Assembly: GCA_001873435.1 (NCBI GenBank)
Contig: MNZB01000004.1
Coordinates: 307,004 to 371,003 of the forward strand
Reading direction: 5' to 3'
Length of the DNA stretch: 64,000 nt
Source: Candidatus Pacebacteria bacterium CG2_30_36_39
GTDB taxonomy: Bacteria > Patescibacteriota > Microgenomatia > UBA1400 > PJMF01
The notes under the pieces are model-generated. The model worked only from the letters and a program-made list of their open reading frames with translations. It was not told the DNA's origin and did no database searches. This document shows, in pieces, positions 1 through 64,000 of the stretch. Made by a program: the position numbers and the translations under genes. The stretch's first letter is position 1; the number at the start of each line of letters is the position of its first letter.

Positions 1-545
1 TTATCCAAATAAATGACTCTAAACTCTTCTCTAGCTCTAAATAAATCTGATTCTATAGATTTGACGGTTCTATCTAATAAAATTGAGATCTCTTTTACCC
101 TCATCTTATCTATGTATTTCAATAAAAGAAGTTCTCGATATTCCTTTTTCATTTCTGATAAAACAGAGTTGACTAATTTAGTGACATCCTCAGAACCATG
201 AAGTGGCTTTTGTAAAATTTCTTCAAACAGTGGAATTGTTTGCAAAGCCTTTTTAGCATATTTTTTACGATAAAAATCTGCTATTTCATGATGCAAAATA
301 CTAGTCATCCAAGTTTTTAAACTCGATTCTCCTCTAAAAAGAGGTAATTGACGCAAAGCATTGATAAACATTTCTTGAACTAGTTCTTCAGCGTCATTTG
401 TATTGGAGATTTTTTTTAGAGTTAAATTATAAAAATATGAAAAAAAATGGTTATACCAAGTTTTTACTGCATGCTTATCACCACCACGAAGCTTTATTAA
501 TAATTCTTTCTCCTCATCGCTAGTAAATGCTTGACTTATCCTCAT
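1..545 (-). CDS. ECF-type RNA polymerase sigma-70 factor (3' end runs off window)
   Basis: Not in ORF track. Manual translation from ATG at 545: MRISQAFTSDEEKELLIKLRGGDKHA...DAEELVQEMFINALRQLPLFRGESSLKTWMTSILHHEIADFYRK (region 2) ...YRELLLLKYIDKMRVKEISILLDRTVKSIESDLFRAREEF (region 4 HTH). Confidence 0.9.
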   Translation of the reverse strand, partial: MRISQAFTSDEEKELLIKLRGGDKHAVKTWYNHFFSYFYNLTLKKISNTNDAEELVQEMFINALRQLPLFRGESSLKTWMTSILHHEIADFYRKKYAKKALQTIPLFEEILQKPLHGSEDVTKLVNSVLSEMKKEYRELLLLKYIDKMRVKEISILLDRTVKSIESDLFRAREEFRVIYLD

Positions 546-553
546 ACTTTTAC

Positions 554-562
554 TGATATAAT
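554..562 (+). promoter_or_regulatory. Extended -10 promoter (TGaTATAAT) for pilin array
   Basis: TATAAT at 557-562 preceded by TG; ATG follows 9 nt later. Confidence 0.6.
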
Positions 563-571
563 ACCATCGAC

Positions 572-904
572 ATGATTTATTCACTTCTTGCACAAAATGG
601 TGGTTCAGGTCTTGATCTAGGCTCAACCCTAACACTTCGAGGTGGAACCCCCGTTAAAGATATTTACAAAACACCAGGAGATTTGGTTAACCTAATTGTT
701 CCAAATATGTTTGTATTGGGAGGAATTGCTGTTTTTGCCATGATGTTGCTTGCTGGTTTTAAATTTATTAGTAACACATCCAAGGGCAAAGAAGAGTCGC
801 TGGTTATTTTTAAAAACGCTGTCATTGGTTTTTCTGTCATGTTTTGTGCTTACTGGGTAGTTCAGGTTATTAAACTTGTAACAGGAGCTGATATTCCTTT
901 ATAA
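572..904 (+). CDS. VirB2/TrbC-like (T4SS pilin family) protein 1
   Basis: Two hydrophobic helices flanking AGFKFISNTSKGKEES...KNAVIG loop; paralogous to neighbours. Confidence 0.7.
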   Translation: MIYSLLAQNGGSGLDLGSTLTLRGGTPVKDIYKTPGDLVNLIVPNMFVLGGIAVFAMMLLAGFKFISNTSKGKEESLVIFKNAVIGFSVMFCAYWVVQVIKLVTGADIPL

Positions 905-924
905 AATCATATAAAAGTAATACA

Positions 925-1389
925 ATGCCAAATAGAAAAATGAATAAATTAACCAAAATATTATTAACAACACCAGTTTTTTTAAGTTTAGCTCGTTTTT
1001 CTAATGTTTTTGCCGTTTCACCAGTCCCATCATCTGGCGCTGGTTCAAATGTTTTTGGTACCATCAAAGCTCCAGCTGGAGTAGCAAAATATAATGCTGC
1101 CAGTGGGGGTGGAATTGGCATAATCTTATTTGTTTCCAACGGAATTCGTATTGTCACTGTTGTTGCTGGCGTATGGGTTATGCTCAACTTTATTTTGGCA
1201 GGATGGAAATACATTACATCTAGTGGAGACACCAAAGCCCACACAGAGGCTTCTTCAATGATGACTAATAGTGTTATGGGTTTGGCAATAATAGTTGGCT
1301 CCTATACTGTTGCTGCAATTTTTGGCCTGATTTTCTTTGGCGATGCCACATACATTCTCAATCCGAAATTAGAAGGTGTAGGAATTTAA
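925..1389 (+). CDS. VirB2/TrbC-like pilin 2
   Basis: Signal peptide; AGWKYITSSGDTK...SVMG between two TM helices. Confidence 0.75.
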   Translation: MPNRKMNKLTKILLTTPVFLSLARFSNVFAVSPVPSSGAGSNVFGTIKAPAGVAKYNAASGGGIGIILFVSNGIRIVTVVAGVWVMLNFILAGWKYITSSGDTKAHTEASSMMTNSVMGLAIIVGSYTVAAIFGLIFFGDATYILNPKLEGVGI

Positions 1390-1390
1390 T

Positions 1391-1792
1391 ATGTTATCAA
1401 TTTTGTCTTTAATCGCTCAAAACAACACCATTGATCTTGGAGGTTTTACCCCACCAACAGATGCTTATAGTAAAGGCTCTGGTAGTTCTGCCAATGGAGC
1501 TCAAGCGCTTAAAAACCTCGAGCTTTTCATTTCCAACATCATTGGCTTTATGACTGCTCTTGGTGGAATTTTCTTTGTTATTTATTTCGTGTTAGGAGCA
1601 TTTGAATGGATTAGTAGTGGTGGAGACAAAGGCAAAGTAGAAAAAGCTCGCAACCGAATGATGAATGGTGCCATTGGCTTGGTTTTAATGGTAGCTGCCT
1701 ACGGAATCATTGGTTTACTTGGCAGCTTTGTTGGTCTAGATTTACTCAACCCAGCTGAACAAATTAATCAAATATATAGCACTATTAAATAA
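1391..1792 (+). CDS. VirB2/TrbC-like pilin 3
   Basis: GAFEWISSGGDKGKVEKARNRMMNGAIG core between TM helices. Confidence 0.8.
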   Translation: MLSILSLIAQNNTIDLGGFTPPTDAYSKGSGSSANGAQALKNLELFISNIIGFMTALGGIFFVIYFVLGAFEWISSGGDKGKVEKARNRMMNGAIGLVLMVAAYGIIGLLGSFVGLDLLNPAEQINQIYSTIK

Positions 1793-2078
1793 ACATGAAA
1801 AAATTAACCACTTCAATTTTAGCCGTTATCGCTGGATTATTACTCTCAACTGGTAATACTTATGCTGAATTAACAAACCCAGTTATTGGTGATTCTCTTG
1901 GTAGTGATGCAGACAAGGCAAATGAAGGTACTACTTTTGCTGAATACTTTATTTTCTTTTGGAATGCTTTGATAAGTATTGGTGCCATCATGGTACTTAT
2001 TTTCTTCATTTGGGGGGCATTGGAATGGATTAGTAGTGGTGGAGACAAAGGCAAAGTAGAAAATGCTCGCAACCGAAT
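1604..2078 (+). repeat. 56-bp direct repeat (1604-1659 and 2023-2078, one mismatch) in pilin cores
   Basis: gaatggattagtagtggtggagacaaaggcaaagtagaaaa(a/t)gctcgcaaccgaat present in both genes. Confidence 0.9.
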
Positions 2079-2202
2079 TACTCAAGCTTTTATTGGTCTA
2101 GTTGTCTTAGTTGGTTCTTATGTAATTATTGGTTTTGTAAGTGAAATCTTCTTTGGCGAATCATTTAACGTCTTACAAATTAATATTCCAGAGCCAAAAT
2201 AA
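1795..2202 (+). CDS. VirB2/TrbC-like pilin 4
   Basis: Signal peptide (TYA|E); GALEWISSGGDKGKVENARNRITQAFIG core. Confidence 0.8.
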   Translation: MKKLTTSILAVIAGLLLSTGNTYAELTNPVIGDSLGSDADKANEGTTFAEYFIFFWNALISIGAIMVLIFFIWGALEWISSGGDKGKVENARNRITQAFIGLVVLVGSYVIIGFVSEIFFGESFNVLQINIPEPK

Positions 2203-2203
2203 T

Positions 2204-2551
2204 ATGTCACAAAAACTCATTGCCGCTACTCTAGATCTTGCTAAATCAGCCAGCCAAGGGAACCTCCCTGGAGCTGGTAGTTCTGACCCTCAAAAAGGAT
2301 TTGGAGATTTTTTAAGTGGTCTAATGGGTGGAATTATGGTTTTGGCGGCAATCATGGTTTTGCTTTTTCTCATTTGGGGAGCAATTGATTGGATTACTAG
2401 CGCTGGTGACAAAGGAAAACTCGAAGCTGCTCGCAACAAAATCACTAATTCTCTTATCGGATTAGTTGTCTTAGCAGCTACTACAGCCATATTTATGTTG
2501 ATTCAAAGTTTGCTAGGTATTTGTGTTTTAAGCTTTGGAAACGGCTGTTAA
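2204..2551 (+). CDS. VirB2/TrbC-like pilin 5
   Basis: Start moved to ATG 2204, just after the previous stop; GAIDWITSAGDKGKLEAARNKITNSLIG core; two C-terminal Cys. Confidence 0.8.
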   Translation: MSQKLIAATLDLAKSASQGNLPGAGSSDPQKGFGDFLSGLMGGIMVLAAIMVLLFLIWGAIDWITSAGDKGKLEAARNKITNSLIGLVVLAATTAIFMLIQSLLGICVLSFGNGC

Positions 2552-2562
2552 AAAAAACGTTT

Positions 2563-2592
2563 TTGACGTAGGACAGCAAAACTTGATACAAT
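2563..2592 (+). promoter_or_regulatory. Sigma70 promoter for pilin 6
   Basis: TTGACG (2563-2568), 18 nt spacer ending TGa, TACAAT (2587-2592); AAGGA SD before ATG 2646. Confidence 0.65.
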
Positions 2593-2645
2593 AACAAAGA
2601 ATTTAGGTTTAATAGTAAAAAAAGTAAACGTAAAAAAAGGAAAAT

Positions 2646-3050
2646 ATGAACAAAGTTCAAAAATTCGCCATTTCTACAGGAATGACCTTAAGCGGCTTAG
2701 CTTCTGCTGTTATGCCTGTTGCTGCTGCTACAAAAATTACTGACACCAACGTCGACCCTGGAAAAGGTTTTGCTACCGATTTTGGTGGCTTAATTAATGG
2801 TGTCTTGAGTTTTGTAATGGTAATTGCCGCTCTTTTAGTATTCTTGTACCTCATTTGGGGTGGTATTGAATGGATTACAAGTGGTGGCGATAAGGGTAAA
2901 ACAGAATCTGCTCGCAACAAAATCACTTCAGCCATTATTGGTTTGGTGGTCGTAGCTGCTTCTTACGCAATTCTCACTCTAGCCCTCAACTTCTTAGGCT
3001 TCACTGACCTCAATGATGTCTTCACAACCAGAAGTATTCAAGGTAAATAA
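2646..3050 (+). CDS. VirB2/TrbC-like pilin 6 (likely major pilin)
   Basis: Signal peptide; GGIEWITSGGDKGKTESARNKITSAIIG core; own promoter, SD and terminator. Confidence 0.85.
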   Translation: MNKVQKFAISTGMTLSGLASAVMPVAAATKITDTNVDPGKGFATDFGGLINGVLSFVMVIAALLVFLYLIWGGIEWITSGGDKGKTESARNKITSAIIGLVVVAASYAILTLALNFLGFTDLNDVFTTRSIQGK

Positions 3051-3069
3051 TCTCTCAATTTTGAGCATT

Positions 3070-3096
3070 AAAACCCCGTCGCAAGGCGGGGTTTTT
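3070..3096 (+). terminator. Rho-independent terminator
   Basis: aaaaccccgtc-gcaa-ggcggggttttt hairpin with GNRA loop and U tract. Confidence 0.85.
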
Positions 3097-3141
3097 GGTT
3101 ATATTCTCCAAAAGCATTAAGCCATGTATAATGATCAAATC

Positions 3142-3567
3142 ATGCCTTTAAGCAATTCACTTAAAAAAACTGTTAAAACCATCTCTAGCTCAATACTAAT
3201 GTTTTTCTTAGCTTTTTCCCCAGCCAATGCCCAAACACAAGCTTGGACTGGAGTTTGTGTCAGCACCAGAGATGAAACAGTCGCAACAATACAAGGTTTT
3301 CAATGTTTGTTGGCAAATGTTTTGAGTGGTTTTTTAACCCTAGTGGGAATGGCTGGTTTCATCACCCTAATCGTTGCTGGTATAAGAATTTTATTATCTG
3401 GTGGTAATAGTCAGGCATTAGAAAAATCAAAAAGTTCAATTACCTTTGCAATTCTTGGTTTAATTGTAGCTCTAAGTGCCTTTATGATTCTAAATTTGGT
3501 AGCAGAATTTACTGGTGTTAAAACCATTTTAAATTTTGTAATTCCAGACTCAAACCATCAGTGGTAA
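3142..3567 (+). CDS. VirB2/TrbC-like pilin 7
   Basis: Start placed at ATG 3142 (9 nt after TATAAT); signal peptide ANA|Q, Cys pair, AGIRILLSGGNSQALEKSKSSITFAILG. Confidence 0.75.
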   Translation: MPLSNSLKKTVKTISSSILMFFLAFSPANAQTQAWTGVCVSTRDETVATIQGFQCLLANVLSGFLTLVGMAGFITLIVAGIRILLSGGNSQALEKSKSSITFAILGLIVALSAFMILNLVAEFTGVKTILNFVIPDSNHQW

Positions 3568-3573
3568 TAGCAT

Positions 3574-4296
3574 CTACTTACCAAAACGTCTTTTTCTATT
3601 ATTAAATTCTTCAATTGCTAAAGCAAATTCTTCTTCATCGAAATCTGGCATTAATACTTTGGGAAAATATAGTTCTGAATAGCAGTTCTGCCATAATAAA
3701 AATCCAGATAACCTCTGCTCTCCTCCTGGTCGAATAATCAACTCTGGATCTGGAATATTGGCAGTATCTAAAAATTTAGCAAACTCATCCTGGGTCATTT
3801 TTTTAATTTCAGTAGAATTTAACTTAGTATTTTTCATTATTTTCTCCACGACCCTTAGAATCTCATCTCTCCCCCCATAATTTAAAGCAAATTGAACGGT
3901 TAAATTTTTATTCTCTTTGGTTTTTTCCTTCCATTCGGCAATACTATCTTGGATGTCTTGATCAAAACGAGTTAAATCTCCAATAGTAGTAATTTTAACT
4001 CCCAATTCATCTAGTTCTTTGGCTTGAACTTTAAACAGTTCGCGAAACAACGACATTAAAGCAGCAATTTCTTTTGGATCTCTATTCCAATTCTCAGTAC
4101 TAAATGCCCAGAGGGTTAAATATTCAACTTTCCAATCAATGGCTGACTTAACTACTTTTTTAATTCCTTCTCTTGCCATTTTTTGATGTCCAACCACAGC
4201 CTCAAGTCCCCTTTCTCTAGCCCAACGACGATTTCCATCCATCACTATAGCTATATGACGAGGAACTTGGAGATTTTTATTAATTCCTTGAGGCAT
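3574..4296 (-). CDS. uppS: Undecaprenyl diphosphate synthase
   Basis: HIAIVMDGNRRWA, AFSTENWNR, NYGGRDEI, IRPGGEQRLSGFLLWQ motifs. Confidence 0.97.
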   Translation of the reverse strand: MPQGINKNLQVPRHIAIVMDGNRRWARERGLEAVVGHQKMAREGIKKVVKSAIDWKVEYLTLWAFSTENWNRDPKEIAALMSLFRELFKVQAKELDELGVKITTIGDLTRFDQDIQDSIAEWKEKTKENKNLTVQFALNYGGRDEILRVVEKIMKNTKLNSTEIKKMTQDEFAKFLDTANIPDPELIIRPGGEQRLSGFLLWQNCYSELYFPKVLMPDFDEEEFALAIEEFNNRKRRFGK

Positions 4297-4398
4297 TTAT
4301 TCCTTTGTTTGTTTATTAAATAAAGACAACAAAGTCTTAGTCGTAAAAAAACAATAAATCATTCTCCAGAGTAAATCGTGATACAATTCTTCCTATCT

Positions 4399-6612
4399 AT
4401 GGACAGCCACTATGATCACATTTCAACTGAACCCAAGCTTTATGAAACCTGGGAAAAGTCTGGTGCTTTCTCACCAAAAAAAACTGATAAATCAGCAAAA
4501 ACATTCACTATAATGATGCCTCCTCCTAATGCCAATGATCCGCTGCATATAGGACACGCAATGTTTTTAACCGTCGAAGACATTCTAATTCGCTATCATC
4601 GCATGTTGGGTGACATAACTCTTTGGTTGCCAGGAACAGATCATGCTGGAATTGAGACGCAATTTGTTTTTGAAAAAAAACTTAAGAAAAAAAATCAGAG
4701 TAGATTTGAATTTGATCGAGAGACTCTTTACAAAATGATTTGGGATTATGTTCAAGAAAATTCTTCCGTAGCTGTCGAACAAATGAAAAAAATTGGTGCT
4801 AGTGCAGATTGGACTAGATTTACTTTTATGCTTGATGAAAAGGTTGTTAAGCAAGTTCTAGCTAGTTTCATCAAGCTCCATCAAGATTCTTTGCTATATA
4901 GAGACGAACAGCTGGTTAATTACTGTACTCAATGTGGAACTAGTTTTTCTGATCTGGAAGTAGTGTATGTTGACCAAAATTCACCACTTTATTACGTAAA
5001 ATATCCTTTGGTAGAAAATCCACGGGAATTTATAACTGTTGCTACAGTTAGACCAGAACCTATTTTTGCAGACACTCACCTAGCAGTTAACCCAGATGAT
5101 AAAAAACATAATTATTTAATTGGCAAAAAAGTTTTAAATCCCCTTACAAATGAAGAAATGGAAATTATTGCCGATGAATTTGTTGATCCAGAATTTGGAA
5201 CTGGTATTGTTAAACTAACTCCAGCCCATGATGCTAATGATTTTCAGGTGGCCAAAAAACACAATCTACCAATACATCAAGCTATAAACCTTGAGGGAAA
5301 AATAACTGCCAAAGGTGGAAAATATGCTGGTTTAAGAGTTAAAGCTGCAAGAGAAAGTGTTGTTAATGATCTACAAGAAAAAGGCTTAATAGAAAAAATT
5401 GATGATAAATATAACAATAGAGTGGCTGTTTGTTATCGCTGTCAAAAACCAATAGAACCATTATTGCTCCCACAGTTTTTTGTAAAAGTTAAACCCCTTG
5501 TTGAGCCAATTTTAAATGACTTAAAAAATGAAAAGTTTCATGTTTATGGAGCTGGACATGACAAAATCCTTAAACACTGGTTGGAAAACTTAAGAGACTG
5601 GAATATTTCTCGCCAAATTGTTTGGGGAATAAGAATTCCAGTTTGGTATTCAGTAACAGAAAATCCAGACATTGTGGTTAGTTTTCTAACAACAGATAAA
5701 AATAAAATAACTGGAAACATCAAAAGTGTTTTAGAACAAGGATTTACTGTTGAACAAATAAATAATGGCTTACAAGAATTAAGAGCTCCTATTCAAGCAA
5801 ATTTTGTTGTCAGCACCTCTAGCCCTGGTGTTGATTATTTACAAGAAACAGATACTTTTGACACTTGGTTTAGCTCTGCTCAATGGCCTTTTACAACTCT
5901 AAAAAAGAACGGAGATGAGGACTTTAAACAATTCTATCCCACCCAAGTGATGGAAACAGGATACGACATTCTCCCCTTCTGGGTTATGCGCATGCTCATG
6001 ATGGGAAAATATATTACTGGTGAACTGCCTTTTTCCAATATTTATCTCCATGGACTTGTTAGAGACCAAAAAGGACAGAAGATGAGTAAGAGTAAGGGAA
6101 ATGTGGTCAATCCCCTAGTTATAGCCGAAAAATATGGATCTGACGCTCTTAGAATGGCTCTAGTAATTCGTTCGTCAGCCGGTTTAGACAAATCAGTTGG
6201 AGAACCAGACTTTAAAGCTATGCGTAATTTCTCCAACAAGCTTTGGAATGCATCAAGATTTGTTCTTGAACATTTAGATCTTTCTCAAGAAGGAGATGTT
6301 AAAACAAACGAAAATTTCATTAATAAACTAAATGAAATTTCTAAAACTATTACTAAAAATTTAAATAACTTTCAAATTGGTTTGGCTGCAGAAACTAGCT
6401 ATAACGAATTTTGGCATTGGTTTTGTGATGAACAAATAGAAATTACTAAAACAGGAAAACTTGGGGGCAAAGAGCTTTTACATGGATTGAAAGTTTTTAT
6501 TGCCCTACTCCACCCATTTGTGCCATTCGTAACAGAAGCAGTCTGGCAAGAAATGAGACAAAAACAATTGGTTGAAACCGATTTATTAATTACTACTTCC
6601 TGGCCTAGTTAA
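4399..6612 (+). CDS. valS: Valine--tRNA ligase (short form lacking C-terminal coiled coil)
   Basis: PPPN..LHIGHA, PGTDHAGI, DWNISRQIVWG, DTWFSS, KMSKS motifs; start placed at ATG 4399. Confidence 0.95.
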   Translation: MDSHYDHISTEPKLYETWEKSGAFSPKKTDKSAKTFTIMMPPPNANDPLHIGHAMFLTVEDILIRYHRMLGDITLWLPGTDHAGIETQFVFEKKLKKKNQSRFEFDRETLYKMIWDYVQENSSVAVEQMKKIGASADWTRFTFMLDEKVVKQVLASFIKLHQDSLLYRDEQLVNYCTQCGTSFSDLEVVYVDQNSPLYYVKYPLVENPREFITVATVRPEPIFADTHLAVNPDDKKHNYLIGKKVLNPLTNEEMEIIADEFVDPEFGTGIVKLTPAHDANDFQVAKKHNLPIHQAINLEGKITAKGGKYAGLRVKAARESVVNDLQEKGLIEKIDDKYNNRVAVCYRCQKPIEPLLLPQFFVKVKPLVEPILNDLKNEKFHVYGAGHDKILKHWLENLRDWNISRQIVWGIRIPVWYSVTENPDIVVSFLTTDKNKITGNIKSVLEQGFTVEQINNGLQELRAPIQANFVVSTSSPGVDYLQETDTFDTWFSSAQWPFTTLKKNGDEDFKQFYPTQVMETGYDILPFWVMRMLMMGKYITGELPFSNIYLHGLVRDQKGQKMSKSKGNVVNPLVIAEKYGSDALRMALVIRSSAGLDKSVGEPDFKAMRNFSNKLWNASRFVLEHLDLSQEGDVKTNENFINKLNEISKTITKNLNNFQIGLAAETSYNEFWHWFCDEQIEITKTGKLGGKELLHGLKVFIALLHPFVPFVTEAVWQEMRQKQLVETDLLITTSWPS

Positions 6613-6637
6613 AACTTGGCACAATAGACTAGTATTT

Positions 6638-7096
6638 ATGTTTCAATTCATTGCTCTTAATTGGTTAATTGTTAGGCTTATTTTCTCTCTCCTGAGTATG
6701 GGTTTAGGATTGGTTCTACGGCGCTTTTTTTTACATAAAAAGTTAGCTCCAGTAAATCTAGTTCTAACTTTTGGAGTGTTTTTCTTGGTTGTTTTCACAC
6801 TATTAACCCCAAGTTTTTCACCAAAAGACCAACCAATCCCAGATAATATCTTTTTGGGGAACAATTCAAATCAATCAACTCTACGCGGCCTTTCCTTAAC
6901 TAGTTTGGAGGCAAAATATTTATTAACTAAAAATGAAGATTTTTTATTAAATAATCAAATCTTTCCTCAAGATTTACTATTAAACTTATCAAGTTTGGCT
7001 AGAATTTCTTTAGAAAACGAAAAAGCGGACCAATTCTTAGAAATGGCCCGCTATATTTCACCTAATAATGAGGTTTTTAAACCTCGTTCTGAATAG
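6638..7096 (+). CDS. Hypothetical membrane protein (2 TM plus TPR-like C-terminal helix pair)
   Basis: 152-aa ORF filling the gap; hydrophobic N-half. Confidence 0.6.
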   Translation: MFQFIALNWLIVRLIFSLLSMGLGLVLRRFFLHKKLAPVNLVLTFGVFFLVVFTLLTPSFSPKDQPIPDNIFLGNNSNQSTLRGLSLTSLEAKYLLTKNEDFLLNNQIFPQDLLLNLSSLARISLENEKADQFLEMARYISPNNEVFKPRSE

Positions 7097-7098
7097 TT

Positions 7099-7752
7099 TT
7101 ATTCAGTAGCTGTTTCTTCTGCTGGTTTATCTTCTGTTGAAGCGGCTTCAGAACCTTCTGTGCCCTCTTCTACAACCTCAGCAACTTCTTCTACTTCAGC
7201 TTTTTGTTCCTGCACAATGATTAAAGGTTCATCTTCACCTTCTTCACCTAAAACCAAAGATACTTTTGAACGATCAAAGCTAAGATCTTTGTAAGTAATT
7301 GTTTGACCAATTTCTTTAAGATTCTCTGCTAAAAACACAAATTTCTCTGGTAAATCGGTTGGTAAAGCTTCAACTTCAACAGTGTCTTTAACCAAAACCA
7401 TAACTCCACCTAAAACATTAAACTCACCTTCGATTTCAACTGGAATTTCTGCACTGATTTTTTCTTTCAAACTAACTTGGTGAAAAGATACATGAACAAA
7501 TTTTCCAGATAAAGAATCTGCTTGAGCTTCTTCAATCATTACTGGGTGTTTTTCTTTATCTCCCTCTAGAGTTAAATAAATTAAACCACTTTCTCCGGCC
7601 TGATTATAAAGCTTAACAAAATCTTGTTGTTTTAGTTGTACAGCAACTGATTTTCCTTCACCATAAATGTTAGCTGGAAGAATTCCAGCTGCTCTTAATT
7701 GGTTTGGTTTTTTATCTTCTCTTGCCTGTACTGTGGCAGTAATTTGAGTCAT
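7099..7752 (-). CDS. rplY: 50S ribosomal protein L25/Ctc
   Basis: LRAAGILPANIYG, HVSFHQV, VEVEALPTDLPE, acidic tail; start placed at ATG 7752. Confidence 0.95.
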   Translation of the reverse strand: MTQITATVQAREDKKPNQLRAAGILPANIYGEGKSVAVQLKQQDFVKLYNQAGESGLIYLTLEGDKEKHPVMIEEAQADSLSGKFVHVSFHQVSLKEKISAEIPVEIEGEFNVLGGVMVLVKDTVEVEALPTDLPEKFVFLAENLKEIGQTITYKDLSFDRSKVSLVLGEEGEDEPLIIVQEQKAEVEEVAEVVEEGTEGSEAASTEDKPAEETATE

Positions 7753-7899
7753 GTTTCCCTTTCCATAAATGGATATTCTTTGTTTTTTAAACCAGGCGTA
7801 CATTGTAACACACCAGTCTAATTATTTTTTTATAGTGAAAAAACTGTATCAAACTATAAAGTGATTTGTTATATATAAAAAACCACCTATTTAATTGAT

Positions 7900-8200
7900 A
7901 TATTCGACTTATATTGATCTTATAAACAAAAAAACACGTGAAAATATCTATATCATAATATAAACAAGTGATAAACAAATTTTTAACATTAAAAAAAATG
8001 TCTCTAGATATAGATAATATTTACCCCCAAGTTTTCCACATTAATAAATTAAAATTGTTGTGTTTTTTTATCAACATTTATATTTAAAAAAAACAATAAA
8101 AATTTAATTTATTAGTCAAGACAATCGGCTTTATATAAAAAAATGGAAAAGAATAAGCCATTATTAAATGACAAACATTAATTAGTTATTCACGAAAAAA
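7900..8200 (+). promoter_or_regulatory. AT-rich intergenic region with degenerate DnaA-box cluster
   Basis: TTATAAACA 7920, TTTTCCACA 8032, TTATCAACA 8068, TTATTCACG 8186, all in the same orientation. Confidence 0.45.
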
Positions 8201-11128
8201 TTATTTATTTTGTAAACTAACCCCTACAAACGAGTGGGTGTTTTCTGGAGAAATAAACTCCAGAGTATCTCCAACAAGCTCCCCCTGTGGTGCTATGAGG
8301 GTGGCTTTTTTACCAGGGAAATATATGGTGGTTCTTCTATTTTCCACTTCTATTCCAGGTTGTTTTTGATCAAAAAATAAGAATGAAAATGGTTCATCTA
8401 AAACCTTACCAGTTTCATAGGTATATTGAACCGTAACTACAGAATCTTTTGGTACTTCTAGGGGGAAACCAACTACTTTTTTGTCTTTTTCGTTATAGAC
8501 ACTAGCAAGACCACCATCTATCTTTTTCCCATTAACCAAGACTTCTTTTGCTTGAGTATTCTTTCCTGAAATAAAGCGCAAATATAATTTATATGCTCCT
8601 AGTGGCCAGCCGTCAGATTTGGCTTTGTTCGAGAAAACAACAGTCCTAATATGCTTAATGTTTTTTTCTCCTAGTTCAATTCTTTCTTCAATTTTTCTTT
8701 CAATATAACCATTTACTTTATTGAGACCAATATTTGTTTCTACCTGATATGTTTGTTCAACAAAACAATTAGTCTGAGGGAATCTCTGTGGACACATTGG
8801 AGAAATTACTTCTCCATTCCAGCCAAGCTGCTGTAATATTTCTTGATTTTTTTGATCAAATAAAGAAATTAAGAGATCTTTACTTTCAAGACTCTGATAA
8901 AAAGCCCCTATTATTTTATTCATTTCCTCTGGTGAAGCTGTTTTTATTCTTTTAAATAATTGGCTAAAAACCAAGTGTGTATAGTCTTTATTTTGAGCAG
9001 CATTTTGTACAAATTCAGCATCAGAATGAAACTCTACTCTCTCAAATAAATTGTTTTTTGTTAATGTTTCCTGATGATCACTAATTTCAATTGTATCCAG
9101 AGCTTCGATTAAGTCTTGAGCTACATAAAAATTCATAGCTAAAACACCATCAACTTGTTTTTTTAAGGCTTCTTTAACAAACCAAGCAGCTCTTTGGGCG
9201 GTGGTTGGAAAATCTGGATCCCAATTACTATCTCTCATGAACCAATTCTTTTCTCCCAAGTATTTCTGTAATTCTGCTGGCGGAGCAACTAAACCTGGCA
9301 AAAGAGAGTCAACCTCTTGAGTGTTGAATGTCTGAGTGTCAATTAACATTCCTTTGTCAAAGGTAAGTAGTAAAAAATCTTGGATAAAACCACCAGTTGG
9401 TCTGATTTCTAGGTTGTTTTGCAATAAAACAAGATAGGTTTTTTTGCCTTCTCCCCCAAATAAACTAGAGAAAAATCCAGGCAATTGTTGAGTTAAAGAA
9501 AGATTTTCTTTTGTTTTTTCCAAATAGTCTATCCAGCGCTGTTGGGTTTCATTCTCTGTTTTATTTTCATTTGGATAAAGATAAAAAATAGATTCTTCAA
9601 TTAAAGAAATTTTTTCAGTAATTTTTGAACTCAAATCTACTATTTCTTGAGGAAACTCCTTATTAGTCTCCCCCACTCCTACAACACCGAGACCATAATT
9701 TGCTGTTTTTTCCTGTAAATATTTTTGTAATGATTGAAGCTCAACAAAACCATTAATTAATTGATCTACCACTGTTTTTTCAGTTATTAAATCACTCGCC
9801 ACTCCATTATAAATACCAACTTGTTTATTAAGAAACCCTGCCCAAACACCTGGTGAAAAATCTTGAGCGGTTTGTGGTGAATTTTTCTCAAAATATCCAA
9901 CTAATTCTTTTTTTGCAAAGAAAAAAGTCATTTCTAAAATCAACCACAAGGCCAGGGTCACACCGCCTAAAATCATTACCCCTACCCCACCAAAAAACAT
10001 GACTTTATTTTTCTTTGATTTTTCAGAAATCTTTTTTACAATTTTTACCTTCTTATCAATTCTTTCTTCATTTATTTTCGATCTTTTTTGATGAAACAAT
10101 CTAGATAATTCTCCCTCTATCTTCTCCTCTTCTATTTCAATAACTTCTTCTTTTGTCTTTTCTTGATCTTTAGATTGATGTATCGTTGTTTTATCTATGA
10201 TTATTTTTTCATCAACCTGTCGTTCTTCAATTGAAGTCTTTAAAGCCTGTTTTTGTGGCTTTAAAAGCCTTTGGTCTATTGTTTTGATTAACTCTAATGA
10301 ATCATCTTTTCTTTTAACGTCATTAAACAAGGAGGGGGAGGGAATGTTTAGTTTTTTCTCCCAGTTTTGTTTTTCTCTAACCAACTTGTCTAAAATGGGT
10401 CTGATTTCACAAGTAATTTTTACTTTCAAAAAATCCCCAATATCTGGAAAAACTCTTCTACCTTTTACCGCAAGAAGTTCTAGGGTAGAGGAGTAATAAG
10501 TTTGAAATAGATCCAAACAATAAACCAAATGATCGGTGCTTAAAACATTTTTACCCTGGATTAATATTTTTTGAGGTTGATGTGGTTTGAAAAATATTAA
10601 TTTTAAGTTGTCTATAACTCCAGAAAGGTTGGTTAAATAAATATCTTCTTCTGGATCAAATAAAACTTGTTTTTTGTGACCAGATAGAGATGTTTTAATA
10701 ATCTCTGGAAGATAATTTCCTTCTAAATAATCCCTAATAAAAAAGAATTGGGCTTGAGGAAAATTGTTAATTAAATTTTCAAAGTTAACATTTTTTTGTT
10801 CAAAAGCCATTTCTGAATCTAAAATATATTTTTCTGGTAAAACACCGATAATCATTACTGAAATTTCTGGAGAAACCTCAGTTAAAAATTTAGTTATAGT
10901 TTCCAGGGTTTTTATATTACTAAAATCAACCCACCAGATAATACGATAAATACTTTTTACGCTAAGACTTTTAACATCAAGATGGGGAAGTTGAGCTAGG
11001 GTTATTTTAAGAGTTTCAATTTCATAAACCCCAAATAAATCTTCAACTTTCGCTGAAAATTCATCATAATCTCCGAGAATAATAACTCGAGGACTTTCGT
11101 CAATAATTTGGGTATGAAGGGCAGGCAT
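8201..11128 (-). CDS. DUF4012-type membrane-anchored protein
   Basis: YLVLLQNNLEIRPTGGFI, MRDSNWDPDFPTTA, VDGVLA, NIGLNKVN, QKQPGI motifs; one central TM. Confidence 0.8.
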   Translation of the reverse strand: MPALHTQIIDESPRVIILGDYDEFSAKVEDLFGVYEIETLKITLAQLPHLDVKSLSVKSIYRIIWWVDFSNIKTLETITKFLTEVSPEISVMIIGVLPEKYILDSEMAFEQKNVNFENLINNFPQAQFFFIRDYLEGNYLPEIIKTSLSGHKKQVLFDPEEDIYLTNLSGVIDNLKLIFFKPHQPQKILIQGKNVLSTDHLVYCLDLFQTYYSSTLELLAVKGRRVFPDIGDFLKVKITCEIRPILDKLVREKQNWEKKLNIPSPSLFNDVKRKDDSLELIKTIDQRLLKPQKQALKTSIEERQVDEKIIIDKTTIHQSKDQEKTKEEVIEIEEEKIEGELSRLFHQKRSKINEERIDKKVKIVKKISEKSKKNKVMFFGGVGVMILGGVTLALWLILEMTFFFAKKELVGYFEKNSPQTAQDFSPGVWAGFLNKQVGIYNGVASDLITEKTVVDQLINGFVELQSLQKYLQEKTANYGLGVVGVGETNKEFPQEIVDLSSKITEKISLIEESIFYLYPNENKTENETQQRWIDYLEKTKENLSLTQQLPGFFSSLFGGEGKKTYLVLLQNNLEIRPTGGFIQDFLLLTFDKGMLIDTQTFNTQEVDSLLPGLVAPPAELQKYLGEKNWFMRDSNWDPDFPTTAQRAAWFVKEALKKQVDGVLAMNFYVAQDLIEALDTIEISDHQETLTKNNLFERVEFHSDAEFVQNAAQNKDYTHLVFSQLFKRIKTASPEEMNKIIGAFYQSLESKDLLISLFDQKNQEILQQLGWNGEVISPMCPQRFPQTNCFVEQTYQVETNIGLNKVNGYIERKIEERIELGEKNIKHIRTVVFSNKAKSDGWPLGAYKLYLRFISGKNTQAKEVLVNGKKIDGGLASVYNEKDKKVVGFPLEVPKDSVVTVQYTYETGKVLDEPFSFLFFDQKQPGIEVENRRTTIYFPGKKATLIAPQGELVGDTLEFISPENTHSFVGVSLQNK

Positions 11129-11189
11129 ATAAAGATTATGCCCATTGTATGCAATATAAGACTACTTTGAAAGAAGAAGGCAAAATAAG

Positions 11190-11609
11190 CTATAAACCTT
11201 GACTATCCATAGCTTGATTTGCTAATAAATCAGCTTGAGTATTTTTATGACGTAATACATGGTGAAAAAAAACAGAGTAGGGGAGAGAGTTTATTATTTC
11301 CCAACCTTGTTGAGCTAATTCTCTCAGTCTTGGTTCTTTTATTTTCCAATTCTTTTGCATTTGTTCTACAACTAGTTTGGAATCTAAATAAAAATCAACT
11401 TGTTCAAGTTTGTTATTGTCAGAAAAATCTTTAAGCCAAGTCAGTGCATTTATTAAAGCAAGATATTCAGCTTCATTGTTGGTTTTTTCACCAAAATAAA
11501 TCGCTTTTTCAAAAATAACTTCAGCCAATTGATTTTCTACCACAACACCACCACCTGAAATACCAGGATTTCCTCTAGAACCACCGTCTGTGTGAATTGA
11601 AAGTTTCAT
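11190..11609 (-). CDS. rnhA: Ribonuclease HI family protein
   Basis: HTDGGSRGNPG, TNNEAEYLA, LDSKLVVEQ, NTQADLLANQAMD. Confidence 0.92.
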   Translation of the reverse strand: MKLSIHTDGGSRGNPGISGGGVVVENQLAEVIFEKAIYFGEKTNNEAEYLALINALTWLKDFSDNNKLEQVDFYLDSKLVVEQMQKNWKIKEPRLRELAQQGWEIINSLPYSVFFHHVLRHKNTQADLLANQAMDSQGL

Positions 11610-11618
11610 TTTAAAATC

Positions 11619-12080
11619 TTATTTTTTGCGAATTACTAACACTCTACCAAAGGTATCGTCTTCGGAAAAAGTTTCAATATCGCTAAAATCAGGATTTTCA
11701 CCAATTGCAGAATGAACTAAAAAACGCTCATAAGAATTTAGATCATTAAAAACATATTCTCTTCCAGATTCGCGAACTTTCTCAGCAATCTGTAGAGCTT
11801 TTTCTTGTAATCTATTTTCTCTTTCTTTTCTGTAGCCGTTAATATCAATTACCAAACGTTGATTTTCTTCAATTTCTTCTTGATGTGCCAGGCGAACTAA
11901 AATTTCTAAAGATTCTAGTGTTTCACCCTTGGCGCCAATAAAATGTTTGGCTTTTTCTTCTGGTAAAACAATATTTAAATATATTTTTTCACCTTCAGCT
12001 GTTTCTTCAAAATTAATTTCACTAGCTTCAACTCCATAGAAGTCGAAGATTCTAATAATTCTATCTTTCATTTTTTGCAT
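11619..12080 (-). CDS. jag: Jag/KhpB RNA-binding protein (KH + R3H)
   Basis: FIGAKGETLESLE, IDINGYR, LNSYERFLVH; downstream of yidC. Confidence 0.88.
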   Translation of the reverse strand: MQKMKDRIIRIFDFYGVEASEINFEETAEGEKIYLNIVLPEEKAKHFIGAKGETLESLEILVRLAHQEEIEENQRLVIDINGYRKERENRLQEKALQIAEKVRESGREYVFNDLNSYERFLVHSAIGENPDFSDIETFSEDDTFGRVLVIRKK

Positions 12081-12819
12081 ATTTGCTCACCAATCTTTGA
12101 TAATAAATTTGTATTCCGCCCCAGCCAGAGACATAATATTGTTGAATGATACTAGTGACTGTACTGATAACCCAATAAAGTGCTAACCCAGAAGGAAAGC
12201 TGGCTGCTATTACACCCATCATGATAGGCATAATAAAAAGCATTTGTTGTTGCATTGTTGCAGCCATTTCTGCCGTGTTTTCTTCTTTTTTATTAGCTTC
12301 TTGGACTTTTTTAAGTTTACTTTTATTCGGCACTATATCTCTAACTTCGGCGCCAGGAGAGATCATTAAAGACAAAATAAGCTGAGTAACTCCAGATAGA
12401 ATTGGCAAAATATATGTTTTATCTGGCTGACTTACGTTAAACCACAAAAAATTGAGATTAAAACCATTAATTGTAGCTCCATCTAGAAAAGAGATCATTG
12501 CTCTATAAAGCACGATTATGACAAAAAATTGAATTAATTGAGGAATACATCCTGCGATTGGATTAGCGTTGTATCGTTTATAAAGCTCCATTTGAGCTTG
12601 TTGTAGGCCTTTTTTGTCTTTGCCAAACTTTTCTGTTAACTTTTTAAGTTCTGGTTGAAGTTTTTGTAATTGTTTTTGAGCTTTAATGGAAGAGTTTGTT
12701 AAGGGAAAAAGAGCAAACTTGGTTAATAGAGTAAAAGCAACAATTCCCCATCCAAGACTACCTAAGGTTTCGCTTAAAAAAATTAAAAATCGTACACTTT
12801 GTTCAATAAGATATCCCAT
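12061..12819 (-). CDS. yidC: Membrane protein insertase YidC
   Basis: KLQPELKKL...QMELYKRYNANPIAGCIPQLIQ; PSGLALYW. Confidence 0.95.
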   Translation of the reverse strand: MGYLIEQSVRFLIFLSETLGSLGWGIVAFTLLTKFALFPLTNSSIKAQKQLQKLQPELKKLTEKFGKDKKGLQQAQMELYKRYNANPIAGCIPQLIQFFVIIVLYRAMISFLDGATINGFNLNFLWFNVSQPDKTYILPILSGVTQLILSLMISPGAEVRDIVPNKSKLKKVQEANKKEENTAEMAATMQQQMLFIMPIMMGVIAASFPSGLALYWVISTVTSIIQQYYVSGWGGIQIYYQRLVSKYAKNER

Positions 12820-12828
12820 TAGATTCCT

Positions 12829-13035
12829 TTACCAACAAGTAATTAGGCGTAAAAACCCCTTTATCGATCCAACGATTGTACCATGTCTTTTAATTTCCGC
12901 TTGAGTATATCTACTACAGGTTGGAGTATGTTTACATTCACTACTAAAACCAAAAATAGTATATAAAATTTGATGTTTCCAAAAACCTACAATTTGATAA
13001 ATACCAAATATGCCAGGAGAATATTCTTTTTTCAT
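12829..13035 (-). CDS. yidD: Membrane protein insertion efficiency factor
   Basis: CKHTPTCSRY...HGTIVG...RLITC; between rnpA and yidC. Confidence 0.85.
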   Translation of the reverse strand: MKKEYSPGIFGIYQIVGFWKHQILYTIFGFSSECKHTPTCSRYTQAEIKRHGTIVGSIKGFLRLITCW

Positions 13036-13370
13036 TTTTGAGCTAAGACTTCTGTTTTGAAGTTTTTCATCTCTACTACAAAGACTTCTTTTTCTCTGGA
13101 AAAGTCTTTAAAAACTTTAATAATACAACGAAGTTTTAAATTTTGTAATAAATCCGAAGAAATCTCGTTATAAATCAATCTTTTGAGTTTATTTCTTTGG
13201 GTTGCCATTAAAATATTTTTTTTAGGAACAACGACAGAAAATTGATTGTTTTCTATTGAATTTTTAAAATCAAAATAAGCTGAAAAAAACTTTCCACGCC
13301 AGGTATTTCCTCGATAGACTTCTTTATTCGAGATATCTTTTAAATTTAACTTATTTTTTTTAGGTAACAT
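13032..13370 (-). CDS. rnpA: Ribonuclease P protein component
   Basis: MLPKKNKL start; VVVPKK..ATQRNKLKR (RNR motif); synteny. Confidence 0.85.
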   Translation of the reverse strand: MLPKKNKLNLKDISNKEVYRGNTWRGKFFSAYFDFKNSIENNQFSVVVPKKNILMATQRNKLKRLIYNEISSDLLQNLKLRCIIKVFKDFSREKEVFVVEMKNFKTEVLAQK

Positions 13371-13425
13371 AATAAAAGCCTGTAACTCAGACTTCATTGT
13401 ACAAAAGAAATAGAGAAGAATTAAA

Positions 13426-13581
13426 CTAAACTTTCTTAAGAACAGTGAGTTTTTTACGACCTTTATTGCGACGTCGTTTAAGTACTAAACGACCGTCATG
13501 AGAGGCCATTCTCTTTAAGAAGCCATGAGTGCGTAATCTTTTTTTCTTTTTAGGGTTCCAAGTGCGTTTTGTCTTTGCCAT
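13426..13581 (-). CDS. rpmH: 50S ribosomal protein L34
   Basis: Not in ORF track; manual translation [51 protein letters not shown]. Confidence 0.95.
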
Positions 13582-13604
13582 AGGCGAGGATTATATCATA
13601 GTTT

Positions 13605-14714
13605 TTAAGAGCTAGTTGTTCTGAAAGGCATAATTACATATAGGAAATTTGGCTCGTCAGGAATTTGAAAAGCAGCTGGTTTTAGACTCTCGTTCATTTT
13701 AAAGATTAATTCACCTTCTTTTTTCTTGTTTAAAAAATCCATTAGATAAACAGCATTAAAAGCTATCTCCTGACTTTCTCCAGAATATTTTACTATCATT
13801 TCCCCCTGGTAATCCCCAGTAGCTGGTGAATTAGCTTTAAATCTTAAAATATCTTTGTCTAGTTCTAGTTTTACGATATTTGAACTATCTTTAGCAAAAA
13901 GAAAGGCTCTTTTAATTTGAGTTTGGAATTCGCCAAAGTCAGTTTTTATTTCTATGGCAAATTCTTCAGGAATTATTTTTTTATATGGTGGATATTCTCC
14001 TTCTATCAAGCGAACGTAGATTTCTATTCCATCAATCATAAAAAGAACTTGTTTAAGCTCCTCAGCTACTCTGAAAGCAACTTTTTCTTGCTCTACTTGG
14101 TTCATCATCCTAAACACTTCATTTAGAGCTTTTACTGGTATTAAGAAGTTTTTATTTAAATTAGGAACTTCGCCTTCATAACTTAATGCTGCCAATCTAT
14201 AGCCATCAGTTGCAGCAATTTCTAGTTTTTTATCCTGAAAAGAGAAGAGTAACGAGGTTAAAACAGGTCTCGTTTGATCTTGTGCTGCAGCAAATGAAAT
14301 ATAAGTATCTACTTTTTGTAATAAATCTTTTGATAATGTAAATGTTTCCCCATTTACCTCTGGAAATTGAGGATATTCCTCAGCGCTTTGATAGGGGAGT
14401 GTACTTTTGCTTTTTTCATATTTAACTAAAATTGAGGTATCTGATTGAATAAATTCAACGTCTCCGGCTGAAAAAGAAAAAATTAAACTTTTAAATATTT
14501 CACCAGGAACGACACATTCACCAGTTTCTTCAACTATTGCTGGAATAGTACTTTTAATTCCTAAATATAAATCTGTTGCTGCTAAAGTTAATTGATTTCC
14601 TTTAACCTGTAAGTAAACCGATGAAAGAATTGGCAGTTGTGGTTTACTTGGAATTGCTTTTTGCAAACTAGTTAAAGCAGTTTTTAAATTTTCTTGTAAA
14701 ACTTTAAATTTCAT
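13605..14714 (-). CDS. dnaN: DNA polymerase III beta clamp
   Basis: LPILS, ATDL, RPVLT, ATDGYRLA, RLIEGEYPPY, YVIMP motifs. Confidence 0.97.
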   Translation of the reverse strand: MKFKVLQENLKTALTSLQKAIPSKPQLPILSSVYLQVKGNQLTLAATDLYLGIKSTIPAIVEETGECVVPGEIFKSLIFSFSAGDVEFIQSDTSILVKYEKSKSTLPYQSAEEYPQFPEVNGETFTLSKDLLQKVDTYISFAAAQDQTRPVLTSLLFSFQDKKLEIAATDGYRLAALSYEGEVPNLNKNFLIPVKALNEVFRMMNQVEQEKVAFRVAEELKQVLFMIDGIEIYVRLIEGEYPPYKKIIPEEFAIEIKTDFGEFQTQIKRAFLFAKDSSNIVKLELDKDILRFKANSPATGDYQGEMIVKYSGESQEIAFNAVYLMDFLNKKKEGELIFKMNESLKPAAFQIPDEPNFLYVIMPFRTTSS

Positions 14715-14729
14715 ATTTTAGGTTCTGTC

Positions 14730-14985
14730 TTTACTATCTATATATATATGTTGTTGTAGTAATAATAGAAGCTGTTGATAAGTGGGAAAGCCGCAAATAA
14801 TACTCAAGTATTTTCATAAAAGTTAATGTTAATTAACTTGGCTAACCAGTTCTTCATAACTTTGTGTATTGTGCCGTAAAACTTTGTTAAAAGCGATAGG
14901 TTTTTCACAATAGCTCAAAGTTATTAATAGTTATCCAGAGCCTTTCCACAAAGTTATTAACTGAGTTATCCACAATTGTTGATAA
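14730..14985. other. Replication origin oriC (DnaA boxes, DnaA-trios, AT-rich unwinding tract)
   Basis: Perfect TTATCCACA 14966-14974; near boxes at 14931, 14942, 14977(rc), 14773(rc); minus strand reads box-GC-TTC TAT TAT TAC TAC AAC AAC-ATATATATAT. Confidence 0.88.
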
Positions 14986-16497
14986 CTATATCTTAGAGAT
15001 AGCAGTTAATGACATTCTAAGAGCTGAAATATCTTGTTGTGTCAAGCTTTCTTCTTTTATCTCACTCTCTATTTTATTAATAGCATGTAGAACACTAGTA
15101 TGATCTCTACCCGAGAACCACTTACCAATTTCTTCTAACGGCATATTAAGCTCTTTCCTCAAGAGATACATAGCAGTATGTCTAGCTCCAACAATGTCTT
15201 TAATTCTTCTTTTACCTTTAAGAGCACTTTGTTTGATTCGATAATGATCAGCCACTGTTTTGATAATATCTTGAGGCTTAACACGAAGATTTGGAGAAAT
15301 TGTAGGAGCTTCTGTTTTAAGTAATGATTGAATTAATTCTTCAGTAATTGTTCTTTGTTTTAATTCAACCTCTGATCTTAAAAGTTTAATAATACCCTCA
15401 ATTCTTCTAGCTCCATCTACTTTTGAAGAAATTAATTGTGCCAAATTCATTGGCAAATCTAAATGATTTGCTTGAGCTTTAATTAAAAGGATCGCGGTGC
15501 GAAGTTCAAAAGAGGGTTGTTGAATATCAATCATTAAACCAGCCTCAAATCGAGATCTTAATCTAGATTCTAGTAGATTGATTTCATGAGGAGGGCGGTC
15601 AGAAGTAAGAATAATCTGAGAAGCTTGTTTGGTTAGTGCATTAAAAGTGTGAAAGAATTCTTCTTGAACAGCATTTTTTCCAGCCAAAAACTGAACATCA
15701 TCGATTAAAAGTACCTGGGTATTTCTATATTTTTGTTTAAAATCAAAAGCTCTTTTCTTTTGGATAGCATTAACAATTTCATTTGTAAATTCTTCACCAG
15801 TGCAATAAATAACGTTTGTTTCTGGATTTTGTTTGAGAATATTGTTAGCAATCGCTTGCATTAAATGAGTTTTACCCACTCCAACTCCTCCATATAAGAA
15901 AAGTGGGTTGTAGGCAGCTCCAGGGTTGTTTGAAACGGCTGTGGCAGCAGCATGGGCCATCTCATTAGTAGTTGAAACAGCAAACGTTTTAAAGGTGTAA
16001 TCTAGTCTCAGGCCAATTCTTTTGGCTGCTGTTTTTGATCTATCTTGAAAGCTGGCTTGCAAAGTGTGGGCGGAAAAAAGCTCATCAACAGTAGGAGAGG
16101 TTGAGTTTCCAGAGCTAAAACCATGTAATTGCTGAGTTTTTACTGGCTGAGATGGCAATAAATGAGCTGTTTGACTCAAATTATCAACACTTGATGAAGC
16201 ATTGGGTGTAAATGGTGTGCCTACAATGAATTCTATTTCCACTTTTTTATTTAATTGAGCTTCTAATGTTTCCTTTATTTGGGTATAGAGATTTTTTTTG
16301 AGATTTGTAGCATGAAAAGCAGTGGGGCAAGTAATTGTAGCTAGTGCTTGATTTTGTTGATCAACCTCAACTTTTGTTAATGGATTAGAAACAATCCAGG
16401 TGTTAAAAACAGCGGGAGTAAGTTGTGTTTTTAGAGTTTCTTGAGTGGCCTTCCAGACAGTATTAATTTCATTTTCCTCTAACGTATGAGTAAACAT
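14986..16497 (-). CDS. dnaA: Chromosomal replication initiator DnaA
   Basis: YNPLFLYGGVGVGKTHL, LLIDDVQF, QEEFFHTFN, RLRSRF, GRDHTSVLHA. Confidence 0.98.
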   Translation of the reverse strand: MFTHTLEENEINTVWKATQETLKTQLTPAVFNTWIVSNPLTKVEVDQQNQALATITCPTAFHATNLKKNLYTQIKETLEAQLNKKVEIEFIVGTPFTPNASSSVDNLSQTAHLLPSQPVKTQQLHGFSSGNSTSPTVDELFSAHTLQASFQDRSKTAAKRIGLRLDYTFKTFAVSTTNEMAHAAATAVSNNPGAAYNPLFLYGGVGVGKTHLMQAIANNILKQNPETNVIYCTGEEFTNEIVNAIQKKRAFDFKQKYRNTQVLLIDDVQFLAGKNAVQEEFFHTFNALTKQASQIILTSDRPPHEINLLESRLRSRFEAGLMIDIQQPSFELRTAILLIKAQANHLDLPMNLAQLISSKVDGARRIEGIIKLLRSEVELKQRTITEELIQSLLKTEAPTISPNLRVKPQDIIKTVADHYRIKQSALKGKRRIKDIVGARHTAMYLLRKELNMPLEEIGKWFSGRDHTSVLHAINKIESEIKEESLTQQDISALRMSLTAISKI

Positions 16498-16580
16498 CTT
16501 TCCTTTTTTTTATTTTGGACAGAATATCTTTAACCTAATTAAAAAAAACAGCAGGGCAAGTTCGAGATTGTTTACTTAAG

Positions 16581-16601
16581 TTATACACCTAGTTTTCCAC
16601 A
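16581..16601. promoter_or_regulatory. DnaA boxes upstream of dnaA
   Basis: TTATACACC 16581-16589 and TTTTCCACA 16593-16601. Confidence 0.6.
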
Positions 16602-16663
16602 AGCTCTTAAGAGGAGTTTTAAAGTATTTTTATCTAAAGATCAAGCAGGAAAAAATATTTGTT

Positions 16664-18712
16664 CTATTCAGTTGGGGGAGAGTAGTCATTAATTGTGTAA
16701 TAACCAGCGTATTGTTTTTGTTTGGCTTTTTGTTCTGTTTCGGCTGCTAGTTTTTCATCTTCATCTTGAATTAGTTGCTTTTCTTGAGGAGCTTGAATAG
16801 GTTCTAACTGTTTTTCTTGTTTTGGTTTGAAAAGTGAAGAGAAGTCTTGTTTTTCTTTCTTTTTAACTTCATCTTCTGCTTCTTTTTGTAATTGAAATTG
16901 CTTGTTTTCCGCCCTTTGTTTGAGAACCTCTTCTGGATTTGTTGTAATAACTTCATGTTCTTCATCGCTAGCCACAACTCTTAAAGCTACGTGGTTTTGT
17001 CCTGCAAAAAATACACCCTCTCCAACGTCAGACGAAACCAGCAATTGTCTTTCTCCCTCAGATAAATAAAATGTTTCAGCTAAAACAGGGATTGAAGCGC
17101 TTGATTGCTTCATTAAAAATTGGATAGAAGCATTACTGACAATAGCTTTTCCATAATCATTATGTAAAAAGTCCTCAACATCTTGAGTAATAGTAGTAAT
17201 TCCTAAATAATATTTACGTGCTCTTTTAACCATAGAGTGAATAAAAGAGGCACTGTCTTTATGCTTCATAAAATACCAGGCTTCATCAATCACTAAAATT
17301 CTACGTTTTAAATTCTTTTTTACTCTAGTCCAAATAAAATCTAGGATAATAAACATAGCAATAGGCCTAAGAGCTTCTTCCATTTCTTTTACAGAAAATA
17401 CTGTAAAAGGATTGGTAATATTCATATTGGATGGTTTATCAAAAATACCTCTAAAGGAACCGGTGATAAACTTTTCAAGTCTAGCAGCAATATCATTAGC
17501 ATCATCATTTTCCATACCAATTAGTGCTTTATATAGATCTTCCATTAGAGGTGGTTCGTTTGTTTGAGTTACTGGATCTGGAGTAATGCCCTTGGCTTTA
17601 TAAGCAGCAATTAAAGCTCTATCTAATAAGGCTTCTTGTTGGGCAGTCATTTCTCCCAACATGACTTTTAGTAATCCGTGTAGGGTAATAACTTTTTGTC
17701 CAAGCTCATTTTCTCCCTCCTCATACATAGCAGAGAGATCAAATGGATTTAGTTTTGTTTCAGAACCAAAGGTGAAGTTAATATATTCTCCGCCAACTTT
17801 TTTAGCTAACTCCTCATATTCGTGTTCTGGGTCAAGAACAATTACTTCAGCATCAAACATTAATTGACGAATAATTTCCAATTTAACAGTATAAGACTTG
17901 CCTGCACCAGATTTAGCGAAAATAACCATGTTGGCATTTTCCATTTTAAAACGATCAAAAATTACCAATGAATCATTATGTTCATTAATTCCATAAAGAA
18001 TTCCAGTTTCCATGGTTAATTCTGAAGAAGTAAAAGGAAAGGTTGTGGCTAGTGACGTAGTATCCATGTTTCTAGTAATCATTAGCTTATCTTTACCCAT
18101 TGGAAGAGTGGTCTTAAAGCCTTCATCCATTTGCAAAGTTGCCTTTTTAGAAACAATAAGCAGAGAACCCAACATTGATTGAATGTTTTTGGTTATTTTA
18201 TCTAAAAACTCCATACTTGGAGCATTCAGAGTTATATATAGACCAAATTGAAAAAATCTCTCTGATCCAGCTGCTAGTTGTTCTCGAATGGACCTAGCAT
18301 CACTTAATTTAATCTCAGTATTAATATTACTAATTTTTCCAGATCTGATGTCAGATTGGATTTCTGCCTCCATCTCAGTAATTTTTCTTTTTAAGTTATC
18401 TAAAACCTCAGAAGAGTCAACGGGATAAACAAACATTGAGATGTTTGCTTGACTAGGAAAGTTAATAAGAGGAGATAACCAGTTGGCTGGAACTGTACGA
18501 GGGTAGCCGGCCACAAAAAGAGTACGGGTGTAAGTAGAGTTAATTTGTTGATAGGTAAAATCAACCTCAATTGCTTCAGGAGCAATAATGTCTTGAATTG
18601 TTACTAGACCTTGAGAAAACTCTTTGATCTTTTCCATCTCTTTTTGTTCTTGAGTTGGTTCTGAAGAGTTATTCGTGGTTTTTTTGCTAAAAAATGGCAA
18701 CTGAAAGGGCAT
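16664..18712 (-). CDS. VirB4-like T4SS ATPase
   Basis: TFPFTS, GILYGIN, NANMVIFAKSGAGKS (Walker A), DPEHEY, VIDEAW (Walker B), RARKY, TQDVEDF. Confidence 0.9.
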   Translation of the reverse strand: MPFQLPFFSKKTTNNSSEPTQEQKEMEKIKEFSQGLVTIQDIIAPEAIEVDFTYQQINSTYTRTLFVAGYPRTVPANWLSPLINFPSQANISMFVYPVDSSEVLDNLKRKITEMEAEIQSDIRSGKISNINTEIKLSDARSIREQLAAGSERFFQFGLYITLNAPSMEFLDKITKNIQSMLGSLLIVSKKATLQMDEGFKTTLPMGKDKLMITRNMDTTSLATTFPFTSSELTMETGILYGINEHNDSLVIFDRFKMENANMVIFAKSGAGKSYTVKLEIIRQLMFDAEVIVLDPEHEYEELAKKVGGEYINFTFGSETKLNPFDLSAMYEEGENELGQKVITLHGLLKVMLGEMTAQQEALLDRALIAAYKAKGITPDPVTQTNEPPLMEDLYKALIGMENDDANDIAARLEKFITGSFRGIFDKPSNMNITNPFTVFSVKEMEEALRPIAMFIILDFIWTRVKKNLKRRILVIDEAWYFMKHKDSASFIHSMVKRARKYYLGITTITQDVEDFLHNDYGKAIVSNASIQFLMKQSSASIPVLAETFYLSEGERQLLVSSDVGEGVFFAGQNHVALRVVASDEEHEVITTNPEEVLKQRAENKQFQLQKEAEDEVKKKEKQDFSSLFKPKQEKQLEPIQAPQEKQLIQDEDEKLAAETEQKAKQKQYAGYYTINDYSPPTE

Positions 18713-18758
18713 TGTTCTCTATTGTAACCATATTTTTACTAAGACTTGTAGTGCAGAA

Positions 18759-19817
18759 CTATAATTCTGCCACAGGTGGTAATGTTTGATCTACTTTTGG
18801 TTGATTTTGCACCACAATTGGAGCTACTTCAATTTCTTTTTTTACTTCGTTTGGTTGTAAAACTTGATTATTTGCAGTTTTTGCTGCCTCAAAGACTGTT
18901 TGGGTTTGAATTTGAGTAGGTGTTTGTTTTGGAATTTCAACAGGAGTAGTTTGATTTTGCGGGACAACCTGTAAATTTGGTCTTGGAGCAGCTTCTTCTG
19001 GCATTTCCTTTGGTACTACCGCCGAAGCTGCTATTTCAGCAGTTCCTGCTTCCGGCACATCTTTGACGGACTGAATGTTTTCTTTCTTAGAATCATTATC
19101 TTTAGTGAGACTGATTAATGAATTTAAGTCTGGAGCTGTTTGAGCCTGAACAGTCATTGTTTCATAATCTTGACTGTTGGTAATTTGCTGACCCTCATAG
19201 GCCTCTGGGTTATAGCTATTATAGAAAAACTCAATTATTTCTTGAGTTAAGATTTGTCTAGCGAATAAGCCAATTCTATTAAATTGAGCAATTAAGTGAT
19301 CTCTTCTTGGTTCCAGAACTCCAAGGCCCTTTTCTATTACTGCGGCTTTTTGTTCTTTGGTTAGACTAGGAGCACTACTGCCGGGAAGAACACTCTGTGG
19401 TGTAACCATGCCAACCTCTGCAGGAGAAGCAGGAATAGTTACATAGAATTTTTTATCAAGAACATTTCTTTCTTTGATTAATTGACCAACAAAACCCTGA
19501 TATCTTTGAATTAACGCTCTCTTTTCATTAGTAGTGGCTTTTTCAGCTTGAATATCTAATAAACGAAGATAAGCAGTCGCGTCTTTTGTTTTAGAACTAA
19601 TAATAATTTGAATTGGAAAGTTTAGTGAATTAAGGAGTGCGGCGTAGGCATAAATAATTGCATCTTGTTCTTGCTCTGCTAATAAGCCGAAATTCATTGC
19701 ACTGACCATTAAAGTCATGGAAACAGTTCCATCTTTTAAAATAGCTACGTCATTAGAAATATCAAAAATATCTAAAAACTTTTGTGTTGTGGAAGAAATA
19801 TCATCGCCAGCAGACAT
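18759..19817 (-). CDS. T4SS-associated protein (conserved partner between PrgI-like and VirB4-like genes)
   Basis: TQKFLDIFDI..LKDG..NFGLLAEQEQDAIIYAYAALLNSLNFPIQI..KKFYV; low-complexity tail; synteny. Confidence 0.7.
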   Translation of the reverse strand: MSAGDDISSTTQKFLDIFDISNDVAILKDGTVSMTLMVSAMNFGLLAEQEQDAIIYAYAALLNSLNFPIQIIISSKTKDATAYLRLLDIQAEKATTNEKRALIQRYQGFVGQLIKERNVLDKKFYVTIPASPAEVGMVTPQSVLPGSSAPSLTKEQKAAVIEKGLGVLEPRRDHLIAQFNRIGLFARQILTQEIIEFFYNSYNPEAYEGQQITNSQDYETMTVQAQTAPDLNSLISLTKDNDSKKENIQSVKDVPEAGTAEIAASAVVPKEMPEEAAPRPNLQVVPQNQTTPVEIPKQTPTQIQTQTVFEAAKTANNQVLQPNEVKKEIEVAPIVVQNQPKVDQTLPPVAEL

Positions 19818-19869
19818 ATCTGTCTATCGTACAGGAAAAGAAGATCACCTCGCAACTTGTAAACAAAAT

Positions 19870-20889
19870 TTAAACGGATCTTATTTCCAATGGTGTAATG
19901 ATTTTGCCGCTTAAAGTTAAAGTTTTTTCAGTAAATTGAAAATCTGTTTTTTCGACAGAAATAATATAAGTGCCATTAGGAAGGGCAGTGCTCAAACTAA
20001 ATTGTCCCAATAAATTAGTTTTTAATGAGGAGACAACCTGTCCCTGGGTTGTTTTTATTGTTATCACTGCTTGATCAACCAACTTATTGTCTTGAGTTAA
20101 AACCATACCAACAATAGTATTTGGAGTAGTTGGTTGTTTTGGAAAAGGAAGACTTTCGTTGGTGGAGATTGTTTCTTTTGGAATTTCTATCGTTTTGTTA
20201 ATAGGGATTGTTTCTGGAACTGGCTGCAGGATTGTTTTGTCTGCTGAGGCAATCTCAATTTTTTTATTAGTTTGTTGTTGCTGTTGAAAAATAATGTTTT
20301 CAGAGTTTTCAACCATGTCTTGACTTTTTTTAGCCAAATTTCTTACTTTTGGTACTAAATTTGGTTTTACTTTTCTTGGCGTTGCAGTTATTTCTGTTAC
20401 CTGAACATTTTCATAAAGAGCCAAAACATCTCTAATTTTTATGTTTTCTTCATCATCAAAGGAGTCGGTGGGTTTTTGATCTCCTACAGAACTAAGGTAT
20501 TCTTTAATTCTTTGTCTACGAGCTGGGGTTAAATCAATTTCAAAAGCTTCCTCTTCCTTGGTTTTTTCTCTTTTTTGGTGAGTAAAGGCAAATGGAATTT
20601 CTGTTTCTTTTTTCCAATAATATTTAGTTGGGTTATAAATAATCTTAAAAAATGTAGTAATCCAGTGATCCAAAGGTCTTTCTTCTATTGGAACAAAGGC
20701 GATAATTACACCAAATCCAGCCGAGAGAATAATAAGAGTCCATTTAACAATGCCTATTAAATTGGTGTTGTAAATAATTACAGCAATCACCACACCCAAA
20801 GCAACCTCTGCAAATTGCTTTAAGGTCATATTGCCAACAATATGAAATTTATATCCCACAACGTCTTGTGGAATTGGATGATCACGCAT
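19870..20889 (-). CDS. PrgI-family membrane protein with C-terminal beta-sandwich (carboxypeptidase-regulatory-like) domain
   Basis: HPIPQDVVGYKFHIVGNMTLKQF + 2 TM + RPLDHW; C-terminal GMV..KTNLLGQF..GTYII. Confidence 0.78.
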   Translation of the reverse strand: MRDHPIPQDVVGYKFHIVGNMTLKQFAEVALGVVIAVIIYNTNLIGIVKWTLIILSAGFGVIIAFVPIEERPLDHWITTFFKIIYNPTKYYWKKETEIPFAFTHQKREKTKEEEAFEIDLTPARRQRIKEYLSSVGDQKPTDSFDDEENIKIRDVLALYENVQVTEITATPRKVKPNLVPKVRNLAKKSQDMVENSENIIFQQQQQTNKKIEIASADKTILQPVPETIPINKTIEIPKETISTNESLPFPKQPTTPNTIVGMVLTQDNKLVDQAVITIKTTQGQVVSSLKTNLLGQFSLSTALPNGTYIISVEKTDFQFTEKTLTLSGKIITPLEIRSV

Positions 20890-20964
20890 GCTGTGTATAT
20901 CTTAGCGTGTCTCAATGACTGATGCTAGAGTTATGTTGAAAGAAAAAGAAAAAATCAGGGTAAA

Positions 20965-21951
20965 CTATTCAACTTTTACTGCTGGAGTGATAATTTCAGC
21001 GTCTATTATTTTTCCTTCATTGCTAAACAACTTTCCCACAAAGTGATAGAAAGGGTAAGCAATTTTTTGATTTAAGTCAGCTCGATATTCAATAGTAACA
21101 CTAGTTAAATCTCCAGATTCTATTTCTTTTAAAGAGATGGTTCCAGTTTCTTTATTATATGCGGAGATGATTGAAGCTTCTTGTCTATTATTTATATTGT
21201 CTATTGCCTCATTAATTGGAATGGTGGTCAAGTTTTTTTCGGTTAATAGCGGATAAATAAATTTATCTTGGAAAACTATTTTTTGAACTTCATAATCACT
21301 GTTTATTAATACTGATATAGCAGCCTGTTTTTGATGTTCTAGAAACAAGGGGATATTATTAATTGTATAGATGAAAGGTACTTCAATAATTGTTGTTTCA
21401 CCAAAAGATACTTCTCTAAGTTCTCCAATTCCATAAAAACGCTTAATTCCACCTTTGTACATAGTTAAAGGAAGGCTGTTAAAAACAGTTTTTACAAAGT
21501 CTTGAGCAACTTTTGTTGCTTTGTTTGTTTCAGAAATAAGATTGTCTTTTGGTGAGAAATTGGAATAAAAAAGATATGAATCATCTTGAGTATTATATGA
21601 GAGAGTAAACTTCTCACCTTTCCAAAGACCTGGTACATCAGGCACTATTTTTAGTGAATGCTCTTTTATTAATTGATCCTTTAGATATTCAGCTGTAATA
21701 GTGCTGGGACTAATTGTTGCTAACGGATATTTTGGTTTTGCTTCTGGAACTTCACCTGTAAAACGAATATTTTTAAATCTGGTTTGATCTCCGCCATTAT
21801 TTGTTATTACAAAATCTGTTTTGGGAATTATTGTTTCTTTTGGAGTAAAAATAGTAAAGAGTGTTGTTAAAACTAAGCCAACAACACTAATTCCAATCAA
21901 TATCACATACCATTTTTTTTCAGCTAAAAATGTTTTTTGAGTTTTATTCAT
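20965..21951 (-). CDS. Membrane-anchored extracytoplasmic hypothetical protein
   Basis: Single N-terminal TM; start ATG 21951 overlaps upstream stop; C-terminal YPFYHFVG...ITPAV. Confidence 0.7.
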   Translation of the reverse strand: MNKTQKTFLAEKKWYVILIGISVVGLVLTTLFTIFTPKETIIPKTDFVITNNGGDQTRFKNIRFTGEVPEAKPKYPLATISPSTITAEYLKDQLIKEHSLKIVPDVPGLWKGEKFTLSYNTQDDSYLFYSNFSPKDNLISETNKATKVAQDFVKTVFNSLPLTMYKGGIKRFYGIGELREVSFGETTIIEVPFIYTINNIPLFLEHQKQAAISVLINSDYEVQKIVFQDKFIYPLLTEKNLTTIPINEAIDNINNRQEASIISAYNKETGTISLKEIESGDLTSVTIEYRADLNQKIAYPFYHFVGKLFSNEGKIIDAEIITPAVKVE

Positions 21952-24900
21952 AACATGTCCTAACTGGATCATTTACTTTAACACTTGCTCCGTCTGGCAT
22001 TAAAGATGGTAAAGTTCCAGAATTTGGTGGACTACCAATTAAACCAAAATGTAGGTGAGGGCCAGAAGAATTACCAGTATTTCCCATGACTCCTAAAATT
22101 TCTCCAGCAGAAACACTTTTGCAAGAAAGAGTGTTTGAAGATCTCATGTGAGCTAATACAAAACTACCTTCAGCAGATTTTAAAACCACATGAATTCCAT
22201 AGCCTGGATCCATATTTCCAGGACAGGCTTCTCCATCAAAAGGAGCAAAAATTGGTGTACCTTCGCTATTAGCAATGTCAAAAGCATCAACTCTCTGATG
22301 TGAATAACTACCACCTGGTAGCTGAGTAATAGTTCCACTGGCGGGCCAACAACCAGCACCTTGAGAATAATCACCGATATAAACTACTTCACCAGTAATA
22401 GCGTTATCAGTGCCTTCCACACCCGTTTCTGGATCCTTAGCGAAGATTTTTAAATCAAAAGTATTTAAAATTGAGGCATTATCATATTTTTCATCAAATG
22501 TTTCTGAATAAGAGAGAACAACCGACTCTCCTGGAGTAATAACCATTTCCTCATATAATTCTGGAAAGTCAGTTAAATTTTTTATTCTATCTGGAATTGT
22601 TGGGGGAGTTTTGCCCTCCTCTTCCCAAGCCTTTTTGCTGTGGTTAACTTTTAAGGTGTCTTTGGCATCTAAAACTTGTAAAGTAAAGTTTCCTTTTGGA
22701 GTAATAGTGATCGTGTATTCAACTTTTAAAGGAAAGGCTGGGTTTTCACATTTGTTTTCTGGACAACCAGCAATAAATGCTCTTTTTTCAATAGTGACAT
22801 ATTCTGACTCTTTGCCCGGAGTAGAACCAGAAACAGTACTTAGAGGATCAACAATGGGGAAGTTGGCTAATAGAGCACCAGATTGAACGGCGTGTAAAAG
22901 TAGATTTCCCCCAGTAATTAAACCAGCTGATGTTAATACTGCTTGGGTTGCGATGTGGGTTACTGATTTGGTTACAATTAAATTTGAATGGGGAATGGCA
23001 TTGTTGATTGCTGCTTTTTTTGCCAAAGCGCTATTTGCAGCCGAGATCGATGAACTAGTGCTTGGAACATGAATGGCTGACGCACTTTTGGCACCACTAA
23101 ATAAATCACCAAACCATTTTTCTGCACCATATCCAAGCCAACCTCCACCAATGGCTCCAGCCAAGGCTCCGCCTGGGCCTCCAAAAATACCTCCCAAAAC
23201 TCCACCAAGGGTTGCACCAATACGACCACCCCATGTTAGTAGTGGAACAATCAAAGATCCAAGTCCTAAGCCACCACCAATTAATAAGGCCTGGCGACCC
23301 TTTTTTGTGGTAGCTATTTTTGCAAAGAAACCAAGAGCTGGGTGAATAGCTGTTCCAGCAGCAGCAGCTCCACTGCTCAAACCAGCTTCTGCAGCCTTTT
23401 CAGCCGCTTTAGCAGCTGCCTTTTTACTTAGTCTTGAGCTAACACCATTAATTCCTCTTTTGAGTTTGTTTCCCAATCCAGCCGTTTGTTTTCTAAAAGA
23501 TTTAATACTAGATAGTGGAGACCTAATAACTCCAGCTTGGGGAATGTATTGAGATTCATAGCCGTTGGCTTGAGATTGATCGTAAGATGCTGCGGCTCCG
23601 CCAATTAGAGGAGCTAAATCATGAATTGCTAACTCTCGTGGAACAAAATTAACATCATTGGCAATGTTTTTAACTGCATTGCCACCGGCTTCTCCATACC
23701 CCAAAGCAACGAGAATTTGTTCTCTTTCTTCGTATTGTATGTTTTCCCAGACACTTTTTAAAAAAGCTTCTTTTTTCTTACTATCTATTAGTGGGCTTTT
23801 ACCGTTGGTTAGTTCAACTATTTCTCCTGGGTTGGAAGAAATAGCTTTTGCTCCAACCATGGTTTTGTTAGTTGGAGCTGCTACTCCTCTAGCAAAAACC
23901 TGATTACTTTTACTAGCTGATATCTCGCCCTTGCTTTTATCTAGTAAATCTAGGGCTTCTCTAGTAGCAAATCTAGCTTCATTGTGTAATAAGATTTGTC
24001 CAGTTTTTCGGCCAAGAATTGATCTGCGAGCAATCCAAATTTCTTGTAATGATTCATAAATATCTGGTCTAAAAGGTATTTCATCACCAAAAATCAAGCG
24101 AAAGCGACCTTCATCAATGTATTTTAATAGTTCAATTGGGTAGGCCTGATCAATCCAGGAATCAATTACGTTAACAACGTTTGTTTTTGAAAGTGCCAAA
24201 CGATCGTCTCTAACACCAATTCTTCGAAGCTCTGTTTCAAGTAGCTTGTCTGTTTCTTTGGTTAGATAGTCAACGTCTCCGCTAGCAAGTTTGTCTCCAG
24301 AGAGACTAGTTAAGATTTCTTGTTCTTTAGAATTTTCAAAAACCCCAGAAAAACTTTGAATAAGGGGGCTTATATCTTCTCCCTGAGAGGCTCTTTCAAT
24401 TGCATTTTCTATTTGTTCTTTAATTTTGGGGTCGGTATTTCCTTTAACTATGTCTTCTAGTCTGTTTGAGATTAAAGAAGTGGTACGAAAATCGTTTTGT
24501 ACCATCCAAATATATTCTCGAATGAGAGTTAGTCTAGTTTCTGGATCAAGTAGGTTTTTATGTTTTCCATCTCCAATTACGGTAAGGAAAAAACCAGTTG
24601 TTTTTTGTGAAAGTAACTCACGAAGTTCTCTAGAATTCTGTAGGGTTCCAGGCGGTAATTTATGAAAAATTTCTAATTGAACAAGGGCTATTTCAGTAAA
24701 ATTAACAGACTGCTCTCTTAAAGCCGGACTAAATAGTTGGCTTTTAATATCAAGTAATTCTTCTGGTTTTGTTTCTTTTTTTTCTTCTAGTGGTCTATTT
24801 TCTTCGTCTTTACCTTCGTTTTCAGCGTTTTCTTCCTCGTTTTCTTGAGCCTGAGTAGTTCCGGTTGCAACCACTGCTGTATCCACCGATTGGGTTTCTT

Positions 24901-25450
24901 CTTCGTCCTCCTCTTTTTCTTCTTCTTCCTCTTTTTTTTCTGTTTTTTCTAAAGCGGCGATTAAAAATCTGGCTACTGGTTTAATATAGTCAGTTAATAA
25001 TGAGTTGAGATAGCGATCATCGTCTTTTGAAATTTCTAGATCAAAATCATGTGATTTACAGTAATCAATAATGGCAGTGGCTTTTTTTAGAACATCCGTT
25101 GGGGCTTCTTTTGTATAAAAAGATAGGATTGTTTGTGGATCGCCGCCTATTAATTTGTAATAAATGTCAGCGAATAAAAAAGCTAAATCGCTTTTATATA
25201 AAAAGAAGCCGGGATCTTCTTTGTCTTTCTCATCAGTGTCTTTTCTGTTTTTAGTTGTGTAATAGAGAGTGTCTAGGGAATAACTTTTAAAGAGTTGTGC
25301 ATACGAAAAATTGATTTGGGCTTCTTCTTTAATGTCTGTGTTGAGAATTAGTTTTAAAAAACCAATTGCTGATTCTTTGGTTAAACCATCAACAGCTCTT
25401 TTTAAAGCATAACGACCATTAGCTAGTGTGTATGAAGCATCATCAGCCAT
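21944..25450 (-). CDS. Large membrane protein with glycine-zipper segment and C-terminal M23 peptidase domain
   Basis: HQRVDAFDIA, GTPIFAP, GYGIHV, LAHM, GNTGNSSGPHLHF; GGRIGATLGGVLGGIFGGPGGALAGAIGGG. Confidence 0.82.
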   Translation of the reverse strand: MADDASYTLANGRYALKRAVDGLTKESAIGFLKLILNTDIKEEAQINFSYAQLFKSYSLDTLYYTTKNRKDTDEKDKEDPGFFLYKSDLAFLFADIYYKLIGGDPQTILSFYTKEAPTDVLKKATAIIDYCKSHDFDLEISKDDDRYLNSLLTDYIKPVARFLIAALEKTEKKEEEEEKEEDEEETQSVDTAVVATGTTQAQENEEENAENEGKDEENRPLEEKKETKPEELLDIKSQLFSPALREQSVNFTEIALVQLEIFHKLPPGTLQNSRELRELLSQKTTGFFLTVIGDGKHKNLLDPETRLTLIREYIWMVQNDFRTTSLISNRLEDIVKGNTDPKIKEQIENAIERASQGEDISPLIQSFSGVFENSKEQEILTSLSGDKLASGDVDYLTKETDKLLETELRRIGVRDDRLALSKTNVVNVIDSWIDQAYPIELLKYIDEGRFRLIFGDEIPFRPDIYESLQEIWIARRSILGRKTGQILLHNEARFATREALDLLDKSKGEISASKSNQVFARGVAAPTNKTMVGAKAISSNPGEIVELTNGKSPLIDSKKKEAFLKSVWENIQYEEREQILVALGYGEAGGNAVKNIANDVNFVPRELAIHDLAPLIGGAAASYDQSQANGYESQYIPQAGVIRSPLSSIKSFRKQTAGLGNKLKRGINGVSSRLSKKAAAKAAEKAAEAGLSSGAAAAGTAIHPALGFFAKIATTKKGRQALLIGGGLGLGSLIVPLLTWGGRIGATLGGVLGGIFGGPGGALAGAIGGGWLGYGAEKWFGDLFSGAKSASAIHVPSTSSSISAANSALAKKAAINNAIPHSNLIVTKSVTHIATQAVLTSAGLITGGNLLLHAVQSGALLANFPIVDPLSTVSGSTPGKESEYVTIEKRAFIAGCPENKCENPAFPLKVEYTITITPKGNFTLQVLDAKDTLKVNHSKKAWEEEGKTPPTIPDRIKNLTDFPELYEEMVITPGESVVLSYSETFDEKYDNASILNTFDLKIFAKDPETGVEGTDNAITGEVVYIGDYSQGAGCWPASGTITQLPGGSYSHQRVDAFDIANSEGTPIFAPFDGEACPGNMDPGYGIHVVLKSAEGSFVLAHMRSSNTLSCKSVSAGEILGVMGNTGNSSGPHLHFGLIGSPPNSGTLPSLMPDGASVKVNDPVRTCYE

Positions 25451-25497
25451 TGTTATTTATTATAGCTGTAATCTGGTTGAAACGCACGAGAAGTCAT

Positions 25498-27228
25498 CTA
25501 GATTAGATTGGCTATAAAACCACCTAGTGTTTCTGCTGGTTTGTTAATTATTGGCATGGTTTTTTTGGGAAAACTAGGGTTTATAGGAGAGCTATTTTTA
25601 GTAGAACTAGCATAATTTGGTGGTGATTTGTAATTCATTTCGCAACTCAAGCACCAATCACATTCTCCAATCCAAGTATTTAATGATCCACATCTCACGC
25701 AACTTCCCATACTCCAATCTTTAGCTCTGTCTGATCCAATGTATTTAGCCAAATCTTTTCTAGATAAACTTGCAAAATCAAAACTTCCCCTTAATTTAAT
25801 TAATTGCTGAACGCTTCCAATTGGACTTAGGGCAACACATTCAATTAGTGAAGTATTGAATGCTTTGGTGGCTGATGAAAAATTAAGATTTTTTGCAAGA
25901 GAAAGAGCAAAAGCTTCTTCACCTAAATTACCATATTTTTTGAAGTGTTCAAAAATTGAAACGCGTTTTTTACTTGATATTTTTTTGACATCCAGTATTC
26001 CAGCTAAAACAACTCTTTTAATAAATATTCCCAATTTGTTAACAGTATTAGTTTCCAGGTTTGGGTCGTTTTTTAATTCGTCTGAAAAAGTATCTAATAC
26101 TAATTCAGCATATTCCTTGAGAGCTGGTTCCATTTTTTCTATTTTTTTACGAGTGATTTTTTGTCTTATTTTTTTAAAGAATTTATTTTCTGGGAAAATT
26201 TCCAAAAATGTGTCAGAGGCAGTTTTTTCTTGAAAATTATTTGGTAAAGTTATTAGCTGTTCCATTACAAATTTTTCTTTGGCTTTGAAATCTAAATCAC
26301 TAAAGTTTTCAGGAACAGATATCCCTAATTTGGTAAATAGTTTTTTATGATCTGACCAATCTCTTGGCGCCATGTGTTGATCATGTAAAAGAATAAAGCG
26401 GTTTAGACTGGGAATAAATATTGGTTGAGCAATTACCATGACGCTTAGGTTGCCTTCATGTACTTCTGATTGTGGCATTAGATAGAGGTATTTTGGGCCA
26501 ATAGTAATTGGTTCTATTTGTTCAGTTAAACCCATTTTTCTTCTAACTTCAGGGCGAATAAATTGAAAAGAATCGGTTGGTGATAAGGTTTTCCAGCCTT
26601 TATTTTCCAGGATTTTTTGAGTTTTATTTTCTGGATTTCTGTTTGTTTTGACTTCTTTTTTATCTTCACTTATTAAAGCTATCCAGGCGTGTGGGGATTG
26701 ATTGAATAAGTCTCTGATGTTTAAAAGTAGCTGTTCTATTTGTTGTTTTTCCAATAAATAACGGTCTTTTTCTGCTTGATTGATGACTAAGGATTGAACA
26801 GCATCTTCACAGATTTGAAGTAAGTCTGGCCTGAGTTTGTATACATCGTCATAGAGAGCAATTTCCCCGGATTCTTTTTGAGCGATGTCATAGGCTAGGT
26901 GAGTAATTGGCAGTCTTTGGGTTTCAGATAATATGGAGCGAAAAAAATAGATTAGTAGATCGATTTGTTGTTGGCGATTTTTTATTGGTAGAACTTCTTT
27001 GATTAAAAAATTTAATATGACAATGATCTTGTCTTGTTCTGGGTTGGGGATTTCTTTGGTTGTTAAGTTTTCAGTTTCTGGTTTTTCCAACCTAGAAAGA
27101 TCGCTTAATTCATTGACTAAAGAAGCCGAAAAAATACCTCCTGTGTCAATAGAGCTTAATTCTTTAAAGCCAAATGTTGGTAAAAGTTGGTCGGTTGTGG
27201 TTGGTGTAAATGTTTGTTCTGATAACAC
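25498..27228 (-). CDS. Hypothetical protein with C-terminal Cys cluster (Zn-ribbon-like), riboswitch-preceded
   Basis: 576-aa ORF, GTG start after GAGGAG; CVRC..ECDWCLSC near C-terminus. Confidence 0.7.
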   Translation of the reverse strand: MLSEQTFTPTTTDQLLPTFGFKELSSIDTGGIFSASLVNELSDLSRLEKPETENLTTKEIPNPEQDKIIVILNFLIKEVLPIKNRQQQIDLLIYFFRSILSETQRLPITHLAYDIAQKESGEIALYDDVYKLRPDLLQICEDAVQSLVINQAEKDRYLLEKQQIEQLLLNIRDLFNQSPHAWIALISEDKKEVKTNRNPENKTQKILENKGWKTLSPTDSFQFIRPEVRRKMGLTEQIEPITIGPKYLYLMPQSEVHEGNLSVMVIAQPIFIPSLNRFILLHDQHMAPRDWSDHKKLFTKLGISVPENFSDLDFKAKEKFVMEQLITLPNNFQEKTASDTFLEIFPENKFFKKIRQKITRKKIEKMEPALKEYAELVLDTFSDELKNDPNLETNTVNKLGIFIKRVVLAGILDVKKISSKKRVSIFEHFKKYGNLGEEAFALSLAKNLNFSSATKAFNTSLIECVALSPIGSVQQLIKLRGSFDFASLSRKDLAKYIGSDRAKDWSMGSCVRCGSLNTWIGECDWCLSCEMNYKSPPNYASSTKNSSPINPSFPKKTMPIINKPAETLGGFIANLI

Positions 27229-27281
27229 AAAAGCTCCTCGTTAGAGGAGCATCGGGTAAGACAATGAATATCCCGATGCTC
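27229..27281 (-). terminator. Riboswitch expression platform (terminator/SD-sequestering hairpin and competing hairpin)
   Basis: Minus strand GCTCCTC-TAAC-GAGGAGC-TTTT (27250-27229) overlaps GAGCATCGGG...CCCGATGCTC (27281-27247). Confidence 0.7.
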
Positions 27282-27338
27282 GTCGGAAAAGTAATTTTAT
27301 TTGTTACTTTTCTTCTAGTTTTCCAGAGGAAAACTAGG

Positions 27339-27416
27339 TTACTCTGACCGGACTTGTCTTTGAAAAAGCTTCACCGTTGCGGCACAGTCCTCGAATTAAA
27401 CGAGACTTCCGAGTAA
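27339..27416 (-). ncRNA. Cobalamin riboswitch-like aptamer (compact type)
   Basis: Minus strand UUACUC-GGAAG-UCUCG UUUAAUU CGAGG-ACUGU GCCGCA ACGGU-...-AAGUCCGGUCA-GAGUAA: closing stem, GGAAG junction, T-loop hairpin, P5/L5, B12-box-like 3' strand. Confidence 0.75.
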
Positions 27417-27511
27417 TGGGGAAGTTATAGCATGCATGGGTGTTTATTGTCTACCAAACTAAAAATAGTTTTTTTTGAGATTTTTTTGAGTAAAAATGAT
27501 AGAATATAGTC

Positions 27512-30500
27512 ATGGTAGAAGCTGGAAAATTTGCTCCACTAAAAGAAGTTATTAAAAAAGTTGAAAAATACTTTTCGTTAAGTGAGCTTTTTATTTCTCT
27601 AGAAGGATTTCCCAAAGAACAAAACTTGGTCAAGATATTGACTAGTATTGAAGATCGTATCTTTGATGAAGATGGGGAATTAACTGATAGGGCTGATGAC
27701 GAGACATATATATTATTGGTTTCAAAAATTTGCAAAGAAGCGCTGGCTGTTTTTACTCAGATAGAAGAAACAGCTAGAAGAAATGCTGAAAAAGAAGCAA
27801 TGGCTGGTCTTACCGGAGCCAAATTTAAAATGGAAGCTATTGTTGGTATTAAGAAAACCACAAAAAATAAAGAGGTCATGGTTGTTGCAGATTTAATGAG
27901 AGGTGTAATTTATACATACCTAAATAAGTTGGCTGAAGAAGGATTGTTGACGACTGAAGATATGACTGAGCTAGGTTTTACAAAGAATGATGTTGATGTT
28001 ATTTCCAAAAATTTAATAGAAAAATCAAAAGAAGAAATGGATGCTTGGAAAAATGGTGAAGCAGAAGTTCAATTTCCAATACTAACTGAATTAAGAGATA
28101 TCATTCTAGAAACTCCAACAACAAAGGATGAAATATTGGATTTACAACAGAGGATAACTGATTTGAGTAGTGAAACAAAAAGCCAATTGGTGGCTGCAGG
28201 AGTTGTTGGTGATAAATATCAATTTATAGAAACTACATTTTTTGTTCCGGCTGAACAAAAAATGATGGAATTGACTAAAGAAAAGACAAGACTAGAAGAA
28301 GAAGAAGCATCTGAAGAAAAAAATAGAGAAACTCAAGAAGCTATTGCTGAGTTTCGATCAAAGACAGCTTTATTTGAAGCTGCAATTAAAAATATTCCCC
28401 TAGAGAGAAAAGATCTAACTACTATCTGGGAACCAAGATCACCAGGTAGTCCTGAATTAATTGAAAAACCATTTAATCCAATTGATCAAAAAGATAATAA
28501 GCGTTTTTCCAAACAATTAAAAGAATTGGAAAGAAGAAGAAATATTCTTTTGGAAGAAAAACAAAAATTAGAAAATGCTGATGCTTTTAAAAAAGCTGAT
28601 GCAGACAAACTTGGTTCTACTGAAATAAACAAGGTTATTGATGAGATGCTTCGTAGGTTTGAAGAGGTTTCTAGAAGAGTTAATTCATTAATTGAAGAAG
28701 CAAAAAAACCTCCCATTGAAGAAATGACTATTACCGACTTGGCAGACGAGTTGATTAGGGAAAGAAGAGATCCCTTTTTCTGGAAAGAATTTAAATCATC
28801 TGCGGTTGGTTCAGATAGAATTAATCAGGTAATTAATGCTTTCATTGGTGAGATTGGTAAAAGAAAAGAAAATGATCCAGAAGCTGAAATAAACAGAATT
28901 GTTCAAAAAGTAAGAGTACAGTTATCTACTTTAAGTAACGAACTACAACATGAGGATGAAAAGGCTTCTCGTGATAGAAGTAGATTATGGACAGAGGCAG
29001 CAAAAAGAATTTTAACTCGTAGAGAGTTACTTATTGCCACAACATATAACCCAAAATGGGGCAATCAAATAAGAGAAATGTTGGAGTGGGCTACTAGAAC
29101 TGCAGCATTAAATCCTGGGGAAGTTGTAGTGAAAAGGAATGGAAAATTAGTTGTTATTCCTACTGACGGGACAGTTGTAGTGGATGAGAATGGAGTGGTA
29201 AATAAGATTCCTAACCCTGTCAAAGATGGAAATGAGGGTTGGCCGGAATTAAAACCAGGTGAAAAAATATTATACTCATATGATCGATCAATGGACTACA
29301 ACGAGTTGGCTGGTGAAAATGGTTCTACTAATTTAACAAAAAAACTTAAAGAGAAGTTTAAAGATTACGCAGAAGACCCAGAGATGGCCTATGCAATGCA
29401 GTTTGCTTTTGATTTATTTGTATCTTTTGATTTGTTAACTATTTCTCTCGGAGAACTGCAAAAAAGAACCAGAACAAGAGCTCACAATGGTGCTGTTAAA
29501 GATAAAGATCGCATCATGTTCCATGATCCTTTGGCATCAGCAATCCATAGAGCCTATAGATATGGTGGAAATAAATATGACTGGTCATTGAGAATTCTTG
29601 TATTTTTTGAAAAATTTGGAAAAAGTGGCCAATTCCAATATGGTAAAGACAAATCAAAGGTAAGTAAAAAAGTTAGAGAGAGCAAACATTATCAAAGTGA
29701 TCATGAAAAAATCATTGAATTACAAGATATGTTGGTAGATCATCAAGATATTTTTTATGATGCAAGCGCTTTTGCTGGGAAAATTCCACTTCCCGGATTT
29801 TGTGAAACAGTTGGTATTAGTACCTATGACTTTTTAACCCTTCATGGACCAGAGGATACTCAAGGCACTGGTGGAAAGGGAGAAAAATTGTGGTTATTTG
29901 ATCATTTAATTGATTATCAAAATAGAACCATTCCTGGTAGCGAAAAGGATGCAGAAGATCCAGATGCTGTCGATTTGGCTTCTGATTTGGATGAAATTGA
30001 AGATTTGACAGAAGAAACAAAGGAAATTCTCAGGTCAATAAACCTAACAAATATATTCTTGTTAAAAGCACGTCGAGCAGACTTAATTGAGGATGAAATT
30101 TTCAAAAATTTAAGTGAAGATCAACAGAAAATAATTCTTAAAGCAACTGAGGAAGCAGTAAAAATTCCAGATGGAGAGAAAGTTGACAAGGCAGCAAGTA
30201 TAGAACTTTATGCATTGGCTGAGGAAAATGGCTTTGCTCAATTGCTTGAGTTAACTTTCAAAAAAATGGGGCCTGTAACTGAAGAGCACATTTTACGTAA
30301 AACAAAAGATGGCGGTAAAGGTGGATTGCTTGGAGAATGGTTGCAAACAGCTGGAAGAGCAAAGATGTTTCCATCAAGTCAACTTAGATTATTTTTAGCT
30401 CCCTTATTAACTAATTTTGTAATGAGACTTTTTCAAAATTTTGAAGGAAAAGGTAATGAGGCAGAAAGAGAAACTCTTTTCAAAGATGTTGTTGATGAAC

Positions 30501-30943
30501 TAAGAGACTCAATGGAAGCTGGTGGACTTTCTTCATATAAAAGAGAAGTTACTAGCGTAATCAATGCAATTTGTGAACGTCCAATTTATGAGGCTGTACC
30601 AAGAGATAAATCAAATCCATATGGAAGTTATGACATAGTTGAGACTGGGAACAAACAAAAACAATCCAAATCAATCCAACCTTACGAAAATTGGAGGTTA
30701 CATAAAAGAGATAATTATCTTAAAAAATGGTATCCACATGAGCATCATGGCGAGGCTCCTCCAGCCACAGTTCTCGGGTTGAGTGCAGAAGCAATAGTTC
30801 ATCCACTAAAAACCTTAAAAAAGAGTTTGAGGGGTAAAAATCCAGCGGAAGCTGAATTTTTGAAAATGATGGCTGGTGAAGAAGAAATTCCTGATTTAGT
30901 TGAGAGATCTGGCAGTTTAATTCAAACAAGCAGTGAAGAATAA
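27512..30943 (+). CDS. Large charged, coiled-coil-rich hypothetical protein
   Basis: 1143-aa ORF, E/K rich, no signal peptide or recognised motif. Confidence 0.75.
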   Translation: MVEAGKFAPLKEVIKKVEKYFSLSELFISLEGFPKEQNLVKILTSIEDRIFDEDGELTDRADDETYILLVSKICKEALAVFTQIEETARRNAEKEAMAGLTGAKFKMEAIVGIKKTTKNKEVMVVADLMRGVIYTYLNKLAEEGLLTTEDMTELGFTKNDVDVISKNLIEKSKEEMDAWKNGEAEVQFPILTELRDIILETPTTKDEILDLQQRITDLSSETKSQLVAAGVVGDKYQFIETTFFVPAEQKMMELTKEKTRLEEEEASEEKNRETQEAIAEFRSKTALFEAAIKNIPLERKDLTTIWEPRSPGSPELIEKPFNPIDQKDNKRFSKQLKELERRRNILLEEKQKLENADAFKKADADKLGSTEINKVIDEMLRRFEEVSRRVNSLIEEAKKPPIEEMTITDLADELIRERRDPFFWKEFKSSAVGSDRINQVINAFIGEIGKRKENDPEAEINRIVQKVRVQLSTLSNELQHEDEKASRDRSRLWTEAAKRILTRRELLIATTYNPKWGNQIREMLEWATRTAALNPGEVVVKRNGKLVVIPTDGTVVVDENGVVNKIPNPVKDGNEGWPELKPGEKILYSYDRSMDYNELAGENGSTNLTKKLKEKFKDYAEDPEMAYAMQFAFDLFVSFDLLTISLGELQKRTRTRAHNGAVKDKDRIMFHDPLASAIHRAYRYGGNKYDWSLRILVFFEKFGKSGQFQYGKDKSKVSKKVRESKHYQSDHEKIIELQDMLVDHQDIFYDASAFAGKIPLPGFCETVGISTYDFLTLHGPEDTQGTGGKGEKLWLFDHLIDYQNRTIPGSEKDAEDPDAVDLASDLDEIEDLTEETKEILRSINLTNIFLLKARRADLIEDEIFKNLSEDQQKIILKATEEAVKIPDGEKVDKAASIELYALAEENGFAQLLELTFKKMGPVTEEHILRKTKDGGKGGLLGEWLQTAGRAKMFPSSQLRLFLAPLLTNFVMRLFQNFEGKGNEAERETLFKDVVDELRDSMEAGGLSSYKREVTSVINAICERPIYEAVPRDKSNPYGSYDIVETGNKQKQSKSIQPYENWRLHKRDNYLKKWYPHEHHGEAPPATVLGLSAEAIVHPLKTLKKSLRGKNPAEAEFLKMMAGEEEIPDLVERSGSLIQTSSEE

Positions 30944-31007
30944 AAACAGTCAGCTTAATTAGTTTTTTTAGCGAAAAAAATCTTACTAGGCAATTAGAAT
31001 ATTTATA

Positions 31008-32690
31008 TTAGTCAACTGCTTTATCAGTTGCTCTTGGATGTGGCTTAGTAGTTCCGCCCTCTTTTTTATTAAGAAGTTTATCAAGTATTTTGGTTGAATC
31101 TTGAGGGTCAAATAAATTTCCACTTCTTGCTTGATCAAAAAATACACGACCCTTTTTGCCTGTTTCAACATCGCCGCTCCATCCTTGTAGAACTCCACCG
31201 GCTCTAATGTCTCGGCCATTCTCATCTTTCTCTCCAGTCTTAGCTCCTCGCCATAAGCTATCTGTAAGAAATGCTCTTGGGTTTTGTCTACCATACGACA
31301 TAATTCCAGCCTTTGCTGCACCTCCAACCGCACCAATTGCACCCGTTGCCAATGGCAAAGCAGGTTCTCCAGCTGCCATATTTTTAACAGCTTTAAAGGC
31401 CAAGGTTTCCCAAATACCACCATCAATTTTCATGGCTTTTTTCATTTCAACAATCAACTCTGGAATTACCAAAATAATACCTATGCCAACCAAAGTCATA
31501 ATAACTCCTCCGGACCCGCGACCAATTAAATATGGAGGTAAGAATCCACCACTATTAATATCTCCCTTGGTAAACAATTCATAGAGAATTAGAGAAAATA
31601 AAACCATTGGAAAAGCCATTAGGTTGCCAAAAACAATCTTTATCCAATAACCAAAATTACTTTTTCCTGGTAAAGCTCCCATCATTAATAAAACTGGAGC
31701 AACAACTATAGCAATAATTATGGTGATATAAATTTTGAGAAGATCAAAGAATAATTTGAATACGCCAATTAAAATAGCAACGGAGACGATTAAACCCAAT
31801 GTAAGACCCCCCAGCCATCCCAAAACATCTCCAACAGCGCCCGTATCAATGGCACCAGCAAAGCTCTTAACTGCTTCATTCATATTAGCAAAAGCACCAC
31901 TGCCATTAACTCCAGTTACCAAATCCCAGCCAATTTGTAAGAAGTTTTTACTAAGCAAATCAACACCACTATCTGGTCTGAATAAACCAATCATTAAATA
32001 CATAATTAAATACATCAAATCAATTAAAAATCCAGCGATGGCATAAGAAAAAGTGACGAAAATTAAAGAAACAATAATTCCAGGAATAGCTTGTTGAGCC
32101 GTAACCACGGTTTGTCCACCAAGATTTTGACGGAACATGATCATAAAACCAATAACCAGGAAAATTACTACAAAAAAGAAATAAGCAATGTTGCGGAACA
32201 CTTTCCAAGCCTCAAGTACTGGATCAAGTGAAGAGAAGCCCAATCCCTGAGCATGTGCTTGAGGAATAATATGAGCATCTTCCAATAAAGTGGCCACATA
32301 GGTAACTCCAGAGGCTGGAGGATTATAAAGCATGGCCAAAGCTTGAGTTGTTTCACCAATCGCTCCGCGTCCATATTTAGCATAAACAATCTTTTTTTGT
32401 TCATCAGTCATTTTTTGCACAGTTGGAGAATTTTCTGGCACGCCATTTAATTTTAAATAAGCATCTGCCTCCCAAGCATTTGATGTTTCTGGAACAAAAG
32501 AATTGAGTGAGACAGCTCCTGTTTCATCGGCGGCAACCTGTGCCTCAAGAGTATTGCTGGTATTTTGTTCAATGCCAGTAACCTCCATAAACCACTGGAC
32601 TAAGTCAAGGGCTTTAACAGGTTTAGCAGTCAAAAAAGATGCTGTAATAAAGAAGGCTATGAGAATAATTAACCGGGTGAGGCTTTTCAT
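31008..32690 (-). CDS. Polytopic membrane protein, VirB6/TrbL-like
   Basis: Signal peptide; WKVFRNIAY..IGFMIMFR..TAQQAIP..LVTFSYAIAGFLIDL-type segment; 6-7 TM helices; Gly/Ala/Lys-rich tail; start placed at ATG 32690. Confidence 0.62.
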   Translation of the reverse strand: MKSLTRLIILIAFFITASFLTAKPVKALDLVQWFMEVTGIEQNTSNTLEAQVAADETGAVSLNSFVPETSNAWEADAYLKLNGVPENSPTVQKMTDEQKKIVYAKYGRGAIGETTQALAMLYNPPASGVTYVATLLEDAHIIPQAHAQGLGFSSLDPVLEAWKVFRNIAYFFFVVIFLVIGFMIMFRQNLGGQTVVTAQQAIPGIIVSLIFVTFSYAIAGFLIDLMYLIMYLMIGLFRPDSGVDLLSKNFLQIGWDLVTGVNGSGAFANMNEAVKSFAGAIDTGAVGDVLGWLGGLTLGLIVSVAILIGVFKLFFDLLKIYITIIIAIVVAPVLLMMGALPGKSNFGYWIKIVFGNLMAFPMVLFSLILYELFTKGDINSGGFLPPYLIGRGSGGVIMTLVGIGIILVIPELIVEMKKAMKIDGGIWETLAFKAVKNMAAGEPALPLATGAIGAVGGAAKAGIMSYGRQNPRAFLTDSLWRGAKTGEKDENGRDIRAGGVLQGWSGDVETGKKGRVFFDQARSGNLFDPQDSTKILDKLLNKKEGGTTKPHPRATDKAVD

Positions 32691-32787
32691 TGCTTTTATA
32701 TTGTACGTCAAGAAAACAAAAAGCAAAACCATTAAAAGATTAATTAAATACTACAAAATAACTCATAAATGATCTATACTACTCATA

Positions 32788-33609
32788 ATGATCGCGCTAG
32801 AGCAAATAAATTCTCTAAAAGAATATTTTCAATCCGCTGAAACCATTGCGGTAATATTGGGTGCCAAACCTTCGGTTGATCAAATTGCTTTAGCTAGTGC
32901 TTTATTTGAAGGTTGTAAAAACCTTAATAAAGAAGTTGGCTTCTACGCTCCAAGAAAAATTCAAGACGAATACTTTTCTTCTCTCAACGAATTACAAACA
33001 GAACTAGGAAAACAAAACCTAGTAGTTTCATTTGACTATGATGAAACAGCTGTCGATAAAGTTAGTTATCATATTGGCGAAGATACCAAGAAATTTTATT
33101 TAACAGTGAAACCAAAAAGAGGTCAGAAACCCCTTGATGCCAAATCAGTTGAATTTTCTTATGCAGGAGCCGAATTTGATTTAGTATTTCTAATTGGAGT
33201 TCATGATCTAGACTCATTAGAGCAACTATATTATGGCTATGAATCTTTTTATGATAATACCTATGTAGTTACCCTACACAACTTTAAAACCGAAATAGGC
33301 ACAGCTCAACTGGACTTATCTGGGTTCAGTAGTCTTTGTGAAGGCTCAATGGCTTTACTTGAAAACATTGGCATTGAATTAACAGAATCAGTTGCGACCC
33401 CATTACTAATGGGATTAGATGCTGCTACTCAAAACCTTCAATCTTTTACTGCCACTGCCGATACATTTGATAATGTTGCCAAGCTTTTAAGAACCGGAGC
33501 AAGAAGAATTAAACGCAAAGAATCTCCATCTATTTCTATAAAAGAAGACAAAAAACTTGGTCGCCCAAGAAAAAAGAGAATTACTAAAATTGAAATTAGT
33601 AAATCTTAA
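32788..33609 (+). CDS. Degenerate DHH/NrnA-like family protein
   Basis: Fold-like pattern (IAVIL..PSVDQIA, FDLVFLIG, VTLHN, SSLCE, ATPLLMGL..T.NLQ) with canonical DxD/DHH residues altered. Confidence 0.55.
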   Translation: MIALEQINSLKEYFQSAETIAVILGAKPSVDQIALASALFEGCKNLNKEVGFYAPRKIQDEYFSSLNELQTELGKQNLVVSFDYDETAVDKVSYHIGEDTKKFYLTVKPKRGQKPLDAKSVEFSYAGAEFDLVFLIGVHDLDSLEQLYYGYESFYDNTYVVTLHNFKTEIGTAQLDLSGFSSLCEGSMALLENIGIELTESVATPLLMGLDAATQNLQSFTATADTFDNVAKLLRTGARRIKRKESPSISIKEDKKLGRPRKKRITKIEISKS

Positions 33610-33626
33610 TTAATTTCCCAAAAAAA

Positions 33627-36272
33627 TTAACGAATATTGCCACAATCTAACTTGAATGTGTCCATCGTACAAACACAGTAGTTTGCGCCGCCACAACCAT
33701 CAACTTCCTCGTAACCAGCGCAAGCGTCAGTTGTAAGATATTCTGTTGGCACACCATAGTTCCTACCAGCCATCATATAATATAGTTGTTGGGTAGATGG
33801 GGTAGTGCCATGAACGGCTTTGTATTGTTCTACTAGCCAACCTCTTTCTGATTTTCTTTTACGAAGCACATATTCCATTGAAGTTTTAATGTCGCAACCA
33901 ATGTCTGGATTATTTCTTGCCTCTTGAACCCATGGATCAGAAGTATCATCAGCAATGTATGCTGCTTGTGGACAGCCAGCTTTATCAATGCATTGGGGGA
34001 TAAGGACACCAACAATTCCTGAAGCGCCACAGGCATTGGTAATTATTTCTCCACAACTCATTTCTTTTTCTCCAGCCAAAATCTTTCTTAACATAGGACT
34101 TCCCTCGATTTGTAAAAAGCCCCAAAGCATCTGCGCATCATTTGGATCATTGCCAGCTACACTACAAGTCATTTTCATTAATTCATTCATAGTTGGTAGC
34201 TTCGTTGTTCTTCCCTTAATCTCATCACAAGATTCTTCTTCTCCAGTACCAGGCTCCTCATTGTTTCGATCATATCCTTTGCAGCGACCTAAGAATAAGT
34301 CTTCAGTTCTTTCACAAGAAGTAACATATTCATAAGTTTTTGATCCCATCTCACGGAAATACTCTTGAATTTTTCTAATTGTCCAACCAAGTTCAGCCCC
34401 CAAAATTCTCATTGGCTCATCTGGATGCTCAACTGTTACACCAGTAAACTGTTTTCTTTCACAAGGAATACAGTCACCCTCATCTTCATCTTTTTTATTA
34501 CAACTCTCAGAACAACCGGGTGGTTGGTGGTAAATAAAGCTAAAGGTATCTGTTTTACTTTTTAAATTAGCGCTAGTATTTATAAACGTTAGATATTCAG
34601 GAATAATTCCGCAGGCTCCATTAAAATCTGGTACACAGTTGTTTTCGACGATTGTTTTGAATTGTTCAGTAGTAAATAGTTGCTGTAAAGTTTTATTAAT
34701 GTATTCCATATCAGCTCCATATGGAGTAATGAGATGGCCTCTAACAGCAATTGGATCAGCATCGAGATCACCGTTAACTACGGTGTCTTTAACAATAATA
34801 TTCCAATCAAAGGTATATTTATTATCAGAGGGGAAAGTGAAAGAGAAGAAAGGATCTCTTAACTCTCTTTGTTCTGGGTCGACAATGGCCATAGAACCCA
34901 ATTCACTAACAATTTCATAAGAACCATTGAAGCCAGCACAGTCTAAACCACTACCATTAACCTGATCTATTAAAGATCTCATGAGGATTTTGTCTGGAGC
35001 ACCGCCAATACATTGAGGCAATCCGCCACAATTAATAATGGCATCTTTTTTTCCTTCTCGAACAGCCAAGATATCACCCAAAAATTCTTTACGATCTTTT
35101 TTCATTTCATCAATGTGAGCTTGGATTCTGTCTGGCTCACTATATAGATAGCTGGTTAGTCTTGCCGAATCCATAAGCCCAGGCATCGAAAAAATCATAT
35201 TGGTTGCTGTCATTGGAACTTTGAAGCCAATAACAATTGGAGCATGTTTTTTAACTGGCATTCTTGGATGCTGAGCTGGGTTTGGCTCTGGTTTAATGAT
35301 TTGTAAAAAGTCAAAAATATCAGCATTAGATTCAAATAGAGCAGGATTGACCAACTCATTCCCTTCCATAACATTTTGTTTGATAGAAACAATTAAGAAA
35401 GCCAGGCGATACATGCCATCTAGATTTAAAGGAGCAGCTGTAATAGCGCTTCTCACTGGAGACACATCTGTTTTGTAATCGTTTTCGCTAATCCCAAACT
35501 CTTCTTCCATTTCTGGATTCCAGACACCCATGATTTCTGTACAGCTAAAGTTTTTATCTGGATTGGTTTTGCTTTTAATGTTTAACAATCCATGCATTTC
35601 AGCAAAAAGCACTAATCCACCATAATCAGTTCCTGGAATTTCTACTTGATTAACATAACAAGGGGAGCCAGGATCTTTAAATTTGTCACAAAAATATCTG
35701 TTATAGATACTATATAAATTATTGTATTTCACTATACATTGCTGACTTGGAGACATAAGTGATGTAGCTGCTCCAGCAGAGTTTAGTTCGGCTGGCTGAG
35801 TTTGTTGGTTATTAGCTCCAAAAAAACCATCATATGAAGAAACCTTTGTTGTGTTAGGAAAATCTTCATCTCCTTGAAACAGAGGAATTTTGCCTTCTGC
35901 AAATCTTCCATCATAAACAGCTTCAGCAGTCAGTCGAACTGGTTTGTCATATTCTTCAAAATATTCTTCAATTGCTCCGTGAACTTGGCCATTAATCCAC
36001 CATTTTGGTTTAACACACTGAACTTCATATCCTTGGTTGTAAGCCATTTGATAAGTAATAGTATCTTGAACAGTGCCAGTATCTCCAAGAGAATAGCCTT
36101 CTTCTAAAACGAGGGGTAAGTAGTTATATATTTCTGGATTTTTTCTAGCGTAATTAACAGCATCATCACTAGAAGCTGCTTGAATTTGTGAAACTCTACC
36201 AACGAGTAAATATCCTGTTAGGAAAAACAAAAACAATGGTCTTAACATTGAAGATTTTGATTTCACAATCAT
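33627..36272 (-). CDS. Secreted Cys-rich protein, possible C-terminal lysozyme/transglycosylase-like domain
   Basis: Signal peptide; many Cys; LWGFLQIEG, CGASG, MAGRNYG, NYC in last 200 aa; true start may be slightly downstream. Confidence 0.55.
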   Translation of the reverse strand: MIVKSKSSMLRPLFLFFLTGYLLVGRVSQIQAASSDDAVNYARKNPEIYNYLPLVLEEGYSLGDTGTVQDTITYQMAYNQGYEVQCVKPKWWINGQVHGAIEEYFEEYDKPVRLTAEAVYDGRFAEGKIPLFQGDEDFPNTTKVSSYDGFFGANNQQTQPAELNSAGAATSLMSPSQQCIVKYNNLYSIYNRYFCDKFKDPGSPCYVNQVEIPGTDYGGLVLFAEMHGLLNIKSKTNPDKNFSCTEIMGVWNPEMEEEFGISENDYKTDVSPVRSAITAAPLNLDGMYRLAFLIVSIKQNVMEGNELVNPALFESNADIFDFLQIIKPEPNPAQHPRMPVKKHAPIVIGFKVPMTATNMIFSMPGLMDSARLTSYLYSEPDRIQAHIDEMKKDRKEFLGDILAVREGKKDAIINCGGLPQCIGGAPDKILMRSLIDQVNGSGLDCAGFNGSYEIVSELGSMAIVDPEQRELRDPFFSFTFPSDNKYTFDWNIIVKDTVVNGDLDADPIAVRGHLITPYGADMEYINKTLQQLFTTEQFKTIVENNCVPDFNGACGIIPEYLTFINTSANLKSKTDTFSFIYHQPPGCSESCNKKDEDEGDCIPCERKQFTGVTVEHPDEPMRILGAELGWTIRKIQEYFREMGSKTYEYVTSCERTEDLFLGRCKGYDRNNEEPGTGEEESCDEIKGRTTKLPTMNELMKMTCSVAGNDPNDAQMLWGFLQIEGSPMLRKILAGEKEMSCGEIITNACGASGIVGVLIPQCIDKAGCPQAAYIADDTSDPWVQEARNNPDIGCDIKTSMEYVLRKRKSERGWLVEQYKAVHGTTPSTQQLYYMMAGRNYGVPTEYLTTDACAGYEEVDGCGGANYCVCTMDTFKLDCGNIR

Positions 36273-36309
36273 TATTATACCCTGAAAAACGACTGTTTTT
36301 TTTGAAAAA

Positions 36310-36738
36310 TTATAGAATTTTTAATCCGAAGATAGCTTCGAGTATTTGAGCTATCCAATATGAGGCAAAAAGCAGGATAAATCCCAAAATTGCCATAGTA
36401 ACTCTTTGTTTTCCAGCATCAAGGCTTTTGCCATTTGAGGCTCCGGCTAATATTTGCAATCCTCCTGCCACGATCATGACAAAAAGAGCTAGGCCAGCTA
36501 TTGGAAATACAAAGCTTAAGGCTCTGGAAATAATGCCTCCTGGAGTAGAGAGTTCTGCTGCATGGGGAGAGTTTTCTGTTTGTAGAGGATCAAAAGTATT
36601 GAGTACATCAGAAGTAACTTCAAAAGTATCAGCGTCTGGCAAACCACCATTGCCTTGGGCATTAATTATGGTTGGAGTAATAAAAGAAAAAACACCAACT
36701 AAAAAAGCAGTGGAAAGAAATAGAAGAGATTTTTTCAT
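36310..36738 (-). CDS. VirB2/TrbC-like pilin 8
   Basis: Signal peptide; TPGGII..GGLQILAGASNGKSLDAGKQRVTMAILG..YWIAQ; resembles pilin 1. Confidence 0.78.
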   Translation of the reverse strand: MKKSLLFLSTAFLVGVFSFITPTIINAQGNGGLPDADTFEVTSDVLNTFDPLQTENSPHAAELSTPGGIISRALSFVFPIAGLALFVMIVAGGLQILAGASNGKSLDAGKQRVTMAILGFILLFASYWIAQILEAIFGLKIL

Positions 36739-36741
36739 AAT

Positions 36742-37989
36742 TTAGGTTCCAAATCCTGGAATATGGAAGAAGTTAACTCCTATAAATCTTAATAGGGTAA
36801 TAGACATAATGATAAAAATTAGACCAATGAGCGCCGCTGTAATTTGTTCCTTTGCATCTTTGGTGGCCTGAGGATCACCTTGAGATACGGACAATCTAAA
36901 TGCTCCAGCTAGAATTAATAGAAAGGTAGCACCTCCACCAATACTAATACCTATAGTAATAAAGGTTTTAATAATATTTTCTGGTTTGGCTGGAATACAG
37001 CCAATAGCAGTCCAAACTCCAGGTGTTCCACTTGATGTTCCGCCAAAACAGGCTTCACATTTACCGCGTTCAGCACCATCATTTATTTGTTCACAAAGTT
37101 CAAAGTCTCTAATGGTGGCATTTTGAGAAATATCAGTTCGAACATCAACACACATGTTTGTATCGCAGTAAGCTTCTAGGTTAAAAATAGCTTCACAGCC
37201 AGGAAATTTGAAGTTTGAGCCAGCCCTAACTTCTTCAACAAAAACAGTGTGTTTTCCAGTGTCGTCAGAAGTAAATTCTACTGAAGCCTTGCCTCCACTA
37301 GCATTAGTTTTTTTGTCTTGAACAACTTTGAACCATCCATCTACACCAACAACAAATCTAACTTCTCCGTTAAATGGGGTGCCGTCTGCCGCTTCTAGTC
37401 CTTCAACTTCGACGGTGGCTGTGTTTGAAGTAACATCCATACATCCTGGGGCATAACATTTTTTGCTGTTTTTAGTTTGATAAACATAGAGACTGCATTG
37501 ACCACCAGTGTTGTTTTTACTAGTTACATAAGTACCAACATCACAAAGTCTATTGCTTCCAGACAAGCCACTGTCATAGAGAAATACATAATGAATATCA
37601 TCTTCACCAGCCATTGGAGCAGCAGTTAGAGCTTCATTATCAGTAACAGTCCAAGTAACTACCTTATTGCTTACGGATATTCCACCAGGATAAGTTTTAT
37701 TTTGGTCAATTCTAAAGGAACTAGTTTGAGCCTCATCATCAGTGTTGGAAGTTGCTTTAATTTTTAGGTAGTATTCAGAATTTGGGTTGTAACCACTAGA
37801 CATGTCGATTTTAATAACATGAGAGCTGGTTCCAATGGGAAGTTTTTCTCCACCAGCTCCGGAAATAACTCCTTGGCAGGAAGAAGCATAAACATTATTT
37901 GTTGTGTTCAGAAATAGAGCCATGACAAGAAGGATCACTGATGTTTTTCGGAAAGCTGAAACTAAAAACAATGCCCAAGTGTTTTTCAT
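36742..37989 (-). CDS. Secreted Cys-rich beta-domain protein fused to C-terminal VirB2-like pilin domain
   Basis: Signal peptide; VWTAIGCIP then TM-GAFRLSVSQGDPQATKDAKEQITAALIG-TM. Confidence 0.75.
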   Translation of the reverse strand: MKNTWALFLVSAFRKTSVILLVMALFLNTTNNVYASSCQGVISGAGGEKLPIGTSSHVIKIDMSSGYNPNSEYYLKIKATSNTDDEAQTSSFRIDQNKTYPGGISVSNKVVTWTVTDNEALTAAPMAGEDDIHYVFLYDSGLSGSNRLCDVGTYVTSKNNTGGQCSLYVYQTKNSKKCYAPGCMDVTSNTATVEVEGLEAADGTPFNGEVRFVVGVDGWFKVVQDKKTNASGGKASVEFTSDDTGKHTVFVEEVRAGSNFKFPGCEAIFNLEAYCDTNMCVDVRTDISQNATIRDFELCEQINDGAERGKCEACFGGTSSGTPGVWTAIGCIPAKPENIIKTFITIGISIGGGATFLLILAGAFRLSVSQGDPQATKDAKEQITAALIGLIFIIMSITLLRFIGVNFFHIPGFGT

Positions 37990-38143
37990 GGTTTGAATTT
38001 TGTCTTTTCAGACATGAGATATTCTATCACGATTTCTTGAGCTAAAACTAGTCTTATAGCAACTAATTTAGCTATTAATTAGTTAAAAACATGTTTTCAT
38101 AAGTTTCCCTCGATTTCAGCAATGGTTTCTATATAATGAAGGA

Positions 38144-39898
38144 ATGTTGTTTAAGCACAGCAAATTACTCGTGCTGTTTTTACTGTTCTCAGTATTTTTT
38201 TTAGTCGGCGGCTTTCCTGGCTTTTTGGCAATGGCAACTGATCCTGTGGCTGATTTACAACAGCAAATCGATGAGTTGGAGCGGATGAAGCAAATGTCAG
38301 AAAGCGCGACGAAACCACTTGAACAAGAACTCACTTCTTTACAGAAAAAGATTTCTAATGCTCAACAAGGGATTATTGCTGCTGAAAAACAAACTAAAGA
38401 ATTGGAACAAAATATTATTAATAGGGAAGATGATTTAGCAGTGCAGTACATAATTTTTACTCATCGTATTGCTCAGCAGTACAAACGATCAAGAACTTTT
38501 TCTCCGTTGATGCTATTTTTCAATAGTACTGATGCCAGTAAATTAACTAAGAACCTCGCCTATAGCTCTTCGGTTCAAGCTCAAGATAATCATCTTATTC
38601 ATTCTTTAACACAAGAGATTTCTTCTTTGGAAGTAGACAAAAAGAAGCTTGAAAAAGACCAAATTACTTTGGCTTCATTACAAAAGCAACTATCTAGTCA
38701 AGCTGTTTTTTTTCAAGTAGAGATTAATAAAGCAAAGGATTATCAACAAGATTTAGCTGGAAAGATTGCCAATCTTTCTGCTCAGCAACAAGCAATTATT
38801 AGTGCTCGTTCTGGCACATCCATTACTTCAGTAGGAGAGGTTCCATTGGCCGATGATTTTAATGCTTCTATCGCTTATAAGTCTCAAGCTCCTGGCAATT
38901 CATTTGCTGTTTTTAGTTTTGGAGCTTATACCCACCGCAATGGTATGAGCCAGTATGGCGCCAAGGCCAGAGCAGAGGCCAATCAATCAGTGGAAGAAAT
39001 TTTGGCAGCATACTATCCAGGTACTTCAATTAAAAAAGATTATTCAGAAATGGGGGATATTTCTGTTCAAGGAGTTGGCTCTATTTCTTTTGAAGGACAA
39101 TATTTACAAGGAATCTATGAAATGCCAGGTTCTTGGCATATTAACGCTCTTAAAGCTCAAGCCATTGCAGCTCGTACTTTTGCGATCAAATATACTGATA
39201 ATGGTAGTAAATCAATTTGTACTACAGAGAGTTGTCAAGTTTTTAAAAATTCACCAAAGGGTGGGGATTGGGAAAAGGCTGTTAATGAAACAAAAAACTG
39301 GGTTTTGGTTGATGGCTCTGGTAATCCAGTTTCTACTCAATATGCTTCTACTCATGGTGGTTTTAGTAAGACTAGCGGTTGGGATACGACTGATAAATCA
39401 GGATCAAACGATTGGTCTACTAGAGCTTGGGAAAACAAAGCTGGTAGCCCATGGTTTTATAAAGCTTGGTATAGATCTGGATATTCAGCTAGCGGAGCTA
39501 GCTGTGGCAAATCACATCCGTGGCTATCGCAAGAAGAATTTACAGACATCATTAATGCTTGGATTGTACGTAAAAACCCCAATGGTGCAGACGTAAATAG
39601 AATTACTCCTACTACTATTAATGATTGTAATATTGGTGGCCAGGGAGGCAATCCATATTCAATTTCAGAACTAAGAGATAAGGCCAATGCATCTGGCGGA
39701 GCTGTAACAAATATTTCTGCTGTTTCTGTGAGTCATAGTGATAATGGTCAGACTTCAACAGTGAATTTTAGTACCAATAGGGGAGACATTTCTATTTCTG
39801 GCAGCGAATTTAAGGAAAGTTTTAACTTGAGAGCTCCTGGATATTTACGCATACCACAGAGTAGTTTTGCTTTCTTTAACATTGAACATAAAAACTAA
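38144..39898 (+). CDS. SpoIID/LytB-domain peptidoglycan lytic protein with N-terminal coiled coil
   Basis: HRNGMSQYGA, ILAAYYPG, EMPGSWHINALKAQAIAARTFA, ICTTESCQVF. Confidence 0.88.
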   Translation: MLFKHSKLLVLFLLFSVFFLVGGFPGFLAMATDPVADLQQQIDELERMKQMSESATKPLEQELTSLQKKISNAQQGIIAAEKQTKELEQNIINREDDLAVQYIIFTHRIAQQYKRSRTFSPLMLFFNSTDASKLTKNLAYSSSVQAQDNHLIHSLTQEISSLEVDKKKLEKDQITLASLQKQLSSQAVFFQVEINKAKDYQQDLAGKIANLSAQQQAIISARSGTSITSVGEVPLADDFNASIAYKSQAPGNSFAVFSFGAYTHRNGMSQYGAKARAEANQSVEEILAAYYPGTSIKKDYSEMGDISVQGVGSISFEGQYLQGIYEMPGSWHINALKAQAIAARTFAIKYTDNGSKSICTTESCQVFKNSPKGGDWEKAVNETKNWVLVDGSGNPVSTQYASTHGGFSKTSGWDTTDKSGSNDWSTRAWENKAGSPWFYKAWYRSGYSASGASCGKSHPWLSQEEFTDIINAWIVRKNPNGADVNRITPTTINDCNIGGQGGNPYSISELRDKANASGGAVTNISAVSVSHSDNGQTSTVNFSTNRGDISISGSEFKESFNLRAPGYLRIPQSSFAFFNIEHKN

Positions 39899-39900
39899 TT

Positions 39901-40206
39901 TTAAGAAAAGAATTTTTTAATTCCAAATTTATCTAGAGCTTTTTGTTTTGGTGGCAGTTGAGGGAGTGAAGGGGCTTCAATAGCGATTTTTTGTGGCTCA
40001 GGCAGGGTACGAAGAGGTTTTACCTCAGGAAGTAATGGCTTTGTTTGGCTTGGCATGAGCAAATTAGCATCTGTCTCTGCAGCATAGGGACGAATGATGC
40101 CTAGCGGTTTTGAACGATACATGAGCATGAAGCTTTCTCCTTTTTCAAGAGCTTTGCGAATCGGGTTGAATTTCTCCCGTAATTGCTTCATGGAAATAAT
40201 TTTCAC
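39901..40206 (-). CDS. Phd/YefM antitoxin-like DNA-binding protein with Pro-rich tail
   Basis: Start placed at GTG 40206: KIISMKQLREKFNPIRKALEKGESFMLMYRSKPLGIIRP fits the Phd N-terminal pattern. Confidence 0.55.
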   Translation of the reverse strand: MKIISMKQLREKFNPIRKALEKGESFMLMYRSKPLGIIRPYAAETDANLLMPSQTKPLLPEVKPLRTLPEPQKIAIEAPSLPQLPPKQKALDKFGIKKFFS

Positions 40207-40284
40207 GATATATCCAGTGTACTTAAAAACAATAGAAGCAGTCAAACGAACTTACTGGTACAAACCATACTCAATAATGAGTTT

Positions 40285-42183
40285 TTAAACTCCTTGTAGA
40301 TATTTTGCCGACCAGGGTTTGTAATTTGAGTAATAGGTTTTTTGTCTAATTGTTTCTCCATTTTTATCTTTTATTGTGTGAACAAACTGAGCTTTAATAC
40401 CACTAGCTGACCAGTCTATTTGTTTTAGTTTTCCAGGTGGCAACGAAGGATCTGGAACATATTCTGTTGGCAGAGGATCTCGATAATCCCATGATTTATA
40501 ATCAGAAATTTCCGTAGTACGACCATCACTAGTACCATAAAGTTCAACCTTCATATACAAATCATTGCTATTTGTTTCGGTATAAATTAACACATAGTTT
40601 TCAGTGTCATTAATAAAACGAAAATCAACATTACCAGCATAAACAGTGGCATCAAATCCAGGCTTATTATCTAATTCATAATAACTAACACGGTAACTAT
40701 GAGGCAATCTTAGAGTAACTTCTAAGCCAGCATCCAAAATTGAGCGAAAAAGAGTTGTACTAACCTGGCAAACTCCACCACCATCACCCAAAACAGTCTG
40801 TCCATCTTTAATTACATAAGCCGGTTGATAACCAGTTTGAGCAGAGACATCACCGATAGTTTTGTTAAACGAAAACTCTTTTCCCGGACCCACCAAAGCC
40901 AAATTGACTTTTTTAGCAGTTAAAGCAACATTATGGATTCTACTTGGAATTGAATGGGCATAATAACTTTCACCAAAACCTATTCTTTCTTTAATCCCCA
41001 AATCATTGGTTTTTTCTAGAGTTTTCTCTGGTAGGGTGGTAATAAATTTAAGCTCATTATTTATTTCTTTTTTATCCTCATTAGTAGTCATCAACTCTTG
41101 AATACCATTTTTTATTAAAGAGCTTACATTATTTGTATCTAGCGCCAATCCTTCTCGATGCGGAGCAAAATTTGTTACAACAAAGTTTTGTTTATCAAAA
41201 TCAAAAACTGCGTTTTGAGCTGGTCTATCTAATTTTGAACGCCACTCATTTATAGTTGTGGCTATTTTTTCTTCATAAAAACCATCAGGAAACCTTAGGA
41301 AAGAAATCATATCTTGATCATTAAGAGTTCTATTTAGCTCTTGATAGGTAAAAGTAATTTTTTTATCAACAAGCTTACTTGCTGCAGCTAGGGCTTGTTG
41401 TTTTTGTTCTGTGGTTAAAGCAGTACTTTCCAAATATGTTACTGGTGTAAAAACCAAACTCTCAGGCTTTTCTTTTATGGTTAAGTAAGTGCTTTCTACA
41501 TTTAAACTCTCAACAATATTGTTTAGGGTTTTTTCTTGGTCAACATAATCTACATTTTCACCCAAAAAGACAGACAGAGTTTGTGGTTTACCAGTTTGAC
41601 CCAGGGCAGCAGTGGGATATTTTGGCTCAACATCAAATTTCTCTGCAAACGCTGCTACAAAATTTTTGAGTTTTTCTTCTTCATAACTAATATGAAGTTC
41701 ATATCTTGTTGGAGAGTTGGGTGAAAAAAATAGTTTTTTTAACCATTCTAGAGAGTTTTTTTGTTGTTGCTGAAAAACATCTTCAGCAATTTCCTGATAT
41801 GAATAAAAAGCACCCAAATCAGCAGATGAGGAGCTTTCTTCTACTAATAGGGAATTATTTTCAATTTCACTAGTAATTTTTAATATATGATCTGGTGGAG
41901 TAGAGTGGTGTTGGCTAATTTTAGCAACTGCTTCTTCTGGGGTGAGCCCACCAATTCTCACTTCTTCAACATATGTTTCTGGTAAAAACTTAGAAGTAGA
42001 GTAAGCTATAAAGAGTATTAAAGTGCCAAAAGCCACTCCTAAAGAAATTAAGCTAATAAGCTGAGTGTTCGAAAGTCTTCTTTTTTCAAATGGATTTAGT
42101 TTTTCTTCAATAAAAACAGTTTTTTGACCAGTTTTATGAGGAAATGAAAAAAACGACTTGATAGGGTGAGTAAAAGGCTCCAT
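40285..42183 (-). CDS. VanW-family protein with peptidoglycan-binding region
   Basis: RIHNV, FSFNKTIG, GGGVCQVSTTLF, PHSY, DATVY, DFRFINDT; N-terminal TM. Confidence 0.92.
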   Translation of the reverse strand: MEPFTHPIKSFFSFPHKTGQKTVFIEEKLNPFEKRRLSNTQLISLISLGVAFGTLILFIAYSTSKFLPETYVEEVRIGGLTPEEAVAKISQHHSTPPDHILKITSEIENNSLLVEESSSSADLGAFYSYQEIAEDVFQQQQKNSLEWLKKLFFSPNSPTRYELHISYEEEKLKNFVAAFAEKFDVEPKYPTAALGQTGKPQTLSVFLGENVDYVDQEKTLNNIVESLNVESTYLTIKEKPESLVFTPVTYLESTALTTEQKQQALAAASKLVDKKITFTYQELNRTLNDQDMISFLRFPDGFYEEKIATTINEWRSKLDRPAQNAVFDFDKQNFVVTNFAPHREGLALDTNNVSSLIKNGIQELMTTNEDKKEINNELKFITTLPEKTLEKTNDLGIKERIGFGESYYAHSIPSRIHNVALTAKKVNLALVGPGKEFSFNKTIGDVSAQTGYQPAYVIKDGQTVLGDGGGVCQVSTTLFRSILDAGLEVTLRLPHSYRVSYYELDNKPGFDATVYAGNVDFRFINDTENYVLIYTETNSNDLYMKVELYGTSDGRTTEISDYKSWDYRDPLPTEYVPDPSLPPGKLKQIDWSASGIKAQFVHTIKDKNGETIRQKTYYSNYKPWSAKYLQGV

Positions 42184-42210
42184 AATAAGACAGCTTATTG
42201 TAGCTGATTT

Positions 42211-43905
42211 ATGAATTCATCACTACCGAAACCAACCGATCCAAAACAAGATATGCCAACACCGGCCAAGATTGGTCGTTCCGTTGCCCCAACTGGAGTT
42301 CCTAAATTAGAAGGAATCAATCCAGCTTTGGCACCAAAAAACACAGTCCCACCAGCGGCTCCAGCTCCAGTTGAAGCAGCTAATCCTATCCCTGCTCCAA
42401 ATATTGGTTTGCAAACTGCTCCGACCGCCCCAAAATTACAAACTCCACCACCTCCTTCTTTGGGAACTAATCCAGGAAAACCCAATATTCCTCCTTTGCC
42501 AGTCAAGCAACAAACAACTGCTGGCGGAGTAAAACCACAAGTAGTTCAAGCCAAAAAAGACCCAAAAAAACTCATTATGATTATTGCTGCAGTCTTAATT
42601 GGATTGGGAATAATAGGTAGTCTTTGGTCGACTTTTTTTGGTGGTGAAAAAACAACAACAGCTGGCACAACAAACACTACCAATACTACAAAAACCCCTC
42701 AGCAACCAGTAAAACAAACAGTTTTAACTTATTGGGGTCTATGGGAACCTTCAACAGTTTTGGAAGAGGTGATTAAGGATTATGAAGATAAAAACCCAGG
42801 AATAAAAATCGATTACAGAATTCAATCACACAAAGATTACCGAGAGCGCTTACAAACAGCTATCGCTTCTGGTAATGGACCAGATATTTTCCGTTATCAC
42901 TCTGCTTGGGTACCAATGCTAAGTGGTGATTTGGCTGTTTTACCAGCAAGCGTAATGAGCGCTAATGATTTTAAAACCACTTTTTATCCATCGGCATCTC
43001 AGTTACTGCAAATAGATGGCAAAATTGTAGGCCTACCTCTAATGTATGAGGGATTAGGTCTTTATTACAATGAGGATATTTTGCAGACAGCTGGAGTTCA
43101 AGCTCCAACCACTTGGGCTGAGCTTAAAAAATTGGCCGGTGAATTAAGTGTCCCAGCGGATAAAAATGCTAGAAAAAATGGTACTATTACCAGAGGAGGA
43201 TTGGCAATTGGTAATGCAACAAATGTTGATCATTTCTCTGATATTCTGGCTTTATTAATTTTACAAAATGGTGGTGATCCAGCAGAGCCAGCTTACACAG
43301 AAGTCAGAGATGCTCTTGTTTTCTATACCAACTTTATTGCTGAAGATGGAGTCTGGAGTAGCTCATTACCAAGTTCCACAGTGGCTTTTGCCAAAGGTGA
43401 TGTAGCTATGATGTTTGCTCCAACTTGGAGAGCTCATGAAGTTAAAGAATTAAATCCCAAACTTAAATTTGGAATTGCTCCTGTTCCTCAACTTTCTGAT
43501 GAGCATATTGCTTGGGCTAACTATTGGGCTGAGGGTGTCAATGAAAAAAGCGCTAATAAAGAAGCTTCTTGGGCATTCTTAAAATATATGACCAGTGCTG
43601 AAGTAATGAAAAAACTTTACTCTGCTGAGAGTAATGTCAGATCTTTTGGTGAGCCATACTCTAGAACGGATATTGCCTCTGAATTAGCTAAAGATCCTTA
43701 TGTCGCTGGAGTTTTGCAAGACGCTCCAATTGCAACCGGTTGGCACATGAGCTCAGCAACTCATGATAATGGACTTAATGATCAAATTATCAACTATTAC
43801 GCAGCAGCAATTAGCTCTACTTTAAATAGTGAAGATGAAGAAGATATTTTGAAAGCCTTAGAAGCTGGAGTAAAGCAAGTTCTTCGTCAGTATTCAGTCA
43901 AATAA
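42211..43905 (+). CDS. Sugar-type extracellular solute-binding protein with Pro-rich N-terminus and TM anchor
   Basis: LTYWGLWE, GNGPDIF, GLYYNEDI, PTTWAEL, FAKGDVAMMF, APVPQL. Confidence 0.85.
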   Translation: MNSSLPKPTDPKQDMPTPAKIGRSVAPTGVPKLEGINPALAPKNTVPPAAPAPVEAANPIPAPNIGLQTAPTAPKLQTPPPPSLGTNPGKPNIPPLPVKQQTTAGGVKPQVVQAKKDPKKLIMIIAAVLIGLGIIGSLWSTFFGGEKTTTAGTTNTTNTTKTPQQPVKQTVLTYWGLWEPSTVLEEVIKDYEDKNPGIKIDYRIQSHKDYRERLQTAIASGNGPDIFRYHSAWVPMLSGDLAVLPASVMSANDFKTTFYPSASQLLQIDGKIVGLPLMYEGLGLYYNEDILQTAGVQAPTTWAELKKLAGELSVPADKNARKNGTITRGGLAIGNATNVDHFSDILALLILQNGGDPAEPAYTEVRDALVFYTNFIAEDGVWSSSLPSSTVAFAKGDVAMMFAPTWRAHEVKELNPKLKFGIAPVPQLSDEHIAWANYWAEGVNEKSANKEASWAFLKYMTSAEVMKKLYSAESNVRSFGEPYSRTDIASELAKDPYVAGVLQDAPIATGWHMSSATHDNGLNDQIINYYAAAISSTLNSEDEEDILKALEAGVKQVLRQYSVK

Positions 43906-43915
43906 TACTGATTAA

Positions 43916-44887
43916 TTACATTATTTTTTTTAATACTTTTGTTAGTTCTTGATAGTCATGTCTCAATAAACTTCTGGCAATTTTGTCATGTTCACTTTGC
44001 ATAGCTATAACTTTGGAAACTAATTTGGCACGAATTATTTGTTTATTAATTGGCAAATCATCAACCACCGGATATTCTTTCTCGTTTTCGTATAAAGCAA
44101 GAATATTGTCTGGTATTTTTTCTGAATTAACTATTACATAATCTGGTTTTCGACCGAAGTACTCTTCTATGGTTGCTACGTGTTCTTGGGCAGATAACTC
44201 ATGAGTTTGTGAATAATGTGTCATTAGGTTAACAATATAGATAAACTTGCCTTTTGCCTTTATTAAGCTATCTTTGACACCACTGACTAGAGAATGGGGC
44301 AATAGGCTACCATACAAGTCTCCAGGGCCAACAATTATTAAATCAGCTGTTTCTATTGCCTTTTTTGCTTGAGGATAAATTTTTGCTGGAGCAGTAAGTT
44401 CTAGAGAGGTAATTTTTTTACCACCCTTTGAATGATCATCCAAAAAATGCTCTCCAACAAGCTTTGTGCCGTCTTCATAGGTAATAACTAGATTGGTATC
44501 AACTTCAGTAATTGGAAAAACCTTGCCTTTAATACGAAATATTTTGCTTGCTAGCGAAATGGCTTCTCCTGGAGAACTTTTAATATCTTCAAGTGCAGTT
44601 AAAATTAAATTACCTAGGTTATGACCTTCTAAACCATTTCCTTTTTTAAATCTATATAACAACAAATTACGAATATCTTTTTGATTAGCATCATCAGCTA
44701 GGGCCACTAAACATTGACGCAAATCTCCAACTGGTAAAAACCCAAACTCATCTCGTAGACGACCAGTAGAACCCCCAGAGTCTGTGACAACAGAAAGAGC
44801 AGTGAGTTCTAATTGGGGCAAATTTTTTAAGGCAGTAATTACCACCGAAGATCCAGTTCCTCCACCAATGACAACGACTTTCTTCAT
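43916..44887 (-). CDS. yvcK: YvcK/GlmR (UPF0052) family protein
   Basis: IGGGTG, DSGGSTGRLR, GDLRQCL, GHNLGNL, GPGDLYGS, RHD; start placed at ATG 44887. Confidence 0.92.
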   Translation of the reverse strand: MKKVVVIGGGTGSSVVITALKNLPQLELTALSVVTDSGGSTGRLRDEFGFLPVGDLRQCLVALADDANQKDIRNLLLYRFKKGNGLEGHNLGNLILTALEDIKSSPGEAISLASKIFRIKGKVFPITEVDTNLVITYEDGTKLVGEHFLDDHSKGGKKITSLELTAPAKIYPQAKKAIETADLIIVGPGDLYGSLLPHSLVSGVKDSLIKAKGKFIYIVNLMTHYSQTHELSAQEHVATIEEYFGRKPDYVIVNSEKIPDNILALYENEKEYPVVDDLPINKQIIRAKLVSKVIAMQSEHDKIARSLLRHDYQELTKVLKKIM

Positions 44888-44956
44888 GTTATTGAGCGTA
44901 TATGCAAATGCTTTTCTTGGCAAGCTGTTTTTCTTTGATTGGGTATAATACCTCTT

Positions 44957-46264
44957 ATGGCTTTATCTGATTCAGAAAAGATTGTTTTGGCAGCTGTTGC
45001 ATATAGCGCTCAGTTTTCTCATCCTTTGACTCAAGAAGAAATCATTAAACGTTGTTATAAGCCAGGTAATATTTCTCAAAAAAAACTAGAATTAGCAATA
45101 GAAAAACTCCTCAAACTTAAAAAGCTTGTTAAGCAAAACAACTATTATACTTTGGCTATTACTCCCTGGGCTTTTAGAAATCGTGACCAAGTAAGCAAAA
45201 AGTATTTAGCAATTAAAAAATATAAAGAAGAAATTATTAGTGAACTAGTTTTATTGGCTAATAAAATTCCTTGGGTGTTGGGAGTGGTGATTACTGGTTC
45301 TTATGCTGCCGGAGTTGTTCAAGAAAAACATGATTTGGATTTTTTAATCATTACCAAAAAAAATAGACTCTGGCTTACTAGATTAATATTTTTATTTCTT
45401 TCTGCAATCAAAGGAAGAAGGCCGCATTTACCTGGTGGCGACATTAGTCATAGTTGGGATTTTAATTTTTGGTTGGATGAAACCAGATTAAAAATGACAA
45501 AAGATAGTAAAACCATGTACGAGGCTTATGAGGCATTGCAAACTCGTTGGGTTGTTAATAAAGAGAATATAAAAACAAGATTTTATCAAGAAAACGCTTG
45601 GATTAAAGAGTGCTTTCCTTTTGCAGATTTTTCTTTATCTAATAGTAATCAAGATTTAATTTATGACGAGCAAGTTAGTTCCGGTTTTGGAAATTATTGC
45701 GATTGGTTGTCGATGATGTTGCAACTCAAATATCGGGAGATACGCCATGGCAAGCAACGAGCTGATGTTCATAGCGCCTTTCTTCACTCCAATCATACAA
45801 GACAACAAATTTTAGCTACTTGGAAAGCTCTTTATCAATTGGTTTTAAATAAGCAAAAGATTGTTTTAGCGACTGGAGTATTCGATGTTCTTCATCAGGA
45901 ACACATGGCTTTTTTAAAGGCTGCAAAAATAGAGGGAACAATGTTGGTTGTTGGATTAGAGTCAGATTTAAGAGTTAAGTCTATGAAAGGTAGTTCAAGA
46001 CCAGTTTATTCTGAACAAGAAAGAAAAAGGAATCTTGAACAACTTAAAATAGCTGATTTGGTTTTTGTTTTACCAGAAGAGTTTAGTACTCCAACTGATC
46101 ATTTGAATTTATTGAAACAAATAAAACCAGCAGTTTTGGCAGTTTCTTCTCATACAGCATATCTGGATACCAAAAAGAAATTAATGTCTAAGGTGGGTGG
46201 AGAAGTTAGGGTAGTTCGTGAATATAATCCTGATTTTTCTACCACCAAACTACTCCAACAATAG
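44957..46264 (+). CDS. Fusion: Pol-beta-type nucleotidyltransferase-like domain + cytidylyltransferase-like domain
   Basis: ITGSYAAG...HDLDFLII..RLWLTR; C-terminal ATGVFDVLHQEH..KGSSRP..STTKL; start placed at ATG 44957. Confidence 0.75.
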   Translation: MALSDSEKIVLAAVAYSAQFSHPLTQEEIIKRCYKPGNISQKKLELAIEKLLKLKKLVKQNNYYTLAITPWAFRNRDQVSKKYLAIKKYKEEIISELVLLANKIPWVLGVVITGSYAAGVVQEKHDLDFLIITKKNRLWLTRLIFLFLSAIKGRRPHLPGGDISHSWDFNFWLDETRLKMTKDSKTMYEAYEALQTRWVVNKENIKTRFYQENAWIKECFPFADFSLSNSNQDLIYDEQVSSGFGNYCDWLSMMLQLKYREIRHGKQRADVHSAFLHSNHTRQQILATWKALYQLVLNKQKIVLATGVFDVLHQEHMAFLKAAKIEGTMLVVGLESDLRVKSMKGSSRPVYSEQERKRNLEQLKIADLVFVLPEEFSTPTDHLNLLKQIKPAVLAVSSHTAYLDTKKKLMSKVGGEVRVVREYNPDFSTTKLLQQ

Positions 46265-46301
46265 AGTTAAGTTCTGTATACTTAATACTAGAAAGGGTCT
46301 T

Positions 46302-46598
46302 ATGAAGAAATTTATTTTGGTCTCTTTAGTTGGTGTTGCTGGTTTAATTTTTGCTGGTTGTATTCAGCAGACAGCTCCAGTTCAGCCCACTCAGCAAAAA
46401 GCAGTAGAAAAGGTTGGTGATACTACCAAAAAAGGCATAATTAGTGCTTCTGGAGGTAGATATTATTTAGCTGAATCAGGACAAACTCCTAAAGAAATAG
46501 ATAGTTATGCAGTAGATCTTTCTGCCTATGTTGGCAAAACAGTAACGGTTACTGGCCAGTATAGTGGTGATACTTTGTTTGTTGGCAGCATAGAGTAA
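46302..46598 (+). CDS. Small lipoprotein (OB-fold-like)
   Basis: MKKFILVSLVGVAGLIFAGC lipobox; DLSAYVGKTVTVTG. Confidence 0.75.
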   Translation: MKKFILVSLVGVAGLIFAGCIQQTAPVQPTQQKAVEKVGDTTKKGIISASGGRYYLAESGQTPKEIDSYAVDLSAYVGKTVTVTGQYSGDTLFVGSIE

Positions 46599-46608
46599 GA
46601 TACAACTA

Positions 46609-48075
46609 GTGCCTAAAAAACATTCTCAATTTGTCTGCCAACAGTGTGAGGCGGCTTTTCCTAAATGGCAAGGTCAGTGTAGTGCTTGTGGGGCTTGGAA
46701 TACTTTAGTTGAAGAAGCTATTGAAGTAACTGTGAATGCTAAGGGAAAAACTACAACCCTAAGAAATGAAACAGATTTTTTAATTAGTTATCCAGAAGTA
46801 GAGCTGTCAGAAACCGCCAAAAACCGTTTTTCTACAACTTTGTCTGAGTTGGATAGGGTGTTGGGTGGAGGATTGGTTCCAGGAATGGTTTCTTTGGTTG
46901 GCGGAGAACCAGGAATTGGTAAGTCCACATTGCTAACACAGGTGGTGGTTGGTTTATTAAACAAAGATATTGCTTTTGCAGAACAAAACTTAACCCAAAA
47001 ATCTACTAAATCTTCTATGACTGGAAAACCGAAAACTTGGTTGAGTGAGGCGCCAATAGTGTATGTTGCTGGTGAAGAAAGTCCATCTCAAATATCACTT
47101 AGAATCAATCGATATTTACAAAAAGAACATAAAAATAGTTCAATAGATAAAGTCAAAATAGACCCGAAGAATATTTTAAATAAATTGTTGTTCGTAACAT
47201 CCACTCAGGTAGAAGAGATTGTTCAGGTTATGGCAAAACATAAACCAAGATTGGTAATCATTGATAGTATCCAGACTATCACTACCAATGAGCTAACAGG
47301 AGCCAGTGGAAGTGTAGGTCAGATTAGAGAATCAGCAGAAAAAATAACTCAAATGGCTAAGGCTTTTCATATTCCAGTCTTTTTTATTGGTCATGTAACC
47401 AAGGATGGCATTATTGCTGGACCCAAGGTTCTTGAACATATTGTTGATGCAGTAGTTGAAATTAGTGGTGAAAGATCAGGACAATTAAGACTAGTTAGAG
47501 CTTTAAAAAATCGCTTTGGTGCCACTGACGAGGTTGGTGTTTTTCAACATGATGATTATGGTTTGGCTGAAGTAACTAATCCTAGCGAGCTATTTTTGGA
47601 ACAAACTGAGCTTGGAGTTCCAGGTAGTGCAACTGTTGGAGTTATGGAAGGAACTAGGCCACTATTGGTTGAAGTTCAGGCTTTGGTTACATATTCTCAA
47701 CTAGCAATGCCTCGTAGAGTGGGTAGAGGAATAGAATTATCTAGAATTCAAATTTTGGCTGCTATCTTACAAAAACATGCCAGGTTACCATTGGAATCAA
47801 ATGATGTGTTTTTGAATGCTGCAGGTGGATTTACTATTAAAGAACCAGCGGTTGATCTTGGTTTGGCAGTGGCAATTGCTAGCTCATTAAAGAACAAGAA
47901 AATATCACAAAAAGCTATTTTTATCGGTGAAGTAGGGCTTTTAGGTGAGATAAGAAAAGTTAGTTTTTTGGAGAAAAGAATCAAAGAAGCCAAACGTTTA
48001 GGCTTTACAGAAATATATTCAAGAGAAACACACAAAACTGTTAGAGAAGTATTGAAAGATTTGGATTTACTTTAG
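46609..48075 (+). CDS. radA: DNA repair protein RadA/Sms
   Basis: CQQC..CSAC zinc finger, GEPGIGKSTL, IDSIQT, KNRFG, EGTRP. Confidence 0.97.
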   Translation: MPKKHSQFVCQQCEAAFPKWQGQCSACGAWNTLVEEAIEVTVNAKGKTTTLRNETDFLISYPEVELSETAKNRFSTTLSELDRVLGGGLVPGMVSLVGGEPGIGKSTLLTQVVVGLLNKDIAFAEQNLTQKSTKSSMTGKPKTWLSEAPIVYVAGEESPSQISLRINRYLQKEHKNSSIDKVKIDPKNILNKLLFVTSTQVEEIVQVMAKHKPRLVIIDSIQTITTNELTGASGSVGQIRESAEKITQMAKAFHIPVFFIGHVTKDGIIAGPKVLEHIVDAVVEISGERSGQLRLVRALKNRFGATDEVGVFQHDDYGLAEVTNPSELFLEQTELGVPGSATVGVMEGTRPLLVEVQALVTYSQLAMPRRVGRGIELSRIQILAAILQKHARLPLESNDVFLNAAGGFTIKEPAVDLGLAVAIASSLKNKKISQKAIFIGEVGLLGEIRKVSFLEKRIKEAKRLGFTEIYSRETHKTVREVLKDLDLL

Positions 48076-50249
48076 TCTCGTTTTTTAGAATAGCGTTCGC
48101 GGCTTACTTTAATGACTTTGTCTTTATTCATATTACTACTCTTAGCTAAAGCTAAAGTATGGGCTGGAAATGGTTTTGAGATAACATTATCAATAGAGAT
48201 TCTATTAATAATTTGATGTTTTTCAAGAGAAACCAATTCTTCTGGAGTGTAATGTTCACCAAACTCTCGACTAAATACTTGGGCATCTTCTGAACCCATG
48301 ACAAAACTTGCAGTACTTCCACAGTTACCAAAAATAGCTTTTTGTACTTCTTCTGGAATCTGAGCAATATATTGATTTGCTAAGGTTAAGTTAAGACGAT
48401 ATTTACGAGCTTCGGAAAGAATTTTAATAAATGCTTCAGTAGCAAAGTTTTGGAATTCATCTACGTAAAGATAAAAATCTCGACGTTGTTCTTCTGGAAT
48501 ATTTACTCTGGCCATAGCAGCAAGTTGAATTTTAGTAATCATCATGGCGCCTAAAAGAGTAGCATTATCTTCACCCAATTTTCCTTGTGAAAGATTAACT
48601 AGGAGTATTTTTCCCTCATTCATAATGTCTTCAATATCAAAAGAACTTTTGTGAGCATTAACAACATTACGAATTAAAGGAGATGAGGTAAACTGTCCAA
48701 CTTTATTTAAGATAGAAGCGATTGATTCTGTACGCAATCTATCTTGCATCTTGTTGTATTCATCAACCCAATAACTTTTAAGAATGGGATCTTGAAGATT
48801 TTCAACATATTTTTCACGAAACTTAGGATTGGTTAAAAGCTCTAGGATGTCAGAAAGCCTGGCATTATCACTGGTTAAAAGAGTTAAAAGGGCATTGCGT
48901 AGGATATATTCCAAACGAGGACCCCAAGAATATCCGTAGAGTTTTTGAAAAATAGAGATGATTCCAGAAGCAATTAGTTCTCGATGAACTACATTTTTAC
49001 CTTCAAAAAGATTTATTTGAACTGTTCTCTCTGGATCACTAGGATCAAAATAAATAACGTCATTAATACGACGAGCTGGGATGTAGTTGAGAAGAGTTTC
49101 TACTAGATCTCCATGTGGATCAATAACACAAATACCAGCTCCATTTTTTAAGTCGTTGATAGCCATATTTGCTAGTAGGGTTGATTTACCAGTGCCTGTT
49201 TTGCCAATGACATACATATGGCGTCTACGGTCTACACTTCGTAGTCCATATTTAACACTACGATTTTTGAAAGTAGTTTCAGCAAAAACATTAGTGTTAT
49301 TTTTTAATTCAGGATCGGTGTCTTTGGTAATAATGGGTAGGTTTTCTGGTGGTTCGCCCAAGAGATTTTTACCCCAAGCAATGTTTGGGATAACCTCTAG
49401 ATCTTTGTTTGGTAAGTGATATAGAGTGGCTAATTCATCTAAGGCTAAGTGAAAGCGAGGGGAGCGCAAGAATGAGCGTTGTTGCATCATTTTTATAAAA
49501 TGGGTTTTGAAGACATAGTTTCGGCGCAGTACCAAGAGATTTCCTTCGCTTTTAGAAATTGCGTTATAGGTAGCAGCTAAGGTTTCTAAGATTAATTCAC
49601 TACGCTGGGTAGATTCAGTACGGATAGCAATTTTTATGCCAACTTTTAATGATTCTTTTTTGAGTTTTTCTTCAATAATAGATTTTTGGCGGTGATATCC
49701 AGATACGCTATCATCACTAGACTTATTCTCTATTTGTTGCCATCCTTTACGCTTCCATCCTTCTTTATCCTGAGAAGCTACATATTGAATGTGGATTACG
49801 TCATTTGGTTGGCTTTTGGAAAGAGAGGCTAATAGAGAGGCCAAGGGATCAACTTCTTTGAAGTCGGTGTAGGTTTTTAAGGGTAAATATTCTGCATTAG
49901 CAAGTTTTAAGTTGCCGGTTTTAACAAATGAAGGGGTAATGAGTTTGCCGTTAACATCAAAGAAATCTAAGAGAGGATCTTCTAGTGGTTCTGTTATCAA
50001 TGATTCTGGATAACTGGCAATTAAACTACCTCTGAGGTATTCAGCTAAACGTTCTGGAATATACATTAGAAATCTAATTACTTGATCACGAACTACAATT
50101 TCTAGGCTGAAATGTTCTTCTTTGCCAATGAGTTTATAAAAAATATTGTTATAAAGTTTTGGTAAAGTAGAATAAAGTTGAACAGCTGTTTCAGGAGTAT
50201 GTTCAGCATCGCGACCAGTTCGAATTTCAATTAATGTATGTGGCGTCAT
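48072..50249 (-). CDS. VirD4/TraD-like coupling ATPase
   Basis: DRRRHMYVIGKTGTGKS, IDPHGD, WGPRLE, LYVDEFQNF, LSEARKYRL..ANQY; start placed at ATG 50249. Confidence 0.88.
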   Translation of the reverse strand: MTPHTLIEIRTGRDAEHTPETAVQLYSTLPKLYNNIFYKLIGKEEHFSLEIVVRDQVIRFLMYIPERLAEYLRGSLIASYPESLITEPLEDPLLDFFDVNGKLITPSFVKTGNLKLANAEYLPLKTYTDFKEVDPLASLLASLSKSQPNDVIHIQYVASQDKEGWKRKGWQQIENKSSDDSVSGYHRQKSIIEEKLKKESLKVGIKIAIRTESTQRSELILETLAATYNAISKSEGNLLVLRRNYVFKTHFIKMMQQRSFLRSPRFHLALDELATLYHLPNKDLEVIPNIAWGKNLLGEPPENLPIITKDTDPELKNNTNVFAETTFKNRSVKYGLRSVDRRRHMYVIGKTGTGKSTLLANMAINDLKNGAGICVIDPHGDLVETLLNYIPARRINDVIYFDPSDPERTVQINLFEGKNVVHRELIASGIISIFQKLYGYSWGPRLEYILRNALLTLLTSDNARLSDILELLTNPKFREKYVENLQDPILKSYWVDEYNKMQDRLRTESIASILNKVGQFTSSPLIRNVVNAHKSSFDIEDIMNEGKILLVNLSQGKLGEDNATLLGAMMITKIQLAAMARVNIPEEQRRDFYLYVDEFQNFATEAFIKILSEARKYRLNLTLANQYIAQIPEEVQKAIFGNCGSTASFVMGSEDAQVFSREFGEHYTPEELVSLEKHQIINRISIDNVISKPFPAHTLALAKSSNMNKDKVIKVSRERYSKKRD

Positions 50250-50307
50250 AAAACTAGCCTTCATTATATACAAAGATCAGGTGCAAAGGGGAGAGCAGAG
50301 TCCAAAA

Positions 50308-50664
50308 TTAATGAATTTCAGCTTTGGTTAGCGCGTTTAGAAAGTCAGGCATTTCAGTGGAGATTGTTGATTGGACGCCAAAGATATCTCTAAAGATAGC
50401 CATGCGCATAATTTCATAAAGATACATGGGATCCCAGTAAATATTTAAGTATTTCAAAGCTAAATCAATCATTGTTTCAGCTTGTTCCAGATTTTGACCC
50501 ATTCCAAGTGGTTCCATGTTTGTGCCTGGTAGACCTTCTGTTTGGGGTAAGTGAAATAGATATTCTGCTTCTTGTCCATTTTCAGCCTCTCTTTCAATTA
50601 GCTGTACTTTGACGCCATTTTTTTCTATTTCTTTGATAATTTTTCCAAAAATTGGTTTTTCCAT
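50308..50664 (-). CDS. Hypothetical protein
   Basis: 118-aa ORF; ATG 50664 lies 6 nt after TATAAT. Confidence 0.6.
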   Translation of the reverse strand: MEKPIFGKIIKEIEKNGVKVQLIEREAENGQEAEYLFHLPQTEGLPGTNMEPLGMGQNLEQAETMIDLALKYLNIYWDPMYLYEIMRMAIFRDIFGVQSTISTEMPDFLNALTKAEIH

Positions 50665-50816
50665 AAGCTTATTATACACGATTTGAGTTATTATCTAGTT
50701 TTCCTCATTATTTTTATGGTTGTTGAAAACTAATATATGTAGTCTGGTTATTCCTTAAATATATTGTTATGAGATATGAATAAATATGCATAAAAATAAC
50801 TATAAGATAGCAAATG

Positions 50817-50846
50817 TTGACAAAAATAGCTTAAAAGAGTTATAGT
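50817..50846 (+). promoter_or_regulatory. Sigma70 promoter
   Basis: TTGACA (50817-22), 18 nt, TATAGT (50841-46). Confidence 0.65.
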
Positions 50847-50864
50847 GAATTACGTCAAAATAAA

Positions 50865-51174
50865 TACCCGAAAGAGTTCAGATGGTTTTGGAAGAACATT
50901 TGGACATGGAAGATCGAGTAGGGGATTTAAAAGACCTTAAAATCGGAAGAAAAAAAATCCACCGATTTGTAGATTCCAGAACATGGCAGGCAGAACTACA
51001 AAACGGTGGATCACAGTGCAACATTACCGCTGGAAGACCACGAATAATATTGCTCAGGTATTTCTCACGTTACTCCTCAGAGTGTGTGAGAGATGATCTG
51101 AACATAGCATTTTCGTCGGGTACGGTAAACTAGATATTTATGATTATTACTATACTTTTCTATATAGTAATGAT
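50865..51174 (+). ncRNA. Candidate structured RNA overlapping an 83-aa ORF (50882-51133)
   Basis: Helices 50865-71/51116-22, 50876-83/51096-103, 50957-72/50996-51011, 51059-69/51085-95, 51142-74. Confidence 0.4.
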
Positions 51175-51207
51175 CGAGGTTGGTGTATAATACGGGTTAT
51201 ATTTGTG

Positions 51208-51272
51208 AAAAGCGTTGGGTTGAAGTTCGGTCGGTTGGGCAGGCTACCGAACTTCAGCTTAACGCTTTTTTT
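51208..51272 (+). terminator. Long hairpin terminator (about 24 bp stem with G-U pairs)
   Basis: aaaagcgttgggttgaagttcggt...accgaacttcagcttaacgcttttttt. Confidence 0.75.
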
Positions 51273-51402
51273 ATTGACTAAATTTATTTTTTTTAAGCTC
51301 ATAATTTTTTTTATTTGACACAAATTGATATAATAACAACCTGTCTAGAAATCTTTAGGCACATTTGCTGTGTAAAATAAGATTTTTAGACATTTTTTAA
51401 GC

Positions 51403-51965
51403 TCGTTAACATGAGAAATTGTTTACAAAAATTAAGGAAACTTTAATTGATGCCTGGTCTATCTTAGATAGTCTTAGTCTGGAGAAATATATTTTTAATT
51501 CTTTAGACTGAGGCTATCTATTTGCTCTCACGTGAGTGAGAGGTTATAGCTGGTCTACACCAATTCAAGGAGTTCAATGATGAAAATTGTTGACATGCAA
51601 GATTTCTTCACCAGGCTTGTAAAAGATGTGGAGACAGTCGAAGCGCTACGCGCTAAGATTCGTCCCATGCTTGAGGATGAAGGATCAACCGACTACGTTC
51701 AGCCAGACGTCGAAACCAATTGCACCTGCGAGCGCAATCTACGTGCTCACCTTCAGGACATTATGGACGACGACCAGATTGCCCGGCTTGCGCTGGGGCT
51801 GGAAGAAGAGAACGAAGAAGGTTGGTTGGAGGATTTGCAGGCTCAATTCCCCAACTTAAAGATCTTTGTCATCGGCCCATAGCCAAAAGAATCGCGCTCT
51901 AACACAATGGTGCACGGCTTGCCGTGCACCATTCCTTGATTGTTTAAACATTCTCATGTTAACGA
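51403..51965 (+). repeat. Inverted repeats enclosing a structured leader, small ORF and 3' hairpin
   Basis: tcgttaacatgagaa (51403-17) is the exact reverse complement of 51951-65; pairing continues imperfectly to about 51438/51933. Confidence 0.85.
51577..51882 (+). CDS. Small acidic hypothetical protein, GC-rich relative to flanks
   Basis: AAGGAG SD 51567-72; 101 aa, D/E rich, CxC..H; about 50% GC. Confidence 0.7.
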   Translation: MMKIVDMQDFFTRLVKDVETVEALRAKIRPMLEDEGSTDYVQPDVETNCTCERNLRAHLQDIMDDDQIARLALGLEEENEEGWLEDLQAQFPNLKIFVIGP

Positions 51966-52021
51966 CTTCCGCTTTTAAAGTTTTAGAAATATATTTTACT
52001 CAAGTAATTTATCCTATAACA

Positions 52022-52050
52022 TTGACTTTTAGCTAAATATAAGCTATAAT
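52022..52050 (+). promoter_or_regulatory. Sigma70 promoter
   Basis: TTGACT-17 nt-TATAAT, 10 nt before ATG 52061. Confidence 0.75.
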
Positions 52051-52060
52051 ACTTGATCTT

Positions 52061-52906
52061 ATGTCAAAACACATTAGTGCTAGACCAGTTACCAGATCTT
52101 TAACCTTTGCCAAGGCTTTGTTTCTTGGCGAATTAACAGGTAAAGTAGATGGCAACTTGGCTAAAAACATGTTGACTAAAAAACAACAACGTCGTCAAAA
52201 ACCAAATAAAAAACGATCTTTATTCAAAAACTTATTAAAAGGATTTTTGAATTTGATTATTGTTATTAGCTTTGGTGGATTATTGCTATGGCAAGGACCC
52301 AGCCTTCTTTATACTTTCTTTCCAAGAACTACTGAAAAACCAATAGCTCAAGCAACTGAGCTAAAAGGTGATTTTAATTTAAATTTTAACCTACTAGATG
52401 AAGCTGCTACTAAACGCAAACTTTTGCCTTCTAAGAGAAGTTATAAACCTCCATTTAATCCTAATTTACCCACAGGTAATTGGTTAATTATTCCTCGCAT
52501 TGGAGTTCGTTCAGAATTACAGCAAACCGAAAACTATGAAGAAGCTCTCAATACTGGAATTTGGTGGGTACCTGAGTTTGGTGGTCCAGGTGATCGCTCA
52601 AAACCAATGATTGTCGCTGGACATCGCTATGGCTTTGATTGGTGGTGGAAAGATGACTATTGGAAATACCATTCTTTCTATAATTTACCTGACCTAGAGC
52701 CAGGTGATAGAATCGAAATTATTGCCGATCAACGCAAGTGGGTTTATGAAATCTACGCAGGCGAAGAAGGCGAGGAAATTTCAGATTACCAAGCAGATTT
52801 AATTCTTTATACCTGCAAACACCTGGATTCTCCTATTCGCATTTTCCGTTATGCTAAACTGGTAGAGATTGAAGGAGAAAGTGCTTTAGGTGTACTTTCT
52901 GAATAA
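52061..52906 (+). CDS. Sortase family protein
   Basis: TM anchor; LIIPRIGV, VAGHR, FYNLPDLEPGD, LILYTC, downstream Arg (His-Cys-Arg triad). Confidence 0.85.
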   Translation: MSKHISARPVTRSLTFAKALFLGELTGKVDGNLAKNMLTKKQQRRQKPNKKRSLFKNLLKGFLNLIIVISFGGLLLWQGPSLLYTFFPRTTEKPIAQATELKGDFNLNFNLLDEAATKRKLLPSKRSYKPPFNPNLPTGNWLIIPRIGVRSELQQTENYEEALNTGIWWVPEFGGPGDRSKPMIVAGHRYGFDWWWKDDYWKYHSFYNLPDLEPGDRIEIIADQRKWVYEIYAGEEGEEISDYQADLILYTCKHLDSPIRIFRYAKLVEIEGESALGVLSE

Positions 52907-53008
52907 ACCTATTTTTTGAGCATTACCAATTGCTCTTATAAATGTAAATGAATTTGTAACATTCATCATCTTTTTTGTTTTTAGATCGATGTAAAATAAC
53001 TAACTTTT

Positions 53009-53755
53009 ATGCAACATAACAACTCAGCAAAACTAGCTGCATTTGATATTGATGGAACCCTAAGCACTGGAGTCCTATCATTGGCTTTGTTGGAAGAATT
53101 AGTTAAAAGAGGTTTATTTAGCGGTCAGGTTTTACGTTTTCTTCAGGGCATAGAAAATGATTATGCTCAAGGAAAATTGGGCCGTGAAGAAATGTCAGAG
53201 TTATGGCTACAGACTTATTTAAAAGAAATGACTGGCAAGGATTCTGAGCAATATGTTCTTGCTGCTCAAAAAGTTTGGGAAACAGCAAAAGCCAATACTT
53301 TTTCTTTTGTAAAACCATTGCTCAATGAATTAAATAATAGTGGTTTTACTACTCTTGTAATTAGCGCCAGCCCAAAAGAAATTGTGAGTTGTTTTTGTCA
53401 GGATAACTATTTTTCTGCTGAAAGATTTCGCGCTACTTCCGTGAAAGTAGACGAGCTGGGAAAGTATAGTGGAGAAGCAGAGATTGTTCTTTCATTAGCA
53501 AAACACAAACTAGAACAACTCAATGATTTGGTTGAAAAATTATATCCAGAAAAACAAATTGATTGGGAAAATTCTTTGGCAATGGGAGATTCCTTTTCTG
53601 ATGTTGAGATGTTGAGGGCTATGGGTAAACCAATTGTTATGAAAGAAGCCAATCGTACAGAAAATGATTTAGTACGAATTGCTAAGGAAAAAGGTTGGAC
53701 AGTTGTTGATGAGAATAATGCTTTGGAAAAGATAACTGCATTGATTGCTGAATAA
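53009..53755 (+). CDS. HAD-IB family phosphatase (SerB-like)
   Basis: FDIDGTL, VISAS, K, GDSFSDVEML. Confidence 0.88.
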   Translation: MQHNNSAKLAAFDIDGTLSTGVLSLALLEELVKRGLFSGQVLRFLQGIENDYAQGKLGREEMSELWLQTYLKEMTGKDSEQYVLAAQKVWETAKANTFSFVKPLLNELNNSGFTTLVISASPKEIVSCFCQDNYFSAERFRATSVKVDELGKYSGEAEIVLSLAKHKLEQLNDLVEKLYPEKQIDWENSLAMGDSFSDVEMLRAMGKPIVMKEANRTENDLVRIAKEKGWTVVDENNALEKITALIAE

Positions 53756-53760
53756 AAATT

Positions 53761-53789
53761 TTGACAAATCTGCCTTTGTTTGGCATAAT
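53761..53789 (+). promoter_or_regulatory. Sigma70 promoter of rho
   Basis: TTGACA-17 nt-CATAAT. Confidence 0.7.
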
Positions 53790-53913
53790 GTACGAATTCT
53801 CTTTGAGAATTATAGATATTCTCCAAAAGAAACTCTCCCAAAAACTATTTTATATGGACTGTTTATTAGATATTTTTTTGTCATAAGTAATTAAGAAAGG
53901 AAACAGAAGCTGT

Positions 53914-55290
53914 ATGCCAGCCAAAACTGTTACTACTGCGGATAAAGCTGCAGAAGAATTAAAGGTAAAACCTAGCGAAGTTGCTAGTGAACCAACCATC
54001 ACCGAAGAGGCTGATGTAGAAAAATCAGAAGCTCCAGAAGTTTCGAATAATAATTTCAGTAGAACTGAAGAAAACAGAAACCAATATTCTAGAGGTAGAA
54101 TTTCTGTTTCTCCTCGTAGAACTGTGATTTCTCGTAAGCCAATCCACGAAAGAGAAGAAGACATCATAGAAACTATTACCGGTTCTTTGGATAACTCCAG
54201 AGAAGGTCATGGTATTTTGCGCGTATCTTTTTCTGAAGATGAGCGAGATACCTATATTTCCAATGCTCAAATTCGTAGATTAAAATTGAGACCTGGCGAT
54301 GTAGTCACTGGTCCTGCTAGAAAACCTAAAGAAAACGAACGTTATTGGGGTCTATTACAGGTAGATGCGGTAAACGGCAAAACTGTTGAAGAATTTCTTA
54401 AAGAAAATCGTCCATTTTTCAAGAATTTGACTCCGGTTTATCCAGATGAACAAATTATTCTTGAAACTGGAACAGAACCTTTGTCTTTGCGTATGATCGA
54501 TATGATCGCACCAATTGGTAAGGGTCAGAGAAGTTTAATTGTTTCTCCTCCAAAAGCTGGTAAAACCACTTTATTAAAAAACATTGCCACTGGTGTAGCT
54601 GCTAATAATCCAGAAATTCATCAAATTGCAGTTTTAGTAGGTGAGAGGCCTGAGGAAGTGACTGATATTCGTCGTCATATTGCTACCATTACTGATGGAA
54701 AAGGCGAAGTTGCTGCAAGTAACTTTGATGAGTCGGCTCAAGATCAAGTTAGAGTTGCTGAATTAGCATTGGAAAGAGCTAAACGCATGGTGGAAAGCGG
54801 TCGAGATGTAATTATCTTGCTTGATTCCATCACTCGTCTTGCTCGTGCCTATAACTTGGCAATGCCTACTTCTGGTAGAACCCTATCTGGTGGTTTTGAT
54901 CCAGCAGCCTTGTTTCCACCAAAAAAATTCTTTGGTGCAGCTCGTAACTTTGAAATTCCTGGGTCATTAACTATTATTGGTACAGCCTTGGTTGATACTG
55001 GTTCTAGAATGGATGACTTGGTTTATGAAGAATTTAAGGGTACTGGTAATCAAGAGGTGCACTTGGATCGTACGATGGCTGAGCGTCGTATCCACCCAGC
55101 TATTGATGTACAAAAATCTGGTACACGTCGCGACGATTTAATGGTCGAGCCTATGACTTATCAATCAATTATTACTTTGCATCGTATGTTGGATATGCTC
55201 AATAAAGATGACCGTACTCAAACTTTGATCGATAAGCTTAAACGCTCTAAATCAAACAAAGAGTTTTTGGCTTCATTAAAAACAGGTTAA
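53914..55290 (+). CDS. rho: Transcription termination factor Rho
   Basis: APIGKGQRSLIVSPPKAGKT, ERPEEVTD, LDSITRLARAYN, EEFKGTGN. Confidence 0.98.
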   Translation: MPAKTVTTADKAAEELKVKPSEVASEPTITEEADVEKSEAPEVSNNNFSRTEENRNQYSRGRISVSPRRTVISRKPIHEREEDIIETITGSLDNSREGHGILRVSFSEDERDTYISNAQIRRLKLRPGDVVTGPARKPKENERYWGLLQVDAVNGKTVEEFLKENRPFFKNLTPVYPDEQIILETGTEPLSLRMIDMIAPIGKGQRSLIVSPPKAGKTTLLKNIATGVAANNPEIHQIAVLVGERPEEVTDIRRHIATITDGKGEVAASNFDESAQDQVRVAELALERAKRMVESGRDVIILLDSITRLARAYNLAMPTSGRTLSGGFDPAALFPPKKFFGAARNFEIPGSLTIIGTALVDTGSRMDDLVYEEFKGTGNQEVHLDRTMAERRIHPAIDVQKSGTRRDDLMVEPMTYQSIITLHRMLDMLNKDDRTQTLIDKLKRSKSNKEFLASLKTG

Positions 55291-55307
55291 TAAAAAGATA
55301 AAAAAAG

Positions 55308-55343
55308 AAAATCCTCATTCTCTTTAAGAGTGAGGATTTTTTT
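55308..55343 (+). terminator. Rho-independent terminator
   Basis: aaaatcctcattct-cttta-agagtgaggattttttt. Confidence 0.8.
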
Positions 55344-55409
55344 ATGGACTTAAGCAAACTATTAGATCATTTTATTGTCTGGTAGAATGAATGGTAACTT
55401 AATCGAATT

Positions 55410-56537
55410 ATGCAGGAAAAAAAGATCAGCTTTCGTGAACGATTAATAGTCAAGGATATCCAAGACTACTTTCTTTTTTTGCGTGCCTATGTCAAGTATC
55501 GAGGTTATGGTTGGTTTTCTCGTTTTGAAGGAGGAAAAGACTTCTTAGTTGACTTGCTTTATAAAAAACGCGGTCGTTACGCTCGACCATTTTTGCATTT
55601 TGGCACTATTGGCCTGGTATTTTTATTGATTACTGTAGGTCCAGTTATTCTTAATGACGCAGAAAAACAGCAAGCAGGAAATATTGGTCCTATTCTAAGC
55701 ACTGCTACTGCTTATGCTCCTGATTTTTATACCCTTCAAGCAGAAGAAGTTCGTCAATATCGTGGTGGTGAAATCATTGACCACATAGTTTCTGATGGAG
55801 AAACTCTTTCTAGCATTGCTCAGCGCTACGGCTTACAAGTTAGTACTATTCTTTGGGAAAATAATTTAACTGAAAAATCTAAAATTAAAGCTGGTGATGA
55901 GCTAAGAATCTTACCAGTTGATGGAATAAGGCATAAAGTTGCTAGAGGTGAAACAATTTATTCCATAGGTAGAAAATATGGTTTAGAAGACTCTCAATTG
56001 CAGGTAATCGTTGACTATCCTTTTAATGAATTTCTTAATGATGAAGATTTTGATGTAGTAGCCGGTCAGTATCTTATGGTTCCAAATGGAGTTATGCCAA
56101 GAGCAATTGCCTCAGGAACTACCAATGCTACTCGCTATGGTGTTTTAACACCTGACGCTGGTAGTGTTTCTGCATCTGGATCATTTATTTGGCCAGCATC
56201 TGGTAGAATCACCCAGGGTTATAGTTTTTACCATAAAGCATTTGATATCGCAAATAAAGCAGGAGGACAAATTTTGGCTACTGATGCTGGAGTTGTCACT
56301 GTGGCAGGTTGGCTTGATAACACTGGATATGGCAATCGTGTCATGATAGATCATGGCAATGGCTTTGTTACCCTCTATGCCCACATGAGCGTTATTCAAG
56401 TTAAGGCCGGCCAAAGAGTAAAGCGCGGAGATGTTTTGGGTCAAATGGGAAATACTGGTAGATCAACTGGTACTCATTTACATTTTGAAATTCGTCAGGG
56501 TGGAGCTTTATTGAACCCAAGTAATTATCTTAGATAA
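55410..56537 (+). CDS. LysM-repeat M23 family peptidase
   Basis: Two LysM (GETLSSIAQRYG, GETIYSIGRKYG); HKAFDIA, LYAHM, GRSTGTHLHFE. Confidence 0.93.
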   Translation: MQEKKISFRERLIVKDIQDYFLFLRAYVKYRGYGWFSRFEGGKDFLVDLLYKKRGRYARPFLHFGTIGLVFLLITVGPVILNDAEKQQAGNIGPILSTATAYAPDFYTLQAEEVRQYRGGEIIDHIVSDGETLSSIAQRYGLQVSTILWENNLTEKSKIKAGDELRILPVDGIRHKVARGETIYSIGRKYGLEDSQLQVIVDYPFNEFLNDEDFDVVAGQYLMVPNGVMPRAIASGTTNATRYGVLTPDAGSVSASGSFIWPASGRITQGYSFYHKAFDIANKAGGQILATDAGVVTVAGWLDNTGYGNRVMIDHGNGFVTLYAHMSVIQVKAGQRVKRGDVLGQMGNTGRSTGTHLHFEIRQGGALLNPSNYLR

Positions 56538-56581
56538 AATACATAAATTAATTACGAAAATAATTTTGTAAGACAGGAAAA

Positions 56582-57757
56582 ATGATAGATTTAGTCAAAT
56601 TAACTTTAATAGCAGGAGATGGTGGACACGGACGCATCTCTTTTCGTCATGAGAAATATGCTCCAAAAGGTGGTCCGGATGGAGGTCATGGTGGTGATGG
56701 TGGCAATATTGTTTTGCGTGCATCTGGGCATTTTAATACTCTAAAACATTACATGGGCAAAAAGGAGATTACTGCGGGTGTTGGTGAAACTGGTGGTCGT
56801 CGTCAAAAAACAGGTGAAAGAGGTGAGGACATAATTTTGGAAGTACCGCTAGGCACTGTTGTTTTTTTGGAAAATGAAAATCACCAGGGTCTTATTCGCA
56901 GAAAAAAATATGGCGTTAGTCATTTGCTCAATAGAAATGAAATTGAATTTGATAAATATTTTACTGAAAAAGAAGGACAAGGAATTCCTTTTAGAGATGC
57001 AGACAGTCTACTGGGTCTAGATGAGGGAAAATTAGAGTTAGTTACTTTTACCGAAGCTGGTCAAGAAGTTGTAATTTGCCAAGGAGGTTTTGGTGGCAGA
57101 GGAAATACTTCTTTCAAAGGTTCTACTAATACCACTCCATTAGAGGCAGAATATGGAACTTTTGGTGAAAAGAAGGTAATTACCCTAGAGTTGAAGTTAT
57201 TGGCTGATATTGGCCTGGTAGGTTACCCCAACGCAGGTAAAAGTACTTTGCTTTCGAAAATTACTAAGGCAAATCCTAAAACAGCCAATTATCCCTTTAC
57301 AACAATTGAACCAAATCTAGGTGTTTTGAGCTTAGCTGATGGTAGAGATGTTGTGGTTGCTGATATTCCAGGTTTAATAGAAGGGGCTAGCGAAGGCAAG
57401 GGTCTGGGTTTGGATTTTTTACGTCATATTGAAAATAGTAAAATGTTGCTTTTTATTTTGTTCTTACCAGAAGAAGTGGTTTCAGATACCAATTTGAGTG
57501 ATGAAGAAAAAGCGGATCAAGTTTGGAATCAATATCAAGCTTTGCGTCAGGAGCTAAAACAGTATCACCCAGCTTTACTTGAAAAACCATTTTTGGTTAG
57601 TTTAAATAAGATTGATATTTATAGCGATGAGCTTCGTCAGGCTATTGTTAATAAATTTGTCAAAGAAAAACAAACCTTACAGATTTTCAGTGGTTTTACT
57701 GGTGATGGATTAAGTGAAATTAAACAACAGATTGCTGATTTGGTTTTTGTTAAATAA
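56582..57757 (+). CDS. obgE: GTPase ObgE
   Basis: GGPDGGHGGDGG, LKLLADIGLVGYPNAGKST, YPFTT, DIPGLIEGA, NKID. Confidence 0.97.
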   Translation: MIDLVKLTLIAGDGGHGRISFRHEKYAPKGGPDGGHGGDGGNIVLRASGHFNTLKHYMGKKEITAGVGETGGRRQKTGERGEDIILEVPLGTVVFLENENHQGLIRRKKYGVSHLLNRNEIEFDKYFTEKEGQGIPFRDADSLLGLDEGKLELVTFTEAGQEVVICQGGFGGRGNTSFKGSTNTTPLEAEYGTFGEKKVITLELKLLADIGLVGYPNAGKSTLLSKITKANPKTANYPFTTIEPNLGVLSLADGRDVVVADIPGLIEGASEGKGLGLDFLRHIENSKMLLFILFLPEEVVSDTNLSDEEKADQVWNQYQALRQELKQYHPALLEKPFLVSLNKIDIYSDELRQAIVNKFVKEKQTLQIFSGFTGDGLSEIKQQIADLVFVK

Positions 57758-57780
57758 TTAGTAATTAAAACTGTGTAAAT

Positions 57781-57808
57781 AAAAACCCCACCATATGGTG
57801 GGGTTTTT
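57781..57808. terminator. Bidirectional terminator between convergent genes
   Basis: aaaaaccccaccatatggtggggttttt perfect palindrome. Confidence 0.88.
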
Positions 57809-57828
57809 AGGTTCTTTGTAATTTTTAA

Positions 57829-59889
57829 TTACTGCACAATGGCTGGATCTAACGGAGCATCTAATCCTGGATTTAAGATATCAGCTTCTTGCTGTTGTAC
57901 GTTCTGCTGAGTAATTCCTGGTTGTTGAGTGCCAGTTGGAGCAGGTGGTACTTCAGGAGCTGTGGTTGTCTCTTGAGTGCCAGTTGGGTTAGATTTAATG
58001 ACCTCTTCCAATTGAGCGAGTTGTTGGCTCAAAGTAATGTAATCACTTGAGTCATTCTCTAGCAATAGTAATGCTCTTTGCCATGCCTTTTTAGTATCTT
58101 CTGGCTGGTTCATCTGTTGGAAAGCCAAGCCTAGGTGATAATAAGCGGCAGCCATGTCAGGTTTCAATTCAGCTGCTTGAGCAAAGAAAGTTAGAGCATC
58201 TTGTGACTTTTTGTCGGCCAAAGCAAGTCTTCCAATCTCTAAACGTAAGTTAGGGTTAATTGGATTGACTTGCACTGCGCTTACCAAGCTACTGACTGCC
58301 CAGTTACTAGCTTCAGCTGAAGTACCAATTAAGTTGCGGTAGATTTCAGCTAGAGTGGTCCAGTTGTCTACATCAGCTGGATCAAGTAAGGTAGCAGCCT
58401 TGCCGTCTCTAATTGCTTGGCTGACTAATTGAATAGCTTGTTGCTTTTCTTCTTCAGTGATATCTGCATTATTTGAAAGTGCGATGGCAATTTGAAGATT
58501 GGTTAAAGCATATTCTCTACGGAAAGTATCGAGATAGCGGTTGGTAGCAACTGCTTTTCTTTGATTCTCATAGAGCTGAACAATATCTTTTTTAGCTAGA
58601 GCGTTATTAGCTCGGTACATATAGTGTTGAGCAATGTATGACATTCCCACTAAGTATGTTGTTCCCAAAGAAGCAACAGCTAATAATATGGCAGTAAGGT
58701 TCAAGAACCAATTCTTTTTGCCAAAGATACGTTGAATGAATTCAAGTTTCTTTGGGAAAGATCTAACTTTCCAGGTTCTAAATTGAAGCAAGGAGAAGTG
58801 GTTTTGATTGGCAGCAACCCAGAAGACAAATAGGGCTGCTTGAATTGAGACCATAACTACGTTGGCTGGAACAGCTAGTTGAATAATATAAGTAGCCAAA
58901 AGCATCATTAGTAATGGCTTACTTTCTTTACTTGAAAGTTTGGTTTGTAAGAAAACTTTACCAACTAAGAATAACCAACTAATTAAGCCCAAAAGTCCAA
59001 CTGTGACAACTAAAGTAAGTGGTACGTCACTAGCTGAACCAAAATTAAACTGCCAGTAGGATTGGCCATTGGTCCATAGAGGTTTGAAGCGAGTGTACAT
59101 GTTTACATATGAAGCAGGTCCGTGGCCAATGATGGCGCTTTGTAATGATTCCAAGCTACGGAGCACTACTGTCCAACTTGCTTGGAATGGAGTGAGGGTG
59201 ACTGCAGCAATTTTTCCTGGCAACATTGACCAGCCAGCTAGAAGTAGGCCGAGCAAGTTAACAATGCCCAACCCAAGATCTGTCGTGGTTAGGTTTTTCT
59301 TATTAAGTACACCAGCAACTATGCCAACTAGGGCAATTAGCATTACCTGAGCAGCTACAAAAGAGGAGCCGCTGAGGTTGAACAGCAAGCTGTGAGGCAG
59401 GTCGAATGCGGAGATGGAGTTAATTAATCTAGAAGGTCCATAGCCGAATTGTTCCAGCACCATACTGATGGCAAGTAATCCTCCAGAAATTCCCAGGAGT
59501 TTGGTAACTTTTTCAGTGTAGTTACCTTTGACCATGGAGCTACCAAAGATGCCGATTAAAGCTAGAGAGATATAGACTCCACCCATGCCCAATAGTGATT
59601 CGACTGGATATTTCTGTGAAAGAAAGCTAGAAATTAAAACTGAGCCACCAAATAAGGCCAACGGAAGAGTTAAAGGGGAGACAGCCAATTCCCATTTTTT
59701 CTTACTGAATGTTTTAATAGCAAATCCTAGGGTAACTAAAAGAGCAATTAGAAAAAGGAAAAGTGATTTGGTATCAACAATTAAGTTTCTGGTGTAAGGC
59801 ACGACTAATAGAGGGGCAATGACTAGTAAAGCTTGAAGCAGGATTGCGGTGCTACTTTGAACAAAAGAGAGGGCAGAATTGTTTTTCAT
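57829..59889 (-). CDS. Polytopic membrane protein (O-antigen ligase-like) with C-terminal TPR repeats
   Basis: About 12 TM helices; IGHGPASY loop, L..VGLLGL; TPR motifs (LDPADVDNW, VNPINPNL, LKPDMAAAYY). Confidence 0.72.
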   Translation of the reverse strand: MKNNSALSFVQSSTAILLQALLVIAPLLVVPYTRNLIVDTKSLFLFLIALLVTLGFAIKTFSKKKWELAVSPLTLPLALFGGSVLISSFLSQKYPVESLLGMGGVYISLALIGIFGSSMVKGNYTEKVTKLLGISGGLLAISMVLEQFGYGPSRLINSISAFDLPHSLLFNLSGSSFVAAQVMLIALVGIVAGVLNKKNLTTTDLGLGIVNLLGLLLAGWSMLPGKIAAVTLTPFQASWTVVLRSLESLQSAIIGHGPASYVNMYTRFKPLWTNGQSYWQFNFGSASDVPLTLVVTVGLLGLISWLFLVGKVFLQTKLSSKESKPLLMMLLATYIIQLAVPANVVMVSIQAALFVFWVAANQNHFSLLQFRTWKVRSFPKKLEFIQRIFGKKNWFLNLTAILLAVASLGTTYLVGMSYIAQHYMYRANNALAKKDIVQLYENQRKAVATNRYLDTFRREYALTNLQIAIALSNNADITEEEKQQAIQLVSQAIRDGKAATLLDPADVDNWTTLAEIYRNLIGTSAEASNWAVSSLVSAVQVNPINPNLRLEIGRLALADKKSQDALTFFAQAAELKPDMAAAYYHLGLAFQQMNQPEDTKKAWQRALLLLENDSSDYITLSQQLAQLEEVIKSNPTGTQETTTAPEVPPAPTGTQQPGITQQNVQQQEADILNPGLDAPLDPAIVQ

Positions 59890-59972
59890 ATGTACTTCCA
59901 GTATAGTTACTTCTTGGTACTAAGAGTAGTAGAAAAATGCTTTTGAAGAAAGGGGAACTTTTCCCGAAATAA

Positions 59973-60725
59973 ATGTCATTTTCCTGGCTAAAAAAATCAA
60001 AAAATATCAGTCGGCATCGCTTTGATACAAAGGGTGTTAGTGGTATGTCGATGATTGAGATTTTAATCGTAGTTACGATCATTGGAATTTTATCTATTGC
60101 TCTATTTGTTGGTTACAATCGTCAGATTAGTAGAGCAAGAGATGCCCAACGCAAAGATGATTTAGAAGATTTAAGAATAGCTTTTGAAGACTACTATAAT
60201 GATAACGAGTGTTATCCAGATTTAACGATGTTGAATAATTGTGGTGGCGCTGATTTACAGCCATATCTTAAAGAGATTCCCTGTGATCCTCAAGATGAAT
60301 TGCCGTATTTAGGCTTTTCATTTGAAGGTGATTGGTGCGCTGGATATCGAGTTTTAGCTCAACTAGAAAATCTTAATGACCCAAGTATTGAGGATGTGGG
60401 TTGCGACCAAGTAAATGGTTGCTACTATCAAGACACTAGTTACAACTATGCCATTGCCATGGGTGCACCGATGACTGCTGGTTGGAATCAGGTTGCTGGT
60501 CCAACACCTTTGCCAACAGCAACTTCTGCACCAACTCCGACTTTAGAACCAGGGTCATGGGTAATTGCTCCCGATGGTACTTGTGATCATTATACTTTTG
60601 CTTATTTACCAACAGCTGGGTGTCCTGATACTTATAATTCTTATGATGAGTGTTTTGTGATCAGCGGTTGTACTGGCAGCTGTACAGAAGATGATGTTCC
60701 ATTAGCTATACGTTGTGCTCGTTAG
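59973..60725 (+). CDS. Type IV pilin/GspG-like prepilin with Cys-rich C-terminal extension
   Basis: G|MSMIEILIVVTIIGIL; ARDAQRKDDL..YYND..YP; PT linker. Confidence 0.85.
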   Translation: MSFSWLKKSKNISRHRFDTKGVSGMSMIEILIVVTIIGILSIALFVGYNRQISRARDAQRKDDLEDLRIAFEDYYNDNECYPDLTMLNNCGGADLQPYLKEIPCDPQDELPYLGFSFEGDWCAGYRVLAQLENLNDPSIEDVGCDQVNGCYYQDTSYNYAIAMGAPMTAGWNQVAGPTPLPTATSAPTPTLEPGSWVIAPDGTCDHYTFAYLPTAGCPDTYNSYDECFVISGCTGSCTEDDVPLAIRCAR

Positions 60726-60733
60726 GATAAAAT

Positions 60734-61261
60734 ATGAATATGTTTAAGAAAAAATTAACTGGTTTCACCATGATTGAACTATTAATTGTTATGGTGATTT
60801 TGGCTTTGCTATTAGTAATTGGTTTGGGTTCTTTTACTAGTTCTCAAAGAAAATCTAGAGATTCTGCCCGCAAAACTGACTTACAAAATATTGCTAGAGC
60901 ACTTGAGCTTTATTACAACGATAAGGGTTCTTATCCTATTTATACTGGTAAGAATGGTATTGGTACACAGGATTGGGGAGAGCCTTTTGTGGATCCAGCT
61001 AATCCATCGACTCTTTATATGAATTTACTACCAGAAGATCCTGGTGGCGGAACCTACTACTACACTTCTCAGGATGGTACCAATTTTGAATTATATGCTA
61101 ATCTCGAAAATGAAAATGATGGTGACCTGAATAAGTCAGGTAGCGACATTATGGTTTATACGGGCACAGACTGTGCTATTAATACAATTTCTACTTGTAA
61201 TTATGGTATTGCTAGTACAAATATTGATCCATCTTTTGGACATGCATTGACAGTAGAATAA
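60734..61261 (+). CDS. Type IV pilin/GspG-like prepilin
   Basis: G|FTMIELLIV; SRDSARKTDL..ALELYYND..YP; LPEDP. Confidence 0.9.
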   Translation: MNMFKKKLTGFTMIELLIVMVILALLLVIGLGSFTSSQRKSRDSARKTDLQNIARALELYYNDKGSYPIYTGKNGIGTQDWGEPFVDPANPSTLYMNLLPEDPGGGTYYYTSQDGTNFELYANLENENDGDLNKSGSDIMVYTGTDCAINTISTCNYGIASTNIDPSFGHALTVE

Positions 61262-61277
61262 TTAGTTAAAGGTTCAA

Positions 61278-61745
61278 ATGAAAAATTACTATAAAGCAGG
61301 TTTTACTTTGGTTGAGTTATTAGTAGTAATTGCCATTATTGGTGTTTTAGCAGCTATTGCCTTACCAAACTTATTAGGTGCTCGTGAGAGAGCTCGAGAT
61401 TCAAGAGCAAAAAATTCTTTAATTAATTTACGTAATGCGCTGCGTTTGTATTACAACGATTATCAGGTTTATCCAACAGCATCTGGCGGAGCAATTTTGG
61501 GTTGCGGCGATGCTTCTGCTCCTGGAACAGCAGCGTGTTCTAATGACTTTGAAACTTCTGGAGCCAATGGAACTCTTTATATGAAGGATTTACCTGAGAG
61601 TTTTGTTTATGCTCAAACACAAAGTGGAGATGCATATGAGCTTTATGTGGTGTTAGAAAATGGTTCAGACGCCGAGATTGCAGCGAGCGCTACTCGTTGT
61701 GGAATTGCTAGTCCAGTAGCTAGTGCATATTACACTTGTGAATAA
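61278..61745 (+). CDS. Type IV pilin/GspG-like prepilin
   Basis: G|FTLVELLVVIAIIGVLAAIALP; ARDSRAK..ALRLYYND. Confidence 0.9.
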   Translation: MKNYYKAGFTLVELLVVIAIIGVLAAIALPNLLGARERARDSRAKNSLINLRNALRLYYNDYQVYPTASGGAILGCGDASAPGTAACSNDFETSGANGTLYMKDLPESFVYAQTQSGDAYELYVVLENGSDAEIAASATRCGIASPVASAYYTCE

Positions 61746-61748
61746 ACT

Positions 61749-64000
61749 TTAGTCTATTCTTACGCCTTGAATTTTTAGACCCTCTATCTGGGCATTGCCA
61801 GTTCTCATATCTATGACTTGAGTGCCACACCAATCTCCGGTAGCACCATCATCTCCGCGTTTTCTTACTCTATACCTATAAATGTTGCCGGCAGCAACAT
61901 CCGTGTCACTATATGATTGGGCATTTGGTGTAGTGATATCAACAAATTGCCATTCTTCTGCATTGTTAATTTGTTTTTCAATTTCATAACCGATTTCATC
62001 GGTAGCACCATCAGTCCAATGTAATGTTACAGAGTTATCAAGGCGAGATTCTTCCAAATAACAGCTAGAAGCTCCCTGTACTCCTCCAGTATCTCCATCG
62101 TAGGCTGGCATTGGAGTTGGGGTTAGATATGGAGTTGGTCCTGTTGTAGCCGCAAAGGAAACCATCGATAGGCTTGGGGAAACGAATGGGTCAAAACTAC
62201 TAAAGATAGCTCGATATTGTAGATATTGTCTGCCCAATGATGAGGTTAAAGTTGATCCTGCTGGGTTGGTTAAATAGTTTCCTGAACGGAAGCTATCCAA
62301 CCAAATAGTTCTACCTTCTTGGCCATCAGTTTGTTTAAGAGTAAGAGTATTGATGCCATCCATGTGAGATGAAATTGTGTTGTTGGTGAGAGGCCAGTAT
62401 TCTTGTTGCCATTTGAAGAAGTCAGCGTTTTCTGTAAAGCCTCCGGCTGGGAAAGTGCTGGCAGCGTCCCAACTAGAGACGGTGATTGCGCCGATTGATG
62501 GGGTAACGCTCCTAACTGTTCCTTGAGCTATGTATTCAGTGCCGTTGTAGTTTTCACGGACAATTATTTTATCTCCCTTATATATTCCTGAGCCTTTTGA
62601 GCTTAATCCATATGCAGTGGCGTCAATGTTGAAGCTAGTATCAGTGCTACTGGAAATTACATTACTAACTGCTCCAATAGCAGCAAAATCAATAGTGATT
62701 GGGTGAGATCTCAGTCCTACTTCATAGGCTTGACGTATTTCAGATGCAGAGCGAGCGATATTGCTGATGCGAACTTCATCAAGACTTCCATTGAAATAGG
62801 CAGATCCACAAACAGATACTCCAGAATAGCAGCCCATGTTCATGATATTTGCAGTAGATGTTAGTGCTCCACCAAATGATTTTGAAGCTTTTTCTACGCC
62901 ATTTAGGTATATTTTTACAGTGCCACCAGTCTTTGTGAAAGCAAGATGTTGCCAATTTCCAGTTGTTAATCCAATGTTAGTTGCGCCAAAGGCAGCATAA
63001 TTCCAGTTTGAGCTGTCAGCCCACGAGACTTGTCCTGAAGTATTGATTTGAAATGAATACTGAGAATCTTTGTGGATTGGAGTGGCTGCGGCTGCAAAAG
63101 AGTTTGGTTTAATCCACATGTCCAAAGTAATATCTCCAGTCACATTGGCATTTGAGCCGCTGCTCAGTGCGATAGAACTATTGCTAAATAATCTTCCTTT
63201 ACCAATTTTTCCCTCCACATGTGTTGTTGAAGTAGTTGAGCCATTGTTTGCATTATCACTGCTATCTTTGATATATGCCCCAGAACCTGATCTTTCATCT
63301 AAATGCCACAGAGCTACCGTGTTTGCATCTGGTTGATAATTAGCAAAATTTGATTCACCAATAGTTGCAGTTAAATATGTTCCTGGCCTATCAGCAGCGA
63401 TATAGAAGGGGAGTGAGGCTTTGCTGGAAAGGTCGGTTGCTGAAAAATTATTTAAACTAATATATTTATCTCGACCAGCCCTGTAGCTTTCCGCAATTTC
63501 TTCTGCTGACCTACCTACGTTGGAAATTTTTACCTCATCAATTTTGCCATTAAAGAAATAACTAGTGCCACTACCATAGGCACCAATAATGGCTGTGCCA
63601 GCAGGGTTAGTTTGCAGGGTTTGGGTATAGGCTTTAGTGGCTGCTTCAGCTCCATTTACATATACCTTTTTATTTACGCCATCATAAGTACAAGCTACAT
63701 GGTTCCAGCTGCCATTTACAAAATATGAGTTAGTGGTAAGGGTAAGATCGTCTTGGGTAGGAGTTGTATTGTGGGTTCTAAAATAAAAGGTGTTAGTGTT
63801 ATTAAAGAAGCAAGAATATTGGGTGTTTACCAAGCCGTTAGTAGTTTTTTCAAAGATAAAACCGCTTTGATTGAAGTTGTCAGAATAAACCCACGCTTCA
63901 ATGGTTAGATTTTGGACATCTAAATTTGAGGAAGCGGGGATTAAGACAAAGTCACTACTGCCATTAAAACTTCTTGCTTTGCCAGAAATTCCATTGGTAA
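61749..64000 (-). CDS. LamG/ConA-like repeat + FN3 surface protein (5' end outside window)
   Basis: Frame is open to the window edge (TNGISGKARSFNGSSDFV...TIEAWV); WNHVACTYDG, FNGKIDEVKIS, LWHLDE, FNGSLDEVRIS; FN3 (LHWTD..GYEIE..YRYRV). Confidence 0.88.
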   Translation of the reverse strand, partial: TNGISGKARSFNGSSDFVLIPASSNLDVQNLTIEAWVYSDNFNQSGFIFEKTTNGLVNTQYSCFFNNTNTFYFRTHNTTPTQDDLTLTTNSYFVNGSWNHVACTYDGVNKKVYVNGAEAATKAYTQTLQTNPAGTAIIGAYGSGTSYFFNGKIDEVKISNVGRSAEEIAESYRAGRDKYISLNNFSATDLSSKASLPFYIAADRPGTYLTATIGESNFANYQPDANTVALWHLDERSGSGAYIKDSSDNANNGSTTSTTHVEGKIGKGRLFSNSSIALSSGSNANVTGDITLDMWIKPNSFAAAATPIHKDSQYSFQINTSGQVSWADSSNWNYAAFGATNIGLTTGNWQHLAFTKTGGTVKIYLNGVEKASKSFGGALTSTANIMNMGCYSGVSVCGSAYFNGSLDEVRISNIARSASEIRQAYEVGLRSHPITIDFAAIGAVSNVISSSTDTSFNIDATAYGLSSKGSGIYKGDKIIVRENYNGTEYIAQGTVRSVTPSIGAITVSSWDAASTFPAGGFTENADFFKWQQEYWPLTNNTISSHMDGINTLTLKQTDGQEGRTIWLDSFRSGNYLTNPAGSTLTSSLGRQYLQYRAIFSSFDPFVSPSLSMVSFAATTGPTPYLTPTPMPAYDGDTGGVQGASSCYLEESRLDNSVTLHWTDGATDEIGYEIEKQINNAEEWQFVDITTPNAQSYSDTDVAAGNIYRYRVRKRGDDGATGDWCGTQVIDMRTGNAQIEGLKIQGVRID

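Follow-up and report, generated by a model that had tools for sequence, protein, structure and literature searches.

In pre-rRNA, NusB bound to boxA is proposed to retain the leader up to the point at which the trailer appears (PMC10250234), and the boxA consensus of E. coli is UGCUCUUUAACA (PMC13753749). In E. coli suhB, Nus binding at a boxA in the mRNA represses translation, and in mRNAs of this type Nus loading can block translation at a distance (PMC5725501). In B. subtilis, a 14-bp helix that joins the 5' UTR of the hbs mRNA to its 3' UTR modulates nuclease cleavage (PMC5737220). Here we describe a locus of an ultra-small parasite, Candidatus Pacebacteria bacterium CG2_30_36_39, in which boxA, a closing helix and a protein-coding gene occur together. 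It lies at 51399-51968 of the window, i.e., the whole stretch of 64,000 nucleotides of contig MNZB01000004.1 that was analyzed. The source genome (G000) comprises 976 kb in four contigs (C1 to C4), with ~35% GC.

The unit is flanked by a conserved small RNA gene and a sortase-like gene, and VirD4/HerA-like ATPase, radA, and rho-like genes are near. A VirD4-like gene had been noted at the outset as possibly meaningful; such a gene is indeed present, but its closeness carries no weight, because other units lie far from it (the C4 paralogue and the unit in the mraZ slot). The structured small RNA (window 50817-51275, + strand) has its own promoter and a terminator-like hairpin, folds with a z-score of -8.85, and matches in parts in 65 of 140 family genomes, with no match in Rfam. 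RNase P and tmRNA were ruled out as its identity, since both lie elsewhere in the genome.

The initial annotation, made from the letters only, described a small GC-rich gene enclosed in a structured RNA, and the structural core of this description is borne out. The 15-bp perfect inverted repeat (51403-17/51951-65) is within the minimum free energy (MFE) structure, together with the inward extensions 51420-25/51945-50 and 51430-38/51933-41 (with a U-G pair at 51433/51938), the long hairpin (51465-86/51499-520, four G-U pairs), and both the GUGA hairpin at 51525-42 and the CUUG hairpin at 51906-33. The + strand of the 565-nt RNA folds at -213.1 kcal/mol (z -8.89), none of 100 dinucleotide shuffles being as stable, and the - strand folds at -187.3 kcal/mol, 26 kcal/mol weaker than the + strand. 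The acidic 101-aa ORF was located at 51577-51882, with 50% GC vs 22-23% in the flanks, as had been seen in outline; the G+C counts per 60-nt block from 51580 are 23, 31, 34, 33, and 29 (31 and 35 had first been given for two lines). No part of the window matches Rfam at the gathering score, and the nine weak matches are chance hits of hairpin type. A genome scan for repeats of at least 13 bp finds several inverted repeats of at least 15 bp, so a lone one is not rare; this repeat is above chance because relatives, and a second place in this genome, have the same repeat around a homologous ORF. The parts of the unit are collected in Table 1.

Table 1. Features of the unit, with window coordinates and the basis of each assignment.
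Feature	Position	Strand	Basis
Predicted extended -10 promoter (TG-N-TATAAT)	51326..51334	+	Sequence; motif shared, at a matching position, by the G001, G002, and L091 units
Leader hairpin just 5' of boxA, boxB-like position	51342..51392	+	MFE of the predicted transcript; equivalent inverted repeats precede other units
BoxA-like motif GCTCGTTAACA, predicted NusB/NusE site	51401..51411	+	Fits the 16S-leader pattern of the family; in 13/13 framed units
Closing helix, 5' strand, 15 perfect bp then bulged extensions	51403..51438	+	Fold; alignment of 13 units
Long 5'-UTR hairpin with G-U pairs	51465..51520	+	14/14 outer pairs change on both sides over 13 units; 92% of cells paired
GUGA-tetraloop hairpin	51525..51542	+	Fold; 55% of alignment cells paired
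Strong Shine-Dalgarno (SD) region UCAAGGAGU	51565..51573	+	Sequence; SD-like motif in 13/13 units
Acidic helical ORF, 101 aa (100 aa from second ATG), C-x-C-x6-H	51577..51882	+	GC3 0.57 vs genome mean 0.26
3'-UTR hairpin, G(CUUG)C loop	51906..51933	+	Fold; equivalent in most units, 71% of cells paired
Anti-SD segment	51931..51939	+	Modelled: pairs with SD (9 bp, -10.1 kcal/mol) or with 5' segment 51430-38
Closing helix, 3' strand, anti-boxA segment at its end	51933..51965	+	Fold; covariation

The 5' arm of the repeat is a boxA site, the whole has the leader-trailer layout of rRNA, and the unit belongs to a genome-wide class, three points that the first reading had missed. Among 30 16S leaders of the family, 29 have the boxA pattern, with T (10), A (8), C (7), or G (4) at its variable position, and one 16S-leader boxA, GTTCGTTAACA, is identical to the boxA of two units. 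In lambda and E. coli, the U6G change, which is present in the window unit, weakens NusB binding, and in lambda boxA it causes loss of function (PMC3177189), a point against the boxA reading. In the source genome, a boxA of the G type precedes a tRNA-Lys, and judging solely from its own rRNA and tRNA leaders, this family probably tolerates G at the variable position. The stem core AACAUGG/CCAUGUU is also similar to that of the helix between 16S leader and trailer, where 25 of 30 leaders have ACATG[GA], and the stem sequence is invariant because its 5' arm is boxA.

The order of promoter, hairpin, boxA, and enclosing helix matches pre-rRNA, although the extended -10 element at 51326..51334 is not listed by a simple promoter scan. 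Three features of an rRNA-type Nus unit are found here: a boxA near the 5' end that follows a hairpin, a long enclosing helix, and an encoded NusB (PF01029 at C2:140061-140423, E 2.5e-23). The payload is a conserved ORF family with an SD, not rRNA or an untranslated stable RNA. The window unit would work like an rRNA unit, but is not one. The nusB gene is adjacent to and co-oriented with a small acidic ORF and rnc (C2:140061-141130, L100), and the genome also encodes PNPase (pnp). The 16S (C2) and 23S-5S (C1) genes are unlinked, each with its own boxA.

A second unit, on contig C4, has the same 15-bp ends around an ORF 45% identical to that of the window. The search that had been proposed for the same ends around different ORFs thus gives one more pair in the source genome, with a homologous ORF, and no other pair. 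At the slot of the window unit, two units stand in tandem in two genomes of the same genus (G001 and G002) and in one metagenome contig. Single-arm pattern matches occur in 43 of 140 family genomes; among 40 regions fetched around such matches, five contain closed units (genera g2, g11, and g29) and 35 do not. The total is 13 units, in eight genomes and one contig from four genera of one Patescibacteria family, and all 13 frames carry members of one protein family. The site is empty in G004, and only the 3' arm is left in G003. The unpublished genome G488 underlies no statement made here.

Profile matches to the protein occur in 2 of the 401 class genomes and in 7 of the 140 genomes of the family, all in the same family, and there are eight real homologue clusters among 1.84 billion representatives, the single one with a taxon name being from Patescibacteria. 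One further match, a nematode repeat protein (P0009), was dropped as spurious. Relatives are absent from the viral contigs of IMG/VR, and a closing arm at unit distance is missing from all 16 viral matches to the 5' arm. Two homologues of ~200 aa (P0003 and P0004), on short contigs, have the whole domain duplicated in tandem.

The alignment of the 13 units backs the proposal of an RNA-level structure, as 82.8% of its cells pair, compared to ~41% in slid controls, and 32 of the 55 pairs change on both sides, counts that overstate independence because the units are related. On the coding strand, the 5' hairpin retains its G-U pairs. Nine of the 15 closing-stem pairs are invariant and two are compensatory, and the GUGA hairpin is variable, given the low share of its cells that pair. 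Compared with shuffles of its synonymous codons, the ORF is the better folder at z below -2 in 10 of the 13 units, vs 6 of 34 control genes. Some units show deviations. The ORF of the G002 unit B (L048) has a stop ten codons past the SD-led start, with a second ATG right behind; the G285 unit (L052) has lost the 3' hairpin, and its ORF reads through the closing arm; and in G500 an extra inverted boxA-stem copy is found at the 3' end (L051:2590-2670), where a local hairpin could compete with the long-range helix.

How the SD might be hidden is seen in modelled structures. Pairing of 51437-52 over the SD, as had been suggested, occurs in neither the MFE nor the centroid structure, and the best anti-SD helix involves instead the 3' UTR (51931-39). 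This 9-bp helix is possible in the window unit, but the MFE structure does without it, and forcing it would cost 6.3 kcal/mol (-206.8 vs -213.1 kcal/mol). The unpaired probability of the SD is mixed, from 0.00 to 0.46 over the units, with 0.41 in the window unit, and the best anti-SD helix sits in a UTR in 10 of 13 units, a count taken without a null model.

BoxA-led genes of the same kind recur in the genome. Its 903 ORFs of at least 90 aa have a mean GC3 of 0.26, and 15% of them have an SD-like motif; the 16S rRNA has a full anti-SD. An SD is found in 13 of 27 high-GC3 genes vs 120 of 876 others. We scanned the genome with the boxA pattern derived from 16S leaders, with the reversed pattern as control. 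Of the 26 intergenic matches, seven stand before rRNA or tRNA genes and 14 before an SD-led ORF, which lies 88-176 nt downstream of boxA and has a GC3 of at least 0.45 in 11 cases (two of the 14 ORFs, shorter than 35 aa, are possibly spurious). With the reversed pattern there are 22 matches, five SD-led ORFs, and three of these with high GC3. Five of the 26 boxA matches begin a perfect long-range stem of at least 12 bp. About a dozen GC-rich, SD-led genes follow boxA in an AT-rich, mostly SD-less genome.

The cargos of this class include lipoprotein-like, membrane, LemA, and macrodomain-like (by eye) genes; the LemA cargo has eight homologues, and PF04011 is found on these homologues. BoxA-led units occur on C1 (358404+, 190341+, 78083-, and 60600-), C3 (40262+, 40698+, 54072+, and 116243-), and C4 (90666+, 173901+, and 185808-); they are SD-led and mostly GC3-rich, with unrelated cargos, among them TPM-like plus LemA and a 38-aa Cys-rich peptide. 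A conserved motif, CCTATAACATTGAC, running into the -35 box is found at window 52012-52050 and at seven other sites of the genome; these sites mark strong promoters, and several head boxA units. The highest GC3 values of the genome (0.75 and 0.54) belong to two tandem paralogous coiled-coil-like genes (C2:207934-209318, - strand), each with its own promoter, a structured leader, and an identical terminator hairpin; the boxA pattern used here does not match them.

The boxA-led class favours CGC, GGC, ATC, TGC, CTG/CTC, AAG, and CAG, yet keeps GAA (fractions: CGC 0.56, GGC 0.51, ATC 0.58, ATA 0.02, GAA 0.70), and differs in this from both the genome and its 22 ribosomal-protein-like genes. Because the class was chosen partly by GC3, only GC-neutral contrasts count. 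The ATA:ATT ratio is 1:50 in the class vs 3944:14030 (OR 0.07, p 1e-4); GTA/GTT, GCA/GCT, and ACA/ACT are unchanged, and CCA, TCA, and CGA shift, in both directions. ARAGORN finds a tRNA-Ile(TAT) at C1:285986 and only two CAT tRNAs among 46 tRNAs in total. ATA is also lower in the ribosomal-protein-like set (0.08), so high expression may explain part of the ATA loss.

The ORFs evolve differently from their surroundings. Between G001 and G002, the neighbours of the units show dS of 0.32-0.77 and dN of 0.01-0.06, and the frame has several 60-nt windows with 100% identity, whereas both unit ORFs are saturated at synonymous sites (pS 0.78, dN 0.5-0.6). An allele of genus g1 and one of genus g11 are 77% identical (dS 0.96, dN 0.20), more alike than either is to the slot mate within its own genus (40% in g1, 33% in g11). 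This points to exchange of ORFs by recombination inside a conserved frame. Both of these alleles keep a GC3 of 0.74-0.75, which argues that the high GC3 is maintained rather than recent. Three g11 homologues without a frame have a GC3 of 0.19-0.28 and no SD, compared to 0.32-0.75 in framed ones, and in the same slot G285 has a framed ORF with a GC3 of 0.59. Frame, SD, and GC3 travel together.

AlphaFold confidently predicts a small helical domain for the 101-aa protein (pLDDT 84.5, residues 1-70 above 85). The ORF has no Pfam match, no Pfam family is common to 18 aligned members, and the ESM Atlas gives no usable match. The structure search proposed initially returned no Foldseek match at E 0.001 in PDB or BFVD, and the best VIA-align Z is only 4.2; we therefore neither assign a fold nor claim a new one. 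A C-x-C..H motif is present in many members, H..CxxC is added in four, and cysteines are absent in three, which suggests a variable metal site. The fast turnover suggests conflict with a host or phage. A DNA mimic was considered and rejected: it has no structural support, and of the three homologues of unit-A type without cysteines two are basic.

Transcription is hinted at by two aquifer RNA libraries from two studies, in which three mismatch-free contigs lie wholly within the unit (51531-51731, 51703-51853, and 51744-51895); the hint is a weak one, because the runs were picked for holding the stretch and DNA may be included. Full-length cover is lacking in runs X1 and X2 for the upstream small RNA and for the genes next to the unit, and runs selected in this way cannot rank genes. 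Runs X3 and X4 have short partial matches only, and no circle-type joint is seen among the contigs of the four runs.

We propose, with a probability of roughly 0.45, that the unit is a native, nuclease-resistant mRNA made in the manner of rRNA, likely kept silent at first and translated only afterwards, by ribosomes of the cell itself. NusB and NusE would load on boxA, and the message would be made by Nus-modified RNA polymerase, untranslated during synthesis and shielded from Rho. The 3' end would then pair with boxA and close the RNA, and the stem could shield both ends from the cell's own RNases and might be an RNase III site; opening of the anti-SD helix would release translation. The high GC3 might reflect selection for folding, combined with frequent allele exchange, and the protein may be a small metal-binding factor interacting with host or phage under diversifying pressure. 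Of the stabilised, translationally locked mRNA imagined at first, a closed, probably stabilised RNA is supported (by covariation, and weakly by the RNA-library contigs), and the lock is plausible in the models. Several points weigh against the proposal, among them the U6G change and the mixed accessibility of the SD. In the modelled fold, boxA would be hidden within the closing stem of the finished RNA; distant anti-SD pairing in B. subtilis favours decay, not stability (PMC12697547); codon usage is unlike that of the genome's ribosomal-protein-like genes; and folding offers no explanation for the GC-neutral loss of ATA.

These last points are where another reading gains, namely that the same closed RNA is exported untranslated via a contact structure and that the ribosomes of a GC-rich host make an arms-race effector from it. 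We regard this, the main rival, as unlikely. The first reading had raised translation in a host as a speculation, to which the codons and SD sites lend some indirect support. In its widest form, it would make the unit one cassette of a dedicated class of host-codon mRNAs that Patescibacteria build with the rRNA machinery and deliver for translation into their effectors. It would account for the SD sites of the class in a mostly SD-less genome, for codons that resemble neither the genome nor its ribosomal-protein-like genes, and for the near absence of ATA despite the tRNA-Ile(TAT) found by ARAGORN, and it is consistent with a GC3 kept high in two alleles about one synonymous change per site apart. 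Several cargos are membrane- or lipoprotein-like and would probably resist injection in protein form. In culture, a Microgenomatia parasite is linked by tubules to its GC-rich Chloroflexota host; it takes up host RNA and is predicted to be poor at host-like codons (bioRxiv 10.64898/2026.06.21.733656). However, the only RNA flow described in the available text of that preprint is from host to parasite. The organism studied here could also make the proteins of the class itself, because an intact anti-SD, 46 tRNAs, Lgt, and LspA are present; the absence of Lgt or LspA would have favoured host translation. In addition, the ribosomal-protein-like genes are ATA-poor too, AT-rich homologues without a frame persist as intact genes, and a structured mRNA needs a strong SD in any cell.

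The exchange data raise a third reading, which we consider doubtful: an expression slot into which GC-rich ORFs of foreign origin (hosts, phages, or an RNA replicon) are captured by recombination again and again, the GC content being that of unameliorated donor DNA. Saturated ORFs (pS 0.78) beside a conserved frame and conserved neighbours are what such capture would leave in G001 and G002, and so is a g1 ORF that is 77% identical to a g11 ORF whose own slot mate is 33% identical; the homologues P0003, P0004, P0006, and P0008 are without known origin. Nevertheless, no donor is seen among the 401 class and 140 family genomes, where all matches are in the same family, and the viral contigs hold no relative and no closed unit (0/16). 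Moreover, 13 of 13 frames hold one protein family rather than random cargo.

In the type I toxin mRNAs hok and aapA, and in icaR of S. aureus, long-range fold-back can hide the SD. A toxin-antitoxin-like module of type I with a toxin mRNA inhibited in this way would share with the unit the 5'-3' pairing and the anti-SD segment on the 3' side, as well as the patchy presence, the tandem copies, and the fast evolution. It is quite improbable, because the protein is 59-184 aa long, soluble, and mostly acidic instead of short and hydrophobic, a simple scan finds neither a promoter nor a terminator on the minus strand and no antisense gene was seen, and the boxA layout is common to unrelated genes.

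MITEs and mobile insertion cassettes have short terminal inverted repeats around a small unit, and a non-autonomous DNA transposon of this kind, with 15-bp ends and a passenger gene, would explain the exact terminal repeats at several loci and the empty site in G004, but it is very improbable and already largely refuted: the flanks are without the target-site duplication expected of IS or MITE ends, there are only two divergent copies in 976 kb, each unit has its promoter and leader hairpin outside the repeats, G003 keeps only the 3' arm, as after a deletion, the covariation is strand-specific with G-U pairs conserved on the coding strand, and boxA accounts for the conserved repeat sequence. 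The toxin-antitoxin, DNA-mimic, and mobile-element options raised initially thus found no support. A dif/Xer-site or attC reading of the repeat, made by eye, was dropped because the second arm is not conserved. A retron was likewise discarded: the only RVT_1 match (C4:110371-111075) lies beside an Avd-like ORF, as in a diversity-generating retroelement (DGR), and none is near the window unit. The reverse transcriptase locus (C4:108871-112575, L102), with the Avd-like ORF upstream and a template-like region, is organized as in such a retroelement and lies in a GC-richer island of C4, ~20 kb from the second unit.

The locus touches on two open questions: how Patescibacteria act on their hosts, and why AT-rich genomes keep GC-rich hypervariable genes. 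BoxA plus closing stem is a simple rule by which candidate host-interaction genes can be picked out of any genome of this kind. Microgenomatia-host co-culture allows a direct test of whether these RNAs enter a host or are stored, as in the native mRNA that we propose; if true, an effector route by which one bacterium delivers mRNA to another would be an interaction of a new kind.

BoxA in mRNAs (PMC5725501) and 5'-3' UTR helices (PMC5737220) are each already known. The open-access literature, to which our search was confined, yielded no report of their combination in a class of swappable GC-rich genes. Like the unit, E. coli suhB and a Citrobacter ParE-like gene have boxA in the mRNA 5' UTR (PMC5725501). 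In these mRNAs the distance from boxA to the start is mostly no more than 50 nt and boxA promotes termination by Rho, and the available text reports no closing stem or codon shift (PMC5725501); in the units described here, boxA is 125-218 nt upstream of the start and paired with the 3' end. The hbs mRNA of B. subtilis shares a structured 5' UTR and a strong SD with the unit, but it is one conserved housekeeping gene, for which the available text mentions no boxA, compositional anomaly, or allele swapping (PMC5737220). The rRNA operon leader, with its boxB-boxA-boxC antitermination site, has the same hairpin, boxA, and long leader-trailer helix around a payload (PMC10250234), and the unit follows the boxA pattern of the family's own 16S leaders in a genome that encodes NusB and RNase III. 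It differs from these leaders in that the payload is a hypervariable SD-led ORF and that boxA itself forms the 5' strand of the closing helix; the rRNA machinery is apparently reused here for mRNAs.
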